DNA of 64,000 nt from a virus (Duplodnaviria; Caudoviricetes), in IMG/VR virus record IMGVR_UViG_2671180292_000001, positions 54,495-118,494 of that record. One strand, written 5' to 3'. How positions within the stretch are numbered: position 1 is the stretch's first letter; the number at the start of each line of letters is the position of its first letter. Under the pieces are notes generated by a model. That model ran no database searches, was not told where the DNA came from, and saw only the letters and a list, made by a program, of their open reading frames with translations. The position numbers were made by a program, and so were the translations under genes. Positions 1 to 64,000 of this stretch are shown piece by piece.

Positions 1-558
1 GGTGGGATCCACCGCATACGGCCCGTTCTGCCAGTTGCCGCCCTTCTCCGTCCGGGCAGTGATCTCGAACGTCGCACCGTCGTTCTCGATCGCGAACGAG
101 TTGAGGATCGCCGACTTCACCCAGGGAGCGAGGAAGTAGCCGTACAGGCGGTTGCCGGTCTCCGCGCAGCGCTGCGACGGGATGTCCGACCACACCTCCA
201 AGGCCACCCCGCCATCGCAGAGGATTTTCTGCCCGATTCGGTTACCGACGGGGTTGCCCGCGTAGTCGAGGACCGTCTGGTAGCCCGTCATTAGCGTGAA
301 CAGGTCAGGGTCGACCCCACAGAACGTGATCGTGAGGTTGATCCACTTCAACTCGTCGCACGCTTTGTCCGATATGCACAGTTCACCGGCTGCATTTTTC
401 ACCTCCACCTCGTCGCCTTCTGAAATTTCGGCGGAGTAGGCGACGGAGACGAAGCCCTTGGAGACGACCTGAGAGCACGGACCCTCGACCGGGGTGCCGC
501 ACTCGTCCAGCTTGGTGACCCGCATCACGCGGCCACGCACCGACTGCCAACAAGTCAA
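1..558 (-). CDS. Major tail (tube) protein, runs off the window edge
   Basis: Not in the ORF track. Manual translation MTCWQSVRGRVMRVTKLDECGTPVEGPCSQVVSKGFVSVAYSAEISEGDEVEVKNAAGELC... resembles actinophage major tail N-termini. GAGGAG RBS 8 nt before a TTG start. Confidence 0.75.
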   Translation of the reverse strand, partial: MTCWQSVRGRVMRVTKLDECGTPVEGPCSQVVSKGFVSVAYSAEISEGDEVEVKNAAGELCISDKACDELKWINLTITFCGVDPDLFTLMTGYQTVLDYAGNPVGNRIGQKILCDGGVALEVWSDIPSQRCAETGNRLYGYFLAPWVKSAILNSFAIENDGATFEITARTEKGGNWQNGPYAVDPT

Positions 559-586
559 GTCGGACACTCCTCGACGGAGAAGAGCG

Positions 587-608
587 CCCGGCCCTCGTAC
601 CAGCGGCT
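587..608 (-). promoter_or_regulatory. Late-gene leader motif copy 1 (GCCGCTGG-N5-GGGCCGGG), preceded by a TAATCT -10-like box
   Basis: The same motif lies upstream of the capsid (16319-16340) and portal (23563-23582) genes. Confidence 0.6.
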
Positions 609-751
609 AAATCAAGATTACCGCCACGCAGGGCAGCGTGCCGAGAGCACAAACGGCCTCATTCCTCTGTCCACCAGGGTCTTTCGCAGGGTGCCCCGGC
701 CTTCAGGCCGGGGGTGAATGCGACCCCTGCGGAGCAGGGCAAGGAAAGCCG

Positions 752-904
752 TTACGCCTCTTGGGCGGAACGGCGTTCAGCCTCTTCGACGGCACGCCGC
801 ACTACGGCGATCAACCAGGAGTTCAGGGAGCGGTCGTCGGCGGCGGCAGCGGCCTTGGCGCGCTCGTGCAGATCGTCGGGCAGTCTCAGGTTCACATGCT
901 TCAT
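752..904 (-). CDS. Arc/HicB-like ribbon-helix-helix DNA-binding protein (50 aa)
   Basis: Manual translation MKHVNLRLPDDLHERAKAAAAADDRSLNSWLIAVVRRAVEEAERRSAQEA, a typical RHH pattern, divergent from tnpB. Confidence 0.75.
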   Translation of the reverse strand: MKHVNLRLPDDLHERAKAAAAADDRSLNSWLIAVVRRAVEEAERRSAQEA

Positions 905-932
905 GGGATCATTGTGATGCTAAGATGGTCCC

Positions 933-2123
933 ATGTCGAGGTTTCGGATGTACCCCACGCCGCAGCAGGAGCAGCAGATGCTTCTGCACTGCGCGCACGC
1001 CCGGTACGTGTGGAACCTCGCTGTCGAACAGCAGTCGTTTTGGCGTCCGGGCCGCAGGTCCGCGCCAGGGTTCGCCGAGCAGTGCCGCCAGCTCACCGAG
1101 GCCCGCGCCGTGTTCGACTGGCTGCGCGCCGGGTCGGTGAACATCCAGCAGCAGGCGCTCAGGGACTTCGCCCAGGCGATGGCGAACTACTTCGCCGGGA
1201 CGCACAGGCGGCCGACCTGGCGCAAGGCGGGACGGCATGAGGGATTCCGTGTCGTCGGCAAGGATTACCGCGTACGCAAGGTATCCCGGAAGGTCGGCGA
1301 GGTCTGGGTGCCCAAAGCGGGATGGGTGCGGTTCCGCCTGTCACGCCCGCTTCCACCGGAAGCGAAGTCGTACCGGATCACCCGGGACCGTGCGGGCCGT
1401 TGGCACGTGGCGTTCGCCGTCGCGCCACACCCGATCCCCGCGCCGGGCACGGGCGAGATAGTCGGGGTGGACCGGGGTGTCGCCGTGTCGGTGGCGCTGT
1501 CCACCGGGGAACTGCTGACCGCGCCAGGCCTGCGCGAGACGGAGAAAGCACGGCTGCGCCGGTTGCAGCGGAAACTCGCCCGAGCTAAGCGAGGATCTAA
1601 CCGGCGGGCGCGGGTCAAGCTGGCCATCGCCCGGCTGAGGGCCCGTGAGAGCGATCGGCGCAAGGACTGGGTGGAGAAGACCTCCACCGACCTCGCGCGC
1701 CGGTTCGACATGATCGTCGTCGAGGACCTGAAGATCTCCAACATGATCCGCTCGGCGAAAGGCACCCTCGACGCGCCGGGCCGTAACGTCCGGCAGAAGT
1801 CTGGGCTCAACCGGAGCATCCTCGCCGCCGGGTGGGGACAGCTCGTAACCCGCCTGGAGCACAAGGCTCCGGGAAGGGTCGTGAAGGTCAATCCCGCGTA
1901 CACGAGCCAGCGTTGCTCGGCGTGCGGGATCGTGGACCGGGAAGCGCGCGAGAGCCAAGCACGTTACCGGTGCCGGTCCTGCGGATACGCCGCCAACGCT
2001 GATGTGAACGCGGCCAGGAACATCAGGGATACCGCCGCAGGGCATGCGGTGGCTGCGCGGGAAGGGCTTCGGGTTGCCGGGCCGATGCACCGCGAACCTC
2101 AGCCCGTCCTCCTCTCTGTGTAG
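933..2123 (+). CDS. tnpB: RNA-guided endonuclease TnpB
   Basis: FRMYPT N-terminus, RuvC motifs GVDRG / VVEDL / NADVNAARNI, Zn finger CSACG...CRSCG. Confidence 0.95.
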   Translation: MSRFRMYPTPQQEQQMLLHCAHARYVWNLAVEQQSFWRPGRRSAPGFAEQCRQLTEARAVFDWLRAGSVNIQQQALRDFAQAMANYFAGTHRRPTWRKAGRHEGFRVVGKDYRVRKVSRKVGEVWVPKAGWVRFRLSRPLPPEAKSYRITRDRAGRWHVAFAVAPHPIPAPGTGEIVGVDRGVAVSVALSTGELLTAPGLRETEKARLRRLQRKLARAKRGSNRRARVKLAIARLRARESDRRKDWVEKTSTDLARRFDMIVVEDLKISNMIRSAKGTLDAPGRNVRQKSGLNRSILAAGWGQLVTRLEHKAPGRVVKVNPAYTSQRCSACGIVDREARESQARYRCRSCGYAANADVNAARNIRDTAAGHAVAAREGLRVAGPMHREPQPVLLSV

Positions 2124-2288
2124 AGCGACGGGTTGGAATCCCCCGCCTTCAGGCGGGGGAGGATGTCAAGTCAGTATCACTGTGCCATCGCCGCTGGCAG
2201 GTTCGGCGAGTGTGATGTCACCGCTGCGGATCTCGTCCGGATCGCCGTCCTCGTTGCAGCTGCCGCTAGCGGCGGCGTGGCAAGCGAT

Positions 2289-2316
2289 GTCCTCCCCGGC
2301 GAGAACCGGGGAGGAC
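2289..2316 (-). terminator. Perfect 11-bp hairpin downstream of the micropeptide ORF
   Basis: gtcctccccgg-cgagaa-ccggggaggac. Confidence 0.6.
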
Positions 2317-2324
2317 CACCCTGG

Positions 2325-2384
2325 TTAGAGGATGTTCACGAAGATCAGGATGTTGTTCAGCACGTCATTCAGCACGTTGATCAT
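2325..2384 (-). CDS. 19-aa hydrophobic micropeptide MINVLNDVLNNILIFVNIL
   Basis: GGGAGG RBS 5 nt before ATG, GC3-biased codons, TAA stop, followed by a hairpin. Confidence 0.6.
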   Translation of the reverse strand: MINVLNDVLNNILIFVNIL

Positions 2385-2438
2385 CTTGTCCTCCCTTCCC
2401 TAGTGGACCACTCTCCGAGGGCACACCTCGGAGAAGAC

Positions 2439-2744
2439 TTACGGCTCCACTGCGATGCAGTGCACCGTCACCCCCGAGGCCGCGGTTCCGACAGCGAGGA
2501 CACCCAGCCCAAGCACCGTTACAGAGGCTGATTGCTGCACGTTGATCGTCGTCGAGTTGGCGGTGTTCGCCGCGATCCGTGCGGAGCGGAATCCGGCCCC
2601 GGCCTCGACCGCCAACGTGACGACCGGCGGCCCAGTGAACGCCCCTGCGGGCCAGTTGAACGTCACGTCCCCTGAGCCATTAGTGACGCCGCGGGCCCGC
2701 TCCGCTCGGGGGGCGGGCCGGGTGTACTCGCCTCCGGTGGGCAC
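2439..2744 (-). CDS. Small beta-rich virion/fibre-associated protein
   Basis: 101-aa ORF in the structural operon, containing VTFNWPAGAFTGPPVVT. Confidence 0.55.
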   Translation of the reverse strand: MPTGGEYTRPAPRAERARGVTNGSGDVTFNWPAGAFTGPPVVTLAVEAGAGFRSARIAANTANSTTINVQQSASVTVLGLGVLAVGTAASGVTVHCIAVEP

Positions 2745-2747
2745 CGG

Positions 2748-3236
2748 TTAGACCTCGCGCGTGGACAGAATCATGAAGTCGGCCCCGGCCGCACCGGTGA
2801 ACACGAACTCGTCCTGGAGGGATTCGCCGGCCTGGCCGCCCTTGTCCACGCTCCAGGTCGCCGTCGCCCCTGCGGGGAGCACGACTGCTGGGCCGCCGCC
2901 GATGCTCACGGTGGGCGCCCCGGCGAACACCATGAACGTCACCGACCGGGCCCCGGACGGGATCGTCACCGTGCCAGCGCCGGTCTGCCGCTGCGCCGTG
3001 GATGCGATCTCCGGGTCCGGGTTGGTCTGCTCGGCGCACACGCCCACGGTGCCGGTCGCCGTGTACTCGGTGACGCCGTCCACCTCGTAGTCCGCCGGGG
3101 TGACCGTGCCCGCGCTGTCGGACTGGTAGCGCCGCAAGAACGGTGTCACAGTGCCGTCAGCAGCCACGTCACAGAGGATCGTGAACTCGACGTCAGGTGC
3201 CGCAGTGCCAGAGATGCTGCCGTTGGTGCCGGACAA
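2748..3236 (-). CDS. Cys-module family protein (one module plus C-terminal beta domain)
   Basis: ILCDVAADGTVTPFLRRY...DG..Y...GTVGVC module shared with neighbouring genes. Confidence 0.7.
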   Translation of the reverse strand: MSGTNGSISGTAAPDVEFTILCDVAADGTVTPFLRRYQSDSAGTVTPADYEVDGVTEYTATGTVGVCAEQTNPDPEIASTAQRQTGAGTVTIPSGARSVTFMVFAGAPTVSIGGGPAVVLPAGATATWSVDKGGQAGESLQDEFVFTGAAGADFMILSTREV

Positions 3237-3337
3237 TGCTCCTCCTCAGGGATCTTCGCTGCCAGTGTTTTCGGGGCGATCGGCGGTCCTACGCGATCCG
3301 CCGGTATCGGATGTTGGTGCCGTAACCGTGTTCGGCG

Positions 3338-4429
3338 CTAGGGCCGGTAGGTCCAGACCAGGAGGTACTCAGACGCGGCGTCCGCCCCCTGGAAGGAAGC
3401 GCCCGCCAGGGTGCCGTCGTCGTCCCCGACGATCGACCATGTAAGCGACGTCCCCGACGGGACCGGCACGGCCGCGCCATCTGTCATGGTCACCAGGACG
3501 CTGCCGGACAGGACGGTCAGGGTGACGCTCTGCAGGCCGGGGAACGCCGCTACCAGGTCCTGGGCGGACGTGCCGGTCACGCGACGTACCCCGGTGTTCA
3601 GCGGGCTGGGCGCCGGCGGGGTGCAGTCTCCACAGACGCCGACGGTGCCAGTCGAGGTGTAGGGCGTGCCGTCGATGGCGTAGTCCGAATAGCCGATGAT
3701 CTGGCCGTTCAGGTCGCGCCGGTAGTCCCTGACGAACGGTGTGATCGTGCCATCGCCGGCGGTGTCGCACAGGGGGGTCAGGTCTTGTTCGGGCTGCTCC
3801 ACCCCGGTCGGGCACATCGTGATGAACCCGGTCGGGGTGTAGGTGTCCCCGGTGACCGCGTCGACCAGGCGCACGCTGCTGATGGTGCCGTCCGCGGCGT
3901 AGGAGTATTCGATCAGCACGAGGCCGAGGACCTCGCCTGTCGCCGCATTCAGGTCACAAAACGTCCCGGACACCTGGATCGAACGGGAGTCGCCGCAGGC
4001 GATCACACCGGTCGGTGGGGCACCAGCTGAGAACGCTCCCGTCGTGAGGTTGATCCACCCGGTCTGCGCCACCACCCCAGCGCAGTCCCGCACCACGGTG
4101 ACCGCTATCGGCGTCCCATCCGGCAAACAAAGACCCAGCGTGGCCACCGGCTCGGTCGGCTGCTCGCAATCCGACACGGTACCGCCGCCGCCCGACGCGC
4201 ACGGGCCGAGCGTGCCCTGCGGCACATAATCGGCCCCGGTCGCCGGGTCCACCACCCGTGTGCCGACCCGCTGCCCGGTACTGGCGTCGTAAACCGGCTC
4301 CACTAGTACCGTCGCCGCCGTACTACCGTCGGGCAGGACGTCGCACAGGACGATCGCCTCCACGTCCAGCCTCGGCGTCGCGTTCGCGCCGGTGACGATG
4401 ACCGGGCCCTGCCCGCAACAACCACTCAC
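3338..4429 (-). CDS. Cys-module repeat protein, paralogue of the N-terminal part of the 1844-aa protein
   Basis: Shares GLCLxDGTPIAV..RDC, FCD...TG.VLGLVL.EY.Y and PEQDL..LCDTAGDG blocks with 6200-11734. Confidence 0.75.
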   Translation of the reverse strand: MSGCCGQGPVIVTGANATPRLDVEAIVLCDVLPDGSTAATVLVEPVYDASTGQRVGTRVVDPATGADYVPQGTLGPCASGGGGTVSDCEQPTEPVATLGLCLPDGTPIAVTVVRDCAGVVAQTGWINLTTGAFSAGAPPTGVIACGDSRSIQVSGTFCDLNAATGEVLGLVLIEYSYAADGTISSVRLVDAVTGDTYTPTGFITMCPTGVEQPEQDLTPLCDTAGDGTITPFVRDYRRDLNGQIIGYSDYAIDGTPYTSTGTVGVCGDCTPPAPSPLNTGVRRVTGTSAQDLVAAFPGLQSVTLTVLSGSVLVTMTDGAAVPVPSGTSLTWSIVGDDDGTLAGASFQGADAASEYLLVWTYRP

Positions 4430-4511
4430 CGAAACCTCCGGAGGAAGCCCGACCCTTCAGAGCCGGGAGGAATCTGGACCCCGCAAGGGGTGGAAGAGGA
4501 GCCCATGCCGG

Positions 4512-6191
4512 TCAGCAGGGGTCAGGCTCGTAGGTGACGTAGCAGGTGTAGTCGCACATGGACACGCCGGTCGGGGGGCCCGCCGGAAGCGCCGTCACCT
4601 GCACCGGCGTCGGGTTGGTGGCCGCGGCGCCGCCGTTGCCCATCTGCCCTGACCCGCCGTACCCCCAGGTGTAGATACGCCCGTCTTCCAGCATCGCGAT
4701 CATCGAGTCGTAGCCGATGTCCGCATCGGCCACCGGCCCCGGCAGCGGCACCTGCACCGCGCACGGGGTCGTGCCGCCGGAGGTGCCCTGGCCGGTGTTG
4801 CCGAAAACGTCGCTGCCCCACACCCACATGTCGCCGGATGGGGTCACGAACCCGCCGGAAGGGAACCCGGCCAGCGCGGTCGCCGCTGTCACACCTGGCG
4901 GCATCGGGATCTGCGACGGGACCTGCTGCGTCGCGGTGTCCGGGTTGCAGTCGCCCAACTGCTGCCAGTTGTCGATGCCCCACGTCCACACCTGGCCGCC
5001 GTCATCAACCGCCACGTTGTGGTATCGCCCGGCTGCGATGGACGTGATCACCGTCCCGGCTGGGAACGGCGTCTGAACGGGGGTCAGTTTGTTGCTGCTG
5101 GTCGTGGTGCCGGACGCCTGCCCGTATCCGTCATAGCCCCAGCCCCACACCTCGCCATCCTCCGTCAGGACGATCATGTGGTCGAGGCCGCACGCGATCT
5201 GTGTCACCGACGCTGGCAGCGTCACCGCCGCCCACGTCGTCCGGTCCGAGGTGCCGCCGGTGCCGAGCTGCCCCAGCCCGCCCTCGCCCGTCGTATACAC
5301 CTGGCCATCGCTGCCCAAGAAAGCCCCGGTGTACTGCATCGCGTCCACCGCGATGGCGGTCACCCCCGGCGGCATCGTCGACGGAACCGGGGTGCTGGAC
5401 CAGTTGGTCGTGCCGTCGCCGAACCCGCCGGACCCGTTGTACCCCCACGCCCACACCCGGCCTTCGGTGTCGATCGCCAGGCTCAGCGCCTCCGCACCAC
5501 CCCCGATCGTCACCAGCTGGGTGTCTCCGGTCGCCTGCGGCACGGGCGTGAGCCGGTTGGTGGACGCCCCGTCACCGACCCGCCCCCACGCCCCATACCC
5601 CCACGCGTACGCAGGCGCGGCCTCCGCCCGGGTGGTGTACGGGTCGGACGTGTACGACCCCGCAGGGTCCGCGCAGCCGTTCACCGCGACGGGCCACACC
5701 GTCGCCGTCACCGTCTCGCACGGCGACAGCGGCTCCGCCACCACCACCCGGTAGGTGGCCCCCGCCACGTGCGACAGCGACGCCGGCTGGCCGCCCACCG
5801 CGACGAGCGTGTCGACCGGCGACACCGGCTGGCCGAACGTGACAGTAAGCGGTGTGGTCCGGCGCACTGTGGTTTCCGAGGCTGGCGGGTCATACACCGG
5901 CGTCCACTCCGGTTCCAGCGCCCCGGCGGGCACACCCGCGCACGGGTCAGGCGCCGGGGAAGGCGCCGAGGTGGAGCAGTCCGCGATGATCGTCCCTACC
6001 GGGGTGTAAGGGGTGCGGCCGTCGAGCTGGTAGTCCACCGCCGTGGTGGTCTGCTGCCCGTCCCGGTCGACCAGGTAGCGGCGCAGAAACGACACCGACG
6101 AGACGACCTCACCGCTGGCGTCCACGGTCTGGTCGCAGAGCTTCTCCTGGACCAGGTGGGCGCCGGCCCCGATGGCTCCGTGCGTTGACAT
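4512..6191 (-). CDS. RCC1-repeat beta-propeller protein with an N-terminal Cys module and an Ig-like segment
   Basis: About seven repeats of G.VW.WG.N..GQLG.G....P..V. Start moved to MSTHGAIG after a GGAGG RBS. Confidence 0.85.
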   Translation of the reverse strand: MSTHGAIGAGAHLVQEKLCDQTVDASGEVVSSVSFLRRYLVDRDGQQTTTAVDYQLDGRTPYTPVGTIIADCSTSAPSPAPDPCAGVPAGALEPEWTPVYDPPASETTVRRTTPLTVTFGQPVSPVDTLVAVGGQPASLSHVAGATYRVVVAEPLSPCETVTATVWPVAVNGCADPAGSYTSDPYTTRAEAAPAYAWGYGAWGRVGDGASTNRLTPVPQATGDTQLVTIGGGAEALSLAIDTEGRVWAWGYNGSGGFGDGTTNWSSTPVPSTMPPGVTAIAVDAMQYTGAFLGSDGQVYTTGEGGLGQLGTGGTSDRTTWAAVTLPASVTQIACGLDHMIVLTEDGEVWGWGYDGYGQASGTTTSSNKLTPVQTPFPAGTVITSIAAGRYHNVAVDDGGQVWTWGIDNWQQLGDCNPDTATQQVPSQIPMPPGVTAATALAGFPSGGFVTPSGDMWVWGSDVFGNTGQGTSGGTTPCAVQVPLPGPVADADIGYDSMIAMLEDGRIYTWGYGGSGQMGNGGAAATNPTPVQVTALPAGPPTGVSMCDYTCYVTYEPDPC

Positions 6192-6199
6192 CGATCCTC

Positions 6200-9100
6200 C
6201 TAGCTGGCCGTGATGCGGGTGTAGGCGACGGTGACGGTGCCCGGACCCGCCTCGGTCATGAAAGTCCCGGTGAGGGCCGCATCCTCGTCCCGGACGACGG
6301 ACCACGTCACCGACTCCCCCGCGTACAGCGTTGATGTGCCATCCGCGGTGGTTATCAGGGCGGTACCGCCGTGCGCAGTGACGGTGACCGACTGCACAAG
6401 GACATGGGCCGACAGGTCCCACGTCTGCCCGGGGGCGAGTTCCACCCGGTGGGCCTGCACCCCGCGCGCTGAGGGTGCGCCCCCGACCGGGCACTCCACA
6501 GGCGCGACGGGCTCGTACGGGCCAGTCAGGTCCGGCAGGTAGGTGCCCAGACTGGCCAGCTCACCAGAGCAGGAATCCACGGCGATTAGTTCGACGTAGT
6601 CGACATCGCCGATCCCGTCGCCATCTGTGTCGTCGCAGCGGCACGCCTCGATGACGTGCTGCGCCGTGCACTCGGGAGCCTCACCCTCCGCGGTGGCGCA
6701 TTGGCCGGGCTCTCCGGTGACGGTGTAGGGGGTGGTGCCGTCCAGAGCGGTGTCGGCCGAGGCGATGACCTCCCCGGCCGTGTTGTACCGCAGGTGCCGC
6801 AGGAACGGCGTGGTGCCGTCCTCCGTGACGTCGCAGAGCGCCAGGAGCTCCACGTCCGGACCGGGCTCCGGGTCCGGGCACGTGGTGATGCTCGCCCCGC
6901 CCGGGACCGGTACGGGCCCCCACGTGAGCGGGTCCACGTAGTCGACGGACAGCCGCTCCCCGGTGGCGGTGTCGTAGGTGACCTCGGCGAGGATGCGCGC
7001 GAGGACGCTGCCCGTGGTGTTGTCGACCACGCACATGGAGACCAGCTCGACGTCCCGGCCCTCGGCTGGGTCCGGCTGGCACCGGCCGACGGTCCCGGTC
7101 GGCACGTAGGGCGTGGCACCGTCCAACGCAGTGTCGATGACCCCTGCGACCTGTCCGGCGCTGCCGTAGGAGAAGTGCCGCAGGAACGGGACGCTCGGCC
7201 CGTCCTCGGGGGTGTCGCACAGGACGACGGGCTCGACGTCGAGGCCCCGGCCGCCGCCCGCGCTGCAACCGGTGCCGCACGGCACCTGCTGGCCCTCCGG
7301 GGCGTCCGTGGCCACGCCGTCCGCGTCCAGCCACGACACGCTTACCGTGCCGTCGCACCCCTGGCTGTAGACCTTCGTGACCTGCGTCTCCTGGCAGGAC
7401 TGCGCGGGGGTGAGCGTCCACTCCCGGCCGTCGACGTCCTCCACCACCATCGGCCCGTAGACGGTCTGTGTGCCGCCGGTCGAGCCGACGAACCACGCGC
7501 AGCCCGGCTGATTCTGCGCGGACCAGGTCGCCCCGGACGGGTCGAGGTTGGTGAGCGCGAGCGCCCAGTTGTGGTGCATCCCGAGATTGCCCGGGGTGCC
7601 CTCGCCGCAGGGGCCGCCGGCGAACGACCGCCCGCCGTCCCCAATGACCTCCTCCCCGTTCACGATCCAACTCGTGATGGTGAGTCCGCCCGTGGTCGGC
7701 TGGCACGGGAACTGCCCGCCCGGGCCCTGGATACCGCCGCACTGGCCCGGCACGCCGCCAATCAACGAGGTGTTGTCGTAGCTCGCCTCGGAGCGCTCCA
7801 CGATGCCCACGCACTCCGTGGAGAACGCGACCGGGCACGCGAGCTCCTGGCAGAGGACCAGTTCCGCGCCGGCCGGGAGCTCCACCTCGTCCCCGGTCGT
7901 CGGGTCGGTCAGCCGCTGCACCACCCGGTCGCCCGTCTGGTCGTCGTAGACGCGCTCCACCAGCACCTGGCCGAGGATTTCGCCGTCGGCGTCCTGGATG
8001 CACAGGACGTCCGGCTCGACGTCCACGCGATGTTCCGGCGGCGGGGGCGGGCAGCACTCCCCGCCTCCCGCAGCCTGGCACTGGCCGACCTGCCCGGTCA
8101 CCTCGTACGGGGCGCCGTCCAGGGTGGTGTCGCTGACCTGGACGACCTCGCCGGTGGCGCAGTCGACGGTGAGCGTGCGCAGAATCTGGGTGGCGCACCC
8201 GGCGACGTCGTAGGCGTAGCTGATGTTAAAGGCGTCGGCGGTCCAGGACTTGCGTGTGACGCCGTGGCCGGTCTCCAGATCGAGGTGCACGCCGATCTGC
8301 CCGGCTGCGAGCTGGACGGCGGGGACGCTCGCTGTCACCGTCAGGACGCCGTCCCAGCCCGCAGGCACATCAGTCGGCACGCTGCGGTTGCCCAGCATCT
8401 GGCGGCCGGCGTCGAACAGCCTGAGCGCGCCGGAGTACCCGACTCCGGCGTCCGGCCCGAGCTGGGTGACATGCACCGACACGGTGACGGTGGCGGTGCC
8501 GTCGTCGCAGGCAGGCCGATCGGCCTGCACGCTCGCCTCGACCGTGCGGTAGGTCTGCTCAATGTTCCCCGTGCCGGGCTCGGCCGGGAAGGCCAGGCTC
8601 CCGCCGGACCACAGGGCGGCGCCGCCGCCCGCAAGTGCGCGGTAGGTGCCGGTGCCGCCGATCGGCGGGAACATGCCGCCGGGCGGGGCGGGCAGGTCGG
8701 TGACAGTGGGCTCGCCAGCAGCGCCGTCGGTGGGGATGTCGCACAGCAGGACCGTGGTGGAGTTACGGCACGGCTCTGCCGGGCAGCACTGGCCGCCTGC
8801 GGTGGTGCAGGCGCCGATCTGTCCCACGGGGTTGTACGGCTGCCCGTCCGAGGTGGTGTAGGTGACAGAGGTGACCTCGCCGCTCTGGCAGTCGGTGACC
8901 ACGGTGGCCAGGACCTGCTGGGCGCAGCCGTCCTGGTCGTAGGCGACGGTGACGGTGGCCTCGTCGAGCACCCAGCCGCCGACGCGGGCGCCGCCGGGGC
9001 CGCTGCCGGGGCAGGCGGCCAGCGCGAGCTGGTAGGTCTCCATCAGGCCGAACAGGCGGACGGTCCCGGCGGCGAGGTCGGCGGCGGGCACCTGCCCGGT

Positions 9101-11734
9101 GACCGTGAGGGTCTGGACGGTGCCGACAGGGATGCTGCTCGGCGTGACACCGGCGGCGGCGATCTGTGTCCCGCCCACGAGCATGCGGAAGCTGCCCGTG
9201 CCCTGGCAGCCGTCGTCAGGACCGGTCCGCTCGACGCGGATGCTGGCGGTGACGGTGGCGGTCCCGGCGTCGCATGCGGGCCGGTCGGCCTGCACGCTCG
9301 CGGCGAAGGTGCGCACGAGCTGGGAGGTGCCGTCGCCGGGTGGGGCGTCGTCGGGCGGGATGATCAGACTGCCGCCCGACCACAGGGCGGCGGCGCCGCC
9401 GGCGACGGGTTCCTGCCCGGTGCCCGGGAAGACGCCGGCCGGATCATTGTCGGTGACCGTGGGGGCAGGCCCACCGTCGCCCGGCAGGTCGCACACCAGC
9501 AGCGTCGAGGTGTCACGGCACGGCTCGGGGCACACGCCAATGGTCGCGCCGCCCGGGACCGCGACTGGCCCGCCGGTGACGGCGTCGACCAGCCGCGGCG
9601 GCCCGGCCGGGTTGCCGTCGCCGTCGTAGACCTGCTCGGCGCGGATGTGCTGCAACACGCTGCCGTCGGTGTTGATGACGCACAGCGGCCACGTCTCCAC
9701 ATCGGCGCCGCCGGTCTCGGACCGGCAGGCGACCAGCTCGCCGCCGTCGGGGAGGTCGGCCTCCTCGCCCGTGGACAGGTCGATCAGGCGCTGGACGGTC
9801 AGCTCGCCGGTCTGGTCGTCGTAGACGCGCTCTGCGAGCACCTGCCCGGTGATCCCGCCGCCGGCGTCCTGGATGCACAGCAGCACGGTCTCGACGTCGA
9901 GGCGGGTTTCCGGAGGCGGCGCGGGGCAGCATTCGGCGACCGGCTCGCACAGGCCGACCTCGCCGGTGGGGGTGTACGGCTCACCGTCGAGGGTCGTGTC
10001 CGTGGTGGCGACCACCTCGCCGCTCTCGCAGTCGACGGTGACGGTGCGCATGAACTGGCGCGTCTGGACCATGGCGATGTCGAGACGGCCGGTGATCCAG
10101 TTCGCGCCGCCAATGTCGCGGACTTCGATCTCGATGGTGTTGGGGCCGGCGGTGACGGGGATCTGCGCCGTTCCCGAGGTGGCGGGCTGGTTCCACTGCC
10201 CGTACATGCCTGCGTCGGTGTTGTTCACTCGCACCCGGGCGCCGCCGTCGCCGCGGAACCCGACCGAGGAGACCGTCGCGACCCCGTCCTGCGGCGCGAG
10301 GAAGGTCTTGCGCATCACCCACCGCAGCGGGGCGCTCTCATACCCGGCCCAGGGCCCGACGTTGGGCCCGGCCGACATGTCGGAGCGGGCGCCCATGTAG
10401 GCGGGGTTCCCGGGCGGGTGCACGGCCGGGTACGGCAGCGGCTGCTCGGGGCCGAAGCCCGGCTGGCCGGTGAAGGCCACGATCTCCCAGCCGTCGTCGC
10501 CGGGCCGGTTGATCGGGTCGAACACCGTCAGGGCTTCCTGCTCGGCGGTGTCGCACAGCAGGACGGTGGTGGTGTCGCGGCAGGGTTCGGCGTCGGGCTG
10601 GCACAGGCCAACCTCGCCGGTGGGGGTGTAGGGGGTGCCGTCCAGCAGGTAGTCGGAGTGCCCGGTGATCTGCCCGTTCTCGTCGCGGGCGTAGTCCCGC
10701 ACGAACACCGTCACGCCGCCGTCGCCGGCGGTGTCGCACATCTGCAGCAGGTCACGCTCGGGCTGCTCCACCCCGGCGGGGCAGGTGGTCACCTCGCCCT
10801 GCGGGACGTAGGTGGCGCCGCTGGTCGCGTCGACCAGCCGCACGGACGCGACGTCGCCGTCCGGGCCGTAGGTGTACTCGACCAGCACCAGGCCCAGCAC
10901 GTCGCCGGTGACGGGGGCGACGTCGCAGAAGACGCCGGCGGTAGTGATGTTGCGCGGGTTGCCGCACGCCATCGTCCCGGCCGGCGGATCCCCCGCGCTG
11001 TAGGCGCCGGTGGTGAGGTTGAGCCAGCCGTCCTGTCTGACGGTCCCGTCGCAGTCGCGGGTGACCACCACCGCGATCGGCGTGCCGTCCGCCAAGCACA
11101 GGCCCACGGTCGCGGTGGGGGTTGTCGGCTCTTCACACTCGGTCGAGGTCGCGCACACCCGCACGGTGCCGGTGACCAGGTGCGGGGCCTGCCCGTCCAG
11201 CGCGACGTCCTCATAGCTGGCCGTGCCCGCCAGGAACGTGTACCGGCGGAGGAACGGCCCCGAGTCGTCACACAGCTGCAGCGTCTCCGACTCCGGGCAG
11301 CCGTACGTGCACTCCACTGGCGACACAGGCGCATACGGCGTTGAGGGGTCCGACTGGTAGGTCAGGACCAGCTCAGCCGTGCCATCCGCGTGCACGCACC
11401 ACAGCTCGCTGTAGGTGGCGTCAGCGGCGCCGTCGCCGTCGGTGTCATCGCACCGCTGCACACAGATCGTGTCGACGCAGCCCGTCTCGCATGGCCCGGC
11501 ATCGGCGGGGAGCACACCCGGGGTGAACACGCCAGCGGTGTCGAGCCAGCCGACAACAGCGGGATCCTCGGCCTCCTGACCGCATTCGACGCAGCCGGAG
11601 CGGACGACAGCGAGGATCGTGGTACCGTCCGCCCGGCACAGCGCGGTCGAGGCGATCGACGGGGCGCAGCAGGTCGTGACCTCAACCGGCTCACCGCCCC
11701 CGCCAGGCGAGCAAGGAATCGGCTCTACGGCCAC
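6200..11734 (-). CDS. Giant Cys-rich modular repeat protein (putative virion fibre/decoration) with inserted beta-sandwich domains
   Basis: 1844 aa with many LCD...PFLR.Y...D..LDG.PY...G.VG.C repeats, lying between the capsid and tail genes. Confidence 0.75.
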   Translation of the reverse strand: MAVEPIPCSPGGGGEPVEVTTCCAPSIASTALCRADGTTILAVVRSGCVECGQEAEDPAVVGWLDTAGVFTPGVLPADAGPCETGCVDTICVQRCDDTDGDGAADATYSELWCVHADGTAELVLTYQSDPSTPYAPVSPVECTYGCPESETLQLCDDSGPFLRRYTFLAGTASYEDVALDGQAPHLVTGTVRVCATSTECEEPTTPTATVGLCLADGTPIAVVVTRDCDGTVRQDGWLNLTTGAYSAGDPPAGTMACGNPRNITTAGVFCDVAPVTGDVLGLVLVEYTYGPDGDVASVRLVDATSGATYVPQGEVTTCPAGVEQPERDLLQMCDTAGDGGVTVFVRDYARDENGQITGHSDYLLDGTPYTPTGEVGLCQPDAEPCRDTTTVLLCDTAEQEALTVFDPINRPGDDGWEIVAFTGQPGFGPEQPLPYPAVHPPGNPAYMGARSDMSAGPNVGPWAGYESAPLRWVMRKTFLAPQDGVATVSSVGFRGDGGARVRVNNTDAGMYGQWNQPATSGTAQIPVTAGPNTIEIEVRDIGGANWITGRLDIAMVQTRQFMRTVTVDCESGEVVATTDTTLDGEPYTPTGEVGLCEPVAECCPAPPPETRLDVETVLLCIQDAGGGITGQVLAERVYDDQTGELTVQRLIDLSTGEEADLPDGGELVACRSETGGADVETWPLCVINTDGSVLQHIRAEQVYDGDGNPAGPPRLVDAVTGGPVAVPGGATIGVCPEPCRDTSTLLVCDLPGDGGPAPTVTDNDPAGVFPGTGQEPVAGGAAALWSGGSLIIPPDDAPPGDGTSQLVRTFAASVQADRPACDAGTATVTASIRVERTGPDDGCQGTGSFRMLVGGTQIAAAGVTPSSIPVGTVQTLTVTGQVPAADLAAGTVRLFGLMETYQLALAACPGSGPGGARVGGWVLDEATVTVAYDQDGCAQQVLATVVTDCQSGEVTSVTYTTSDGQPYNPVGQIGACTTAGGQCCPAEPCRNSTTVLLCDIPTDGAAGEPTVTDLPAPPGGMFPPIGGTGTYRALAGGGAALWSGGSLAFPAEPGTGNIEQTYRTVEASVQADRPACDDGTATVTVSVHVTQLGPDAGVGYSGALRLFDAGRQMLGNRSVPTDVPAGWDGVLTVTASVPAVQLAAGQIGVHLDLETGHGVTRKSWTADAFNISYAYDVAGCATQILRTLTVDCATGEVVQVSDTTLDGAPYEVTGQVGQCQAAGGGECCPPPPPEHRVDVEPDVLCIQDADGEILGQVLVERVYDDQTGDRVVQRLTDPTTGDEVELPAGAELVLCQELACPVAFSTECVGIVERSEASYDNTSLIGGVPGQCGGIQGPGGQFPCQPTTGGLTITSWIVNGEEVIGDGGRSFAGGPCGEGTPGNLGMHHNWALALTNLDPSGATWSAQNQPGCAWFVGSTGGTQTVYGPMVVEDVDGREWTLTPAQSCQETQVTKVYSQGCDGTVSVSWLDADGVATDAPEGQQVPCGTGCSAGGGRGLDVEPVVLCDTPEDGPSVPFLRHFSYGSAGQVAGVIDTALDGATPYVPTGTVGRCQPDPAEGRDVELVSMCVVDNTTGSVLARILAEVTYDTATGERLSVDYVDPLTWGPVPVPGGASITTCPDPEPGPDVELLALCDVTEDGTTPFLRHLRYNTAGEVIASADTALDGTTPYTVTGEPGQCATAEGEAPECTAQHVIEACRCDDTDGDGIGDVDYVELIAVDSCSGELASLGTYLPDLTGPYEPVAPVECPVGGAPSARGVQAHRVELAPGQTWDLSAHVLVQSVTVTAHGGTALITTADGTSTLYAGESVTWSVVRDEDAALTGTFMTEAGPGTVTVAYTRITAS

Positions 11735-11737
11735 TGG

Positions 11738-12226
11738 TCACCCCTCAGTGTCGGTGTGTGCCTGGCGGCGGTGCGCGGACGCGCGTCCTTCGGTTGCGTA
11801 GGTGCGTTCGCAGATCCCGCAGGGATACCGCTCGGTGGTCTGCTCGGCCGCCGCGGTGTCCTCGGTGGGTTCTGGTGTCACCGCAGGCTCGGGATGCAGC
11901 CCAGCCTCGCCCGCAGGCACGGGCTCGATCACGTGCTCGATCACGGGCTCGACATCCCGCCCGGGCTCGGCCTCCCCGTCGGTTGGTGGTGGTGCCTGGC
12001 CCCGGCTGTCCCCCTCCCAAGGCACGGCAGCAGGACCAGGCACCACGTACGGACGGCCATCCACTAGGGCTTCCGTGAGCAATGCCTCGGGGATGGCCGT
12101 GAACAAGGCGGCCGGGACGCCAAACTCGGTCTCAGACACAGTCCGCAGCTTGGGGGTCTGAGCCACGGCCCACCGGGCGAACTCCCGCCGCAGATGCCGG
12201 GCAGGCTGAACACGAATCATGCTCAT
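11738..12226 (-). CDS. Hypothetical protein with a C-terminal C2H2-like Zn finger
   Basis: YPCGICERTYATEGRASAHRRQAH; ATGA overlap with the upstream gene. Confidence 0.65.
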   Translation of the reverse strand: MSMIRVQPARHLRREFARWAVAQTPKLRTVSETEFGVPAALFTAIPEALLTEALVDGRPYVVPGPAAVPWEGDSRGQAPPPTDGEAEPGRDVEPVIEHVIEPVPAGEAGLHPEPAVTPEPTEDTAAAEQTTERYPCGICERTYATEGRASAHRRQAHTDTEG

Positions 12227-13041
12227 GGGCAGGTCGTCACCTTCACCGCGCACACAACGCACGTCGTCGCCGGAACATAAGTCCTCTCAGCTAAGACGCG
12301 CCTGTCGTTAAACCGAAGATCAAGAGATGCGCCGCTGCTGTTCGGGATGATGTCCAGCGGCCCCCGCCGAACCTCCACCGGACCAGAGATGTACAGCCAC
12401 GCCGTACCCGGCTCCGCCGGAGTCCCATCGGGGCCAGTGTTCGCCGCCGAATACCCGGCGCCGACGACGACGCAATGCCCGGTGAGCGTCCGCAGCCTCT
12501 CCCCTTCCCGGTGGGCGAGGTTGCAGCAACCCAGCAATGCCGCCGCCCCGGCCGGAACGTGCAGCACGCCAGTACCGCCATAGGACTCGGCTAGGCAGCC
12601 CTCCAACGCGGCCACCCCTTGGGCGATGTTGACCGGCCCACCAGCCGGGGTCAGATCAACCGCATCAGGAGCGAGGACGTTCGTCCAGAACCACTCCTCC
12701 AACGCGTGCTGTTCCCCGAGCAGCATCATCGCCCGGACGTGCTCGATCGCTTCCTCGTAGCCCAGGCCGAACGTTGAGCACTCCACCCCCGCGTACAGCG
12801 TGACCGGCCCGGCCGATTCGACCTCGGGCCGGCAGAACTCTTTCGCGGGGACCGGGCCACCGTCTGGAGGGCACCAGTCAGTGTCACGGACGGGGCAGCA
12901 CCCGAGACCGAGCCACTCGACGCCGAGCAGCTCGTGTGGGTCGTCCACGTCGATGACCCTGGTACAGCCGCCGAGAATGCCGTCTGGCAGCGGCGTCCCC
13001 GCAATGGCCTCGACGCGGCGGCGCATTCCAGCAGGGGGCAT
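12223..13041 (-). CDS. Putative major capsid pentamer / minor capsid protein
   Basis: Downstream of the hexamer-type capsid gene; EQHALEEWFW, GVLHVP, VVVGAGY, VLAERTY pattern. Confidence 0.6.
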   Translation of the reverse strand: MPPAGMRRRVEAIAGTPLPDGILGGCTRVIDVDDPHELLGVEWLGLGCCPVRDTDWCPPDGGPVPAKEFCRPEVESAGPVTLYAGVECSTFGLGYEEAIEHVRAMMLLGEQHALEEWFWTNVLAPDAVDLTPAGGPVNIAQGVAALEGCLAESYGGTGVLHVPAGAAALLGCCNLAHREGERLRTLTGHCVVVGAGYSAANTGPDGTPAEPGTAWLYISGPVEVRRGPLDIIPNSSGASLDLRFNDRRVLAERTYVPATTCVVCAVKVTTCP

Positions 13042-13169
13042 CGTTACCCCCCCGCAATCTGTCGGTCGAAACCTCTATGAATAGAGGAGCGTTCAACAGA
13101 ATGAGGGGGCCGACGGCGTTGCGACCGCCGCCGACCCTGACCGAACCCTTGTGTGGAAGGAGTCCGGCC

Positions 13170-14567
13170 ATGAGCGAGCTTACGCTGCCTGGAAACACCA
13201 CAGCGGACAGCCCTGCCGTGAACGGCAAGCCCGCAGTGAACTGTGGTGACTGCGGCGTCGTCATCTCCGCTAAGACGCGGAAAGCTCACGCAAACTGTTT
13301 CCGGCAGTACCGGAACCCGGAATGGATCGCCGCCGACCCCAATCGCTGCGCTATGCCCCTCCTGAGCGGGGAACGCTGCCCCGAGCCGATCAAAGGCCGC
13401 GACTGGTGCAACAAGCACCTGCAGCGGTGGAATAAGCATGGCGACCCCACCGACACCAGCGGACGCCGGGAGAAGGGCGAACTCCTCGCCTTGGTCCAGC
13501 AGGCCGCCAAGGGAGACACCGACGAGTGCATCCTCGCCCCGTGCGAGCGCAGCAGGCCGAGCCTGATGTACCGGGGTAAGCCCATGGGGGCGGCTCGCGC
13601 CGTCTGGTGGGAAGCCAACGGCAGCGACCCCGGAGACAAGCACCTGCGGTTCACGTGCGGGCGCGGCGACGACGGCTGCATCAATATCCGGCACCTTGAG
13701 CTGGACGTCCCCGACGCGGATGCAGTCTGCGATGTGTGCGGCGATCCCCCTACGCCGGACAACCGGCTCAAGGGCGGCAAGCACATCAACTACTGCTACC
13801 AGTGGGCTCGCAGGAACAACGCCAGCAACCCACAGTGCATCACCCCAGGCTGTGATCGCCCCTCGAAGGGCGGTGAGATCAAGGTCTGTGACCGCTGCTA
13901 CCAGCGCATCCAGCGCGGAAACGACCCCGCCGAGCGGCCGTTCCACCAGCAGAACAAGGGGAAGCAGTGCAAGGTCTCCTGGTGCGAGGAAGATGCCGAG
14001 GTGCTCGGCTGGTGCCGAGACTGCTACGGCTGGTGGTGGCGTAACGGCGGCGACCCGAATGATCGTCGCTACCGGTACAACCGCAGCGTTGACGACATCA
14101 TGGCGATCGTCATGGGCATCACCCCAGACCCTGCGACGGGATGCCGGGACAGCACGGGCATTTTCCCCCAGGATCCGTGCGGGTATCCGGTGACCAGCGT
14201 CGAAGGCAAGAGCGGCGTGAGGGTCACGCGACTGGTGCTCAGCCTCAAGCTGGGCAGGCCGCTGAAGCGTGCCACGCATGCCTGCCATACGTGCGATTAC
14301 CCGCCGTGTGTCGAGCCGTCCCACCTGTGGGAAGGCACCCCGGCCGCCAACAGCCATGACCGGGACGCGAAGGGCCGGGGAGCTCGCGGGGAAGGCAACG
14401 GCCGGTCGCGTCTCAACAAGGGCGCGGTCCGGTTCATCCGGGACACGTGCATGCTCGGCACGCACCAGTTCGACAGCAACGTCGCCGAGTTGGCGCACAT
14501 GTTCGGGGTCAAGCCGCAGGCGATCCGGGATGTGGTGCATCGCCGGACGTGGCGTGACGTGCCGTAG
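13170..14567 (+). CDS. Free-standing HNH homing endonuclease with multiple Zn-ribbon repeats
   Basis: HACHTCDYPPCVEPSHLWEGTPAANSHD...GEGNGRSRL. A second degenerate HNH (CINIRHLEL) and repeated C..C...WC.KH..RW...GDP motifs. Antisense to the capsid operon, with a GGAAGGAG RBS. Confidence 0.85.
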   Translation: MSELTLPGNTTADSPAVNGKPAVNCGDCGVVISAKTRKAHANCFRQYRNPEWIAADPNRCAMPLLSGERCPEPIKGRDWCNKHLQRWNKHGDPTDTSGRREKGELLALVQQAAKGDTDECILAPCERSRPSLMYRGKPMGAARAVWWEANGSDPGDKHLRFTCGRGDDGCINIRHLELDVPDADAVCDVCGDPPTPDNRLKGGKHINYCYQWARRNNASNPQCITPGCDRPSKGGEIKVCDRCYQRIQRGNDPAERPFHQQNKGKQCKVSWCEEDAEVLGWCRDCYGWWWRNGGDPNDRRYRYNRSVDDIMAIVMGITPDPATGCRDSTGIFPQDPCGYPVTSVEGKSGVRVTRLVLSLKLGRPLKRATHACHTCDYPPCVEPSHLWEGTPAANSHDRDAKGRGARGEGNGRSRLNKGAVRFIRDTCMLGTHQFDSNVAELAHMFGVKPQAIRDVVHRRTWRDVP

Positions 14568-14650
14568 AGCATTCGGCATCTGCCCTTCACCTCCTCTCAT
14601 AGGCATGGGGCCCCGTCCGGCAGATTCGGGCGGGACCCTGTGCGGGGAGA

Positions 14651-16291
14651 TCAGGGGATGGGGCAGGTGAGTTCGGTCTGCGCGCCGGTGGCACCGGACG
14701 GGCAGATGGGGAGGGTGATGAGGCGCAGGTCCGGCCCCCTGTTGATCAAGGCGACGCACTCTTCGCTAAAGATTGCGGTGTAGTCGTTCGTCTTGAACTT
14801 CTCCTGCGAGTGGATCACGCCGAGGCTGATCTCACCGCCACGGCCGATCTGCAGCGACCCCGCCACGTACATCAGCATCTGGATCTCAGCCGGCCATACC
14901 GTCGCCGGAGTAGGACCGCCGATCTCGTCCGGGACTGCCGGACCCAGACCGCGGGCCCACTGGATACCGACACCCAGGGTCGCGAACAGGTTGACGAGGT
15001 CCTGCACGCGGACCTCGGACAGGGAGCGGCCGTTCTGCCGGGCCAGGTCCGCCAGCATCAGTGAGCGGGACCACCAGGGCAGGACAACCTCGATGTTGAT
15101 GCTGTCACACAGGGAGTGCCGCTCCACCATGTCCGCGGCCTGCAGCGCGATAGCCGCGTAGATCGCGCTGAGGGCGCCGAAGGTCTCCGGGAGCGCGACC
15201 GGGGTTGCCTGCGCGACGGCCTGCTCGAACAGGTGCTGCCGGATCCGCAGCTCGTGGGCGACCATGACGGCCTTCTGGTACCAGGCGACCAGCTCAGGGA
15301 AGTGCCGCTGCGTCAGAATGCCCGATTCGAGACAGACACCGACGGCGTCACATCGGACTTCGACGGGCTCCGGGCAGGGGATCTTGAAGCAGGGCTTCTC
15401 TGTGCCCGCAATGTCGTCCGCCTCGGTGTGGACGAACGTCATGCTGGCGACATCCAGCGACGGGATCGGGAAGTAGCGCAGCCCGCCCCGGGCGAGCTGG
15501 ATCTCCGGCGCGTCCCACAGCATCTCCGGGCAGGCGACCTGCGCCAGGTCGTACACCGTCTCCGACGGCGCGCACCAGCCGCCGGACGCGACGATGTCCC
15601 CGCCAGACAGGCGGGACTGGTCGGCGGCGAGGATGACCGCCCGCGTGCCCTCCGTACCACTGGAGGAGTCGTTGATGATGAGGGATTTGTCGAACGGCAG
15701 CCGGTACGACGCGGTCAGACCGACGCCCCCGCCCGCCGTTTTGAGGGCGTTGGCGCGGCGGATGATGCCCTCGGTGACGCCGTCCATGTCCAGCGCCTGG
15801 CCCGGCTGGTAGCCGGGGACGTCCACGCTGGCGGTGATCTCCGGGCGCGGGTTCGGGTCCGGCGGCAGCACACGCGGCTGCCTGCGGCGGACCCCGGACA
15901 GGTCCAGCACCGGCCGGCGCGGGGCGATGACGGCGGTGGCAGCGACCTCGCGGGGCTCCGGCTCCGGGTCGGGGGTGGCGGCGGCTTCCACCTCGCCCTC
16001 CCCCTCGCCGTCCTCGGCCTCATCGTCGTCGTCGGGGGTGGTGCCGCGGACCTGGGCGGCGAGGGCGTCGATCTCGGCGGCGGCCTGCTCGGCGGCTTCC
16101 CTGCGGGCCTGCTGCTCGGCGCGGATGTCGTTCACCGCCGTGGCGAGCGTGCGGAGCTGCTCCAGATCGTCGGGGGTGACGGTGGAGGAGTTGGAGCGGG
16201 CGTCGAAAGCCTGGACCGCGCCGTCAAGCAGCGCGGCGAGTTCGTCGTCGGGCAGGCTGGTGATGTCCTCGGGGAGCTCGAATGCGTCCAC
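14651..16291 (-). CDS. Major capsid (hexamer-type) protein with N-terminal coiled-coil scaffold region
   Basis: ASGGWCAPSETVYDL and ARGGLRY motifs typical of this actinophage capsid type. GTG start after GAGGGAG. Confidence 0.85.
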   Translation of the reverse strand: MDAFELPEDITSLPDDELAALLDGAVQAFDARSNSSTVTPDDLEQLRTLATAVNDIRAEQQARREAAEQAAAEIDALAAQVRGTTPDDDDEAEDGEGEGEVEAAATPDPEPEPREVAATAVIAPRRPVLDLSGVRRRQPRVLPPDPNPRPEITASVDVPGYQPGQALDMDGVTEGIIRRANALKTAGGGVGLTASYRLPFDKSLIINDSSSGTEGTRAVILAADQSRLSGGDIVASGGWCAPSETVYDLAQVACPEMLWDAPEIQLARGGLRYFPIPSLDVASMTFVHTEADDIAGTEKPCFKIPCPEPVEVRCDAVGVCLESGILTQRHFPELVAWYQKAVMVAHELRIRQHLFEQAVAQATPVALPETFGALSAIYAAIALQAADMVERHSLCDSINIEVVLPWWSRSLMLADLARQNGRSLSEVRVQDLVNLFATLGVGIQWARGLGPAVPDEIGGPTPATVWPAEIQMLMYVAGSLQIGRGGEISLGVIHSQEKFKTNDYTAIFSEECVALINRGPDLRLITLPICPSGATGAQTELTCPIP

Positions 16292-16318
16292 GGGTCTCTC
16301 CCTCTTGCGGGGTGAGAG

Positions 16319-16340
16319 CCCGGCCCACATACCAGCGGCT
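16319..16340 (-). promoter_or_regulatory. Late-gene leader motif copy 2
   Basis: AGCCGCTGGTATGTGGGCCGGG, 28 nt upstream of the capsid start. Confidence 0.6.
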
Positions 16341-16365
16341 ACCTAAAAGTTCATGCTAATGCTAT

Positions 16366-16400
16366 CGGTCCGGGTCCTGCTTGCGGCAGAACCCGGACCG
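16366..16400. terminator. Hairpin upstream of the capsid leader
   Basis: cggtccgggtcctgc-ttgcg-gcagaacccggaccg, a 15-bp stem with one mismatch. Confidence 0.55.
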
Positions 16401-16405
16401 CATGG

Positions 16406-16795
16406 TCAGGTGCGGGCGCCGGTCCGCTCCAGCTCGTCAGCGACGCCTCGCAGCGCTCCCGCCACACGGCTCCAGAACTCGGCCTGGTCGAAGTCGGCGC
16501 TGACCCCGAGGGCATGGCCAGCGTCTGGCTTGCCGGTGAGAGTGATCGGAACGTCGACGGTGGCGACCTCAGCCTCCTCGGTGTTGCCGATCCGAAGGTA
16601 GATCGGGAGGGTGCCGACGTTGACCGCCTGCCCGGCCGGGGACGGCTGCTCGACGGCTTCCATCCCGGCGTCCCCTCCGGCTTCCTCGCGGCAGACCTTG
16701 CACAGGCCGAGGCCGCCGCACCGGGCGACAGCGGTCGGCTTCGGCTGGCTGGTATCGATCACCCCGTACGGGTGGCCGTGCCTGGTATACGGCAT
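16406..16795 (-). CDS. Hypothetical protein
   Basis: GGAGG RBS; ARCGGLGLCKVC motif. Confidence 0.6.
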   Translation of the reverse strand: MPYTRHGHPYGVIDTSQPKPTAVARCGGLGLCKVCREEAGGDAGMEAVEQPSPAGQAVNVGTLPIYLRIGNTEEAEVATVDVPITLTGKPDAGHALGVSADFDQAEFWSRVAGALRGVADELERTGART

Positions 16796-16807
16796 CGCCG
16801 CCTCCTA

Positions 16808-17092
16808 TCAGATGAAGTCGGTCTCGGACACGGGTGCCCATGCGACGCTGTCTTGCCGGTATGCCGTCCGGATCTCCGTCAGGGCGGCGCGGAGACTGTC
16901 CACCTCGTGCTGGTGGATGCCAATGCACCAGCAGCAGTTCTGCCACGGCACGGCCGGCGCCGAGAACCAGTGCCCGTACATCTCGGCCGCGTGCGTCCTG
17001 ACCGTCGTGTCGATCTCGTTGACGAACGCGGCCCACTCGCGCTGGGCGAGCTTGTCGTCGCTGTTGCCGATCGACACGTACACGGTGAGCAT
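16808..17092 (-). CDS. Hypothetical protein (MLTVYVSIGNSDDKL...)
   Basis: Coupled ORF in a run of small genes. Confidence 0.6.
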   Translation of the reverse strand: MLTVYVSIGNSDDKLAQREWAAFVNEIDTTVRTHAAEMYGHWFSAPAVPWQNCCWCIGIHQHEVDSLRAALTEIRTAYRQDSVAWAPVSETDFI

Positions 17093-17292
17093 CAGCCGGC
17101 CCGGGCTTCCGTAGAGAGCTGGTGCAGCGCCTGCTCGGCGGCCTTGCGGCGTTGCGCGGGGATGCCGGTATCGCAGCACGCCTCACGCCGGAACAGGCCA
17201 TCCGGCGGGTCGGTGTTCTCGCCGTGGTACCGGCACTGCGCGGGAAGGGACTCCAACGCGGCACGGATGACAGCGAGATGCTGTGCGGTCAT
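17092..17292 (-). CDS. Hypothetical protein
   Basis: TGATG-coupled small ORF. Confidence 0.5.
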   Translation of the reverse strand: MTAQHLAVIRAALESLPAQCRYHGENTDPPDGLFRREACCDTGIPAQRRKAAEQALHQLSTEARAG

Positions 17293-17540
17293 CAGGTGGG
17301 GTTCCCTTCCTCGTCGAGCTGGTCTGCGTGAGCAATGATCCACAACGCCTGGTAGGACCCGGTCTCGTACAGGTGCGGGGACTCGCCGAGTGCGTAGAAC
17401 GCGCCGGACTGGCCGTGCCAGCCGACCTGACGCAGCACCATGCGGTACGTCTCGCCGTTGGAGTGGACATGGGTGACGGTCCGTTCCTCGCCGGGCTCGT
17501 GCTGGCCCCGGTACGGGCGGCGGTCCTCAGGCGTGGCCAT
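17292..17540 (-). CDS. Hypothetical protein
   Basis: TGATG-coupled small ORF MATPEDRRPY... Confidence 0.5.
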   Translation of the reverse strand: MATPEDRRPYRGQHEPGEERTVTHVHSNGETYRMVLRQVGWHGQSGAFYALGESPHLYETGSYQALWIIAHADQLDEEGNPT

Positions 17541-17866
17541 CAGACGCGCTCCGGCCAGTGCCACGTCCCAGGCAGGTACCGGCCCTCGACCGGCTCGTGA
17601 TGCTTGCACGTGTTGAAGAACAGCCCGGTCGGGTTGTGCACCTCCAACACGCACGCGTCCGGGTGCCACTGCTCGGTTACTTCCCGCAGCTTCACGTTGT
17701 CCTCGGAGATGTACGGTGCGCGGACAACCGCGGGGACCCACGCGCCGACCTCGGTGATGACGGCGGCCCGGCACACCGACTGGTACGCCTGGCTGCCGTC
17801 CTCCCGCACGGGCGTGCCGTGGGACACGTAGTGGACGACGCGGCCGACGCTCGGCGTCTGGCTCAT
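17540..17866 (-). CDS. Hypothetical protein (PSVGRVVHYV type)
   Basis: MSQTPSVGRVVHYVSHG...GTWHWPERV, a recurrent small actinophage protein. Confidence 0.7.
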   Translation of the reverse strand: MSQTPSVGRVVHYVSHGTPVREDGSQAYQSVCRAAVITEVGAWVPAVVRAPYISEDNVKLREVTEQWHPDACVLEVHNPTGLFFNTCKHHEPVEGRYLPGTWHWPERV

Positions 17867-18135
17867 CGGGCATCCTCCTTGACTGGTGTGCCGATCGTGG
17901 CTTCCATCCACACGCCGTCGTCGTACACGTGGGCGGTGAACGGAAGCCCTTTCGCTTCCGCCATCCGCATCACCATCTCCGCTGACCGCGCATGAATCAG
18001 GCCATGCGCCCACCCTTGGAGCTCCAGCGACTTCCACATCTCGCCGAGCGCCCACCCGCGCACGAACTCCTCGTTGTCGGTGTCGAACGGCAGGACGAGG
18101 CCGTATTCCTTCTCGTCGTTGCTTTCGCTGCTCAA
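17863..18135 (-). CDS. Hypothetical protein
   Basis: Overlap-coupled ORF. Confidence 0.55.
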   Translation of the reverse strand: MSSESNDEKEYGLVLPFDTDNEEFVRGWALGEMWKSLELQGWAHGLIHARSAEMVMRMAEAKGLPFTAHVYDDGVWMEATIGTPVKEDAR

Positions 18136-18311
18136 CGGGGGTCTCCGGTCGTCTGCGCGGTCTGGGGCTTGCCCTTTTCCCGCACGGTGGCGCCCTGGTA
18201 GCGCTTGGCGACCGCGTCAGCGGCGGGCTTCGAGGGGGTGGTGTACGCGATCCGGCCGTCGGCGGTGACGACCTCGTACTGCTGCCTGTTCTTGTTGCAC
18301 CCGCATCCCAT
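18132..18311 (-). CDS. Small MGCGC protein following the protease gene
   Basis: MGCGCNKNRQQYEVVTADG..., a small gene type common in such capsid modules. Confidence 0.6.
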   Translation of the reverse strand: MGCGCNKNRQQYEVVTADGRIAYTTPSKPAADAVAKRYQGATVREKGKPQTAQTTGDPR

Positions 18312-18313
18312 GA

Positions 18314-21300
18314 TCAGACACCTTCCTTCACCTTGGCCGCCAGGTTGGCGGCGAGTTCTGCACGAACGGGCGCGAGTTCGGCGGCCATGCGTTCGATCTC
18401 GGCCCTCACCTCGGCACGGCGTTCCATCTCGTCCACCACCGCGGCGGCGAGCGTCCCGTAGTCCACCGCAGGCGCCGCTGGCTGTCCGGGGGTAGGCGCT
18501 GCGGACGCGGTGAGCGCGAGGTTGGCCCGGCCGATCACCGCCGACGCGGCCAGCTTCGACGGGTGACCCGGCACCGGGACGGACAGCACGGCGCGGAGGG
18601 ACCACTGCCCGTTGCGTTCCTGCCGCATGTGATAGCTCGGCTGGCAGGCCGCGAAGACCATCCGGTCCCACTCGCTGAGCCAAGGGGCTGCCGCTCCGGA
18701 AAACCACAGGCCGCCCTCGGACATACCGACGGTGACGATCCCGGCCACGGTGCGCGTGTCATCCCATTGACACGCTGCGGTCTCACATTCAGCGCCGTCT
18801 CTGTGGTGGCCCACGTTCATGGTGAACGCCCCCACCTTCGCGTAGGTGCCATCGTCCAGCAGGAACCGCGTCCGGAGGAACGCCGTGGTGTCGACATCCC
18901 CCAAGCTCTCGATCGTCAGGTTCCGCCCGGGGTAGGCCTCATGCGGGACACCGGCCTGAGCGACCCACCCGTAGATCCTGCCGTCCGCGTAGTGCACACC
19001 GCCCGAGCCCGGTGGCAGTTCCTCCGGAGTCGGCTCGCGGAACCACGCGGCGGGCATCGGCGGAAGGGACTGCATCTCCTGCCAGGCTGACGCTTCGAGC
19101 TCGTCCATCTCGTCCTCGTCTTCGTCCCATGGCGCGACCATCCGCTCGTCGAACGCCTCGCCCATGCGCCGGTAGAGGGCGCTGACCCGCTCGCGGAGGG
19201 CGTCCTGCTCGTCTTCGGGGATGTCGACCCCGCCCCGGCCGCCGGACAGGACGTTGGCGACGGCGAACACGCCATGGGCGACGATCTCCAAGCGCTGCCC
19301 GCCGTCCCCGTCATAGACACTGGCGACGCCGAGCTTGTACGCCGAAAGGGTCGCCGGATCCTTGTCCGGGTCTCGCCACAGGAACGCCGCGCCGAGCCGG
19401 TCAGGGTCTACGGTGCCGTCGCCATCGGTGGCCCAGGCGAGCACCCGTGATCCGGCGGCGTCTCCGTCCCATTCGGCGTCCCGCTCCGAGTGGATCGGCA
19501 GCTCGAGGTCGCCGGACATCGCAGCGACGATTTCAGGCCGGTCCTCCGGCAGTGTGGAGGCGCCGACGTACAGGCCACGGGACAAGCGGACGATGTGCCC
19601 GGCCTCGCACGCGCGGGCGAGGTAGTCCCGTGCCTGGGTGGTGGTCATCTCCAGCGCGGTGGCGACGTCGTCGGCTGCGACGGGGATGGGGCTGGTCGCG
19701 ACGTAGGCGATGACCTCACGCATCCGGCCCCGCTCGGGAGCCCCGTCTGCGGTCACTTCCGCCGCGTCGAGGGTGATCCGCGCGCCTGCGAACGCCGGCA
19801 TGCTGACGAGGGTTGCGCCTCGCAGGCGGCCTCGGGTGATCCGCATCAGGAAATCGCCCGCGCGTTCGGCCATCAACACCTCGCCTCGGGCGTCGTCGGC
19901 GTCCCCGGCTGCGGCGGTAACGACCCCGGCAGCGGTGAGAGCTGCGTGGAGCGCGGCCCCGGCGACCAGCCCGGCCGGGCTGGTGGTCCACTCGACGGTG
20001 TGGTCTGCGCGGACTGCGGTCCCGCTGGCGGTGTGCTCAACCCGGTGGGTCGCCCTCACCCGGTACCCGCCCTCGGACAGGGGGGTGATCGTGGTGTGGG
20101 CGAGGGAGGCCAGCAGCACCACCTCATCCCCGCTATCGGGTTCCTCGCGCTCTTCTGGCGGGCGGGCATCCACGAACTCCACATCGACGTCGTCCAAGTC
20201 CACGGACACGCCCAGGGGCGCGCCTTCCTCAAGGAGGCGGATCGCCTGCGCCCCTGCCGGTTGGGAGGGGTAGAGCACTCCGGTGCCGGGGATACGGTCG
20301 CCGTCCCGGTCGAGCGTTTCGATCGCCCCGGCGAGCTCCGCGCCTTCATGCCCGGAGAGCATTTCGTCGGCGTACTGCAGCGGCCACGGACCGTCCTGCC
20401 AGTACAGCGCGCCCGGCGAGAAGATACGGCCGTCGCCGGTCTGCTGGTTCTCGAACGCCAGCGCGTCACTGCCGGGTGTGGACCAGCGGCGCGGCGTCGG
20501 GGTCGTTTCGGTGGCGTCGGCGGTCACAGCGGACTCCTCCTGCGAAAGGGAGAGCGGGATATCGGTGATGTCACCGGCGTAGGCGATGCGGAGCCGGTCG
20601 AACGTGATTGGGCCGACCCTGTCGGCCAGGCCTGGCAGCTGGGTCAGGTCATCGGTGTAGGTGAGCGTGACGTGGGGCGCCCACGGGTCGTGCTGCTCCG
20701 GGTACGCGAACACCTCGAGCACCATCCCGGCCACCGCGTCATGGATCGCCGACAGTTCGCCACCGCCGACACCGAGCACGATGCACGGCTCCTCACCGCC
20801 GGGATTGAACACGCTGATCGCGAACCCGTTCGCCTCCACCGGGCCGTTCCCCGCGGTTTGGGCTTCCTCGACATGCGAGCGGAGACGGTCCACGATCGCC
20901 GCCCGCGCCTCATCCGGGATGTCCTCAGCCGGGCCGAGGAACAACAGCGTCAGGTGCAGCTCCTCCGGCGGCAGGCCGCCCTCCACGGCAAGCCGCTCAA
21001 TGTCTTCCTGGGTGGGCACCAGCGCCACCATCGCACCCGAATGCGGACCCCCAGCAGCGGCGGTCACCTCAGACTGCTCGTCGATCTCCCGCACGATCCC
21101 TCTCTCCTCGAAATCGCTGACGACGGCGGCTATCTCGTCTTCGGTGAGGAACTGCCGGCCTCGGTCCCGATCGGCCCCGCGCGGCACGGTCTCTTCGTCC
21201 CAGTCCATGACCATCGAGCAGCGGCAATTGATCACGTTTTCCGGTCCGCCGAGCGGGTCGCCCGGGAACATCAACATGGCGCCGCCGACCAGGAATGGTT

Positions 21301-22123
21301 CGTCGAGCAGCACCCGGGCGCCATCGGCACGCCAGTGCGCCGCCCTGGTGCGGGTGTCGAGAGTAGAGATCCACTCCTTGACCGTGGGACGGTCCTCGTC
21401 GGGCAGGTCCCATGCCTCGTCGTACGCCGCGGTGTGCCAGGCCGACAGGACCTCGGTGCGGGCGATCCTCCGCGCCCGCACATCGCCAAGCTCGGTGCCG
21501 TGTGCGGCGAACGTCTCCTTCAGCCGGTCGCGGAGCTCGTCCATGTCGTCGCCCTCGGCCACGCCCTGGGCGAGAGTCTCCCGCGCGGCCTTCCACAGGT
21601 CGTCACCGACGTCCCGCATCCGGTTCTCCGCCATGCGGAGGTAGCGCTGCACCCGCTCCGGGAGGGTCTCGGGGTCCCGCAGGTAGGCGTCTACGAGGTC
21701 GACGGAGCGGTCGACGGGGTCCGCGCGGGCGTCCTCGTCGTCGCGATCAGGCTCGGCGGGCGGGACCGGCCGCTCATCCTCCGGCACCTGGTCATCCTCG
21801 AGCCGACGCTCGGCGAGCCAGCGGAGCATCGCCCCTGCCCCCGCCCCGTACACCGCCACCAGCGGCGCCAACACGGAGGGGATCTGCGCCCACCACAGCG
21901 CGGCCACGGCCTGCAGGTCCGCCTCTTCGACGGGTTCGCCCTGGGCGACCAGCACGCGCGGATAGCCGGAGGCGGTCAGGTGCGCGGCATACTCCTCCGC
22001 GACCTGGTCGAGCGCGGCCTGCACCACCCGCTCGGCCATCGGTTCCAACCCGCGCAGCGTCCGCTCGGATGCCACTCGCAGCCCGTCACGATGGTCACGC
22101 TCAGCCATCTTGGACTCAGCCAC
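18314..22123 (-). CDS. MuF (minor head) + 2H phosphoesterase + capsid maturation protease fusion
   Basis: RARRIARTE...KEWISTLDTRTRAAH...FPGDP...NVINCRC (MuF). ELHLTL / PHVTL (2H pair). TGDGRIF...GVSVDLD...RLRGATLVSMPAF (protease). Confidence 0.85.
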   Translation of the reverse strand: MAESKMAERDHRDGLRVASERTLRGLEPMAERVVQAALDQVAEEYAAHLTASGYPRVLVAQGEPVEEADLQAVAALWWAQIPSVLAPLVAVYGAGAGAMLRWLAERRLEDDQVPEDERPVPPAEPDRDDEDARADPVDRSVDLVDAYLRDPETLPERVQRYLRMAENRMRDVGDDLWKAARETLAQGVAEGDDMDELRDRLKETFAAHGTELGDVRARRIARTEVLSAWHTAAYDEAWDLPDEDRPTVKEWISTLDTRTRAAHWRADGARVLLDEPFLVGGAMLMFPGDPLGGPENVINCRCSMVMDWDEETVPRGADRDRGRQFLTEDEIAAVVSDFEERGIVREIDEQSEVTAAAGGPHSGAMVALVPTQEDIERLAVEGGLPPEELHLTLLFLGPAEDIPDEARAAIVDRLRSHVEEAQTAGNGPVEANGFAISVFNPGGEEPCIVLGVGGGELSAIHDAVAGMVLEVFAYPEQHDPWAPHVTLTYTDDLTQLPGLADRVGPITFDRLRIAYAGDITDIPLSLSQEESAVTADATETTPTPRRWSTPGSDALAFENQQTGDGRIFSPGALYWQDGPWPLQYADEMLSGHEGAELAGAIETLDRDGDRIPGTGVLYPSQPAGAQAIRLLEEGAPLGVSVDLDDVDVEFVDARPPEEREEPDSGDEVVLLASLAHTTITPLSEGGYRVRATHRVEHTASGTAVRADHTVEWTTSPAGLVAGAALHAALTAAGVVTAAAGDADDARGEVLMAERAGDFLMRITRGRLRGATLVSMPAFAGARITLDAAEVTADGAPERGRMREVIAYVATSPIPVAADDVATALEMTTTQARDYLARACEAGHIVRLSRGLYVGASTLPEDRPEIVAAMSGDLELPIHSERDAEWDGDAAGSRVLAWATDGDGTVDPDRLGAAFLWRDPDKDPATLSAYKLGVASVYDGDGGQRLEIVAHGVFAVANVLSGGRGGVDIPEDEQDALRERVSALYRRMGEAFDERMVAPWDEDEDEMDELEASAWQEMQSLPPMPAAWFREPTPEELPPGSGGVHYADGRIYGWVAQAGVPHEAYPGRNLTIESLGDVDTTAFLRTRFLLDDGTYAKVGAFTMNVGHHRDGAECETAACQWDDTRTVAGIVTVGMSEGGLWFSGAAAPWLSEWDRMVFAACQPSYHMRQERNGQWSLRAVLSVPVPGHPSKLAASAVIGRANLALTASAAPTPGQPAAPAVDYGTLAAAVVDEMERRAEVRAEIERMAAELAPVRAELAANLAAKVKEGV

Positions 22124-23531
22124 AGCGCACCTCCTCGCCAGCAGCGGAGGAGGGCAGTGTGTCCGGCGGCTCCGTGGTCTCGTCCACCGGCAGCGCCGGG
22201 GCGGCCGGCAGCCGCTCCCCCCGCTCCTGCTGTCGTTGGCGGCGCGCGGCCTGCTCGTTAGCGTCAGGGGCGTCGGTGTCGTCGAACCCGGTCTCCCGGC
22301 GCAGCGCCTCCGCGCTGATGACACCGCGGTCGTACACCTCGAGTGCGGTCTGGGAGCGGTTGGCGTAGACCCGCAACTGGCTGGTTTCGTACCACACCAG
22401 CACGTCATCAGCGTCTGCGATGTTCTCGGATTGGAGGAGGGGGCGGAGCCACTGCCCGGTGAGGGCGTCCGAGACGGTCGCTAGCCGGGGCTCGATGCCG
22501 AGCCGGATCGCTTCCTGTTGAAGGCTCCACTGCCCCCAGTGGTTGACATCACCTAGACCGAGGAGGATTTCTGCGGGGACCTCCAGCCCAAGGGCGAACC
22601 GGCGGATGGCTTCCTCTCGCAACTTGATCGCGATCTCATCGAACTCCGACTCGAACGTGATCCGCTGAATCTGCCCGATGGCCTCGCCGGGTACTTCCAG
22701 GATGATCGGCACTGCCGCCGCAGCGCTTTCGGGGTCCTTATAGGCGGTTTCGGCGACGGTCATGAAAACTTCGATCAGGTCGTCTTCGCCCTCGTCTCCC
22801 GGCTGACCAGTCGAGGGGAAGCGGACGCCGTGCGGGACGAGCAGCACCCCACGCCCGTGCAAGCGGGAACGGGCGATCGCCGCAACGGAGGCGTTCAGCA
22901 GCCGCAGCTCTTCCAGTAGGCCGAGGGATGACCGGACGGGTGAGTCGGCTTCGATGTACCGGCGCGGGTGGGGTTGCCAGACGCGGATCGCCACTGCTGC
23001 TGTTGGATCGGCTGGTGCGTCGGGGTCGTCACCTGGGATGACGACCTTCTCCCCGTCGATTTCCGCTTCGAGGTTCCGGCCGGCGCGGGTGACTTCCTCC
23101 GTGGACAGGACCCGCCAGTCCACCTCGGCGCGTTCCCCCGTCGGGTCGGTGGGGCGGATGACGATCCAGCCCTCACCGGGCACCACCAGGTGCGGGCCGA
23201 AAGCCTTCAACATCTCTGATTGCCCGGCCGGGCCGCCCGCGATCGTAGCGACGAGCTCGGCCGCACGGTGACTGTCCGGGAGGGGGTCGACGGTGCCGTC
23301 TGGGGCGCGTACTCCCGCGATGAGGCGGGCCTTGCTCATGGCGTTCGCGACCCAGGTGGCAGCGAACCTGACCTCCGGAACCGTGTCGTAGAAGGCCCAG
23401 GCTGTGTGCTGCCAGGACTGGTCAGGGGCTTGCGCCTGGCCACGAAACCGGCGGGTGGTCCAGCGGGCAGCCGCAGCCGCCAACTCGCGGACGCCACGGC
23501 TTCCGCGTCTGCTGGCAGGGGTGGACGGCAT
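22116..23531 (-). CDS. Portal protein
   Basis: 471 aa; WQHTAWAFYDTVPEVRF, ADSPVRS and NHWGQW motifs; upstream of the MuF/protease gene. Confidence 0.8.
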   Translation of the reverse strand: MPSTPASRRGSRGVRELAAAAARWTTRRFRGQAQAPDQSWQHTAWAFYDTVPEVRFAATWVANAMSKARLIAGVRAPDGTVDPLPDSHRAAELVATIAGGPAGQSEMLKAFGPHLVVPGEGWIVIRPTDPTGERAEVDWRVLSTEEVTRAGRNLEAEIDGEKVVIPGDDPDAPADPTAAVAIRVWQPHPRRYIEADSPVRSSLGLLEELRLLNASVAAIARSRLHGRGVLLVPHGVRFPSTGQPGDEGEDDLIEVFMTVAETAYKDPESAAAAVPIILEVPGEAIGQIQRITFESEFDEIAIKLREEAIRRFALGLEVPAEILLGLGDVNHWGQWSLQQEAIRLGIEPRLATVSDALTGQWLRPLLQSENIADADDVLVWYETSQLRVYANRSQTALEVYDRGVISAEALRRETGFDDTDAPDANEQAARRQRQQERGERLPAAPALPVDETTEPPDTLPSSAAGEEVRCG

Positions 23532-23562
23532 CCCGGCACCTCGGATCAGGTGTGGAGTCCGG

Positions 23563-23582
23563 CCCGGCCCGTAGCCAGCAGC
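23563..23582 (-). promoter_or_regulatory. Late-gene leader motif copy 3, preceded by a TACCAT -10-like box
   Basis: GCTGCTGGCTACGGGCCGGG upstream of the portal gene. Confidence 0.55.
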
Positions 23583-23621
23583 CCGCGATGGTACTCATGT
23601 AAGCCTAGCGACGGCCCATGG

Positions 23622-23981
23622 TCAGGAGCAGATCTCCGCGCCTTGGAGGGCAGCAGCGAGCCACCGCAGCTCGTGCGGCACACCCGAGCGGAGCAGCGCG
23701 CGAACGTATTCGTCGGCCGCGCGGATCAGCCGGTCCTTGTCCACGCTCCCGCCGGGGGTAGCGGCGAGGGCTTGGCGGAGGCACGTCCACGCACCGGTGA
23801 GGAGCCGATCCAGGTCGTCGTCATCCACCCGGATCTGCGTGTGCAGCAGGTACGGGGGGATGTGCTGGTAGCGGGACCGCCGGTCACGGGTGAGGAGGCG
23901 TTTGCCGCTGACTTCGAGTGCGCGCCAGACCGCGACGTCGGCGGCGAGGATCACCTCATCCACGCACGTCGTGGCGCTCAT
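23622..23981 (-). CDS. Hypothetical protein
   Basis: ATGA-coupled ORF; ALEVSGKRL...PPYLLHT resembles segments seen at portal C-termini. Confidence 0.55.
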   Translation of the reverse strand: MSATTCVDEVILAADVAVWRALEVSGKRLLTRDRRSRYQHIPPYLLHTQIRVDDDDLDRLLTGAWTCLRQALAATPGGSVDKDRLIRAADEYVRALLRSGVPHELRWLAAALQGAEICS

Positions 23982-24313
23982 ACCGCGGCCCGGGTGTCGT
24001 CCCACCGGTTGAGGAGGACCGCACCGCCGGCGATCGCGAACCACTCGACGCCATGCAGCAGCCAGTGCGCGTCACCCCAGGTGCCCGTGCAGGTGAGGTA
24101 GACGGCGAGGATGATCCCGGACAGCCAAAATCCCATGCAGTATGGGCAGCTGATGAGGGTGGTGATCAGCTCGCGGGGTCTCGATTCGGGGCGGTGTGCC
24201 TGCCACAGGTGGATGCGGTCTCGGATCGGGTCCAAGATCGAGTCCCAGACGATCAACTGGGTTGATCGGTAACCAGCGAGCGCGAGCACGGCAAGCACGG
24301 CGATATTGATCAC
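23978..24313 (-). CDS. DUF1360-family membrane protein
   Basis: LAGYRSTQLIVWDSILDPIR...LISCPYCMGFW. Confidence 0.75.
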   Translation of the reverse strand: MINIAVLAVLALAGYRSTQLIVWDSILDPIRDRIHLWQAHRPESRPRELITTLISCPYCMGFWLSGIILAVYLTCTGTWGDAHWLLHGVEWFAIAGGAVLLNRWDDTRAAV

Positions 24314-24444
24314 GGGCAACCCCCCAAGATCTCCCGATTTGCCGCCAATCATAGGGGTCAAGGTCGTGATTCCTTGTTCGTCAAGCGACCTGCCAGAAAA
24401 GTAATCCCTGTGACGGTGTCAGTCCTGGTTGTTACCGTGGGTGA

Positions 24445-24750
24445 ATGGCCCCCTCCACGCCTCGACGCGCGCACACCCTGCGCCGCCTCGGCCGGCGCAC
24501 AGCCGACCCGCCGCTCAGCGTGCTGGACGTCGCTCTCCGCCTCGACAACTCCCGCGTGGTTCACCTGGCCGGGACCGCGACCGACCACCGCGGTGAGACC
24601 TTGCCCGCCCCGGCCTGTCACGTCGGCGTCGCCGGATGGGACCCCCGCCGGTTGCACGTGTCGGAAGCGCCGGTCACCTGCCGCCGCTGCCTCCACCTTC
24701 TGGAGGCGAGGCAGATCCCCGCAGTCCCTCTGCAAGAGCCGCTGTTCTAA
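24445..24750 (+). CDS. Hypothetical protein (Cys/His motif)
   Basis: VVHLA...PACH...VTCRRC. Confidence 0.5.
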   Translation: MAPSTPRRAHTLRRLGRRTADPPLSVLDVALRLDNSRVVHLAGTATDHRGETLPAPACHVGVAGWDPRRLHVSEAPVTCRRCLHLLEARQIPAVPLQEPLF

Positions 24751-24822
24751 CCGGACGGTTTTCCCTACTTCCCGTGGGCTCCGCTGCGATACTGGGGCAT
24801 CCCAGCCCTCGAGGAGCCTCCC

Positions 24823-25191
24823 TTGTCCTTCAAATCCGCCGCCGCTACCACTGCTGCCGCTGTCATGGCGTTGACCGCATGCAGCAGCCCGGCGACGTCG
24901 GAGGAGGAAACCGGACGCCACGTCACCTCAGCTGAAGTGACACCCTGGCCTTTCGCCGCCGGAGCTGGGCGGCTGGCATGCCCCTTCGGAAACGAAGTGG
25001 TATTCACGCCGGACGGGTCCTCGACGACGTACGCGCTGAACGGCCGAGCCATGGGAACCGGCAAGTACCGGCGGCTAGAGCCCGATGACCCGATGTGGCT
25101 GAGCGACGAAACCGTACCGGTCGAGATCGGCCCGCCGATAAAGATCACTACTCACCGTTTGATCGAAGAGGGCTTGAAGCTCTGCCAGTAG
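24823..25191 (+). CDS. Lipoprotein, DUF2511/YebY-like
   Basis: Lipobox LTAC; WPF....GRLAC...VVF....YALNG...LIEEGLKLC. Confidence 0.65.
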   Translation: MSFKSAAATTAAAVMALTACSSPATSEEETGRHVTSAEVTPWPFAAGAGRLACPFGNEVVFTPDGSSTTYALNGRAMGTGKYRRLEPDDPMWLSDETVPVEIGPPIKITTHRLIEEGLKLCQ

Positions 25192-25215
25192 GAGCGCGGC
25201 TCGACGAGGTAACCG

Positions 25216-26301
25216 TCACTGCTGCTCCTCGGGGTCAAGCGAGGGGAGGCTCAGCCGGTCTGTCGCCTCCCGCCGGCGCCGCTCCGGCCGCCGGTCGTAC
25301 CGCGCGGTTGTCGCTGGGGATGCGTGGCCGACCAGCGCCTGAGCCGTGGCGAGGTCCACCCCGGCGTCAAGCAGCTCCCCGACGTAGGTGCGGCGGAAGT
25401 CGTGCGGGGTCCGGCGGGCGGTCTTGGCTTTGCCGAACCGGCGGTCGTGGACGACGCCGAGCGCGCGGGGGGTCATGTGTTTCATCCGGCCGCCGTCGTC
25501 GTAGAGGATCTGGCCGCTCTTGCGCAGCGCGGGGAACAGGGCGCCGGGGGCACGGCCGCGTGCGGCGAGCCAGGCTTCGACTCGGGCCATCGCGTCGGGG
25601 ATGAGGTAGACGAGGCGTTCCTTGTCGCCCTTGCCGCGGACTTTGAGGGAGCGGGTGCCGGGGTTGTAGTCGGCGAGGGTGAGACCGACGAGTTCGGCTC
25701 GGCGGCAGCCGGTGGAGAACAGGGTGGCGAACAGGGCACCGTCGCGGAGGCCGATCACGCGGTGTCCCTCAGTTTCGGCGTCGGCGTCGCAGCTACGGAG
25801 CACGGCGGCGAGGCTTTCGCCGGGGACGTCCTTCCCGGCGGGGACTCGACTCCCGCTGACGGTTTCGAGGTCGGCGGCGCGCTGGTATGTCTCGGCGTCC
25901 ATCAGGCCGAGCTTCCATGCTTCCTTCAGGACGCGGCGCAGCGCCACGAGGTGCTTGTTCACATGGCTGGGGGACCAGCCCTGTTCCAAGAGCTTCGTGC
26001 GGATCTTGACGGTGTGGCCGTAGGTGAGGCGGTCCCAGCCCAGGGTGGCGCCGAAGTTCTCCCGCTCGATCGTGGGCATGGCGTTCCACTGTTCGTCGTC
26101 GAGTTCGGCTATGAGGCGGGCGATCCGGTTCAAGCAGCCGCGCATCGTCCGCTTGGACTCCTCGCTCTTGAGGTTGTCCAAGTAGACATGGAACGGGTTA
26201 CACGCGGGCGCGGCCGGGACAGCAGGCAGATGGGCGTGCTCGACGACAACGGGGACGAGGCCGGTCGCGTCATCCATTGTTGGCGGCTCAAGGTCGGTCA
26301 T
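25216..26301 (-). CDS. Tyrosine recombinase (XerC/Cre-like)
   Basis: TGCRRAE, KGDKER, HDFRR, GHAS..TT.RY catalytic motifs. Confidence 0.9.
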   Translation of the reverse strand: MTDLEPPTMDDATGLVPVVVEHAHLPAVPAAPACNPFHVYLDNLKSEESKRTMRGCLNRIARLIAELDDEQWNAMPTIERENFGATLGWDRLTYGHTVKIRTKLLEQGWSPSHVNKHLVALRRVLKEAWKLGLMDAETYQRAADLETVSGSRVPAGKDVPGESLAAVLRSCDADAETEGHRVIGLRDGALFATLFSTGCRRAELVGLTLADYNPGTRSLKVRGKGDKERLVYLIPDAMARVEAWLAARGRAPGALFPALRKSGQILYDDGGRMKHMTPRALGVVHDRRFGKAKTARRTPHDFRRTYVGELLDAGVDLATAQALVGHASPATTARYDRRPERRRREATDRLSLPSLDPEEQQ

Positions 26302-26821
26302 CGGCCACCGCCTGCCGCACCCTGGCCTCCGCCAGTTCCTCGAACCTCGCGATGTCCTCCGGGGCCATCGGACGCACGGCTCGACCACTGATCCTCAACG
26401 CCAGGTTGTACAACTCGCGATGCCGTACGTCCCACTTGACGTCGCTCTCGTTCAGTAGGGCCGTGGCCAGTTCGACCGTGGGCGAAACGTAACGGCCGTC
26501 GACCATCGCGGAGCTGTACAGGCCGTCGATCAATTTCTCGACGAAGCCCTCGCCGTGGACCGAACAGATGATCGACTCCTCGATGACGTCGTCATCGTCG
26601 TCGGTCCAGTCGTAGTGGTCGATGACTCCTTTAGCGCTGACCGGGCCGTGCGCCACGACATGCGTCCAGGCGTACAGGCGGGTGCCGTCACCGCATTCCG
26701 CGCATCTGTAGACACTTGTTGCTGGAGTGGCAGCAGCGGCCTTAACTGCCGCCCTGGCGTGGCGTGATCGTTCAGCCTGAAACGATCTCCGGTCCAGCTT
26801 GGAGCGGGACTTGAGGCTCAT
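26288..26821 (-). CDS. Hypothetical protein
   Basis: CAECG...CSVH; overlaps the recombinase start. Confidence 0.55.
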   Translation of the reverse strand: MSLKSRSKLDRRSFQAERSRHARAAVKAAAATPATSVYRCAECGDGTRLYAWTHVVAHGPVSAKGVIDHYDWTDDDDDVIEESIICSVHGEGFVEKLIDGLYSSAMVDGRYVSPTVELATALLNESDVKWDVRHRELYNLALRISGRAVRPMAPEDIARFEELAEARVRQAVADDRP

Positions 26822-26830
26822 GGGGGACTC

Positions 26831-27022
26831 CTACGGGATCTTGTAAGGGCTGATGTCCAGGTCGAGCCTGTCGGCGATCGGTGCGAGTGCCGGGTCGGCA
26901 CGTAGTTGCTCGAAGGTTTCCCGGAGCCGAGCTTGCAGCGTCTCCCATGCCTGGGCTTCGTCGTCATGCTCGTCCGGTTCGAGCCAGGCGGAGATCTCGA
27001 TTGAGTGTTTCTCTCGGGCCAT
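26831..27022 (-). CDS. Hypothetical protein
   Basis: GGGAG RBS, 63 aa. Confidence 0.5.
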   Translation of the reverse strand: MAREKHSIEISAWLEPDEHDDEAQAWETLQARLRETFEQLRADPALAPIADRLDLDISPYKIP

Positions 27023-27261
27023 GGTGATCGTTGCTCCCGTTGGTCTTGGGGTCGGGTGGCTCGACTCTAGCACGCTTAGGTTCCGGGAATTGGCATTCCG
27101 TGAATCTAAAATCGGGCCAGAAAACAGCAGCTTTGAAGCGCCGCAGTCAGAGATATTTCGCCCCACAACTATCCGCACAGGGAACAGTTCGCGTCCGGAT
27201 CCGTCCGGGAGCGTCCGCTGCCGTCCAGCCGGGCCCGGAAGCGCCCAGCGTGGATCAGCTT

Positions 27262-27756
27262 TCAGGCGACCTCGTCCTGATTTCGTTCCTTCTGCCCGTA
27301 GACGGCCGGATGACCGAACACGTCGTCAAACTGATGGGCCAGCCTGCCGTTGATGAGGTAGTACGAGCCCCCAAGACCACGAGGCCCGCGAGACCCGTAG
27401 GCCATCACCTCCTGCGGCGTGAGAACGCCGAGGTTTCCGAACACATAGAAGATCGGCACACCGAACGCGGCGATGAACTGGAGCCCGAAGCTCACACACT
27501 TCTGGGAGACGGCGTACCGGCCAGTGTCTGCGCTGCTCATGCGGTCCTTCGCATCGATCGCAACCAGATCACCGTCTCGTACTGCGACCAGGTCAGGAAA
27601 ATTGGCCCAGCGGGTACGTGCGATAGCGCGTCTGATTTCTTCGCGGAGGATGGACTGCCCCCATGGGTTTACAGCCCAGTTGCGTGTCTCCAGTTCTGCG
27701 CAGATGCGGAGTTCGTGGGCTTCTCCAAAGCTTTTCCGATCATGGAATGAGTGCAT
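27262..27756 (-). CDS. PD-(D/E)XK nuclease-like protein
   Basis: GEAHE...FPDLVAVRDGDLVAIDAK. Confidence 0.65.
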   Translation of the reverse strand: MHSFHDRKSFGEAHELRICAELETRNWAVNPWGQSILREEIRRAIARTRWANFPDLVAVRDGDLVAIDAKDRMSSADTGRYAVSQKCVSFGLQFIAAFGVPIFYVFGNLGVLTPQEVMAYGSRGPRGLGGSYYLINGRLAHQFDDVFGHPAVYGQKERNQDEVA

Positions 27757-27800
27757 AGGCCAACGATGGGTGATGCCCTTGAGCTGCCGCAACTCGTGTC

Positions 27801-27880
27801 TCGTGGGGTCTGGTGAGCGCTCGTGGAGTCTGGCGAGCGCTCGTGAAGTCTCGTGAGCGCTCGTGGGGCCTGGTTAGTCT
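27801..27880. repeat. Tandem 10/20-bp repeats containing three GAGCGCTC palindromes
   Basis: tcgtggggtc tggtgagcgc tcgtggagtc tggcgagcgc tcgtgaagtc tcgtgagcgc tcgtggggcc tggttagtct. Confidence 0.85.
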
Positions 27881-27939
27881 TCAAGCGTTATCAAGCTGGT
27901 ACCTCTAGCGCCGTTCACCATCCGACGCGGGCACAGCCG

Positions 27940-28128
27940 TTACTCGATGAGGTTGTAGGACAGCAGGGACATGGTCACGGTGAGCGCGGCCCACCCGCCG
28001 AGGCCCACGCCGAGCGCGAGCAGTCCCCGGTCCCGCACGAGCAACAGGTCGAAGACGAGCCACGCCCACGCGCCGGTCACGAGAAGGAACGGCCCGCCGA
28101 ACACGGCGAGGAACATGCCGGTGCTCAT
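27940..28128 (-). CDS. Small two-TM membrane protein
   Basis: Hydrophobic 62-aa ORF coupled to terL. Confidence 0.55.
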   Translation of the reverse strand: MSTGMFLAVFGGPFLLVTGAWAWLVFDLLLVRDRGLLALGVGLGGWAALTVTMSLLSYNLIE

Positions 28129-29603
28129 CGCTTGCCGCCTCCGGTGACTGGCCGGCCGTACCGAGCAGCAGCGCTCCCTCGGCCCGTCCTCGCCTCAGTC
28201 GGCCGCGCCCGGGCGGGTGAACGGACGACGCTGGAACCGACGAGATCGCGAGCAGCAACGACGTACCTCATCGCGTCAGCACCGTGATCATTCTCCTTGA
28301 CCGGGGCCTCCTTCGGCGGCTTACCCGGCGAGGACTGCCACACGTACCCCGGGATCTCCTCGGCAGTGCAGCAGGGGCGTTTCGCCTCTTCCAGCTTCGG
28401 ATCACGCTCTACGAGGGCGTCGCGCATGATGAGGAGCCGAGGCCGGCGATCCCCCGCGACTCGGAAGCGGGCTTGCGCGGCTTGGATGCCGTCGGTGACG
28501 GTCTTCTTCGCTGGGGCGGTGGGGATGCCGAGGTGGCGTTCCAACGTGGCACGGTCTTCGGCGTCGTGGTCGCAGATCACCGCCCGAGGCCGCGGTTCGG
28601 CCCACACGAGGCGGCATTTACGGCAGTCGTGGCAGTCGTGGTCTGCGGCCTTAGACCCGCAGCACTGCTCGCAACGTCGCACGAGCCGGAGGATCTGCCG
28701 GGCGTGGTCTTCCACGAGGCGGCCGGAGTAGTAGATCTCCCGGTACAGGTAGAGCCTGCCGTCGCCGTCTTCGGCCCAGAACTGGCAGACGAACGGGTTG
28801 GTGTAGCCGAAGTCGACGGACCACCAGCGAGGCCAATCGTCGGGCGGCGTAAACCGGTCGACGAGGTGCACGACGGGGTCGAACTCCTCGTACACCAGCC
28901 CTTCGGCGGCGGCCCACAACCCGTCGCGCAGCCGAAGTCGACGCACACCGGTGAGAGCGTCGAGCTTGGCCATGTAGTCCCGGCCCGCTTCGGTGAGGGT
29001 GCCGTCCTCGTTGACGTAGGCGGGGTTGTCCCGGTGGCGGGAGTTCAGCATCACCATCGCGCCGCGGTCGGCACGCTGCTTGATCCAATGGGTGGGGTGG
29101 ACGGGGTTGCACGCGGCGATCTGCTGCTGCCACGACAGCACCTGATTTCGCAGTCGGGTACCGAGGGTTTCCCAGTCAGTCTCGGTCAGCTCGGTCGCCT
29201 CGTCGACGAACACCAGGTCGAACTCTGAGGACAGGACGCGCTCAGGGCGGTCCATGCCTCCGACGACGATGACGCTGCCGTTGGAGTACCGGTAGGAGGC
29301 GGCTTCCCGGGTGCTGCCGCCGTACCAGCGGACCAGCCCGGCGGCGAGTGCCTCGGCGGCGACCTTCCGCTCGAACGTCACCAGCGTGGTGGCGCCGAGC
29401 GAAACCGCGGTCTTCCGGACGATCAGGCACCGGATGCCCGGCGTGGACAGCGCGGCGAGGTGGACACGGAACAACGCCGCGAGCGATTTCCCGGTCCCAG
29501 CGGGACCGGCGATCACGACTTCGGATGATCTTTCGGTGAACAGGGCACGGGCCGCGCCACGCGGCTCGTACCGCACCACCAGGTGATCAGACGTGGTGGT
29601 CAT
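28125..29603 (-). CDS. terL: Terminase large subunit (PBSX-like)
   Basis: Walker A GPAGTGKS, VFVDEATE, CNP coupling motif, VDFGYTNP, DHGADAMRY. Confidence 0.95.
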   Translation of the reverse strand: MTTTSDHLVVRYEPRGAARALFTERSSEVVIAGPAGTGKSLAALFRVHLAALSTPGIRCLIVRKTAVSLGATTLVTFERKVAAEALAAGLVRWYGGSTREAASYRYSNGSVIVVGGMDRPERVLSSEFDLVFVDEATELTETDWETLGTRLRNQVLSWQQQIAACNPVHPTHWIKQRADRGAMVMLNSRHRDNPAYVNEDGTLTEAGRDYMAKLDALTGVRRLRLRDGLWAAAEGLVYEEFDPVVHLVDRFTPPDDWPRWWSVDFGYTNPFVCQFWAEDGDGRLYLYREIYYSGRLVEDHARQILRLVRRCEQCCGSKAADHDCHDCRKCRLVWAEPRPRAVICDHDAEDRATLERHLGIPTAPAKKTVTDGIQAAQARFRVAGDRRPRLLIMRDALVERDPKLEEAKRPCCTAEEIPGYVWQSSPGKPPKEAPVKENDHGADAMRYVVAARDLVGSSVVRSPARARPTEARTGRGSAAARYGRPVTGGGKR

Positions 29604-30073
29604 TTCAACTGGGCAGGGTCGACACCGACGACCTCGTAGGTCACCCCGCCGGACAGGCTGACCTTCTTCTCCGCGTCCAACCCCAGCAGCGCCGCACGCC
29701 GGGCCTGGATCTTCAGCATCCGATCCACCGCCGCGAGCACCGGCCCGTCATCGATCAACGGTTGCCCGTCCCACATGACAACCTTGCCCTTGTCCACCAC
29801 GTAGTGCGTGGCCTCCAACACGCCCAGCGCGGCGCGGTGCATCTCGTCCAAGCGGACAAGCTCGAGCTGTCGGACCTCCTCGGCTGGCTCGCGGACGATG
29901 TCGGCGATGGCCCGTTGCACAGCCAGATAGGCGTTGCTTCGCGATACGCCGAGCTGTTCGGCGATCTGCTCATACGACAGGCCACGCGCCCGTAGCCGGC
30001 AGGCTTCCGCGTCCCGGACGGCAGTCTCAGGGTCGCGCGTGTAGCGGCCGTCACCGCCTCTCACACCGGACAA
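29600..30073 (-). CDS. Terminase small subunit (HTH)
   Basis: GLSYEQIAEQLGVS HTH, RRAALLGLDA; coupled to terL. Confidence 0.7.
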   Translation of the reverse strand: MSGVRGGDGRYTRDPETAVRDAEACRLRARGLSYEQIAEQLGVSRSNAYLAVQRAIADIVREPAEEVRQLELVRLDEMHRAALGVLEATHYVVDKGKVVMWDGQPLIDDGPVLAAVDRMLKIQARRAALLGLDAEKKVSLSGGVTYEVVGVDPAQLK

Positions 30074-30156
30074 TGCGTGCCCCTCCCCCGATCACGGATC
30101 TTGCCTCTCAAGTGTGCCTGCCCGTCGGTGTTCTGCTGGCCTAGCGTTCTGCTGGT

Positions 30157-30468
30157 TCAGCCGGGAACGTCCGGTAGGCAGAACTGCGACGGGCGCCCAG
30201 GCTGGCAGTCGCAGACACCGGGGTTCTCCGCATGCCAGCGTTCCCACGCGGCACGGCCTGGGCGCCAGTGGCGGCGTACGGCCTCGGCGAGTGGGAGCGG
30301 TTCGGGTGGGTTGGCGAGGAACGCGGTGAGGGTGCGTTCGCGTTCGCGTGTCCACTCCTCCTCGGTGTACGGGGGCAGGCCGGCGCGGGCGGCCCGCTTG
30401 GTCGCGTAGACGCTGTCGATGCCGCCGCCCTGGTGGAACTCGCCACTCTGGGTCACCCAGACGTACAT
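30157..30468 (-). CDS. Hypothetical protein
   Basis: GGAGG RBS. Confidence 0.5.
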   Translation of the reverse strand: MYVWVTQSGEFHQGGGIDSVYATKRAARAGLPPYTEEEWTRERERTLTAFLANPPEPLPLAEAVRRHWRPGRAAWERWHAENPGVCDCQPGRPSQFCLPDVPG

Positions 30469-30498
30469 GGTGTTTCCTCCCTGATCGACGGTGCGGTC

Positions 30499-31176
30499 TT
30501 AGTCGAGGTCGGCTACGAGGACGGTCGCGTTGTCCGCGTGCCGGGTCGCGTGCCCGATCGCGGCGGTGGTCAAGGCACGGGCGGCGGTACGCGGGGAGCC
30601 CGTCAGGTAGGAGGCGAGGTCGCAGCCGTCGTCCTCGAGCGGCTCGTACGCGCCGTCGGACGCGAGCAGCAAACGGCCATGCTGGGCGGTGCTCCGGGCG
30701 CCGATGGCGGGGGCGTCCCTGGAGTCGCCCAGGTAGGAGGTGACGTGGTTACGGGCGTACTGGTCGGGCTCCTGACCGAGGTCTAGCAGCGTCTGGCGCA
30801 TGTTGTGGTCCTTCGTCAGCCGCTCCAGCGTGCCGTCGGCCGTGAGGAGGTAGGCGCGGGCGTCGCCACACCACGCGACCTCCAACGGCTTGCCCGGGGC
30901 GGCGACGGCGACGACTGCGACAGCGGCTGGCGCGCCGTAGTAGTCGCACTCGGCGGCGGCGACCGCGTGGATCGTGCGCAGGCCGCCCTCGGCGCTGGCT
31001 TGGAGGGCCGCGGCGCGGGCCAGGCGTCGGGCTGCGGTACGGGTCCACTCCCGCACGGTGTCGGAGGAGCCGATGCCGTCGAGCAACACGTACGCGCGGG
31101 TGCCGGCGTGGGTGTGGGTGGCGGTGGCGTCGCACTGGTGCGAGCGGCTGCCGATGAGCTGGGCTGTGGCGTGCAT
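30499..31176 (-). CDS. PP2C/PPM-family Ser/Thr phosphatase
   Basis: HQCDA, LLDGIG, WCGDARAY, LTKDH, LLASDG, DNATV. Confidence 0.9.
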   Translation of the reverse strand: MHATAQLIGSRSHQCDATATHTHAGTRAYVLLDGIGSSDTVREWTRTAARRLARAAALQASAEGGLRTIHAVAAAECDYYGAPAAVAVVAVAAPGKPLEVAWCGDARAYLLTADGTLERLTKDHNMRQTLLDLGQEPDQYARNHVTSYLGDSRDAPAIGARSTAQHGRLLLASDGAYEPLEDDGCDLASYLTGSPRTAARALTTAAIGHATRHADNATVLVADLD

Positions 31177-31446
31177 CGCGTTTCCTCGTTCTCTCAGCGG
31201 GGGTGCAGGGGGACGGGGCAGGGGGTTAGTTCTGCTGGTCGCGCAGGGCCGCGCGACGGGCAGCTGCGCGGGTGCGGGCGCGGCGGGGCCGGGGGTCGTG
31301 GCGGCCTGAGGCGTTGGAGCGGCGCAGCTCGACCAGGCGGGCGCCCGTGCGAGGGGCGGGGGTGTTCTTCGGCATCGCGGGGTTCCTTCCGAAGGGGGTG
31401 GGCCCCGGAGGGGGTCGGGCCCTGGGGGGGGCTATTGGCCGTAGTA

Positions 31447-32817
31447 GTGAAGGCTCCCCCAACTGAAGGCGGGGGCTTCCAGCGAATGCCCGTTCATGAG
31501 ACGGGTTCCCTTCGCTTCGGTTGACGCTTCGTCGCCCCGCCCAACGGCTGGAGGGCTCCGCGTCCTGCCACGCCGCTTCCCGGCGCGGTTGCCGCCCTTA
31601 CGGCGGCGTGATGGATGTTGCGGGCGGCGTTGAGGTCAGCGTTCCCGGCCCAACCGCACTGGGGGTTCTTACACACGAACCGCGCTTGGCTCTCACGCGA
31701 TCCGGGTGTGATGAACCCGCAGACGTGGCACCGCAGGGAGGTGCCGGGAGCGGGAACGCGGACGATCGTGCCGCCACGTTCGGCGGTCTTGTAGGTGAGC
31801 TGCTCGGCGAGCTGGCCCCATGCCTCGCTTTGAATGGCTCGATTGAGCCCGGCCTTGGCGCGGACGTTGCGGCCCGGGTGGGCGACCGTGCCGCGCGCCG
31901 AGCGGGTCATGCCAGCGATGTTGAGGTCTTCAACGCCGATGAGGCTGTAGGTGTCAGCCAAACGGCGGGTGGTCTGGTGCTGCCAGTCGGCACGGCGACG
32001 CGCGGCACGCCCCCGAAGATCAGCGATCTGGTCGTAGGTACGGGTCAGCCGCTTGGAGTCGGCCTCGCCTCGCACGCGGGTGCGCCTCCGGCGGGCGGAC
32101 TGGCGCTCCAGCCGCAGCAGCCGTTCAGCTTCCTTCGGGCGAAGCCACGGCCCGTGATGCTGGTGGTTGCCGTCCGACAACGCGAGTGGGACGGCGATAC
32201 CCCGGTCGATGCCAACCGATGGGCCAGCGTGCGGGGCGGGGTCGGGCTGCTCCCAGGTGGTACGGAAGACGATGTGCCAGCCGTTCGCCTCGTTCACCAG
32301 CCGCGCCCCGGTGACCCTGCCGGGGATAGCCCGGTGGGCGCGGAAGCGAACCACGCCAACCTTGGGGATCTTCACGGTGGCCCAGCGGCGTGACAGCTTC
32401 GTCACGTCCAGGTCGCGCCCCTGGGGAACGTCGATGACCATGCGGGACCGGATACGGGACTTGAAGCGCGGCGGCTTGGCGCGGCCATCCCAGAAGTTCG
32501 CCCACGCCCGCGTGTAGTGCTTGAGCACCTGCTGTGCCGCTTGGGCGGGAAGTACGGTCAGCCAGTCGATTTCCTTACGTGCCTGGCGGATCGCCTCGTC
32601 AGCCTGCTTCAGGCTCGGGCGACGGTGACGCCCACCCCACGTCCACCACTCGTGCAGAAGGTTCCACAACCCACGGGCTGCGTGGCCTTGCTCCTCCAAG
32701 ATGGAGGCCTGCTCAGGGGTCGGGTAGAGCCGAAACTTGGTGCCGCGCTGGATCTCCACATCAACCTCCTCCCGTACGTATGGCACTCTCACAAAGCAAG
32801 ATCATTCGCCGTAGTAG
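31447..32817 (-). mobile_element. IS1341-like solo-TnpB element
   Basis: Right end ggaagcccccgccttcagttgggggagccTTCAC on the minus strand. No tnpA. Left boundary uncertain (32800-32820). Confidence 0.75.
31494..32759 (-). CDS. tnpB: RNA-guided endonuclease TnpB
   Basis: KFRLYPT, GIDRG, GVEDL, CHVCG..C...C, NADLNAARNI; GGAGGAGG RBS. Confidence 0.95.
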   Translation of the reverse strand: MEIQRGTKFRLYPTPEQASILEEQGHAARGLWNLLHEWWTWGGRHRRPSLKQADEAIRQARKEIDWLTVLPAQAAQQVLKHYTRAWANFWDGRAKPPRFKSRIRSRMVIDVPQGRDLDVTKLSRRWATVKIPKVGVVRFRAHRAIPGRVTGARLVNEANGWHIVFRTTWEQPDPAPHAGPSVGIDRGIAVPLALSDGNHQHHGPWLRPKEAERLLRLERQSARRRRTRVRGEADSKRLTRTYDQIADLRGRAARRRADWQHQTTRRLADTYSLIGVEDLNIAGMTRSARGTVAHPGRNVRAKAGLNRAIQSEAWGQLAEQLTYKTAERGGTIVRVPAPGTSLRCHVCGFITPGSRESQARFVCKNPQCGWAGNADLNAARNIHHAAVRAATAPGSGVAGRGALQPLGGATKRQPKRREPVS

Positions 32818-32918
32818 TAGTCCGGGTCTTCGTCGTAGTCCTCGTCGTCGTAGGGGCCGTCGTAGTCGGCCTTCTCCAGCGCGTACTCCCACTCGGCGTA
32901 GGTGGTGAGGTCAGTCAT
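32802..32918 (-). CDS. 38-aa acidic Tyr/Asp-rich peptide
   Basis: MTDLTTYAEWEYALEKADYDGPYDDEDYDEDPDYYYGE with an AAAGGGA RBS. Confidence 0.55.
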   Translation of the reverse strand: MTDLTTYAEWEYALEKADYDGPYDDEDYDEDPDYYYGE

Positions 32919-32950
32919 GGAACGTTCCCTTTCTGCTCGTTTTCTGCTCG

Positions 32951-33322
32951 TTAGGCGGCGCGGCGGGCCGGGGCGGCGGCGGTCAGGATGCGGGCTGCTG
33001 CCGTGTGGTAGCAGCGGCGCTGGTGGCGGCCTGCCTTGCAGGTGCACTGTGCGGAGTGGGTGAGGTAGGTGGTGGTGCCGTCGGAGGCGACGGTGAGGTA
33101 GATGCCGGGGCGGCGGGTGGGGAGGATCGCGCCCTGCTCGATCAACTCGCGGGCCTTGTCGGCCTGGGCAGGCTTGTAGTCGGTGAGGTCGACCACGTTG
33201 GCGGCGGCGGCGACCTTGGCCTGGCAGCGGGGGCCGCGGCCGTTGGCGATGGAGCGGGCGGAGCGGAGAGGGCGGTGGCAGCTGAGGCACCGGGCGGTGG
33301 TGGTGTTCTGCGTGGTGGTCAT
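32951..33322 (-). CDS. DUF6011-like plus SWIM Zn-finger protein
   Basis: CLSCHRPL...SIANGRGPRC; CTC.......CYH. Confidence 0.65.
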   Translation of the reverse strand: MTTTQNTTTARCLSCHRPLRSARSIANGRGPRCQAKVAAAANVVDLTDYKPAQADKARELIEQGAILPTRRPGIYLTVASDGTTTYLTHSAQCTCKAGRHQRRCYHTAAARILTAAAPARRAA

Positions 33323-33327
33323 GGCCC

Positions 33328-33413
33328 TTCTCCAATCACTTGCTGTCCCGTTCAACAGGACTAAGTTTTCCAGAGAGGGAAGACAGTATCAAGCCGAACA
33401 CGACAAAGTTTTA
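33328..33413 (-). promoter_or_regulatory. Early promoter/operator cassette copy 1
   Basis: gttcaacaggactaagttt...tcaagccgaacacgacaaagtttta; shared with 35641 and 37513. Confidence 0.75.
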
Positions 33414-33495
33414 GGCTGTGACCCCAACAACATCAGCGCAAACAAAAGAGCCGCCCGCGACCACCACGCGAACGGCTCCACAAACCCCGGTCCGG

Positions 33496-33777
33496 CTACC
33501 CCTCGGCAGGCTTCTTCCGAGGACGCCCACCACCAACACCCCGCCCCCGCCGGCGCTTCTTCCACTCCACGATCGTCTCCGGACGCCACACCGGGGTACG
33601 TCCCATCATCTGATCCTCCATCGGGAGAGCACCAGCAAGCTGCGTCGGCGTCACCTCCTCACCAGCGGCCTGCCGCTTCCGGAGGTCATCGCTACGGACC
33701 CGATACCTGTGCACGGTCTGCGGCTTCACGCCCAGATACTCCGCGACTTCCTTCGGGCTCCAAAAATCTGCGTCCAT
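33496..33777 (-). CDS. AlpA/MerR-like HTH protein
   Basis: WSPKEVAEYLGVKPQTVHRYR...GRTPVWRPETIVEW..RRRGRG. Confidence 0.75.
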   Translation of the reverse strand: MDADFWSPKEVAEYLGVKPQTVHRYRVRSDDLRKRQAAGEEVTPTQLAGALPMEDQMMGRTPVWRPETIVEWKKRRRGRGVGGGRPRKKPAEG

Positions 33778-33793
33778 GTCAACCACACAAGGA

Positions 33794-34120
33794 TTATGGC
33801 GTCCCATCGCCCGGCCCCGCTGTGCACCCTGGCACATTGAGGTCTACCCGGCGAGGACACAGACGCCGCCACTGCTCCCGTGAAACACACGAGACGCGAT
33901 CCCCCGCGGGGACGTGCAAGACGCCGGTGGACGGCTCACGCGGGCCGACGGGCACGGCGATGTCCCAGCGGATCCGCCACCCGGCGGGGTACCGCTTGAT
34001 GGCGCGGACGATGCCGTACAGGTCGCTCGCGGCCAGCGGCCCGTCAGTGACGCGGATGATATGCCCCGGCTTGAGCGCGGACGGGTCGACGTGGTGAAGG
34101 TCAGGCAGAACGATCATCAT
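33794..34120 (-). CDS. Hypothetical protein
   Basis: Coupled ORF. Confidence 0.5.
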   Translation of the reverse strand: MMIVLPDLHHVDPSALKPGHIIRVTDGPLAASDLYGIVRAIKRYPAGWRIRWDIAVPVGPREPSTGVLHVPAGDRVSCVSREQWRRLCPRRVDLNVPGCTAGPGDGTP

Positions 34121-34557
34121 GTCTCTCCCTCCAACGCAGAGTGGATCGCCGCGACAGGAACCGAGGGAATTGCGTTAGGTCCGCACATCACCGGATGCGC
34201 GATAGCGGCCCGGACACGGGCGATAATGGCCTCAGCCTTGGACAGCGCGGCGTCTAGTTCCCACGCTGCCGCCTCCAGGTCCCCATGCCGGGGGCAGGAC
34301 CGGTGAGCACGGGCCACGGGATTCCCGACGACACGGCTCAGGTCGTCGAGCACGTCCGAGGCGCGGAGACAGATGCCGTTGCACTGCGGCAGCGCGGCCT
34401 CGGCCTGCTCGGCGCGCTGTATAGCAGCGGTCAGCTCGTCGTCCCGTACGGCCAGCAGTGCGGATAGGACGCGGTCGCGGTCTTCTTGCCGTCTCGGATG
34501 CCATTGGGCGCCCAGGAGTGTGTCTTCGTACCGCTGGCGGAGGTCGTTGTCAGCCAC
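34117..34557 (-). CDS. Hypothetical protein
   Basis: Coupled ORF with an LAVRDDEL coiled motif. Confidence 0.55.
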   Translation of the reverse strand: MADNDLRQRYEDTLLGAQWHPRRQEDRDRVLSALLAVRDDELTAAIQRAEQAEAALPQCNGICLRASDVLDDLSRVVGNPVARAHRSCPRHGDLEAAAWELDAALSKAEAIIARVRAAIAHPVMCGPNAIPSVPVAAIHSALEGET

Positions 34558-35098
34558 GGTCGCCTCCGAGGATCACGCGAGCCACGGCCAGCTCGTACTG
34601 GACGGTCGGGAGCGCCTTCTCGCTGAACCTCGCGAAGAATTCGAGCCTGGCCGCCGCATCGTCGAGCAGGGCGGCGAGCGGCTCGTCTACGGGGCGCTCC
34701 GGGTTGGCGCGGAGCTTGGTGGCGGCGGCGCGCAGCTGCTCAGCGGACGTCTTCTCAGTCACAGTGTTACTCCTCTTTTCGGTTTGTCAGGGTTCTCACG
34801 TCACAGGGTGGGGCCGGAGTCCACGTCGGCCACGGCCTGCGCCGTGGCCTCGAACTGCTCGCGGGTGGCGTACGTCTCGTGGTGAGGGTCGCCGAGCATG
34901 CCGCGCAGGCCGGGCGCAGAGCAGGCGCAGATCGTCCAGGACTGGTAGACGACGCTGCCGTCGGGCAGGTGCTCGGTGAGGCTGAGCGTGGCGTCGGGGT
35001 GGTTGTCGTGGCTGGTCAAGTGCGTCCTTTCGGAGCATCGGGAATGGAGGGGCGCTGGTGTCGCATCCGACAGGGTGCGGCACCAGCGCCACGATGGG

Positions 35099-35635
35099 TT
35101 AGTCCTCGTCCTGCTGCATGATGGTCAGCACCAGTTCGCCGTCATCACCAGGGCCGGCGACCACGTCAAGACGGACCATGCGGGGTGCGCGAGCCCGGCC
35201 GGGGCGCGGGGTCCGGTACAGCGGGAAGCTGATCCGGCTCGTGCTGCCGGGGGCTCGGCGGATCCCAGCGGCGGCCATCCAAAGGACGTCCCACAGGCGG
35301 CCGTCCTCGTCCTGGATGGTGCCCTTGCGGCGGTTGTCCGCGTCGTCCCAGGCGACGCAGTCCTCCCACGCGGCGCGGGTGATGGCGACGGGGGCGCGGA
35401 GCCCGGCCTCACGGGCGAGGCGTTCGGGGACGGCGACGAGGGTGCCGTCGGCGAGGGCCTGGGCGCGGGTGTAGGTGTGGATGACCTCGCCGAAGATGTC
35501 GTCGAGCTCGTCGGGCTCGTTGTGAGGTTCGGGGGTGGAGCGCATCGCGTCGTCGCTGACCGTGAGGTCGTGGGTGGTGTAGCCCTCGACGAGGGTGTCG
35601 ATCCGGTTGATCAGGTTGTTGGTGTCGAGGGCCAT
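35099..35635 (-). CDS. DUF6573-like protein
   Basis: EVIHTYTRAQALADGTLV...QDEDGRLWDVLWM...GPGDDGELVLTIM. Confidence 0.7.
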   Translation of the reverse strand: MALDTNNLINRIDTLVEGYTTHDLTVSDDAMRSTPEPHNEPDELDDIFGEVIHTYTRAQALADGTLVAVPERLAREAGLRAPVAITRAAWEDCVAWDDADNRRKGTIQDEDGRLWDVLWMAAAGIRRAPGSTSRISFPLYRTPRPGRARAPRMVRLDVVAGPGDDGELVLTIMQQDED

Positions 35636-35640
35636 CCTGG

Positions 35641-35725
35641 TTCTCCAATCGCCTTTATCGCGTTCAACATGACATAGTTTCCCGGTCGATACGTCCACCG
35701 TCAAGCCGAACACGACAAAGTTTTA
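35641..35725 (-). promoter_or_regulatory. Early promoter/operator cassette copy 2
   Basis: gttcaacatgacatagttt...gtcaagccgaacacgacaaagtttta (TTGAC -35 on the minus strand). Confidence 0.75.
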
Positions 35726-35765
35726 AGGGAGACCCCACACGACACGGCAAAACCCCCGCTCCGAG

Positions 35766-36182
35766 TCAGCAACCTGGGGCAACGCGAGCACCGAGTTGCG
35801 CGTGGACTGCCGCCTCCGCCTCGGAATTGAGGTCCCATAAGCCGAGCCGTCCCTTGCAAGGCACCGGGTCGGGCAGTTCGCGCGCGTTCGCGAACTGCCA
35901 GTGGAGTTGCCCAGGTACCGCCCAGGGTCCGCACTCGCAGTCTTGGGCGGTGCAGACGTCCACCAGGTCAACGACTGCGACGATCGCCGACGCGGGTGAC
36001 TTCAGGACGTACGCGCCGGTCAGTTCGTAGACGCGGGCGAACGCATCCTCACGGTCGGGTCGTGCGGCGGCGTGGATCGCTAAACGGCCCCGGTAGGTGG
36101 TGTTCCAGGTGCGGTTCTCGATGGTCTTCACGCCGTGGGCGATGGCCCACGCCCACGGGTTCCTCACAGTCAGGGCTTTCAC
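35766..36182 (-). CDS. ASCH domain protein
   Basis: MKALTVRNPWAWAIAHGVKTIENRTW...YRGRLAIHA...KGRLGLW. Confidence 0.9.
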   Translation of the reverse strand: MKALTVRNPWAWAIAHGVKTIENRTWNTTYRGRLAIHAAARPDREDAFARVYELTGAYVLKSPASAIVAVVDLVDVCTAQDCECGPWAVPGQLHWQFANARELPDPVPCKGRLGLWDLNSEAEAAVHAQLGARVAPGC

Positions 36183-36606
36183 CGGCTGCTCCCCTTGGCC
36201 CTGGCGCGGCCGAGCACGCGGGGCATGACCTCAGCCTCCCACCGGGCGCGGGTCATCAACTCGGCCCGTTGACGCGCTCCCCAGCCTGAAGGCTGGGGAT
36301 TCAGCCCGTGCCGCGTGTGCGGCGGCCTGGTGGTGGAAGTGGATAGGGCCGATGCGGACGGTGTCGTATCCGGGCTTGGTGATGATGACGGCCTCGGGCG
36401 TGGTGGCGGTCATGGCCTCTCCTTCAGAGGTGGTCAGGTCTGGTCGGTCTCGCCGCGGAGCTGGGCCAGCAGCACGGGGAACTCAGGGTCGGTGTCGTGG
36501 GTCTCCTGCAGGGCTAACCAGGCCTCAGCCTGGGCCTGGGTGCCGGGGTAGAGGATCCGTCGGCCGTCGGGGGCGGTGATACGGGTGAACGTCCTGGTGG
36601 CGGTGC

Positions 36607-37011
36607 TCATGCGACCTCCTCGGTCGAGTGGTTGCGGTAGCCCGTGCAGGACGGGCAGTCGTCCTCGTCGTCTTCGTGCCAGGCGGAGCAGTTCCAGTGG
36701 TAGACGCCCACGGTGTGGACGAACCGGCCGTCCATGCCGGCGACGGCACGCTCCCCAGTGGGCCGGTACTCGACCTCGATCCGGGCCTCGGGGTGGAGGT
36801 GGTCGGCGGAGCGCGCGGCGACGATGGCAGCGAGGCGGTTGATCGCGAAACGGACGGGGCGGTCGTCGGCGAGGATCAGGTACTTCGTCGGGGTGAAGCC
36901 GAACCGCATGACGGCCTGCACGTCGGTGGGAGTGGGGGTGCGGCCGATCAGGGCAAGCTCGGCGCGGAGGAGCTCCACCACGTCGGCGGTGTTGACGGTA
37001 GCGGTGGTCAT
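36607..37011 (-). CDS. Hypothetical protein
   Basis: GAGGAG RBS before MTTATVNT. Confidence 0.5.
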   Translation of the reverse strand: MTTATVNTADVVELLRAELALIGRTPTPTDVQAVMRFGFTPTKYLILADDRPVRFAINRLAAIVAARSADHLHPEARIEVEYRPTGERAVAGMDGRFVHTVGVYHWNCSAWHEDDEDDCPSCTGYRNHSTEEVA

Positions 37012-37284
37012 CGTCTCCTCCGGGTCGGTCGAGCGGTTACCGATGGTGGTCATCGGGCGGGTTTGATGGCGAGCCATGCCTTGCGGTGCCGGGGCGAGGC
37101 GTACTCCCCCGTCGCGGCCATCTCCTCGAGTTCGGCCTCGGTGCAGCCGAGCCGGTCGAGCGTCGCGGACTTCCCTGCCTCCCACTCCTGCTCGGTCAGC
37201 TCGTGGATCTCGATCTCGGCCATTGGTGCCTTCCTGGTTGCGTATTGATCGGGGGCCGCCCTGGGAGGGGTGGGGGTGGCGGGG

Positions 37285-37500
37285 TCATGCCTGGGCGTCG
37301 AGGACGGCCAGGGAGCGGACGTACGCCCCGAACGCGGTCGGCCGCTCGGCGGCCATCCGGGTGAGGACGTAGTCGGTCGCGGCGTCGATGGCGCGGCCTC
37401 GGTGGGCGCCGTCGGCGACGAGCCGGTCAGCGATCCGGGTGATGGCGCTGTTGACGGTGTTCACCGTGGCCTGGGCGGTGGTGATGTCCGTGGTGGTCAT
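37285..37500 (-). CDS. Hypothetical protein, first gene after promoter 3
   Basis: GAGGGGG RBS. Confidence 0.55.
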   Translation of the reverse strand: MTTTDITTAQATVNTVNSAITRIADRLVADGAHRGRAIDAATDYVLTRMAAERPTAFGAYVRSLAVLDAQA

Positions 37501-37512
37501 CGCGTCGTCCCC

Positions 37513-37594
37513 CTCAATCGCTCTGTCGTGTTCAACGTGACTTAGTTTGCCCTTTGGGCGGCATCGCTGTCAAGTTCAACGCGACATAGTTTTA
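37513..37594 (-). promoter_or_regulatory. Early promoter/operator cassette copy 3
   Basis: gttcaacgtgacttagttt...tgtcaagttcaacgcgacatagtttta (TTGACA -35 on the minus strand). Confidence 0.75.
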
Positions 37595-37852
37595 CCTTTG
37601 GGTGGGCTTCCCGTCCCCGCCGTCCTCGAACAGGTCGAGCTGCCCGTCCACGTCCACCCAGGCCCGGGCCCGGCCGAACCGCACCCGAGGCGTGGTGAGC
37701 GTGATGCCACGTTTGGCTGCGCAGTCCCGGCCCAGTCGCATGGCGATGGATCGCGGGTCGGTGAGGCGCCGGTGGCAGTCCTCGCACTTGCCGACCGGGC
37801 ACGGCTCGACCGGCTCAGAGTCGAGCGGGACCAGGGCTAGCGGGGTGTCCAC
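37592..37852 (-). CDS. DUF6011-like Zn protein
   Basis: CEDCHRRLTDPRSIAMRLGRDC. Confidence 0.6.
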   Translation of the reverse strand: MDTPLALVPLDSEPVEPCPVGKCEDCHRRLTDPRSIAMRLGRDCAAKRGITLTTPRVRFGRARAWVDVDGQLDLFEDGGDGKPTQR

Positions 37853-38172
37853 GGCAGCGCGAGCCCATCACCCTGACGTCGGGGAACCACATGCCAATGC
37901 AGGTGATAGACGGATTGGGTCGCCTCGGCTCCCCGGCTGGTGATGACGTTGCAGGCGTCCCACCCGCCGGCCAACTCCGCCGCAGCGCGAGCGGCTGTCG
38001 CGGAGACGGCGGGGTCGTCAGCCACGTCCTCGACGTGCACCCGGGGCACCACCAGCGTGTGCCCCGGCGTGACCGGGCCGAGGGGGACGAACGCGACCGC
38101 GTCCGACCACCAGCGGACCACCTGGGCGGGCGCATCCCCCGCGATGATGGCGCAGAACACGCACGCGCTCAC
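37837..38172 (-). CDS. HIT-family nucleotide hydrolase
   Basis: CVFCAI...GHTLVVP...QSVYHLHWHVVPR. Confidence 0.9.
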   Translation of the reverse strand: MSACVFCAIIAGDAPAQVVRWWSDAVAFVPLGPVTPGHTLVVPRVHVEDVADDPAVSATAARAAAELAGGWDACNVITSRGAEATQSVYHLHWHVVPRRQGDGLALPWTPR

Positions 38173-38619
38173 GGTGCCGTCACCTCCCGCCCGGGAGCCT
38201 GCTCGGTGGTGGCTTCGTCCCAGGCGTAGGAGCAGTTGCCGCCGATGCGCTCCAGCTCGGCCACGCGCTCGCGCAGCCGCTCCAGCTCGGCGTCTCGTAC
38301 GGTCAGGACGGCGGCGGTGAGGTCGTCAGGTCCAAGGTTCGTGACGATCCGCTGCTCGGAAGCGAGGCGGGCCCATTCGGCGTTGAGCGCGGCCGCGTAC
38401 CGGTGGCGGTCAGCATGCTCATTGGCATGCGCGTTAGAAAGCTGATGGGCATGCTCGGTCTCGTCGGCCAGGGCGACCGCGAGGACCCGGCGCACGTCCC
38501 CCTGGCAGACCGCACACTCAATGTCGAACCGGTGCTCGCTGTGTGCGCTCCACGGGCCGGACCCCCACGGGTGGGACAGCACCGCCCGCGCAGCCAGCTC
38601 CAACGTGGTCGACGGGAGG

Positions 38620-39174
38620 TCAGGCATCGGAGGCGTCTCCCTTCGACTGCGCGACGAACTCCGCTTCCTCAGCGGTCCACCGCCACGACGGCAGCAGCCC
38701 CGTCATCGTCAGCACGTCGCCTTCGACGAGCTTGACCGCGTTGTCGAACGCTGCCGCCTCGACCAGCAGCGCCCGGCGAGCTTCTACGGGTGCGCCCTGG
38801 GCGTACTCCCGTCGGCCAGCGGCGGCGCGTCGGAGGTCGGCGATGATGCGGGCACGCTCCTCAGCGCGAGCCTGCTCAGCGATGGCAACTGCCCGCTTCG
38901 CCACGGCTTCGTCGGTGACCTGCTCAACCGCGGCGAGTAGCTTCGGCCGCTCCTCGTTGATGGCCTCGGCGGTGATAGTCCGGATCATCGCTTCGTGCTG
39001 TTCGCGGGTCGCCGTCCGGAGTGCATGCTCGGCGATGAACGGTGCGGCGGCCTCGATTGCAGCGCGTGCGAAGTCTTCGTCGCCCTTGAAGAACGGGTCA
39101 AACGGGCGAGATCTCAACGCCGCCTCGATCGCGTGCTCGGTGGCTTGTACGGCTTCCGCCGGGATCTCAGACAT
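38620..39174 (-). CDS. Hypothetical protein
   Basis: Coupled ORF. Confidence 0.5.
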   Translation of the reverse strand: MSEIPAEAVQATEHAIEAALRSRPFDPFFKGDEDFARAAIEAAAPFIAEHALRTATREQHEAMIRTITAEAINEERPKLLAAVEQVTDEAVAKRAVAIAEQARAEERARIIADLRRAAAGRREYAQGAPVEARRALLVEAAAFDNAVKLVEGDVLTMTGLLPSWRWTAEEAEFVAQSKGDASDA

Positions 39175-39646
39175 CGGCGTCTCCGCTGGCGATGATGAGG
39201 GCCGCCACCCACAACCAGCCGATGTGCCACGCCTGATCCAACGCGTAGGAGCCCGTCCCCAGGGTGGGGTTGTCATCGTGGCCAGGGCGAGGCCTGCCGA
39301 GTCGGTAGAACTCGCCCGAGCCGAGCCGCGCGGCCAGAGCGGCCAGGGTGTAGCGGCGGTCTGCCCAGTAGTGGCTGACCGCGTCCAGGGTGAGCGCGAG
39401 GGCGGTGCGGCCGAGCGGAAGCCGAGTCCTCGTCACCTTCGCGGTAACGCCGAGCACGACTGCCTTCGTGAGCGTCATCGTCGCAACGTGACGGGCGCAC
39501 GCCGCCTGACCGGCACGCTGCTGTGCTCCCGTGCCGCCTTTCGCGCTCGCCTGCGCATGCGTCTGAACCCAGTGATCCCCGACCTCGTGGGCGGCGTACA
39601 AGGCCGCCAGAGCGGCAGCGAAACGGACTGCGGAGTGAGTAGCCAT
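39167..39646 (-). CDS. DUF3307-like membrane protein
   Basis: AHEVGDHWVQT...HYWADR...LDQAWH. Confidence 0.7.
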   Translation of the reverse strand: MATHSAVRFAAALAALYAAHEVGDHWVQTHAQASAKGGTGAQQRAGQAACARHVATMTLTKAVVLGVTAKVTRTRLPLGRTALALTLDAVSHYWADRRYTLAALAARLGSGEFYRLGRPRPGHDDNPTLGTGSYALDQAWHIGWLWVAALIIASGDADV

Positions 39647-40038
39647 CAGATGGTCCCTTCGGCACCGAAGTCCGGCAGGACCCGCGCGCCATCTGCTCTG
39701 CCCCACAGGTGAAGGGCATGAAGGTGGATGTTCACGTGCCGGCGCTTGCTGGGGAACACCTGGTACGCCTCGCGGCGGTCCCCGAACACGGCCTGCTTGA
39801 GCATGGTCAGGTCCTCGTAGGAGGGCATCCGGGTGTTCAAGGCGATCGACGCGTGGATCCACTGCACGCCATCGATCTCGGCCTGAGACACGATCACCGA
39901 CCCTGCTGCCCAGTCGCCGAGGACGACCTTGATTCCTGCCGGACCGTACGGGACAGGCGGCCACGGGTTGAGCCCGGCACGGCGCAGCGTCTTGTACACG
40001 CGGACGGGGTCCACGTCCAGCAGGGCGAGATGGGAGAG
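39646..40038 (-). pseudogene. Phage gene whose first three codons (41782-41790) are separated by the IS605 insertion
   Basis: Removing 40039-41781 gives ATG TCT GAT|CTC TCC CAT CTC GCC CTG CTG GAC GTG GAC CCC in frame. It might still be expressed from GTG at 40014. Confidence 0.7.
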
Positions 40039-40090
40039 TTGACTTCCTCCCCACGCCTGAAGGCGGGGGATTCCCGTGGCTGAGGCGCGT

Positions 40091-41284
40091 TCACGCTGCC
40101 TCTACCTTGGGTGGTTGGCGCTTCACAGACCGCCCAACGGCGAGGTCTCCACGCCCTGTCACCGCCAGCCCGGCGGCGAGGATGTTCTTCGCGGCGTTCA
40201 CGTCGGCGTTGGCCTGGTGGCCGCAGGCGCGGCACCGGAACACCGCTTGGCTCTCACGGTTGTCCGGCGCGCAGTGCCCGCAGGCATGGCAGGTCTGCGA
40301 TGTGAACGCAGGTGGCACCCGCAGAATACGGGAGCCGTTGTAACGAGCCTTGTGCTCTAAGGCGGTCAGCAGACCGCCCCATCCCTTGGCCAGGATCGCC
40401 CGGTTCAGCCCAGCCTTGGCGGCGACGTTCCTCCCCGGCTCGGCAAGCGTGCCTTTGGCAGAGGCGGTCATGTTCCGGATGTTGAGGTCCTCCACAACGA
40501 CCAGTCCGTGGTCACGGGTGAGGCGGTTGGCGGTCCACGCCAGGAAGTCGGTACGCCGGGCGCGGATGCGGGCGTTCAGCTTGGTCAGCTTCGCCCGGGC
40601 GGCCGCGCGCCGGTTGGAGCCCTTCCGCTGCCGGGCGAGCTGCTGCTGAAGACGCTTGAGCCGTACCGCCTCCCCTGGGGTGACGACCTCGCGGTCACGC
40701 ATCCACCCGGACGAGGTAGCGACTGCGACAGTGACACCACGATCCACCCCCACCGGGGGTTTGCCATTCGGTGCGGACTCCATCAGCCCGTCTTCGACGC
40801 AGAAGGAGATGTACCAGCGCCCACCGTCCTTGAGCACGGTGGCATTGCGAAGTTGCCCGCCGAGCGGGCGTGTCCACCGGAAGCGGGTCCAGCCCAGCTT
40901 GGGCAGCTTGACCCGGCCCCAGCGACGGGAGATTCGCTCCACGGTGATCTGCTTGGGATCGGGGAAGCGGAACGTCGGCGCGTTTTTCCGCTTGGAGCGC
41001 CAGCGGACCTTGAACGTGCCGTGCGTCTTACATGCCCGCTCAAGGTCGCGCAGCGTTTGCTGAAGCGTGTGCGACGGGGCCTCGGCCAGCCACGGGAACT
41101 CGCGCTTGGCTTCGGCCATTTGCCGCGCCTGCTCTACGTAACCGATGAACGCGCCGCGCCGCCGGTACTGTCGGCGCTGCTCCAGCGCGGTGTTCCACAC
41201 AACCCGGCAGGCGTCACCGATCTTCTCGGCGAACTCCTCCTGCTCGGGGGTGAAGGCCAGCAGGTAGCGGCGGCCGGTCAGCAT
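40091..41284 (-). CDS. tnpB: RNA-guided endonuclease TnpB
   Basis: GVDRG, VVEDL, CHACG/CRACG, NADVNAAKNI. Confidence 0.95.
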   Translation of the reverse strand: MLTGRRYLLAFTPEQEEFAEKIGDACRVVWNTALEQRRQYRRRGAFIGYVEQARQMAEAKREFPWLAEAPSHTLQQTLRDLERACKTHGTFKVRWRSKRKNAPTFRFPDPKQITVERISRRWGRVKLPKLGWTRFRWTRPLGGQLRNATVLKDGGRWYISFCVEDGLMESAPNGKPPVGVDRGVTVAVATSSGWMRDREVVTPGEAVRLKRLQQQLARQRKGSNRRAAARAKLTKLNARIRARRTDFLAWTANRLTRDHGLVVVEDLNIRNMTASAKGTLAEPGRNVAAKAGLNRAILAKGWGGLLTALEHKARYNGSRILRVPPAFTSQTCHACGHCAPDNRESQAVFRCRACGHQANADVNAAKNILAAGLAVTGRGDLAVGRSVKRQPPKVEAA

Positions 41285-41683
41285 TCAACGGCCCTTCTGC
41301 TGCTCGACGTACCGCTTCACCACATCCAGTGGCGCGCCGCCGACCGTGGCTACGAAGTAGGAGTTCGTCCACAACGTCGGCAGCCGGGACTTCAGGTGCG
41401 GGAACTCCTCCCGCAGCACGCGGGACGAGCGGCCCTTGATGGCCTTCACCAGACGGTGGATGCCGTACTGCGGATCGACTTCAACCAGGAGGTGGACGTG
41501 GTCGGGCATGACCTCCATCTCCACCAGCCATGCCCCTTTCTCATCCACGACCTCACGGATGAGGTCCTTCAGGCGTTCTTCGATCCGGCCGCCCAGCACG
41601 CGCCGCCGGTACTTTGGGCACCACACGACGTGGTACGCGCACTGGAAGACGACATTGCTGTTCGACCGCAGTGTTACAGCCAC
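41285..41683 (-). CDS. tnpA: IS200/IS605 Y1 transposase TnpA
   Basis: YHVVWCPKYRR, DHVHL (HUH), LWTNSYF, catalytic YVEQQ. Confidence 0.97.
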   Translation of the reverse strand: MAVTLRSNSNVVFQCAYHVVWCPKYRRRVLGGRIEERLKDLIREVVDEKGAWLVEMEVMPDHVHLLVEVDPQYGIHRLVKAIKGRSSRVLREEFPHLKSRLPTLWTNSYFVATVGGAPLDVVKRYVEQQKGR

Positions 41684-41782
41684 CCGAACAGTATACAGCT
41701 TGGAGCTATCTAATGTCTGAGGGTCGAGAGGGATGGGCTAACCCCACGGCTGAAGCCGGGGGTCTGCGCCCAAGAATTTCGA

Positions 41783-42091
41783 TCAGACATGGGCTGCCTC
41801 GCTGTTCACGATCGGGAGCCAGTCGTCGCCGTGGCACCAGTCGTCCGGGCCGCACCAGCAGGCGAGATCACGGCCCGCCAGCTCCTGGCGGGCGCGCTCG
41901 ACAAGTTCGGGGCTGGCGGCCACGTACTCGCGGAACCGCCGCTGGGACTCCTCCCGCCCATACCGGCGGACGGGGAACGGATTGCGGTAGGGGGAGGCGG
42001 GCAGGCCGGGAGCGCCCCGGCCCACGTACACCGCGCTATCGGGGACCCGGCCGTGGAACAGGTCCCCTTGGACCTTGACGCGCTTAGGCAT
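41783..42091 (-). CDS. DUF4326 family protein
   Basis: AVYVGRG...SPYRNPF...LAGRDLACWC....CHGD. Confidence 0.85.
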   Translation of the reverse strand: MPKRVKVQGDLFHGRVPDSAVYVGRGAPGLPASPYRNPFPVRRYGREESQRRFREYVAASPELVERARQELAGRDLACWCGPDDWCHGDDWLPIVNSEAAHV

Positions 42092-42284
42092 GGGTAGTCC
42101 CCTCGTTGGGCTCTTCGCAAGGGGTCATCTCCGTTGCGATCCCTGATCGTTCGCAGCGGGTGCAGTACATGCGGTGCCTGGCGTCGGGGTTGTCAGCGGA
42201 CAGGCTTTTGTAGTGCGGCTTGGGGTGCCTGGTGCACACCCACCACACTTGGAGGAGCGGTTCGTCGTAGCACACTGCTGGTCC

Positions 42285-42680
42285 TCACTTGTCCCAGCCG
42301 GAGTGGAGCTCGTTCAGGTGCTCGACCGCCTCACGACGGGCCGCCGCGGCGTTGTCGTCCTGGCCGACCCACGTCCCGCAGTGCCGGTGGATGGTGCAGT
42401 GCCAGTGCGCGCCCTGCTCCCCGCAATCGCCCCGTGACGGGTCGATCGTGATGTAGTCCGGCAGCTGCGTGGGCGGGTCGAACTCGCCGGCCTTCACCCC
42501 CTCGACGAAGGCGGCCCACTCGGCGTGGGTGAACACCAACGGCCGGCCCTCAGGGTCCTTGCTGTCGCGGACCATCACGTAGTCGGGGTCGGTCGCGACT
42601 TCGACGCAGTTGTTCGCCGACGCGCAACGCGTGGAGCGGCGCCAGGCGGGGGCGGTGGTCTGCTCGGGGATCATGCTCAT
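42285..42680 (-). CDS. DUF397 domain protein
   Basis: WRRSTRC..NNCVEVA...VMVRDSKDP...LVFTHAEWAAFVEGVK. Confidence 0.9.
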   Translation of the reverse strand: MSMIPEQTTAPAWRRSTRCASANNCVEVATDPDYVMVRDSKDPEGRPLVFTHAEWAAFVEGVKAGEFDPPTQLPDYITIDPSRGDCGEQGAHWHCTIHRHCGTWVGQDDNAAAARREAVEHLNELHSGWDK

Positions 42681-43301
42681 GCTGAGGTGGTCCTTTCGGT
42701 ATCGGTTGGGAGTTCGATCCGGGTGGAGCGCTCGTTCGCGGCTAGCCACGGCCGCCCCCGTTCAGGGCGCCGCGCAGGCGGGCGATGGCCCGGCAGATCG
42801 GTGAGGCGCAGTCGGGGTTCGCGCACGTGGCGGCCTCCTCAATGAACACCTCGACGGCGTTCCGCAGGTCGGCGGCGGGCACGGCCACAACGTCTGCGTC
42901 GGCGTCCAGCGGAAGGATCCCGGCGGCCACGGCGGCACGGAGCCAGTCCCGTGCCTCCTGGATCAGCGCGTCCGGGTTGTTCTTGCCGAATGCCAGCCAG
43001 CTCCGGTGGCTCCAGCCGGTGGCGAGGCGCCAGCGGGTTGAGGCCAGCAGTCGGACACGCGGGTCAACGTAGTGCACCTTCTCTGCGGCGGCCCGGTCGA
43101 TCTTGGGGCCGTCAGGGGATTCGGTCACGGGGTTACTCCTCGGTTCGGTTCGGTTGGCGATGGGGTTCGACAGGTCAGCTCTCGGCGGGGATGAGCCCGG
43201 CGTTGATCGAGCGGGATCTGAGGCAGGGCCATGGCGTTCTCCTTCAGGGGATTGGGGCTGGCCAGAGGGCGGGGCGGCCTCCCACAGGCCGCCCCACGGG
43301 T

Positions 43302-43637
43302 TCACACGGCGGTATCGCGGGCGCGGAGCTTGTCGGCCCAGTCCGCGGCGGCGAGCCACGCCATCCCGATCCGCCGCGCGTCGATCGGGTCGGCCGGGAC
43401 GATGTCGTCGTCCCACATGTGCGGGTGGTTCACGAACACGCTGGCGGGGGTCTCGTCGGGGTCGATTACGCGGATCGTCCACCCGGTGGCGGGCTCCCAC
43501 ACCGGGCCGGGCAGACGCCCGGTGTCGATGCGGTCCGGTTTGGGCCGGACGCGGGTGTCGATGTCCCCCAGCAGTCCGGCGACCTCCTGCCGGATCTCAG
43601 CGAGACGAGCCACCAACGACGGGTGAACGGCGGTCAT
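43302..43637 (-). CDS. Hypothetical protein
   Basis: Coupled to the methyltransferase gene. Confidence 0.5.
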   Translation of the reverse strand: MTAVHPSLVARLAEIRQEVAGLLGDIDTRVRPKPDRIDTGRLPGPVWEPATGWTIRVIDPDETPASVFVNHPHMWDDDIVPADPIDARRIGMAWLAAADWADKLRARDTAV

Positions 43638-45178
43638 GCCGCCCTCTCCAGTTCCTCGCCAGTGATGGCCTCGACGAGTGCGGACACCAGGACCTCGGCC
43701 GCTGGTGGGGTCACCGCGTTGCCGAGCTGCTTTACGCGGGCTCTCTTGTTCCCGAGCACCACGTAGCCGTCGCCGAACGCCATTCCCCGGGCGATCTCCT
43801 CGGGTTCGAGCATCCGGAACCCGACCTCGTTGACATCGAGCACGGGCGCGGGCGTAGCCAGGCCGTACCGGTGCTTGGTCGTGAGAGCGCCGACCGGTTC
43901 GGATACCGGCTTGGCGGTGCCGTTCTTGTAGTAGGCGACGAGTAGCGGTTCCGGGGTGACCAGCCCGTGGTGGTTGCCCCCGGCGGTGACCGTGTGAAGG
44001 GGTGCGCTGATCGGCCGGGCCTGTTCCTTGTCGCCGCCACCGCGCATCGGGATGATGAACGGCGGGAAAGCCACCCCCGTTTCGCGGCGCGTGGTCTGCG
44101 TGCGGCCGGGCTCCGTCGCGGGGATCGCCGCCTTGCCTTCGCGTCCCTCGGTCGGGACGAGAAGCGGCGGCACCGCCAGGCCGTCGTTCTCGGTCGTTGT
44201 CCGGGTCGGCATCGGCACGGTGACCGGCGTTGCCTCTTTACGCCAGGTCCCACCAGCAGGAGCCAGAAGCGGCACCCAATAGCGCTCCATCCCCGCTTTG
44301 ATCCGCGCGATGGTCGCCGGTGCGTACGGCGTGAACTTCTTCTCCGGCCTCCCCTCGCCGATCTTCCTCGTGGGCAGGGTGAAGTCGATCGCCGTCCACG
44401 CGGGCAGCACCGGGGGTTCGACGATCGCGTTCCGGCAAGTGGCGCGGGGGCACCGGTAGAGGTACTGCTGGCGGTAGCGGCCCATGTCCTTGCGCGGGTT
44501 CTTGAACACCTGGATCGCGTCGACCATCTCGTCACAGACCGGGCACCAGGCGCGCGGACGCAGCCACTTGTCCCAGTCCGGATCCCGGCCGAGTGAGCGG
44601 TGCCAGTACGCCACGTACAAGCGGTCCCGGCTCTGCGGCGCGGCGAGCGTGCGAACAGGCTGGACGTGCATCGAGTTGAGCGCGATGACGCGGGTCTTGT
44701 ATCCCATGCGGTGGAAGCGGCGAAGCCAGTCGTCGAAGCCGTCCCACGCGCGTTCGTCGATGACGTTCTCCACGACGCCGGCGAGGACCAGCTTCCCCCG
44801 GGCTACGACACCTTCCAGGTAGGTGGGCACCTGCTCCATCAGGGCGCGCGACTGCTCTTCGGCGATCTCTTCCTCGGTCTTCTCCCGAGGGAACAGCTCG
44901 TCCTGCCGGGAACGATGGAACGTCCGCTTCTTGCCGTTCGCCACCGTCCACTTGGTGCACTCAGGCGACGCCCAGTGGATGTGAGCGACCGGCCAGTCAT
45001 AGACGGGAGACTCTTGGATCTTCCCCTGCTTGTGATCGACATCCGGGAAGTTAGCCGCGTGCGTTTCGAGAGCAAGCTCCCAATGGTTTGCTGCGAGCTT
45101 CACCTCGACGCCGGGCACGGCGTGGGCTCCTTGGGAGGAGCCGCCGGCTCCGCAAAACCAGTCCATGAGAGTCAGCAC
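43634..45178 (-). CDS. DNA (cytosine-5) methyltransferase
   Basis: DWFCGAGG (motif I), ASPEC (IV), VENV (VI), QSRDR (VIII), GNAVTPP (X). Confidence 0.92.
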   Translation of the reverse strand: MLTLMDWFCGAGGSSQGAHAVPGVEVKLAANHWELALETHAANFPDVDHKQGKIQESPVYDWPVAHIHWASPECTKWTVANGKKRTFHRSRQDELFPREKTEEEIAEEQSRALMEQVPTYLEGVVARGKLVLAGVVENVIDERAWDGFDDWLRRFHRMGYKTRVIALNSMHVQPVRTLAAPQSRDRLYVAYWHRSLGRDPDWDKWLRPRAWCPVCDEMVDAIQVFKNPRKDMGRYRQQYLYRCPRATCRNAIVEPPVLPAWTAIDFTLPTRKIGEGRPEKKFTPYAPATIARIKAGMERYWVPLLAPAGGTWRKEATPVTVPMPTRTTTENDGLAVPPLLVPTEGREGKAAIPATEPGRTQTTRRETGVAFPPFIIPMRGGGDKEQARPISAPLHTVTAGGNHHGLVTPEPLLVAYYKNGTAKPVSEPVGALTTKHRYGLATPAPVLDVNEVGFRMLEPEEIARGMAFGDGYVVLGNKRARVKQLGNAVTPPAAEVLVSALVEAITGEELERAA

Positions 45179-45499
45179 TGTGATGTCCTCTCCATCTCGT
45201 TCTCGTTGCGGCCCTGGCCTGGTGAAGGCGTCTCCCCTGCTATGGCTCGGCGGGCGAGAGCAGCGCCACGCGCGGCAGTGCCAGGGCTCGGAGGCGGGGT
45301 GGTCCGCTGCCACGGCACCACCGGCCAGGCCGGGGTAGGCCGCCAGCCCTGCGCCCGCAACGCGGTAAGGAACTCGATGGCGAACGGCTCGGCGTCTGGG
45401 CGGTCGTCGGGGGCGGCTTCGTCCCTGCGGCGGACACGCGCGGCCAGAGCGGCGACAGCATCCCGTGTCGCCTGATCCACAAGGGCCTCAGCGGAGATC

Positions 45500-46054
45500 T
45501 CAGGCATGAACGTCCCCGTTCGCGAATCCAGCCAAGTACTCAGCCATCTCGCGGTTGTGGCGAGCGTCCGCAAGGGCGTTGTGCTCACCACTGGCCTGCT
45601 CTGGCAGCGGCGGATTCCCCAGCCGGGCGGCCTCCTGCTTGATGTCGTGGGTGAACATCGGCACCCCATCTGGCAGATCGACCATCCGACCCCAGAGCTG
45701 ACACAGGGCCACGTGGTCATACGCCGCGTAGTAGGCCCACAGTTCCGGTTCAGGGGAAGCCAGGATGAACGCCTCGACCATGCGTGCGATTTGCGCGCGA
45801 GGCCGCACATCGGGGTGGTCGGTATCGAGGTGGCCTCCGCCATGCGAAGAGCAGCGGTGTCCAGGCAGGCAAGGAGCGACCGGCAGCGACGGTACGACGT
45901 TCTCGCGTAGCCAGTCGTGGCGGATGACCCGCCTGAACGGCATGTCAGCGTTGACGGCGTACAGCTCCCGTCCGTCCTCGGCGACCATGCCGATGCTGAT
46001 CAGCTCGATCGTCTCGCCGTCTTCGAGGAACTCGGTGTCGTAGTAGATCTTCAC
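45500..46054 (-). CDS. DEDDh 3'-5' exoribonuclease (RNase AS/Rv2179c-like)
   Basis: IYYDTEFLEDGETIELISIG...AYDHVAL...HNALADA. Confidence 0.88.
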   Translation of the reverse strand: MKIYYDTEFLEDGETIELISIGMVAEDGRELYAVNADMPFRRVIRHDWLRENVVPSLPVAPCLPGHRCSSHGGGHLDTDHPDVRPRAQIARMVEAFILASPEPELWAYYAAYDHVALCQLWGRMVDLPDGVPMFTHDIKQEAARLGNPPLPEQASGEHNALADARHNREMAEYLAGFANGDVHA

Positions 46055-46325
46055 GTCTAGTGGTCCCTTCCAGGGATGGGGTCGGATTGGCCTCACACGC
46101 CGATCTGGGCGTTGGTGATGACGCGGGCTGCGTCGCCGTCGTGGGCGTGACCGTTGGCGAACGCCCACTCGGCGACATCCATGGGGAAGCGGAGATCCGC
46201 GTAGCTGATGACGACGGTCGGGCCGTCCTGGTAGACCGTGTGCACGCGGTCGCCGGGCCGTGTGGCCTCGGCGACGACGGCAGCAGCGGCCTCGACGCTG
46301 ATGCAGCGCAAGCGGGTAGTGCGGG

Positions 46326-47225
46326 TCATCGTGGACTCCTCGCGAGGGTTGCGGCGTGGATGACGAGCCGGGTGATGGAGGTTGTGTCGCCGAGTTCGGC
46401 GCGGGCCTGGTCGATGAGCGCGGAGCCGAGGTCGGGTAACTGGGCGAGCGCGTCACGGGCACTCGCGTAGTCGACGCGGCCGGGTCCGGGACTGGGGAGC
46501 GTGATCGGGGAATCTTCGGCCGAAGGCTCGCGGCGTTCGGCTGTCTTCCCTTCCACCTCAGCGCCGTACGGAGAGGTCCCTGAGTTATGGCTAGGTGATT
46601 GGCTAGGTGTATGGCTAGGTGGGCGGCAACTCCTGCCGGTGGTTTGGTTATGAGTTGCCGGTGGTTCGGTTATCAGTTGCCGGTGGTTACCTTCGGGTAG
46701 CCCCTCGGGCGCGTCCGTTTCATGGTGATTCTCAGGGGTGAAACCACCGGCAGGAGTTGCCGGTGGGGGTGAGTTATCCACAGCCGGACCACCGGCATCT
46801 GTTGCCGGTGCCTTGGGTGTCCGCTTCCTGCGATGCGGCGTCGGCGGTGCCTGCTCGACACCCCCCTTAGTGATCTTCTTGCGCTTGGGGTCCCACATCG
46901 GGATACGGCTCTCCAAGTCATTCGGGAAAGTCAGCTGGTACTCATCCGCGAGGTCAGCCAGCCCCATCGCGGACGCCTCGAAAACCCGGTAGATCAGCCC
47001 GACCTCGCGCAGCTTCCGCAACGCGTCGCGGATCGTCCGTTCACCTAGCTCCGTGTCCTTGCCGAGGAGCTTCTCCCCGGGCCGGACATCGGCCCCGTTG
47101 GGGCTGGCGTAGTTGGCAAGCGTGAGAGCGACGAGCTTGACCGTGGAGCCCAGAAGGCAGCGAGCCACAATCGTCCGCCAGGTCAGCGGGTCGATGGGCT
47201 CCAAACCATCCGGCAGCTTGCTCAT
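46326..47225 (-). CDS. Replication initiator (N-terminal wHTH) with internal iterons
   Basis: KLVALTLANYA...RPGEKLLGKDTELGERTIRDALRKL...GLI; low-complexity linker holds the repeats. Confidence 0.75.
   Translation of the reverse strand: MSKLPDGLEPIDPLTWRTIVARCLLGSTVKLVALTLANYASPNGADVRPGEKLLGKDTELGERTIRDALRKLREVGLIYRVFEASAMGLADLADEYQLTFPNDLESRIPMWDPKRKKITKGGVEQAPPTPHRRKRTPKAPATDAGGPAVDNSPPPATPAGGFTPENHHETDAPEGLPEGNHRQLITEPPATHNQTTGRSCRPPSHTPSQSPSHNSGTSPYGAEVEGKTAERREPSAEDSPITLPSPGPGRVDYASARDALAQLPDLGSALIDQARAELGDTTSITRLVIHAATLARSPR
46588..46812. repeat. Putative replication origin: three TGGCTAGGTG, three 22-bp TGCCGGTGGTT iterons, inverted copies and a DnaA box
   Basis: Repeats read directly; TTATCCACA at 46774-46782. 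Confidence 0.75.
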
Positions 47226-47329
47226 GTCGTCCTTCCGGGATTACCGATCACTCCTTCCGGGCCTGCCGCTGTCTTCGATTTCCGTTCCTGACAAATCCCC
47301 CCACCATCACTCCGTATGCAAACTCTCCG

Positions 47330-47400
47330 TGTGGCCTACTCAATATAGGCCAACCCTTGACGTGGCTGCAACATGCTAATGTGGCCTCATTAGAGGTGTG
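47330..47400. promoter_or_regulatory. Divergent promoter/operator region between rep and the small HTH gene
   Basis: Palindrome TGGCCTA-N7-TAGGCCA (47332-47352), TTGACG at 47357, further GTGGC half-sites, AT-rich. Confidence 0.55.
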
Positions 47401-47411
47401 ATGATGGGAAG

Positions 47412-47648
47412 GTGACCGACCCCATGACCGGTATCAGCGAGGCCGTGTCCGCCTTGAAGCGCGCCGAGGACGAGGCCCGGGCGATCGTCGCCGCCGCCCG
47501 TCTGCAGTTGGGCCGTGAAATCCTCAAAGCGCGAGAGGCCGGCGTCCCACAGAAGGACATCGCGGGATTCCTGGAGCTCACGCGGGAGCAGGTTCGGCGT
47601 TTGAGCAAAGCGGCCAAGGATGCCGCCTCCGCTTCTGCCGAGTCCTGA
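47412..47648 (+). CDS. Small HTH regulator
   Basis: AREAGVPQKDIAGFLELTREQVRRL; the only convincing plus-strand gene in the early arm. Confidence 0.75.
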   Translation: MTDPMTGISEAVSALKRAEDEARAIVAAARLQLGREILKAREAGVPQKDIAGFLELTREQVRRLSKAAKDAASASAES

Positions 47649-47660
47649 GGACAGCACGAC

Positions 47661-47697
47661 GGCCGGCCCCCCGTTCGGCGGGTGGCCGGCCTTCTTC
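47661..47697 (+). terminator. Intrinsic terminator
   Basis: ggccggcc...ggccggcc stem followed by ttcttc, between convergent genes. Confidence 0.6.
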
Positions 47698-47722
47698 ATG
47701 CGCGCCGTGTGCAGGTTGGTGG

Positions 47723-48325
47723 TCAAGGTCGGGGCCACCGCCTCACGGGTATCCCCGCGCGTTGGGCGAGGTCGGCGGTGTGCGAAGCGCCATGGGAGCC
47801 GTGCACCTCGTGGCGACGACAGCCCTTCTGCACGCAGGGGTTGATCAGCGCGAGGCACAGGGTTGCGCCGAGGTCGACCATCACGGCGTCCCTGCGCAAC
47901 CCGGCGCTCGGGCAGTAGGTGCTGCCGTCCCTCCGCGTCCGCCTGTGGCCAGGCTTGCAGTCCGGGGCGCAGGGCTCCCAGTCCGCGGCGTGCCGCTCCA
48001 CCTTCAGACCCATCACGGCAGCGACGCGGTCGGCCAGCTCGTCCGCGCCCTGTCGGCAGTGGCCATGAACCACGGTGACGTACTCGGGGCCGTGATCAGC
48101 GACCACCTGGGCGAAGGTCTCGTGGAGGGGCTGCTCGTCCTCCCAACCGCGGCTGCCGGTGACCAGCAGCCGGCACGGCACCCCGGCGCGTGGGCCGTGG
48201 CCGGGCGTGCAGTACGCGCACCGCGGCCCGCACACGTACGGCCTCGTGGGTAGGGCACCGCATGGGCCCGGGCCAGCGTTGCATGGGCCGAACAACGGCG
48301 ACAGCGGACGGGGAGGGGCGGTCAC
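47723..48325 (-). CDS. SLOG-family (YspA/DUF2493-like) protein
   Basis: RLLVTGSRGW...VVHGHCRQGADELA...AGLRRDAVMV...GASHT. Confidence 0.8.
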   Translation of the reverse strand: MTAPPRPLSPLFGPCNAGPGPCGALPTRPYVCGPRCAYCTPGHGPRAGVPCRLLVTGSRGWEDEQPLHETFAQVVADHGPEYVTVVHGHCRQGADELADRVAAVMGLKVERHAADWEPCAPDCKPGHRRTRRDGSTYCPSAGLRRDAVMVDLGATLCLALINPCVQKGCRRHEVHGSHGASHTADLAQRAGIPVRRWPRP

Positions 48326-48520
48326 GCCGGAGGCTCCTCTCCGGTGCGGTCGTGGACAGTCCAGCCGAACTCGTCGGCGATCAACCCGGCCAGCCTGAGC
48401 GCGCCCTCCCTACTCCCCACTTCGGCACGGCCGGACAGCACTGGCGACTTGGGGAGAGTGACCCGCCACACGGTGAGGCAGCCCCGCTGGTACGGGGCTA
48501 CCTCCACCACCGGCCGCTCG

Positions 48521-48709
48521 TCAGGCACTGGCGTCCTCGAGGGTCTCGCCACGCAGCAGCGCCTGGACATCCGATTCGCGGTACCTGCGGTGCCCTCCCA
48601 GGGTGCGGATCGCGGGAATCCGGCCCTGCTTCGCCCAGCGGGAGACGGTCTTCGGGTCGACCCGGAAAATCGCGCCGACCTCGCGAGGGGTGAGGAGACG
48701 GTCAGCCAC
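48521..48709 (-). CDS. bldC: BldC-like MerR-family HTH regulator
   Basis: LLTPREVGAIFRVDPKTVSRWAKQGRIPAIRTLGGHRRYRESDVQALL, very close to the BldC signature. Confidence 0.85.
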   Translation of the reverse strand: MADRLLTPREVGAIFRVDPKTVSRWAKQGRIPAIRTLGGHRRYRESDVQALLRGETLEDASA

Positions 48710-49401
48710 GACGCCACCGCCTGTCCTCGTAGTGGGCGAGACGCTCGGCAAGAGCGTTGGCGCGGTCCCGCTCCAGCAGGTACAACGCCTGCGGCCCCTC
48801 CGAGCGCAACACGGCGTTGTCGCGCTGGAGCTGGTCGATCCGGGCCAGTAGATCCTCGTGGCTGGCCCGTGCAGGCGTGCTGGGCACGGTCACCTGCCGG
48901 GCCGGGGCCTTCTGCTCGCGGACACGCCGGGCCGTGGCCTCCACCTCTCGGCGCAGCTTCGCCACCTCGCACTCCAACTGGTCGACGCGGGTGTGCGCGT
49001 CAGCCAGTTCGGCGCGGAGCCGCTCCTCTCCGTCGTCGGCGGCCGGGACGGGGGTGAGGAGCATCGTCGGCTGCTCGTCATCCCCCGGCCAGTCGGGGAC
49101 GTCAAGCGGCTCGTGGAGGTCCCTCCGGGCACCTGCCCAGCGGGCGCGTAAACGGGTGAACAACGAACGCCTTCCTCTCTTCAGTGGGTGGGTTGGCCGG
49201 CAGCGGCCGAGTCGTCCGCTGCGGCGGCGAGCGCCTGGTCGAGGTCGTTGAGGACCTCGGCGCATAGGTCGCGGCACGCCGTCGCTGTGACGGTGCTGCC
49301 GTCAGTGGTGTGGATGCGCCGCTCGTACACCAGGCGGCGTTCGGCCCAGCGGGCGCGCATGGCCAGCAGCTGGTCCCGCAGCGTCAGCAGCTCGGTCTCG
49401 G

Positions 49402-49671
49402 TCATGCCGCGGCCCAGCCTCGGCGCATCCGACGGCGCCGCTCAGAGGCACGCTCGTCCTCGTTCAGGCCACCCCAAGTGCCGTACTTCTCCGGCCGCTG
49501 GAGGCTGTAGTCGATGCACTCCGCGCGCACCGGACACTGGGCGCAGATGGCCTTCGCCTTGCGCTCCCTGATGTCACGCTCTGCCTGGCGCTCGCCGTCG
49601 GGGCCGAAGAACAGCACCAGGTCTTCGCCTTGGCAGGCGGCTCGGTCTTGCCACGTCCAGGGGTTACGCAT
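49402..49671 (-). CDS. WhiB-family Fe-S transcription factor (WhiD/WhiB3-like)
   Basis: WQDRAAC...FFGPDGER...AKAICAQCPVRAEC...YGTWGGLNEDER. Confidence 0.92.
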   Translation of the reverse strand: MRNPWTWQDRAACQGEDLVLFFGPDGERQAERDIRERKAKAICAQCPVRAECIDYSLQRPEKYGTWGGLNEDERASERRRRMRRGWAAA

Positions 49672-49699
49672 CGGGGTTACCTCCTCTTGGTGGTGCGGA

Positions 49700-50130
49700 T
49701 GGGCAGGTGGAACAGCAACCCAGGCCGGGTAGTCGATGTGGGCTGCGGATAGGTCGGGTTGGCGCGTCGACTTGGCGCGGCACGGGGAGGGCCGTGACGG
49801 TGGTGCTCTGGGTCTCGGGACGACTCGTCGGACGTCGACGGGGTGGTTGGTGCAGCGGAAGGCTCGGCTCGTCGACGTGGCAGGGGACGGTTTGGTTTGT
49901 CGGCGTGGGTGGGCACGGCCGGGGGACGGTTCGGTTCGTCGGCGTGAAACGTGATCGGCTTGGGATGTCGCAACGGCGAGGAATGACCTGACTTGGTTCG
50001 TCGTGCAGGTCAGGGAAGGTTCGGCTTGACGTGTCGTAGAGGCTCGGGGCGGGCTGCCAAGGATCGGGTAGTCGGTTGGGTTGGGAAGGCCAGGCTCGTC
50101 GGTGTTGGGTGGGCTAGCCGTATCTGTCAC
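49700..50130 (-). repeat. Non-coding array of GAC-delimited units built from NNN(C/T)C pentamers (candidate guide ncRNA array)
   Basis: For example gac gaacc aagtc aggtc attcc tcgcc gttgc / gac acgtc aagcc gaacc ttccc tgacc tgcac. Units are mostly 27-39 nt, clustering near 28, 33 and 38. Strand inferred from the flanking genes. Confidence 0.75.
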
Positions 50131-50237
50131 GGCGTCGCAGACGGGCATCTGGGGGTCTCTTCTCGGGGTCGGAGTGATCAGCGGGGTTGTGATGTCCGGG
50201 CCGGGCCTCAGCCGCATGGGTAGGGGCCCGGCGCGTC

Positions 50238-51019
50238 TCAGCAGCGGGCGAATTCCAAGAGCTCGAACCGGCCGTCTGAGCGGCCGCGATCGGCGCCGAT
50301 GCCGATCTGCTCACCGGCTTGGAAGATCCTCGCCCACGCGGTCAGCGGCAGGAAGTCGTCCCGCACCCGCAGCCGAAACTCCAGCGTCGGCTGGTAGACG
50401 TACTCGACCCGGCTGATCGAGTTCCGGGGCCTTGAGGGGTCATGACGTGCTTGAACCGCTCTTCGACCCCGGTCGGCTCGGTCACGCCTAGCGGGATGAA
50501 GATCTCCTCGACGAACGCCCGCTCCACGATCGTGCCCATCAGGCCCTTCTTGAAGCCCGGCGGGAGTGGCCGGCCGACACCGGAGTCATGCGCTTTCTTG
50601 GTCTTTGTGTCTTTGCTGGCGGGGGGTTTGCCGTCCCAGTCGGACCCGGGGTACGCCGAGTTGGCCCATTCCTTGATCGCGGCTTTCATGCACCGCCCCT
50701 CGAACACCAGCTCTCCCGTGACGGGATGGCGCAGAAACCCGTTCACGCTGGGTGCGGCGTCGGTCTCCATCAGCGCGTCAGCGAGCTGATCGGTGCCGGG
50801 CTGCCCATCGGGGAACCGCGAGTGCAGGACCTGGTCGACCATCTCCTGCAGATCCCGGTCCCCGAGCTGCATCTTCGCTTTCAACCAGCTCTTGATCACC
50901 GACTTGTTCGACGGGATCCCCCCGACGAGCTTGTCGATACAGCGCAACCGCACACGGTAGGTCGCGAACTGGTCATCCAACTCGACGCCGAGCTGGGCAA
51001 ACACATCCAACGCGCTCAC
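50238..51019 (-). CDS. Cas7/RAMP-like protein with a one-base frameshift at ~50426-50429
   Basis: N-terminal YRVRLRCIDKLVGGIP, central GRCMKAAIKE. After adding one C the C-terminus reads RNSISRVEYV...LEFRL...GEQIGIGADRGRSDGRFEL (RAMP Gly-rich loop), stop at 50238. Confidence 0.7.
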
Positions 51020-51438
51020 GACGCCACCTCACCCTTCACGACCCGGGAAATCGGAGTGACCCGGCCGGCGCGGAGCGCGGCGTTCGCGGCCTCCAACTCC
51101 CTGACCCTGGCCTTGGCCTGGTCGAACCGCGTCTGCAGGTCCTCCACGTAGGCGGCGGTCGACGGCGGCATGTCCGGCGGCGGCAGTTCCTCCAGCGTGT
51201 TACGGGTCTGCCGGATGAGCTGGCGGGCCCGGCCGAACTCGGCGACGGTGAGCTGCAGCCGGGTCGCATGCTCGATCGCGCGGAACGCGTCGAACAGCTC
51301 GCGCGGGCTCCGGCCATCCAGGCTCTGGCCGACGATGGCCTCGATGTCGGCGCGTAGCGCGGGGTCTGTCTGGATCAACGCCACAGCGGCGTCGAACTCC
51401 TCTTGGCTGTACTCCTGCGCTCTGCGTCTTCTGGACAC
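51016..51438 (-). CDS. Hypothetical coiled-coil protein translationally coupled to the Cas7-like gene
   Basis: GTGA overlap; GGGAGG RBS. Confidence 0.6.
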   Translation of the reverse strand: MSRRRRAQEYSQEEFDAAVALIQTDPALRADIEAIVGQSLDGRSPRELFDAFRAIEHATRLQLTVAEFGRARQLIRQTRNTLEELPPPDMPPSTAAYVEDLQTRFDQAKARVRELEAANAALRAGRVTPISRVVKGEVAS

Positions 51439-51571
51439 CCGGGGTCCTCCCTTCACGGGTGACGGGGTAACGGGGATGAGGGGGTGAGTTGGGGCCACGG
51501 GCCCGCCCTGGACGGGCCAACGCACGAGACCATCGGGATCTCAAACCGGGCAGGCCCGTGGAGACTTGGGG

Positions 51572-52405
51572 TCAGGCGGCCAGCTGCGGGTACTCACGGA
51601 CCCGCAAGTCGGCAGGCCAGAACGACCAGTCGCCGCCCTTGCGGTCACCCTGAGCTGCGACAGAACGTCCGCCGACCACGACATCGGATGCCCAGACCGC
51701 GCCCATCTGCTTCACGAACACGGGCACGCCCGCGTCCTGGCACTGCTCGCGGATGGAACGCACCCACTCCAGATCCAGGGGCCGGGCGCCGCTGCCGCTC
51801 TCGCCGCCGACCACGATCCAGCTCAGCGACGGCTCGTCCCGCCGGTAGGGGTCGGCTCCGACCCAGTCGTCACGAAGAACGACCGGGCCGAGCAGCGGCT
51901 CGGCCGAGACCCAGCGCACGGCAGCCGGGGTTTCCAGCAGCGCGGGTATCCGGGCGTCGGCTTGCTCCTGGTTCTCTGCGGAGACGCCCATCCACAGGTT
52001 CGGCGGCCAGGGCAACTTGTGGGCGATCTTCGGTAGGCGCGCGGCGCGCTTGGTCAGCACCTGATAGGTGTGCTGCGGGGTGGCCTCGATCACCTCGAAC
52101 ACGCGGCGGACGAAGTCCAGCGGCACCCGAGCGTGCAGCAAGTCACTCATCGAGTTGACGAAGACCTTGCGCGGCCTGGCCCAGGTGAACGGCTCGTTCA
52201 GCGTGTCCGGGTGAAGGGTGAGGCCGAACCCGGGGCCGCTGGTGCGGGGGTCGCCGTCGTTCTGGTACTTCGCGCTGCCCATGCTCTTGAGGCGCTTCGC
52301 CATCGGGAGCGCGTAGCAGTGGTCGCAGCCAGCCGAGATGCGATCGCATCCGGTGGTGGGGTTCCAGGTCTGGTCCGTCCATTCGATGGAGGTCTTGGTG
52401 CTCAT
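51572..52405 (-). CDS. DUF5131 (phage Gp37/Gp68) radical-SAM-like protein
   Basis: TSIEWTDQTWNPTTGCDRISAGCDHCYA, FVNSMSDL, LTKR, SAEPLL, GGESG, FVKQMG. Confidence 0.92.
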   Translation of the reverse strand: MSTKTSIEWTDQTWNPTTGCDRISAGCDHCYALPMAKRLKSMGSAKYQNDGDPRTSGPGFGLTLHPDTLNEPFTWARPRKVFVNSMSDLLHARVPLDFVRRVFEVIEATPQHTYQVLTKRAARLPKIAHKLPWPPNLWMGVSAENQEQADARIPALLETPAAVRWVSAEPLLGPVVLRDDWVGADPYRRDEPSLSWIVVGGESGSGARPLDLEWVRSIREQCQDAGVPVFVKQMGAVWASDVVVGGRSVAAQGDRKGGDWSFWPADLRVREYPQLAA

Positions 52406-53645
52406 CGCTGTCATACCTCCGTGCCGGGGTGGTTGCTGGAACGTCGGGTCAGTGCGCGGTCGCGGCGGAGCCACCACGGAGCCACATGCCAGGCCCCGCA
52501 CCGGCAGGAGTGGATCCGGTAGAACAGATGCCGCAACACTCCGTTCCGGCGCCGGTGTGCGTATAGCGCGTTCCTGGCCTGTCTCCACGTCGGGTACGGG
52601 TCGAGATCCAGACGGGGGCAGTCCTCCATCTCGGCCCATTCCTCACGCGGCCACAACCGGTCGTGAAGGCCGGCCAGTTCCTCGTCCAGGGCGTCCAGGC
52701 GAGTGCTGTACGACTCGGGGTGACCAGCAGGCATCCGCACGGGCTCGTCCAGCAGTCCCTCATGCGGTAGACGGCGGGTCACAGCCCCTCCCAGCGGAGG
52801 TGGAAAACGGACACGGTCTCCCGACGGCGCGGCTGCTCCAGGTCGTCGCCAGGGTGGTAGTCCCAGCTGACGTAGGCGACCGGCCGTCCCCGCAGGTAGC
52901 CGACGTCGTCCACGGTGCCCTGGTCGACGATGCCGTTTGAGGCGCGGCTGACGCGGGATTGGGGGCGGAAAAGGAAACGCAGGTGGTCGATGTCCCCTTC
53001 TGCGATCGTCTCCACGAGGTCGGGCGAAGCATCCGTGGTGAGGGTCACGTCAGTCCTCCATTCGAGGTCGGAGCGTCTGATAGTTCGCGGCGGAGCCTGT
53101 TCAGCTCGGCCAGGTGCGACTCTGCGCGCTGGGAAGCAAGGTCGGCCTGCTGCTCGGCGCGGGCCGCCCGCTCGGACAGGCGCGTGTTCTCCCGCCGGGC
53201 CGCAGCCAGGCACGTTTGCAGGCCCTCGAGGTCCTCGCGGGCCGCGCGGAGGTGGACGTCGGTCACCTCACGCTCGATCTGCCGGCCCGAGAGGAGCCCG
53301 TAGGCGAACGCGAACCCACCGGTGAGCCAGGCGGCGAGCATCCAGTCGGGGCCGCCGATGACCCACCACAGGCCCATCAGGCAGATGATGACCGTGCAGG
53401 CGAGCGCGGTGGAGTACGGCTGCAGCACAGGCTTGCGGGTGGGGGTGCCGGGGGTCACCGTGCCCTCCCCCGCCCGCCGTGGCGGCCTCCGAGGGTGCAG
53501 TCCGGCACCCAGGCGCTGGTGTACGACACCCGACGAGCACGCCGCGGATACTGGCGGGCCCGGTGGCGGTGCCACACATGCACGCACGTGGATACCACCC
53601 CCACGCCAGCGACGATGAGCATGCCGTTGAGGAACTGGCCGGCGG

Positions 53646-54821
53646 TCATGCCAACGCCCCCATCCCGGCGGAGTCCGTGATGAGGTGCGGCACGAACGAC
53701 GAGGTGTTATCCGTGATCAGACCGCGGGTTTCTCGGATGCCGAGGCCGGCGGCTTCGTCGCCGACGACCCATGCGCCGAGGACGGGCCGCCAGCCGCCGA
53801 GGTCGGGGAGCGGCCAGAACTCCTGGTGGACGTAGCCTTCGGCGCCGTACTCCCCTTCGGTGTGGATCACCTGGCCGGGAGTGACGACCCGCATGGACGC
53901 GCCTTCACGGCCGAGCAGCGGCTTGGCCACGTACGAGACCAGCTCGCGAGGGCTGTCGAGGTACGCCGGGAGCAGGTTCGGATGGTCGGGGAACAACTCC
54001 CACAACAGCGCGAGCAGCGCCTTGTTCGACAGGAGCATCTTCCACAACGGCTCCACCCACGGCGTGCGGGGCTGAGCGTCGACCGCGGCCGGGCCGAAAT
54101 CGTCAGCCGCGGCCCATTCCCACGGGTACAGCTTGAACATCCGCTCGATCGGCTCGCCGTGCTGGTCCACAAAGATGCGGCGGCCGGTGTCCCAGCCGAC
54201 GGTCTCGATCGGCTGGACTACCGCGTTCACGCCACCGTCAGCGGCGGCCTCGGCCATGTAGGCGGCGTTCAGCGCGTCCTCGCCGGCTTCGTCCGTCTGG
54301 GTGTAGGTGAAGTGCACCATGGTGCCCTTGGCGAGTGCGGCCCAGGCGGCGGCGAGTCGTTCGTGCAGGGAGTTCCACTGATCGGCGTGGGGGCGGACGT
54401 CCTGTTTCCAGTACCACTGGGCAACCGCCGACTCCACCAGCGATGTGGGGGTGTCGGCGTTGTACTCCAGCAGCTTCGCGTGCGAGACGCCATCCCAGCA
54501 CAGATCGAACCTGCCGTAGACGTGCGGGTCACGCCGCCGCCACGACGCGGTGATCGGCTCCCACAGCCACTCGGGGATCCGGAAGTCGGAGAACCGGCGC
54601 CGCTTCACAACGTGGTCGACCACGTCCAAGCACATGCGGTGGAGCTCCTCCACCACGACCTCGAGGTCCTCGACCTGGGCGAGCGTGACGCGGTAGTGCA
54701 CGCCCTCGTCCCAGTACGGGCGGCCCTCCGCGCCGGGCTCCACCGCCTGGTGGAACCCAAGCCCCTGAGCTTCGACGATCCGCTCCCACCCGGGGCGGCG
54801 GGTGCCGGTGTGACGGTGCAT
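53646..54821 (-). CDS. Glutathionylspermidine synthase-family ATP-grasp ligase (YgiC-like)
   Basis: YGRFDL, KLLEYNADTPTSLVE, FKLYPWE, EPLWKMLLSNKA, KPLLGREG, GLGIRE. Confidence 0.93.
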   Translation of the reverse strand: MHRHTGTRRPGWERIVEAQGLGFHQAVEPGAEGRPYWDEGVHYRVTLAQVEDLEVVVEELHRMCLDVVDHVVKRRRFSDFRIPEWLWEPITASWRRRDPHVYGRFDLCWDGVSHAKLLEYNADTPTSLVESAVAQWYWKQDVRPHADQWNSLHERLAAAWAALAKGTMVHFTYTQTDEAGEDALNAAYMAEAAADGGVNAVVQPIETVGWDTGRRIFVDQHGEPIERMFKLYPWEWAAADDFGPAAVDAQPRTPWVEPLWKMLLSNKALLALLWELFPDHPNLLPAYLDSPRELVSYVAKPLLGREGASMRVVTPGQVIHTEGEYGAEGYVHQEFWPLPDLGGWRPVLGAWVVGDEAAGLGIRETRGLITDNTSSFVPHLITDSAGMGALA

Positions 54822-55189
54822 CACGAACCGCCTCCGCCCTTGGCGTTGCCGCCGAACCCTCCGACGATCACGCGGCCCGACCTGCTGGAGATGTTGGTGT
54901 TCTGCGGCCGAGTCAACGTCCCGCCGGTGACGGTGCCGTTGGAGGCGTGGCTGCCGCCGTAGATCCACACGAACCCGCCACCGCCGTGGCCTCCGCTGCT
55001 GCGGTGGTTGTCGCAGTAGCTGTCAGCGACCGCCCTGTACGAGCCGTCGCGCTGCTTGGCCGCGCAGTCCGCAGTCACTGTGCCCCGGTCATTGCTGCAC
55101 GCAGCCGCGAAGGCCAACGAGAAGGCGACCAGAGCGGTCACGGGCACAGCCCGAGACGCTTTGATACGACGGGAAGGCGACTCGGTCAT
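54821..55189 (-). CDS. Gly-rich lipoprotein, YgiB/DUF1190-like partner of Gsp synthase
   Basis: Lipobox AAAC, two further Cys, GGFGG tail; directly upstream of the ygiC-like gene. Confidence 0.7.
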   Translation of the reverse strand: MTESPSRRIKASRAVPVTALVAFSLAFAAACSNDRGTVTADCAAKQRDGSYRAVADSYCDNHRSSGGHGGGGFVWIYGGSHASNGTVTGGTLTRPQNTNISSRSGRVIVGGFGGNAKGGGGS

Positions 55190-55799
55190 GACGGGCTCCC
55201 AGCGGGTTCCTGGTCGTCCAGGGCCCCGGCCTGCTGCGCGCACGAGGCGATCTCCCGCAGGCCTGCGGCAGGGTCCCCGGTGTCGGCGGCGAGGCGGACG
55301 GCAGAGCGGATGACCTCACCGAGAGCGTCGAGGGCACCGCCGAGGTGCTTGCCAGCGACGCGGAGCCGGTCGACCTCGCCCAGCAGGCGGGGCATGTCCA
55401 CGGCGTAGACCGGGACCGCACGAGAACACCGCTGCGCCGCGCGCTCCGGACCGAGGTAGTTCTGCGGCCACGTGAGCGCCTTGGACACGTCCGGCTGCTG
55501 CTGGAACACCAGACCCTGGCCGTCGACCCACACCCACTCGTGATGGCTGCTCGCGGTGTGCGGCTCGTCAGAGTGATCGCAGAAGAAGCCAACTGGAGCT
55601 TGCGCGCGGAGGGCGGCGAGCTGCTCGTCGGTCAGAGGCTCAGACATCACGCACCCCCATCCACGAGGCGTGCGCGGACGCTGCATGCAGCAGGACCTCC
55701 GCATGCTCGGCGGGCAGCTCAACGAAGTCGTCTTCCTGGGTGGCGAGGCTGTTTTGCACGGAGCGGAGAGCGTCGCGGAGCTGATCACGGAAGGTAAGC

Positions 55800-56240
55800 T
55801 CAGTCATGGTCGCCTCCCACGAGGTAGCGGACCGGCTTGCCCTGCTGCTCGGCGTAGGCGATCTCCGACCGGGTGGAGTCGCCGTAGTAGCCGCTCTCGT
55901 CGCTGACGACGAGGACCTCGTCGGCGAGGTCGATCTTCCGCTTGTGCAACTCGTCGAGGCGGGTCTTCTCCTCGTCGGTGAGGGGGTCGCCGGAGTGGGC
56001 GAACACGCCGGGGGCGAGCACGATGACGCCCTGGCGGGTGAGGTGCTGGTTGGCGGCGGCGAACTCCTCACGGAAGCGGGTGCTGCCGCACAGGGCGACG
56101 ATCGGCGGTCTCCCGGCGCGCAGCCGCTCAACCTCACCCACCAGGGCGCATGCTTCCTCCTGGCTAAGGCCAAACCAGACCTCGGCGTTGCAACGCTGAC
56201 GCAGCTCGTTGAGGCGCTCGTCGGACAGGTGGGCGGTCAT
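55800..56240 (-). CDS. Nucleoside 2-deoxyribosyltransferase-like (DUF4406) protein
   Basis: IVALCGSTRF...HKRKIDLADEVLV...GYYGDSTRSEIAYA...GKPV. Confidence 0.75.
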   Translation of the reverse strand: MTAHLSDERLNELRQRCNAEVWFGLSQEEACALVGEVERLRAGRPPIVALCGSTRFREEFAAANQHLTRQGVIVLAPGVFAHSGDPLTDEEKTRLDELHKRKIDLADEVLVVSDESGYYGDSTRSEIAYAEQQGKPVRYLVGGDHD

Positions 56241-56561
56241 TGGTTTCTCCTTGTGGCGGGGTCGGTGTCGGGGTGGCACGGGCAACGCCCATCAACCGGG
56301 CGGGGCGGGCGGACGTACCGGACAGGCTCGTCATCTCCGGTTCGGCGGCGGGCCGTCCTTGGAGCGGTGTGCCGGCCTGTGCTGGGGGCGAGCAGGTCGC
56401 GCAGGACCATCACGCACCCCCTGGGGACATGTGACGGGGAGCCTCGTCACGGATCGGGTCGAACGCGACAGTCGCGTCCGGGTCGAACCCAGGGGCGGGC
56501 TCGGGCATGTGGTGTCGGCCACGCGGCGGGGGAACCAGACGGAGCAGCAGCGCGCGGAGCC

Positions 56562-57132
56562 TCATGACGGCCGCTCCGGGGTCTCCTCGCCGATCGTCGC
56601 GACCCGCGAGTTCGGGTCTGCGGGGTTGCACAGCGATCCGATCGCGTGGTTCAGCTGCCGCTCGCCGCGCTCGTTGGTGTCCCACCACACCGGGTTGCCG
56701 CAGTAGATGCAGTGCCCCACGGGCGGGTTGTCCGTCGGTGCGGCCGGGACTGCGGCGATGAGACCGGTGTGCGGGGCGTCACCGCCGTTCCACACCGCGT
56801 GCTGGGACGCGCCCTGCTGGCCGGGGAGCGGCCACACCGCCGTGTCCTGCAGCGGATACCCGGCCTCAGCGAGCCGCCGCCGGTACCTGTCCGCAGTGCC
56901 GTCCAACTCGGCGAGGACGGTGTCCGTGGCGTCGACTTCCCGGCCGAGATCATCGCGTTGCCGGGCGAGTTCATCTCGTTTACGGAGCAAGTCAGCGCGG
57001 TACGTGGACTGGTTCGCCCGTTCGTTTTCCACGCGTCGTAGTTCGGTGGCCAGGACAGCGGCGGCGGCCTGCGTCAAGGGCGCCGGCGCGGTGCTCTGGG
57101 AATGGGCCGGGGGTAGGTTCTGCTTGGCCATG
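56562..57132 (-). CDS. Hypothetical coiled-coil/Zn-ribbon protein
   Basis: GGAGG RBS; CIYCG. Confidence 0.5.
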
Positions 57133-57700
57133 AGGGGCCTCCTTGCTGGGTTTCTTTCTCTGTTGTGCTGCGAGGTGGCGGGGGCGGTGCCCTCCCCCGA
57201 TCCGGGGGCACCGCCACCCGCACGACTGGGAAAGGGTGAGGTCAGGCCGTAGTCACTGGGTTTGCGATGGGCGTGAGCGGGACACCGGCCGCCGGAGAGA
57301 ACGGCACCGCGCCGACCACCGGCCAGTCCGCGACCTTCTCGTCCGTCTCGTAGCCGCACGAGCCCCATTCGTCGGTGACCATCCACCGGTTCGGAGACGG
57401 CGGGGACGGCCAGAGAACAGCGATGACCTTGCCGTTCGGCTTGCGGCGCACGGTGCCGAGCAAGTTGTCTGCGGGCGATCCGGACAGGTTCGGCTGCGTG
57501 CTCATGTCAGGAGTTCTCCTCGTTGTCGTTGCGGGCGTAGCGGGGGTCCGCCACCTGGGCAGAGATGCACGCGGGGCAGATCCCACAGACCTGGCCGTCA
57601 CTGCGGGCCACGCACGGGATCCGTGAGTCACCGATGCACGGGTGGTCGACGGGGAGGGTCTGCGCCTCCCACGGGCAGTAGTGCAGGTCCTCGACGGGAA

Positions 57701-58900
57701 TCACGACGCCTCCCGAGACCACAGGGTGAGCTGGGACGGTGTCGCGGCGGCGGAATCCCACACCTGGCCGAACTGGGCGTTAACCTTCTCGACGGCCCTG
57801 GCCGGGGCGGCTACGAGGGCGTGCTCGCGGCACGGGTAGTACAGGCCGCGCTCGGTGAGCCACACCCGGTGATAGCCGCGCTCGTTCTGGACGCGGGTGT
57901 TACGGGCGGCTGCAAGGTCATGAAGGTAGTCGAGCGTCTGCGTGCGGGTGCCAGTGGTGAGCCGTTCGATTGATCTGACAGCGGTTCCGGGGCGCATGAC
58001 ATCGCCGTGGCGGGCACGAAACGCGCGCCGGACGTCGTACACGCCCCACTCATCCGCATCAAGCACCGCGGCGAACCGAGCAAGCAAATCAGCGGTCCCG
58101 GGATGCGCGGCGAGCACATCGGCGAGGCGCTCTCCCCCGATCAGCCCCTGACGTGGGTTGAGCGCGACGGCGGCGTACTCCATGAGCAGCGGGAGCATCG
58201 CCTCCTCGGGGTTCGCGAGGTAGCGGGCGATGGTGCGGTTCCGGCCACCGTCACGCAAAGCGAAGGCATAGGGGCAGAATGCACACGCCGACTTCGGCCA
58301 CTCCACCCCGAGCTGCGCCCGGATGTACCGGAGGCAGGCATCCCGATCCCACCCCCACTCGATCAACGGATAGGACGGGATCCGGCCAGGTACCTTGCCC
58401 TCCCGCATGTCGCGGACCATCCGAGACGTTTCGTTGGCCTCGAAGCCGACCACATGCCGGAACCCGGCGCCGCTGGTGTGCCGGCTGATCCAGTAGTCGA
58501 GGGGCCAGCCTTTCGCCTTGATCGAGCACTTCCGGGTGCCGCCCGATTGGGGGATGGTGCCGTTGGTGAGCATCTCCGCTGCGAGGGTGTAGTACGGCCG
58601 CTCGGCAGTCGGGCGGATGTGGCACAGCGTGGGCGTGGTGGTGTCGTTGAGGACGGTGATGCCGTCCGTCTGGGATGCGCTCTTACGGGCGACCTGGACG
58701 GTACGGATGCCATGCCGTGCGAGCAGGGGGTAGACATGGGTCTCGACCAGGCGGCCGGTCTCTTCCCATTCGTTGCCGGTCTGCGCGCTGATGACGACCA
58801 AGTCCTTCAAGGGGAAGTCCCGCGTCTCCGGTTCTGCGATCCAGCGCAGGAGGATCGCGGTCGAGTCGACACCGAACCCGTAGGAGAGGATCACGTTCAC
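57701..58900 (-). CDS. PAPS-reductase/PP-loop-fold protein
   Basis: ILSYGFGVDSTA, RKCSIKAK, VVGFEANE, YPLIEWGWDR..C, KSACAFCP. Confidence 0.8.
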   Translation of the reverse strand: MNVILSYGFGVDSTAILLRWIAEPETRDFPLKDLVVISAQTGNEWEETGRLVETHVYPLLARHGIRTVQVARKSASQTDGITVLNDTTTPTLCHIRPTAERPYYTLAAEMLTNGTIPQSGGTRKCSIKAKGWPLDYWISRHTSGAGFRHVVGFEANETSRMVRDMREGKVPGRIPSYPLIEWGWDRDACLRYIRAQLGVEWPKSACAFCPYAFALRDGGRNRTIARYLANPEEAMLPLLMEYAAVALNPRQGLIGGERLADVLAAHPGTADLLARFAAVLDADEWGVYDVRRAFRARHGDVMRPGTAVRSIERLTTGTRTQTLDYLHDLAAARNTRVQNERGYHRVWLTERGLYYPCREHALVAAPARAVEKVNAQFGQVWDSAAATPSQLTLWSREAS

Positions 58901-59928
58901 GCCGCCTCCCGCGAGGGCGTCCGGCCGGGTGCGAGCGACACGGCACGGCGAGCGCAGCGCATGACCTTGTCAAGCTGTGCGACCGTGCGGCGGTTGACGC
59001 GCTTGGCCGGGAACGGCGGCTTGCCAGCGGCGGCACGATCGGCGTTCTTGGCGTCCTGCTGCTCCTGGACGACCGCTCGGATCACCCCGGCGAGCGCGCC
59101 CAGTGCGGTCCTTGCGTCCGGGTTACCAGCCTGCTCCAGCTCGGCGACGTGGAGACCGCCGACGATCTCGACCATGGACAGGTCAAGGCGGAAGCGGTGG
59201 CCAAGCTCCTGCTCGGCCCACAGGTAGTCCGAGGCGAGCTCGGGGCGCAGCCACGCAGCCAGGAACAAATCTTCCGGGCTCGCCAACACGCACAGGGAGC
59301 AGGACAGGCGGCTCATGCCCCACGAGTAGGCGGCATGCGGGCGAAGCCCGGCGGCCTTGATCTCCGCCCAGACCTCGCCCACCGTCCAGTCACGGATCGG
59401 GTGCCAGCGGGTGATGGTGCGGTTCCGCGACGAGTGCGCCTCATCGACGGCGAGGATCGACTTGCGGGCGCGGTTGTCGGACTCCTCACCGCGGATGCCG
59501 AGGGCGTACAGCACACGGACGGGGCGGCTGGTGATGCCGGCCTCGGCGCGGAACTCTTCCACGAGCTGGGTGACGAGCTTTATGCCTTGGCTGGTCTTCT
59601 GGTCCGACGTGCACCACCGCGCGGCCGACGACATCCACTTGCGGCGCTCGTTGAGAAGCTGGTCCCATAGCCCGCCGCGCTCGCGGCGGCGTACCTCGAA
59701 CCGGAAGCCGTACCGCTCGGCGTGCTCGCGCGCCAGCGCCTCCACGCCGGGCCACTCGACCGGGTGACCCGAGCGCGTGACGCCGAGGTCGTTGTGCAAG
59801 ACCACGACGGGGCCGGTGAATCCCTGCGCGGTGACCAGGCGTGCGACGTAGGCGGTCAGCGCCATGGAGTCCTTCCCGGCGCTGCTGTTGATGACGATGA
59901 GGTCGTGGTCGTGGAGGTTAGGGTTCAT
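58897..59928 (-). CDS. PAPS-reductase-family protein
   Basis: NSSAGKDS, RWCTSDQK, GIRGEES..RA, PIRDWT..EVW, HAAY..GMSRLSCSLC. Confidence 0.88.
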   Translation of the reverse strand: MNPNLHDHDLIVINSSAGKDSMALTAYVARLVTAQGFTGPVVVLHNDLGVTRSGHPVEWPGVEALAREHAERYGFRFEVRRRERGGLWDQLLNERRKWMSSAARWCTSDQKTSQGIKLVTQLVEEFRAEAGITSRPVRVLYALGIRGEESDNRARKSILAVDEAHSSRNRTITRWHPIRDWTVGEVWAEIKAAGLRPHAAYSWGMSRLSCSLCVLASPEDLFLAAWLRPELASDYLWAEQELGHRFRLDLSMVEIVGGLHVAELEQAGNPDARTALGALAGVIRAVVQEQQDAKNADRAAAGKPPFPAKRVNRRTVAQLDKVMRCARRAVSLAPGRTPSREAA

Positions 59929-60755
59929 GACGCCTCCCCCAGGTCGAACAGCGATGGCGTGATGTTCGGGAACGGCCGGTTCGACCACAGCACCTCTGTA
60001 CGGCGCTGCCAGTCGTTCGCCTGACCCGTGTGGGCCTCGATCTCCATCCGATGCCAGCCGTCGTACAGCTCGTCGTACAGCGGCGAGTGATAGCCCGACA
60101 GGACGACGGTGGCGCGGCATGCCTCGAGGTGCTTCGCGAGTTCGCGGTGCTCAGCCTCGCCGCCCATCTCGTGCCGGTAGTTCCGGGCACGGGTCGAGCC
60201 GAGGTAGGGCGGGTCCACGTACAGCAGCACCCCGGGGTGGCGCCCGTAGGCATCGAGGACCTCCAAGGCGGGACGGCACTCCAGCGAGACGCAGGAGAGA
60301 CGCTCAGCCACCGGGGCGAGCCGCGACACATACCCAGCGAGGTAGCGAGGCATCCCAGACGACGACCCCGCAGGGTCCTGAAAGTGCCGCCACCCGGTCT
60401 GCCTCAATGTCCCAGCCCGGCCCTGCGTCAGACGCACCCACACCAGGCGAGCACGCTCCAGATCGGGCAAGGCCTCGAGGTCGACATCCTTCACCGCCTC
60501 GAACTCCGCCCGCGAATGCGGGGTGAGAGCGCACAGACGCTCGAGCTCGAGCGGGTTCTCCCGCAGGACCCGCCAGAACACCATGAGGTCCTGGTCGATG
60601 TCGTTGACGGTCTCCATCCGCGACGGCCTCTTCGCCAGCAGCACGGCCAGGCTTCCGGCGTACGGCTCGACGTAGTGCTCGTGGGCGGGCAGTAGACGCG
60701 CGATGTCTGGGCCGAGGGTCTGCTTGGACCCGTAGTACGGGATCGGCGGTTTCAC
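59925..60755 (-). CDS. Dam-family DNA adenine methyltransferase
   Basis: YYGSK, YVEPYAGS, ETVNDID, YVDPPY. Confidence 0.93.
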   Translation of the reverse strand: MKPPIPYYGSKQTLGPDIARLLPAHEHYVEPYAGSLAVLLAKRPSRMETVNDIDQDLMVFWRVLRENPLELERLCALTPHSRAEFEAVKDVDLEALPDLERARLVWVRLTQGRAGTLRQTGWRHFQDPAGSSSGMPRYLAGYVSRLAPVAERLSCVSLECRPALEVLDAYGRHPGVLLYVDPPYLGSTRARNYRHEMGGEAEHRELAKHLEACRATVVLSGYHSPLYDELYDGWHRMEIEAHTGQANDWQRRTEVLWSNRPFPNITPSLFDLGEAS

Positions 60756-61219
60756 GACGACTCCCGAACCGGTTCGGCGGGGGTCCAGGTGCCGTCGTCG
60801 GCGAGCAGCACCCACCCGTACCGGGCGTGCCGCACGGGCACGCGGGTGGGGTCGACCACGCCGCGGCGGATCTTCCACCCGTTCGCGTACGCCCGCGCCG
60901 GTTCCCCTTCCACCACCTGGTGGCAGGGACGGCACGCATGGAGGTTGTTGGCCGGCGTGTTCGATCGCGCGTCGTGGGTGCCGCCCATCCCCTTGGCGAG
61001 CCGATGCGAGGGGTCCACCGCCGGGGCGCGCCCGTGGCAGACGACACCGATCTCACACAACCCTCGGGATCGGTCGGCGATCACGCTCATGACGTCCGGG
61101 CCGGGGCCGGTGTACCGGCGCGAGGCACGGATGCGGGTCTTCCGCTTGGGGGGCTGGCCGCCCTGGAGCGGCGTACGCCGCACCAGGGCAGACCGGCGAA
61201 CCAAAGGCGTCCGCTTCAC
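60752..61219 (-). CDS. HNH endonuclease
   Basis: CEIGVVC...SHR...GMGG...NNLHACRPCH. Confidence 0.75.
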   Translation of the reverse strand: MKRTPLVRRSALVRRTPLQGGQPPKRKTRIRASRRYTGPGPDVMSVIADRSRGLCEIGVVCHGRAPAVDPSHRLAKGMGGTHDARSNTPANNLHACRPCHQVVEGEPARAYANGWKIRRGVVDPTRVPVRHARYGWVLLADDGTWTPAEPVRESS

Positions 61220-62145
61220 GAGTCGCCACCCGTCTCGGAGATCTCCTCCTCCGAGTAGTGCAACGGGTCACTCTCCGACGGCTCGGGCTCGCTCCCCTCC
61301 TCCGGCTCCGAGACCTTCTCCGTGCCTTCTGCGGCAGGCTTCTGCGGCTTGGTGATCTCCTCGACAGTCACCCGTGGCTGCGGGAACTCCTCCTCGATCG
61401 TGACCTCGCGGCGACGGATGCTCCGCCAGATCACCCGGAGCTGGGCAACGTCGTAGCCGTTCCACTCGTCCTTGCTCCGGCCGAGCTTCTGTTCCAACTG
61501 GTCCGGCGACACACCGATCCCGGCGTAGCCCTCGATGACGTCCGTGATGACCTGGGGAAGGGTCTTACCTTCCCCGCCACCGGCCAAAGTCTTGTTGCAC
61601 AGCTCCTTGGCTTCCTCGACGAACCACGGCGGCAGGATCGCGAAGATGACCTCGCGCAGGCGACGGGCTCCGGCGTTGGCGTTGTTCTCGTAGATGTCCC
61701 GGGCCGAGGTGAGCGCGGTGGCGCCGTCGCTGGTGTCCCGGGCGTGAGGGACGATGAAGTTCAGCGACGACCGGGTGTTCCGCTCGACGTCCCAGGCCCA
61801 CGCCTGCATCTCGGACTGGCCGTACTCGTCGTCGCGGCGCATCTCCGAAACGCCGTACTGAACGTTGCCGAAGCACCGGGCCAACTCGCGGGCGAGGTGC
61901 ACTGTCGGGCCGGTGATGTTCTTCCCGGCCCGGTTGTAGCGGTAGAACGCCCGCTCGGCGAGGAACTTCTGAGCGCAGGAATCCTGCATCGCAGCGCGGG
62001 CGGCCTGGATGTCGCGGGGGCACTGCTGCGCCACGACGATCGCGGCGTGCACCTCAGCAACGGCGCGGGACTGCTCGACGGCGGTGGCCTGCCCGATCCG
62101 AGTCGGCGCGGGCAGCCTGGGGGCGACACGGTCGATCTGGTTCAT
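61216..62145 (-). CDS. Putative ssDNA-annealing recombinase (partner of the exonuclease)
   Basis: Coupled downstream of the RecE-like gene; AEVHAAIVVA..CPRD, GPTVHLARE. Confidence 0.6.
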   Translation of the reverse strand: MNQIDRVAPRLPAPTRIGQATAVEQSRAVAEVHAAIVVAQQCPRDIQAARAAMQDSCAQKFLAERAFYRYNRAGKNITGPTVHLARELARCFGNVQYGVSEMRRDDEYGQSEMQAWAWDVERNTRSSLNFIVPHARDTSDGATALTSARDIYENNANAGARRLREVIFAILPPWFVEEAKELCNKTLAGGGEGKTLPQVITDVIEGYAGIGVSPDQLEQKLGRSKDEWNGYDVAQLRVIWRSIRRREVTIEEEFPQPRVTVEEITKPQKPAAEGTEKVSEPEEGSEPEPSESDPLHYSEEEISETGGDS

Positions 62146-63017
62146 GAAAGCTCCCGAAGGTAGGCGTTCTCCACCCAGGCGGGCAGGCGGATCAGGGCGA
62201 TGTCGTCGGTGTAGCCGGGCCAGTGGCCGGTCTCGACGCAGTGGGCGTAGGTGTGGATGGCCTGTCGGTTGCGTTCACGGCCGAGCCGGAGTGAGACCTG
62301 GTCCAGCTCGACCACCGTGATCAGGTAGGGAGGGGTCTTCTCCTGGAACACGAAGAGCATCGCCGCCTGGTCGGCGAGACCGAGCTCTCGGACGCCGTCC
62401 ACGTACCAGGCGGCTTGCTGGTGGTAGCCGTACTCGAAGACCGACCGCTGGATCGCGTCCGGGTGCGCGCTCTTCGTCGTCTTCAGATCGCCTACGATCA
62501 GCCGACCGGGGCCGATCGTCGGTAGCCAGTCCAGGCGGGCACGCCGCCAGATCCCGGTCTGGCGGTCCTGCCAGATCAGCGTCTGCTCCGGGTCCCCGGT
62601 CTCCGGGTTGAACAGCTGCGATGCGATCGGGTGACGGCGGACCTGCTCGGCCATCGCTCGGACCTGCTCGAACTCGTGCCGCAACAGCGGGGTCGCCCCC
62701 GAGTCGTAAGCAGCGTCCCGCTTCTCACGGGCGGCTTTCGTCCGCCAGTCCGCCGCGTCCACCACAACCAGCTCCGGGCCCGACCCGAGCACCAGCTTGT
62801 GCGCGGCGGTCCCCAAGTCGAACTCCCGCTTCGGGGCCGGCGGGTTGAGCTGCTCGTGCCGGAACTGGGCCGGGCACTTCAGGATCTTCCGCGCCCCTGT
62901 GGATGACAGGCTCCGGCCGGGCACGGGGTCGGCGTGGTAGTCCTCCTCCGGGATGTCGTACACCCCGGGAATGACCTCTTCAGCGGCCGTAGTGGTTTCG
63001 GGCAGGGTCGCGGTCAC
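62142..63017 (-). CDS. RecE/ExoVIII-like PD-(D/E)XK exonuclease (DUF3799)
   Basis: YHAD...LSST, GTAAH, RARLDWL, DLKTT, YGYHQQAAWY. Confidence 0.9.
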   Translation of the reverse strand: MTATLPETTTAAEEVIPGVYDIPEEDYHADPVPGRSLSSTGARKILKCPAQFRHEQLNPPAPKREFDLGTAAHKLVLGSGPELVVVDAADWRTKAAREKRDAAYDSGATPLLRHEFEQVRAMAEQVRRHPIASQLFNPETGDPEQTLIWQDRQTGIWRRARLDWLPTIGPGRLIVGDLKTTKSAHPDAIQRSVFEYGYHQQAAWYVDGVRELGLADQAAMLFVFQEKTPPYLITVVELDQVSLRLGRERNRQAIHTYAHCVETGHWPGYTDDIALIRLPAWVENAYLRELS

Positions 63018-63394
63018 TGGCCCTCACCGTCCTCACGGTGGACGAGAGCGAGAGGGCCGTAGTGCTCAGCCACGTGGTAGACGCCGTGCTCGCCCCAGTC
63101 GTCCACGGACTTCCGCTGGGGCGAGCAGAACGCGACGTACGCATCGCCATCCATGTCGTAGGCCGTAATCGCGAACCACAGGTCGCCGTCGCGGTCGCGC
63201 CATAGGTCGCCCAACTGCGGAGGGAACTCCGCCGGGGCGACTGGCGTGATCGCGGCCTGAGGCGGCATAGCCCATCCGCCCTTGTCGTCGTCGCACTTGA
63301 CGACCACGGCGCCGTCCGAGTGCCTCGCGAGGACGCGAACGCCCTTGATGGTGATGTCGACGATGGTGCCGATCTTGATCTCGGAGCCGGTCAC
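63014..63394 (-). CDS. Hypothetical protein
   Basis: Coupled ORF. Confidence 0.55.
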   Translation of the reverse strand: MTGSEIKIGTIVDITIKGVRVLARHSDGAVVVKCDDDKGGWAMPPQAAITPVAPAEFPPQLGDLWRDRDGDLWFAITAYDMDGDAYVAFCSPQRKSVDDWGEHGVYHVAEHYGPLALVHREDGEGQ

Positions 63395-63675
63395 TGGTCA
63401 CCCCCGGAGGCCTTCTCGGCCTGCGCGGTGGGGTAGGTGACCGGCGCGACCTCGGTGACCACCGCGCGTAGGCGGTCGGCGTGCTGCTGCAAGGTGCTCA
63501 ACCCGTGGGAGTCCTCGAGGATCGCCGCGAGGACGCCACGGACTGCCAGGGCCCGATCCACGATGAGCTGGTCACGGGCGGCCAGGTGCTCGTAGGCGGC
63601 AGCCTGCGGGACGTCGAGGACCTCACGGATAGCGGTGAGGAGCTCCCGCATGTCAGCGTTGAGGGCGTCAGCCAT
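63391..63675 (-). CDS. Hypothetical protein
   Basis: Coupled ORF. Confidence 0.55.
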   Translation of the reverse strand: MADALNADMRELLTAIREVLDVPQAAAYEHLAARDQLIVDRALAVRGVLAAILEDSHGLSTLQQHADRLRAVVTEVAPVTYPTAQAEKASGGDQ

Positions 63676-64000
63676 GGTGCACCTGCCCGTCCTCGTCGCG
63701 GGGCAGGATCGCGACCGGCTCGTCAGCCGTGAAGGCGAACCCCCATCCGTCGAACCACACCTCGTAGAACTCCGGCCCGGTGATCTGGGCGATCGGGAGC
63801 ATGTCGAGTTCGTCGGTCACGAAGACGTCGCCGACGACCAGGTCGGAGGCGGTGGTGATGACGGGGATCGGGCCGGTGTAGGTGCCGGCGTCCAGCGCGG
63901 CGAGTAGACGGGCCGCGAGGCGGGGTTGGAAGGCGTCGAGCTGCTCCCACTTCACGCTCGCTGAGCGCGTTGTAGGGGCGGGAGGTGAGATGATGGACAT
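63668..64000 (-). CDS. Hypothetical protein (start at the window edge)
   Basis: Overlap-coupled ORF. Confidence 0.5.
   Translation of the reverse strand: MSIISPPAPTTRSASVKWEQLDAFQPRLAARLLAALDAGTYTGPIPVITTASDLVVGDVFVTDELDMLPIAQITGPEFYEVWFDGWGFAFTADEPVAILPRDEDGQVHHG

What the first reader, a model, noticed from the sequence alone, without database searches (positions are those of the whole stretch)
49700..51438. Solo Cas7/RAMP-like gene plus a pentamer-periodic non-coding array: candidate phage RNA-guided system
Seen: 51019->50238 encodes a ~260-aa protein (after one frameshift) with RAMP-like hallmarks. These are an N-terminal strand YRVRLRCIDKLVGG, a central 'GRCMKAAIKE' helix resembling the Cas7 GSS.KG..R motif, and a terminal Gly-rich loop GIGADRGRSDGRF. 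I recognise no cas1/2/3/5/6/8 and no CRISPR repeats in the window. About 110 nt downstream, ending just before whiB, lies a ~430-nt array of GAC-delimited pentamer units. A coiled-coil gene (51016-51438) is translationally coupled upstream. Established: Cas7/RAMP subunits polymerise along guide RNA with a fixed nucleotide step. Inference: each pentamer is one subunit footprint (fixed CC anchor plus variable bases) and each GAC unit is one guide, giving a minimal programmable nucleic-acid-binding system for phage-phage competition or gene silencing. From memory this resembles reported phage RAMP plus short-period-repeat RNA ('VIPR'-type) loci, but those I recall are GG-rich, whereas this one is CC-rich on the sense strand and GAC-punctuated. 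That comparison needs verifying.
Basis: partly seen in the sequence, partly recalled or inferred. Interest (0 to 1): 0.95.

Follow-up and report, generated by a model that had tools for sequence, protein, structure and literature searches.

The report
Prophage VIPR locus, antisense guide array
A prophage of a soil actinomycete carries a small Cas7-like protein gene, a partner gene and a 400-base array of five-base repeats, a further example of the VIPR RNA-guided DNA-silencing systems first described in 2026, unusual because the array's G-rich strand lies opposite its gene.

The parts
51016..51438 (-). vap-like accessory gene (140 aa, all-helical, C-terminal long helices). Its stop overlaps the RAMP start codon (GTGA).
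   Evidence: ORF and RBS. Homologues sit in the same overlapping position in at least 8 related loci. AF2 model: four helices, pLDDT 74.7. No fold match at E<=0.001. No similarity to SUSP1 vap1. Pfam gives only weak DUF7310 below cut-off.
50238..51019 (-). Vipr-like RAMP gene (~260 aa when read through). In this record it is split into a 225-aa ORF (50342-51019) and a C-terminal frame (50238-50420) by a 1-base deletion in the G run 50422-50425 (+ strand).
50197..50235 (.). GC-rich inverted repeat (11-nt arms, 17-nt loop) directly after the RAMP stop codon; a possible terminator in either direction.
   Evidence: Inverted repeat I4. Similar GC hairpins in L004, L006, L009, L011, L017 and L103. 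No T-tract terminator by the consensus scan.
50112..50138 (.). Conserved boundary element at the gene-proximal end of the array. On the + strand it reads GGCTA, a 5-bp stem (50117-50121 / 50129-50133) with a 7-nt loop, then GTCGC.
   Evidence: Coordinates. Present in 25 of 29 loci (three of them duplicates of the same genomes). The fifth stem pair covaries T-A 16, C-G 8, G-C 1, with no mismatch. Loop length varies from 4 to 16 nt, so it is not coding.
49733..50134 (.). Pentamer array: about 12 units delimited by GTCG (+ strand) / CGAC (- strand). Each unit holds 2-7 NNNGG pentamers on the + strand, which is antisense to the RAMP gene. The array is somewhat degenerate, with +1/-1 phase slips.
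   Evidence: Family grammar. A close relative lacks 49882-49992 and has 9 extra bases after 50069.
49402..49671 (-). whiB gene (context, probably not part of the system). Its RBS follows the last array unit by about 50 nt on the same strand as the RAMP gene.
   Evidence: PF02467 E 2.9e-23. The gene after the array differs between related loci.

Best explanation
This is a VIPR-type RNA-guided DNA-binding system of an actinobacterial prophage. It comprises an accessory helical protein (vap-like), a single-RRM Cas7-like RAMP (Vipr-like) and an adjacent array of guide units. By analogy with the SUSP1 system, RAMP protomers would polymerise along the array RNA, one per 5-nt repeat. They would clamp the fixed GG(Y) bases and present the two variable bases of each repeat. 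Those bases would pair with double-stranded DNA with one base skipped per repeat, silencing genes of competing mobile elements.

Shown here: the fold, the pentamer grammar, the linkage of gene and array across the family, and the lower substitution rate of the GG columns. Inferred: that the array is made into RNA, that the protein binds it, and the targeting rule and role.

I favour the G-rich strand (window + strand, antisense to the gene) as the guide, at about 60%. Read that way, the array reproduces the published polarity: GG followed by a C-biased base and two variable bases, variable repeats followed by a conserved 3' end (CWWG-TCG), and a conserved hairpin at the 3' end of the array. 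The copy in this record is either mis-assembled by one base or very recently inactivated. The confidence given (0.8) is for the class assignment, not for the strand.

For: Array. Lag-5 z = 5.0, and the top 6 of 635 windows all overlap the array. There are 683 phased GG pairs on the antisense strand against 21 on the sense strand in 14 arrays. In 117 boundary-phased units from 26 arrays, the position after GG is C 46%, T 15%, and the next two positions are near-even.

Linkage. A periodic C-skewed tract follows the gene in 13 of 13 genome loci. In 15 virus records (1.15 Mb), 13 of the 15 array-like regions abut the RAMP gene. The pairing is also seen in Mae-JY09 at 30% protein identity and in 27 of 42 distant viral loci.

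Selection. Between close relatives, NN columns change in 76 of 729 cases and GG columns in 31 of 810; pairs are counted in both directions. Arrays differ by whole-unit gains and losses.

Known system. The VIPR papers describe a Vipr RAMP, GGY/NN vrRNAs with a 3' tail, vap genes, mostly proviral loci and one protomer per repeat. The C-terminal 59 columns (thumb to G-loop) align with SUSP1 Vipr at hhalign E 0.0012, probability 19%.
Against: There is no direct evidence that either strand gives a stable small RNA. Contigs from the RNA libraries cover the whole region but carry no strand information, and DNA carry-over cannot be excluded.

Sequence searches do not place the protein with SUSP1 Vipr. 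hhalign of the close family gives probability 0.2%. The profile search of PDB sequences gives 36pp_D only at E 1.9.

The G-rich strand is opposite to the gene, unlike SUSP1. This holds whether the array lies before or after the gene, which would fit co-transcription of the C-rich strand more simply.

The position after GG is a pyrimidine in only 61% of repeats.

Units hold only about 5-7 repeats, against 9-16 in SUSP1.

The target search with the published 1-nt skip rule gave 8 hits against 9.8 for shuffled guides.

The gene is frameshifted in this record.
Confidence: 0.8

Rival explanations
1. Same class of system, but with a mirrored code. The guide is the C-rich strand (RCC/NN repeats, each unit starting with CGAC). 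It is co-transcribed with the vap-RAMP operon and the downstream gene, and the RAMP reads CC anchors instead of GG.
For: In every close relative the C-rich strand is the gene's strand. The same holds in 27 of the 29 distant loci that have an array, with arrays downstream, upstream or overlapping the gene ends. Several upstream arrays end 9-61 nt before the RAMP match, next to an RBS, which leaves little room for a promoter. On the sense strand the array is commonly followed within about 30-110 nt by an RBS and the start of another gene; this includes whiB here. In L116, where the array is flipped relative to the RAMP gene, its C strand is co-oriented with the abutting neighbour gene. In SUSP1 the RNA strand is the gene's strand. 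VIPR arrays with other fixed trinucleotides are in print. Earlier notes of this scan raised the same reading.
Against: The fixed bases would then be the exact complement of the only experimentally validated anchor. The biased base and the conserved unit end would also sit on the mirrored side, a coincidence on three counts. Three of 32 downstream arrays have a hairpin with a T-richer tail on the antisense strand at the gene-proximal end, and none has a sense-strand one after the array. This test is weak in high-GC DNA. The covarying hairpin fits both strands equally.
Confidence: 0.35
2. The locus in this prophage is a decaying remnant. The frameshift is real, the RAMP is not made, and the array, which is more degenerate than in relatives, is no longer under selection.
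For: The record reads G4 where 4 of 4 related read sets read G5. Only 4 of 12 GTCG spacings in the window are of the 5n+3 form, against 157 of 417 in the family. Several units have phase slips.
Against: A single-base difference in a homopolymer run is the commonest assembly error. The rest of both frames is intact and 93% identical to P0001. The boundary hairpin is perfectly conserved.
Confidence: 0.25
3. The periodic tract acts at the DNA level. It would be a set of protein-binding iterons or a regulatory leader of the downstream gene (whiB here), not a guide RNA.
For: Repeated 23-34-nt motifs occur in the tract (families D1-D3). A palindrome TCAGCTGA lies at the far end of two related arrays. 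No RNA evidence exists.
Against: The downstream gene differs between loci, while the RAMP gene is the constant neighbour. Variable bases alternate with fixed GG at a 5-nt step, as in vrRNAs.
Confidence: 0.04
4. The tract is coding, an N-terminal extension of WhiB (ORF 49402-50217, 271 aa).
For: One sense frame is open through nearly the whole array here (578 of 580 nt) and in many relatives.
Against: The period is 5, not 3. The C-rich repeat leaves few places for stop codons. Close relatives differ by indels that are mostly not multiples of three. Hairpin loops vary by 1-2 nt. The downstream gene varies.
Confidence: 0.01

Closest known systems
VIPR systems (Vipr + vrRNA + vap). Reference: type II of Escherichia phage SUSP1, KT454805.2, vipr 28474-29061, vap1 28031-28471. 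Papers: bioRxiv 10.64898/2026.04.26.720920 and .720927; structure entry 36pp.
   Same: A lone small RAMP with G-loop and thumb. A two-gene operon with a small accessory gene. No CRISPR array or cas1. A (pro)viral setting. Flanking non-coding tracts of 5-nt repeats with a fixed GG and two variable bases. A conserved structured element at one end.
   Different: The G-rich strand is opposite to the gene; in SUSP1 it is the same strand. Units hold about 5-7 repeats and are separated only by GTC, rather than 9-16 repeats each with a ~40-nt tail. There is one hairpin per array. The pyrimidine after GG is only a bias (61%). The accessory gene lies upstream and is unrelated in sequence to vap1. The protein is about 65 residues longer, with no significant full-length sequence match.
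'Staggered' vrRNA arrays and NNNGG-type repeats, mentioned for other VIPR types (legend of fig. S18 and methods of 10.64898/2026.04.26.720920).
   Same: [quoted passage not shown] NNNGG repeats are listed as an alternative consensus.
   Different: Only the legend and the methods text could be read; the figure and the supplementary tables could not. I therefore cannot tell whether this is the same architecture, whether GTC punctuation or antisense orientation is shown there, or whether this protein family is among the 670 Vipr proteins.
Cas7/Csm3 backbone subunits of type III and type VII CRISPR-Cas effectors (e.g. 8yhd, 9g9i, 6nbt).
   Different: No CRISPR array, cas1 or partner subunits nearby. 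Sequence identity is 9-16%. The repeat step is 5 nt rather than 6 nt.
Non-canonical VIPR-like arrays (GAC/NN, CAC/NN, WGT/NN, TGH/NN) found by a genomic language model (bioRxiv 10.64898/2026.10.21.760802).
   Same: 5-nt period arrays next to Vipr-like folds; the fixed trinucleotide can differ from GGY.
   Different: Those motifs are not GG/CC based and are reported as runs of 10 repeats. The passages read mention neither orientation relative to the gene nor GTC punctuation.

Membership tests
VIPR | Sequence kinship with described Vipr proteins (PSI-BLAST family of X1U2U4; SUSP1 Vipr) | tested here: inconclusive
   hhalign of the close family against SUSP1 Vipr gives probability 0.2%. The broad family (A4) gives 59 columns from thumb to G-loop, E 0.0012, probability 19%. 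The PDB sequence search returns 36pp_D at E 1.9 among 10 rows, 6 of them Csm4. X1U2U4 itself and the list of 2,664 proteins were not available.
VIPR | Adjacent non-coding tract with at least 4 tandem YNNGG (or NNNGG) repeats | tested here: met
   Ten chains of 3-5 phased GG on the + strand within 49692-50094. Family: 683 phased pairs. Position 1 is C 46% and T 15%. The repeats lie on the strand opposite to the gene.
VIPR | Fixed positions conserved, NN positions hypervariable | tested here: met
   Substitutions between close relatives: N2 13.5%, N3 7.4%, Y1 10.2%, G1 2.0%, G2 6.0%. NN 76 of 729 against GG 31 of 810, each pair counted in both directions.
VIPR | Conserved structured 3' tail after the repeat tract | tested here: inconclusive
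   One hairpin per array, at the 3' end if the G strand is read, in 25 of 29 loci with a covarying pair. There are no tails between units, only C-W-W-G-TCG boundaries.
VIPR | Accessory vap gene in the operon | tested here: inconclusive
   A conserved, start/stop-overlapping 131-143-aa helical gene lies upstream. It shows no similarity to SUSP1 vap1.
VIPR | vrRNAs expressed and bound by Vipr | not testable with these tools
   Only unstranded contigs of two metatranscriptome runs cover the region.
VIPR | Guides match natural targets by the 1-nt skip rule | tested here: inconclusive
   93 units were searched against 15 related virus records. Skip-1 gave 8 hits, against 9, 13 and 14 for other skips and 9.8 for shuffles. 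Power is low for 12-16 specified bases.
CRISPR-Cas (type I/III/VII effector) | CRISPR array and further cas genes (cas1, cas5, large subunit) at the locus | tested here: not met
   No Cas1 in the 118-kb record, with the control positive in 7 of 14 genomes. No CRISPR-like repeat among the 6 TRF rows. The neighbours are DUF5131, a helical protein and WhiB. Other cas families were not searched.

The most novel reading that the evidence does not exclude
In this whole clade (940 clusters at 50% identity; found in actinomycete prophages, a cyanophage and many uncultured viruses) the guide is the C-rich strand, co-transcribed with the operon. That would be a Vipr-like RAMP that clamps CC instead of GG and reads a mirrored RCC/NN code. 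It would show that the anchor chemistry of this ancient RNA-guided scaffold is freely re-wirable, and it would give a second, orthogonal programmable code. A second unexcluded form is that both strands are transcribed and the duplex is what is processed into unit-length guides.
Probability: 0.3. Interest if true: 0.75.

Novelty: new member of a known kind. Interest (0 to 1): 0.4.

Why it matters
The locus adds an actinobacterial prophage example to a class of RNA-guided DNA silencers that is less than a year old. It also documents a consistent departure from the studied type, across more than 50 loci. In this protein family the array's G-rich strand is opposite to the RAMP gene wherever the array sits, with two exceptions among the 29 distant loci that have an array. 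The guides are short GTC-punctuated units. One stranded small-RNA experiment on any lysogen with an intact copy would settle the question. The result would be either an antisense-encoded guide array or a mirrored C-based code, and each would be useful for understanding VIPR biogenesis and for engineering orthogonal guides. For this window alone the finding is ordinary: one more, possibly broken, copy.

Tried and rejected
Blank or uninformative searches
- DNA search of 49300-51800 against 50,697 phage records found no match.
- Tandem Repeats Finder on the array gave 0 rows.
- Rfam on both strands at E<=1 gave 0 matches.
- The consensus promoter/terminator scan of 49300-51700 gave 0 and 0.

RNA evidence
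Two metatranscriptome runs hold contigs over the whole region; one contig is 10,992 nt long. Contigs carry no strand, start or level, and the DNA run of the same study holds the region at ten-fold higher depth. This is not evidence of transcription.

Targets
I took 93 boundary-phased units with 6 or more repeats, drawn from 26 arrays, and searched them against 15 related virus records (2.1 Mb, both strands, arrays masked). The 1-nt skip rule gave 8 hits. Skips of 0, 2 and 3 gave 9, 13 and 14. Shuffled guides gave 9.8 per replicate. No target can be named. Units of 5 repeats and units with less than 60% GG were dropped before the count.

Terminators as a strand test
Of 32 downstream arrays, 3 have an antisense-oriented hairpin with at least 4 T near the gene, 0 have a sense-oriented one after the array, and 1 has a sense-oriented one before it. 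This is too sparse to decide.

Other tests
- Wobble pairs in the conserved hairpin: none in 25 stems, so they give no strand information.
- Accessory protein: no fold match at E<=0.001 and no match to SUSP1 vap1.
- Coding reading of the array: rejected.
- A first version of the substitution test was circular for the GG columns. It was replaced.
- Family survey: 0 of 400 further genomes sampled from the phylum of G015 have a relative.
- No complex prediction was attempted.
Full report
WHAT IS THERE

The window is the right-hand 64 kb of a 118,494-base IMG/VR provirus record. Around the finding all plausible genes lie on the - strand, in this order:
- a DUF5131 gene (51572-52420; PF07505, E 8.5e-89);
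- a 140-aa gene (51016-51438);
- the gene in question (50238-51019);
- a 566-nt gap;
- whiB (49402-49671; PF02467, E 2.9e-23).

The gene in question has no Pfam or PHROG family at E<=1. It does have 221 relatives at E<=0.001 among 568 candidates. They are 237-260 aa long, are all called hypothetical, and the named ones come from Nonomuraea, Microbispora, Streptosporangium, Actinomadura and kin.

Aligned with these relatives, the 225-aa ORF and the downstream frame 50238-50420 join at PQGP|RNSISRVEY. All four read sets laid on the region carry one more G after 50425. One of them is a contig of run X1 that is otherwise identical over 50373-50534. The break is therefore a one-base deletion in a four-base run, either an assembly error or a very recent mutation.

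THE PROTEIN

I folded the intact 93%-identical relative P0001 with an alignment of 97 family members: pLDDT 85.4, pTM 0.75.
- Foldseek against the PDB gave 128 matches at E<=0.001. The listed ones are backbone RAMPs of type III, VII and III-E effectors, best 5.4e-7.
- In the viral library the best matches include a siphovirus protein named as a Cas-associated RAMP, E 4.4e-10.

The RAMP call is sound.

By sequence the link to the founding Vipr of phage SUSP1 is faint.
- The close family profile finds nothing.
- A broader profile of 101 representatives aligns 59 columns from the thumb to the G-loop at E 0.0012, probability 19%.
- A profile search of all PDB sequences returns ten rows at E<=10. 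Six are Csm4 G-loops, and one is the SUSP1 Vipr entry 36pp at E 1.9.

The family is large: 940 clusters at 50% identity at E<=0.001, 599 at 1e-10 and 120 at 1e-30. It is nevertheless rare in genomes: 0 of 400 further genomes sampled from the phylum of one host have it.

THE ARRAY

On the gene's strand the gap is C 253, G 128, A 117, T 68. Lag-5 autocorrelation is at z = 5.0, with no 3-nt signal. It is the most 5-periodic stretch of the window: the six best of 635 windows all overlap it.

Read on the + strand it consists of NNNGG pentamers in short runs, interrupted by GTCG at 15 places.

The grammar is clearer in relatives. Units have the form TCG-N-(NNNGG)n-NNNG, so the distance between successive GTCG is most often 5n+3. 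Of 417 spacings of 18-80 nt in 26 arrays, the counts by residue mod 5 are:
- residue 3: 157
- residue 4: 111
- residue 0: 84
- residue 2: 36
- residue 1: 29

In the window only 4 of 12 spacings are 5n+3. Units mostly hold 5-7 pentamers.

In 117 units whose register is fixed by both boundaries, the base after GG is C 46%, T 15%, G 26%, A 13%. The next two positions are near-even. The pentamer before GTC is biased to C-W-W-G. These units were pre-selected for at least 60% GG, so the G frequencies themselves are not independent.

Between close relatives, with the register taken from one sequence at a time, the two variable positions changed in 76 of 729 cases and the GG positions in 31 of 810. 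Each pair was counted in both directions, so the p-value from that call is inflated. Arrays also differ by whole-unit gains and losses. L018 and L022 differ in this way. A compost relative of this prophage lacks 49882-49992 and has 9 extra bases after 50069.

At the gene-proximal end lies a conserved element. On the gene's strand it reads GCGAC-GCCGY-loop-RCGGC-TAGCC (window 50112-50138). It is found in 25 of 29 loci; three of these are the same genomes seen in two collections. The fifth stem pair is T-A in 16, C-G in 8 and G-C in 1, with never a mismatch. Loops are 4-16 nt long.

LINKAGE

- In 13 of 13 genome loci of relatives, a C-skewed, 5-periodic tract of 300-1000 nt starts right after the gene.
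- In 15 whole virus records (1.15 Mb, both strands) a strict density scan flagged 15 regions. Thirteen abut the RAMP gene, each on the strand opposite to it. Two lie elsewhere (G005, G007), and two records (G003, G014) fell below the threshold.
- Microcystis phage Mae-JY09, with a protein 30% identical (E 2e-20), has the same C-rich, CGAC-punctuated tract after the gene: lag-5 0.42.
- Of 43 loci of distant relatives in viral contigs I analysed 42; L128, a fragment, was dropped. Twenty-seven have arrays whose G-rich strand is opposite to the gene, lying downstream, upstream or across a gene end. Two have only G-rich tracts on the gene's strand. Thirteen have none within 2.5 kb.

The 131-143-aa upstream gene is conserved and overlaps the RAMP start in at least eight loci. 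It folds as four helices, has no fold match and has no similarity to SUSP1 vap1.

COMPARISON WITH WHAT IS KNOWN

VIPR systems are real and recent. I read the following:
- 10.64898/2026.04.26.720920: the abstract, all of Results, two methods sections and the supplementary legends;
- 10.64898/2026.04.26.720927: the abstract and one Results section;
- 10.64898/2026.10.21.760802: passages;
- 10.64898/2026.10.15.759431: the listing only, plus one blank word search.

These papers describe a lone ancestral RAMP, mostly in proviruses and viruses, with a vap gene. The vrRNAs have 9-16 YNNGG repeats followed by a structured 3' tail. One protomer binds per repeat, the NN bases read DNA with one base skipped, and there are seven types with 'staggered' and ribozyme-interspersed arrays.

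The locus here meets the fold, repeat and context criteria (see the membership table).

I located the SUSP1 locus in KT454805.2. There the repeat chains of 12, 6 and 5 units are on the same strand as vipr and vap1. Here, and in the whole family, they are on the opposite strand.

The words antisense (in this sense), opposite, convergent and Actino do not occur in the main text of the first paper. The words Actino, antisense, opposite strand and staggered do not occur in the third paper. Figures and supplements were not visible. I therefore cannot say whether this architecture is already drawn there, for example as 'staggered arrays'.

Earlier notes of this scan describe the same family and the same open question on other DNA.

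WHICH STRAND IS THE GUIDE

For the G-rich strand:
- It reproduces the validated motif and polarity: GG, then a pyrimidine-biased base, then NN.
- Each unit has variable repeats 5' and a conserved end 3'.
- The hairpin sits at the 3' end of the array, like a tail.

If the C-rich strand were the RNA, all three would have to mirror the published system by coincidence.

For the C-rich strand:
- Its co-orientation with the RAMP gene is nearly invariant, whether the array is before or after the gene.
- Upstream arrays run up to the gene's RBS.
- On that strand the array is usually followed closely by the RBS of another gene, as with whiB here.
- In L116 the flipped array is co-oriented with the neighbour it abuts.

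The sense strand is thus very probably transcribed as part of an operon. An antisense guide would need a promoter firing against it.

Terminator-like hairpins with T-rich tails are too rare in this high-GC DNA to decide: 3 antisense against 0 to 1 sense among 32 downstream arrays. The covarying stem fits both strands.

I put the G strand at about 60%, the C strand at about 35%, and no guide RNA at about 5%.

FUNCTION

The mechanism is inferred from SUSP1: filament assembly on the RNA, gapped pairing with double-stranded DNA, and silencing of rival mobile elements.

My own target search was blank. I used 93 units against 15 related virus records and compared the published skip rule with three other skips and with shuffled guides. 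The test had little power, because each unit specifies only 12-16 bases.

VERDICT

The class assignment is well supported. The kind is known, so this is a further member, possibly carrying a one-base defect. The family-wide antisense layout and the short GTC-punctuated units are the only points of wider interest.

Noticed in passing
window 49402-50217 (- strand): One sense frame is open through the whole array and runs in frame into whiB (271-aa ORF). Most related arrays also have one almost fully open sense frame. This is probably a by-product of the C-rich repeat, which leaves few places for stop codons.
   Followed up: partly
G005:C1:37873-38372 (- strand) and G007:C1:99201-99550 (+ strand): Two further period-5 GG-dense regions in related virus records lie far from the RAMP gene. 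They may be orphan arrays.
   Followed up: no
L016 (Microcystis phage Mae-JY09, PP395641.1 37174-38976): A cultured cyanophage carries a 248-aa relative (30% identity), an overlapping upstream 179-aa gene and a 517-nt CGAC-punctuated array that runs to the end of the linear record. It could serve as an experimental model for this clade.
   Followed up: partly
L009 3746-4675 (Thermoactinospora rubra): Here the RAMP ORF is 309 aa with a different N-terminal extension of about 70 aa (protein P0071). The usual separate upstream gene was not seen.
   Followed up: no
L110 2357-2492 and 3223-4980: A distant relative (GC 58%) has arrays on both sides of the RAMP gene. It has runs of near-identical duplicated units, some boundaries that form CGTCG...CGACG hairpins, and T-rich tracts before CGAC.
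   Followed up: no
L004 and L014, far end of the array: Both share CAGCTCAGG(C/T)GTCAGCTGAAGGCATGG, which contains the palindrome TCAGCTGA, just after a terminator of a convergent 78-80-aa gene. GAAGGCATG recurs at the far end of at least seven arrays.
   Followed up: no
window 51572-52420 (- strand): A DUF5131 (phage Gp37/Gp68-like) gene lies directly upstream of the operon. PF07505 E 8.5e-89; phrog_2045.
   Followed up: no
window 37263-37284 (+) and 37664-37685 (-): These are the only other chains of five phased GG in the window. They are short and isolated, and probably chance.
   Followed up: no
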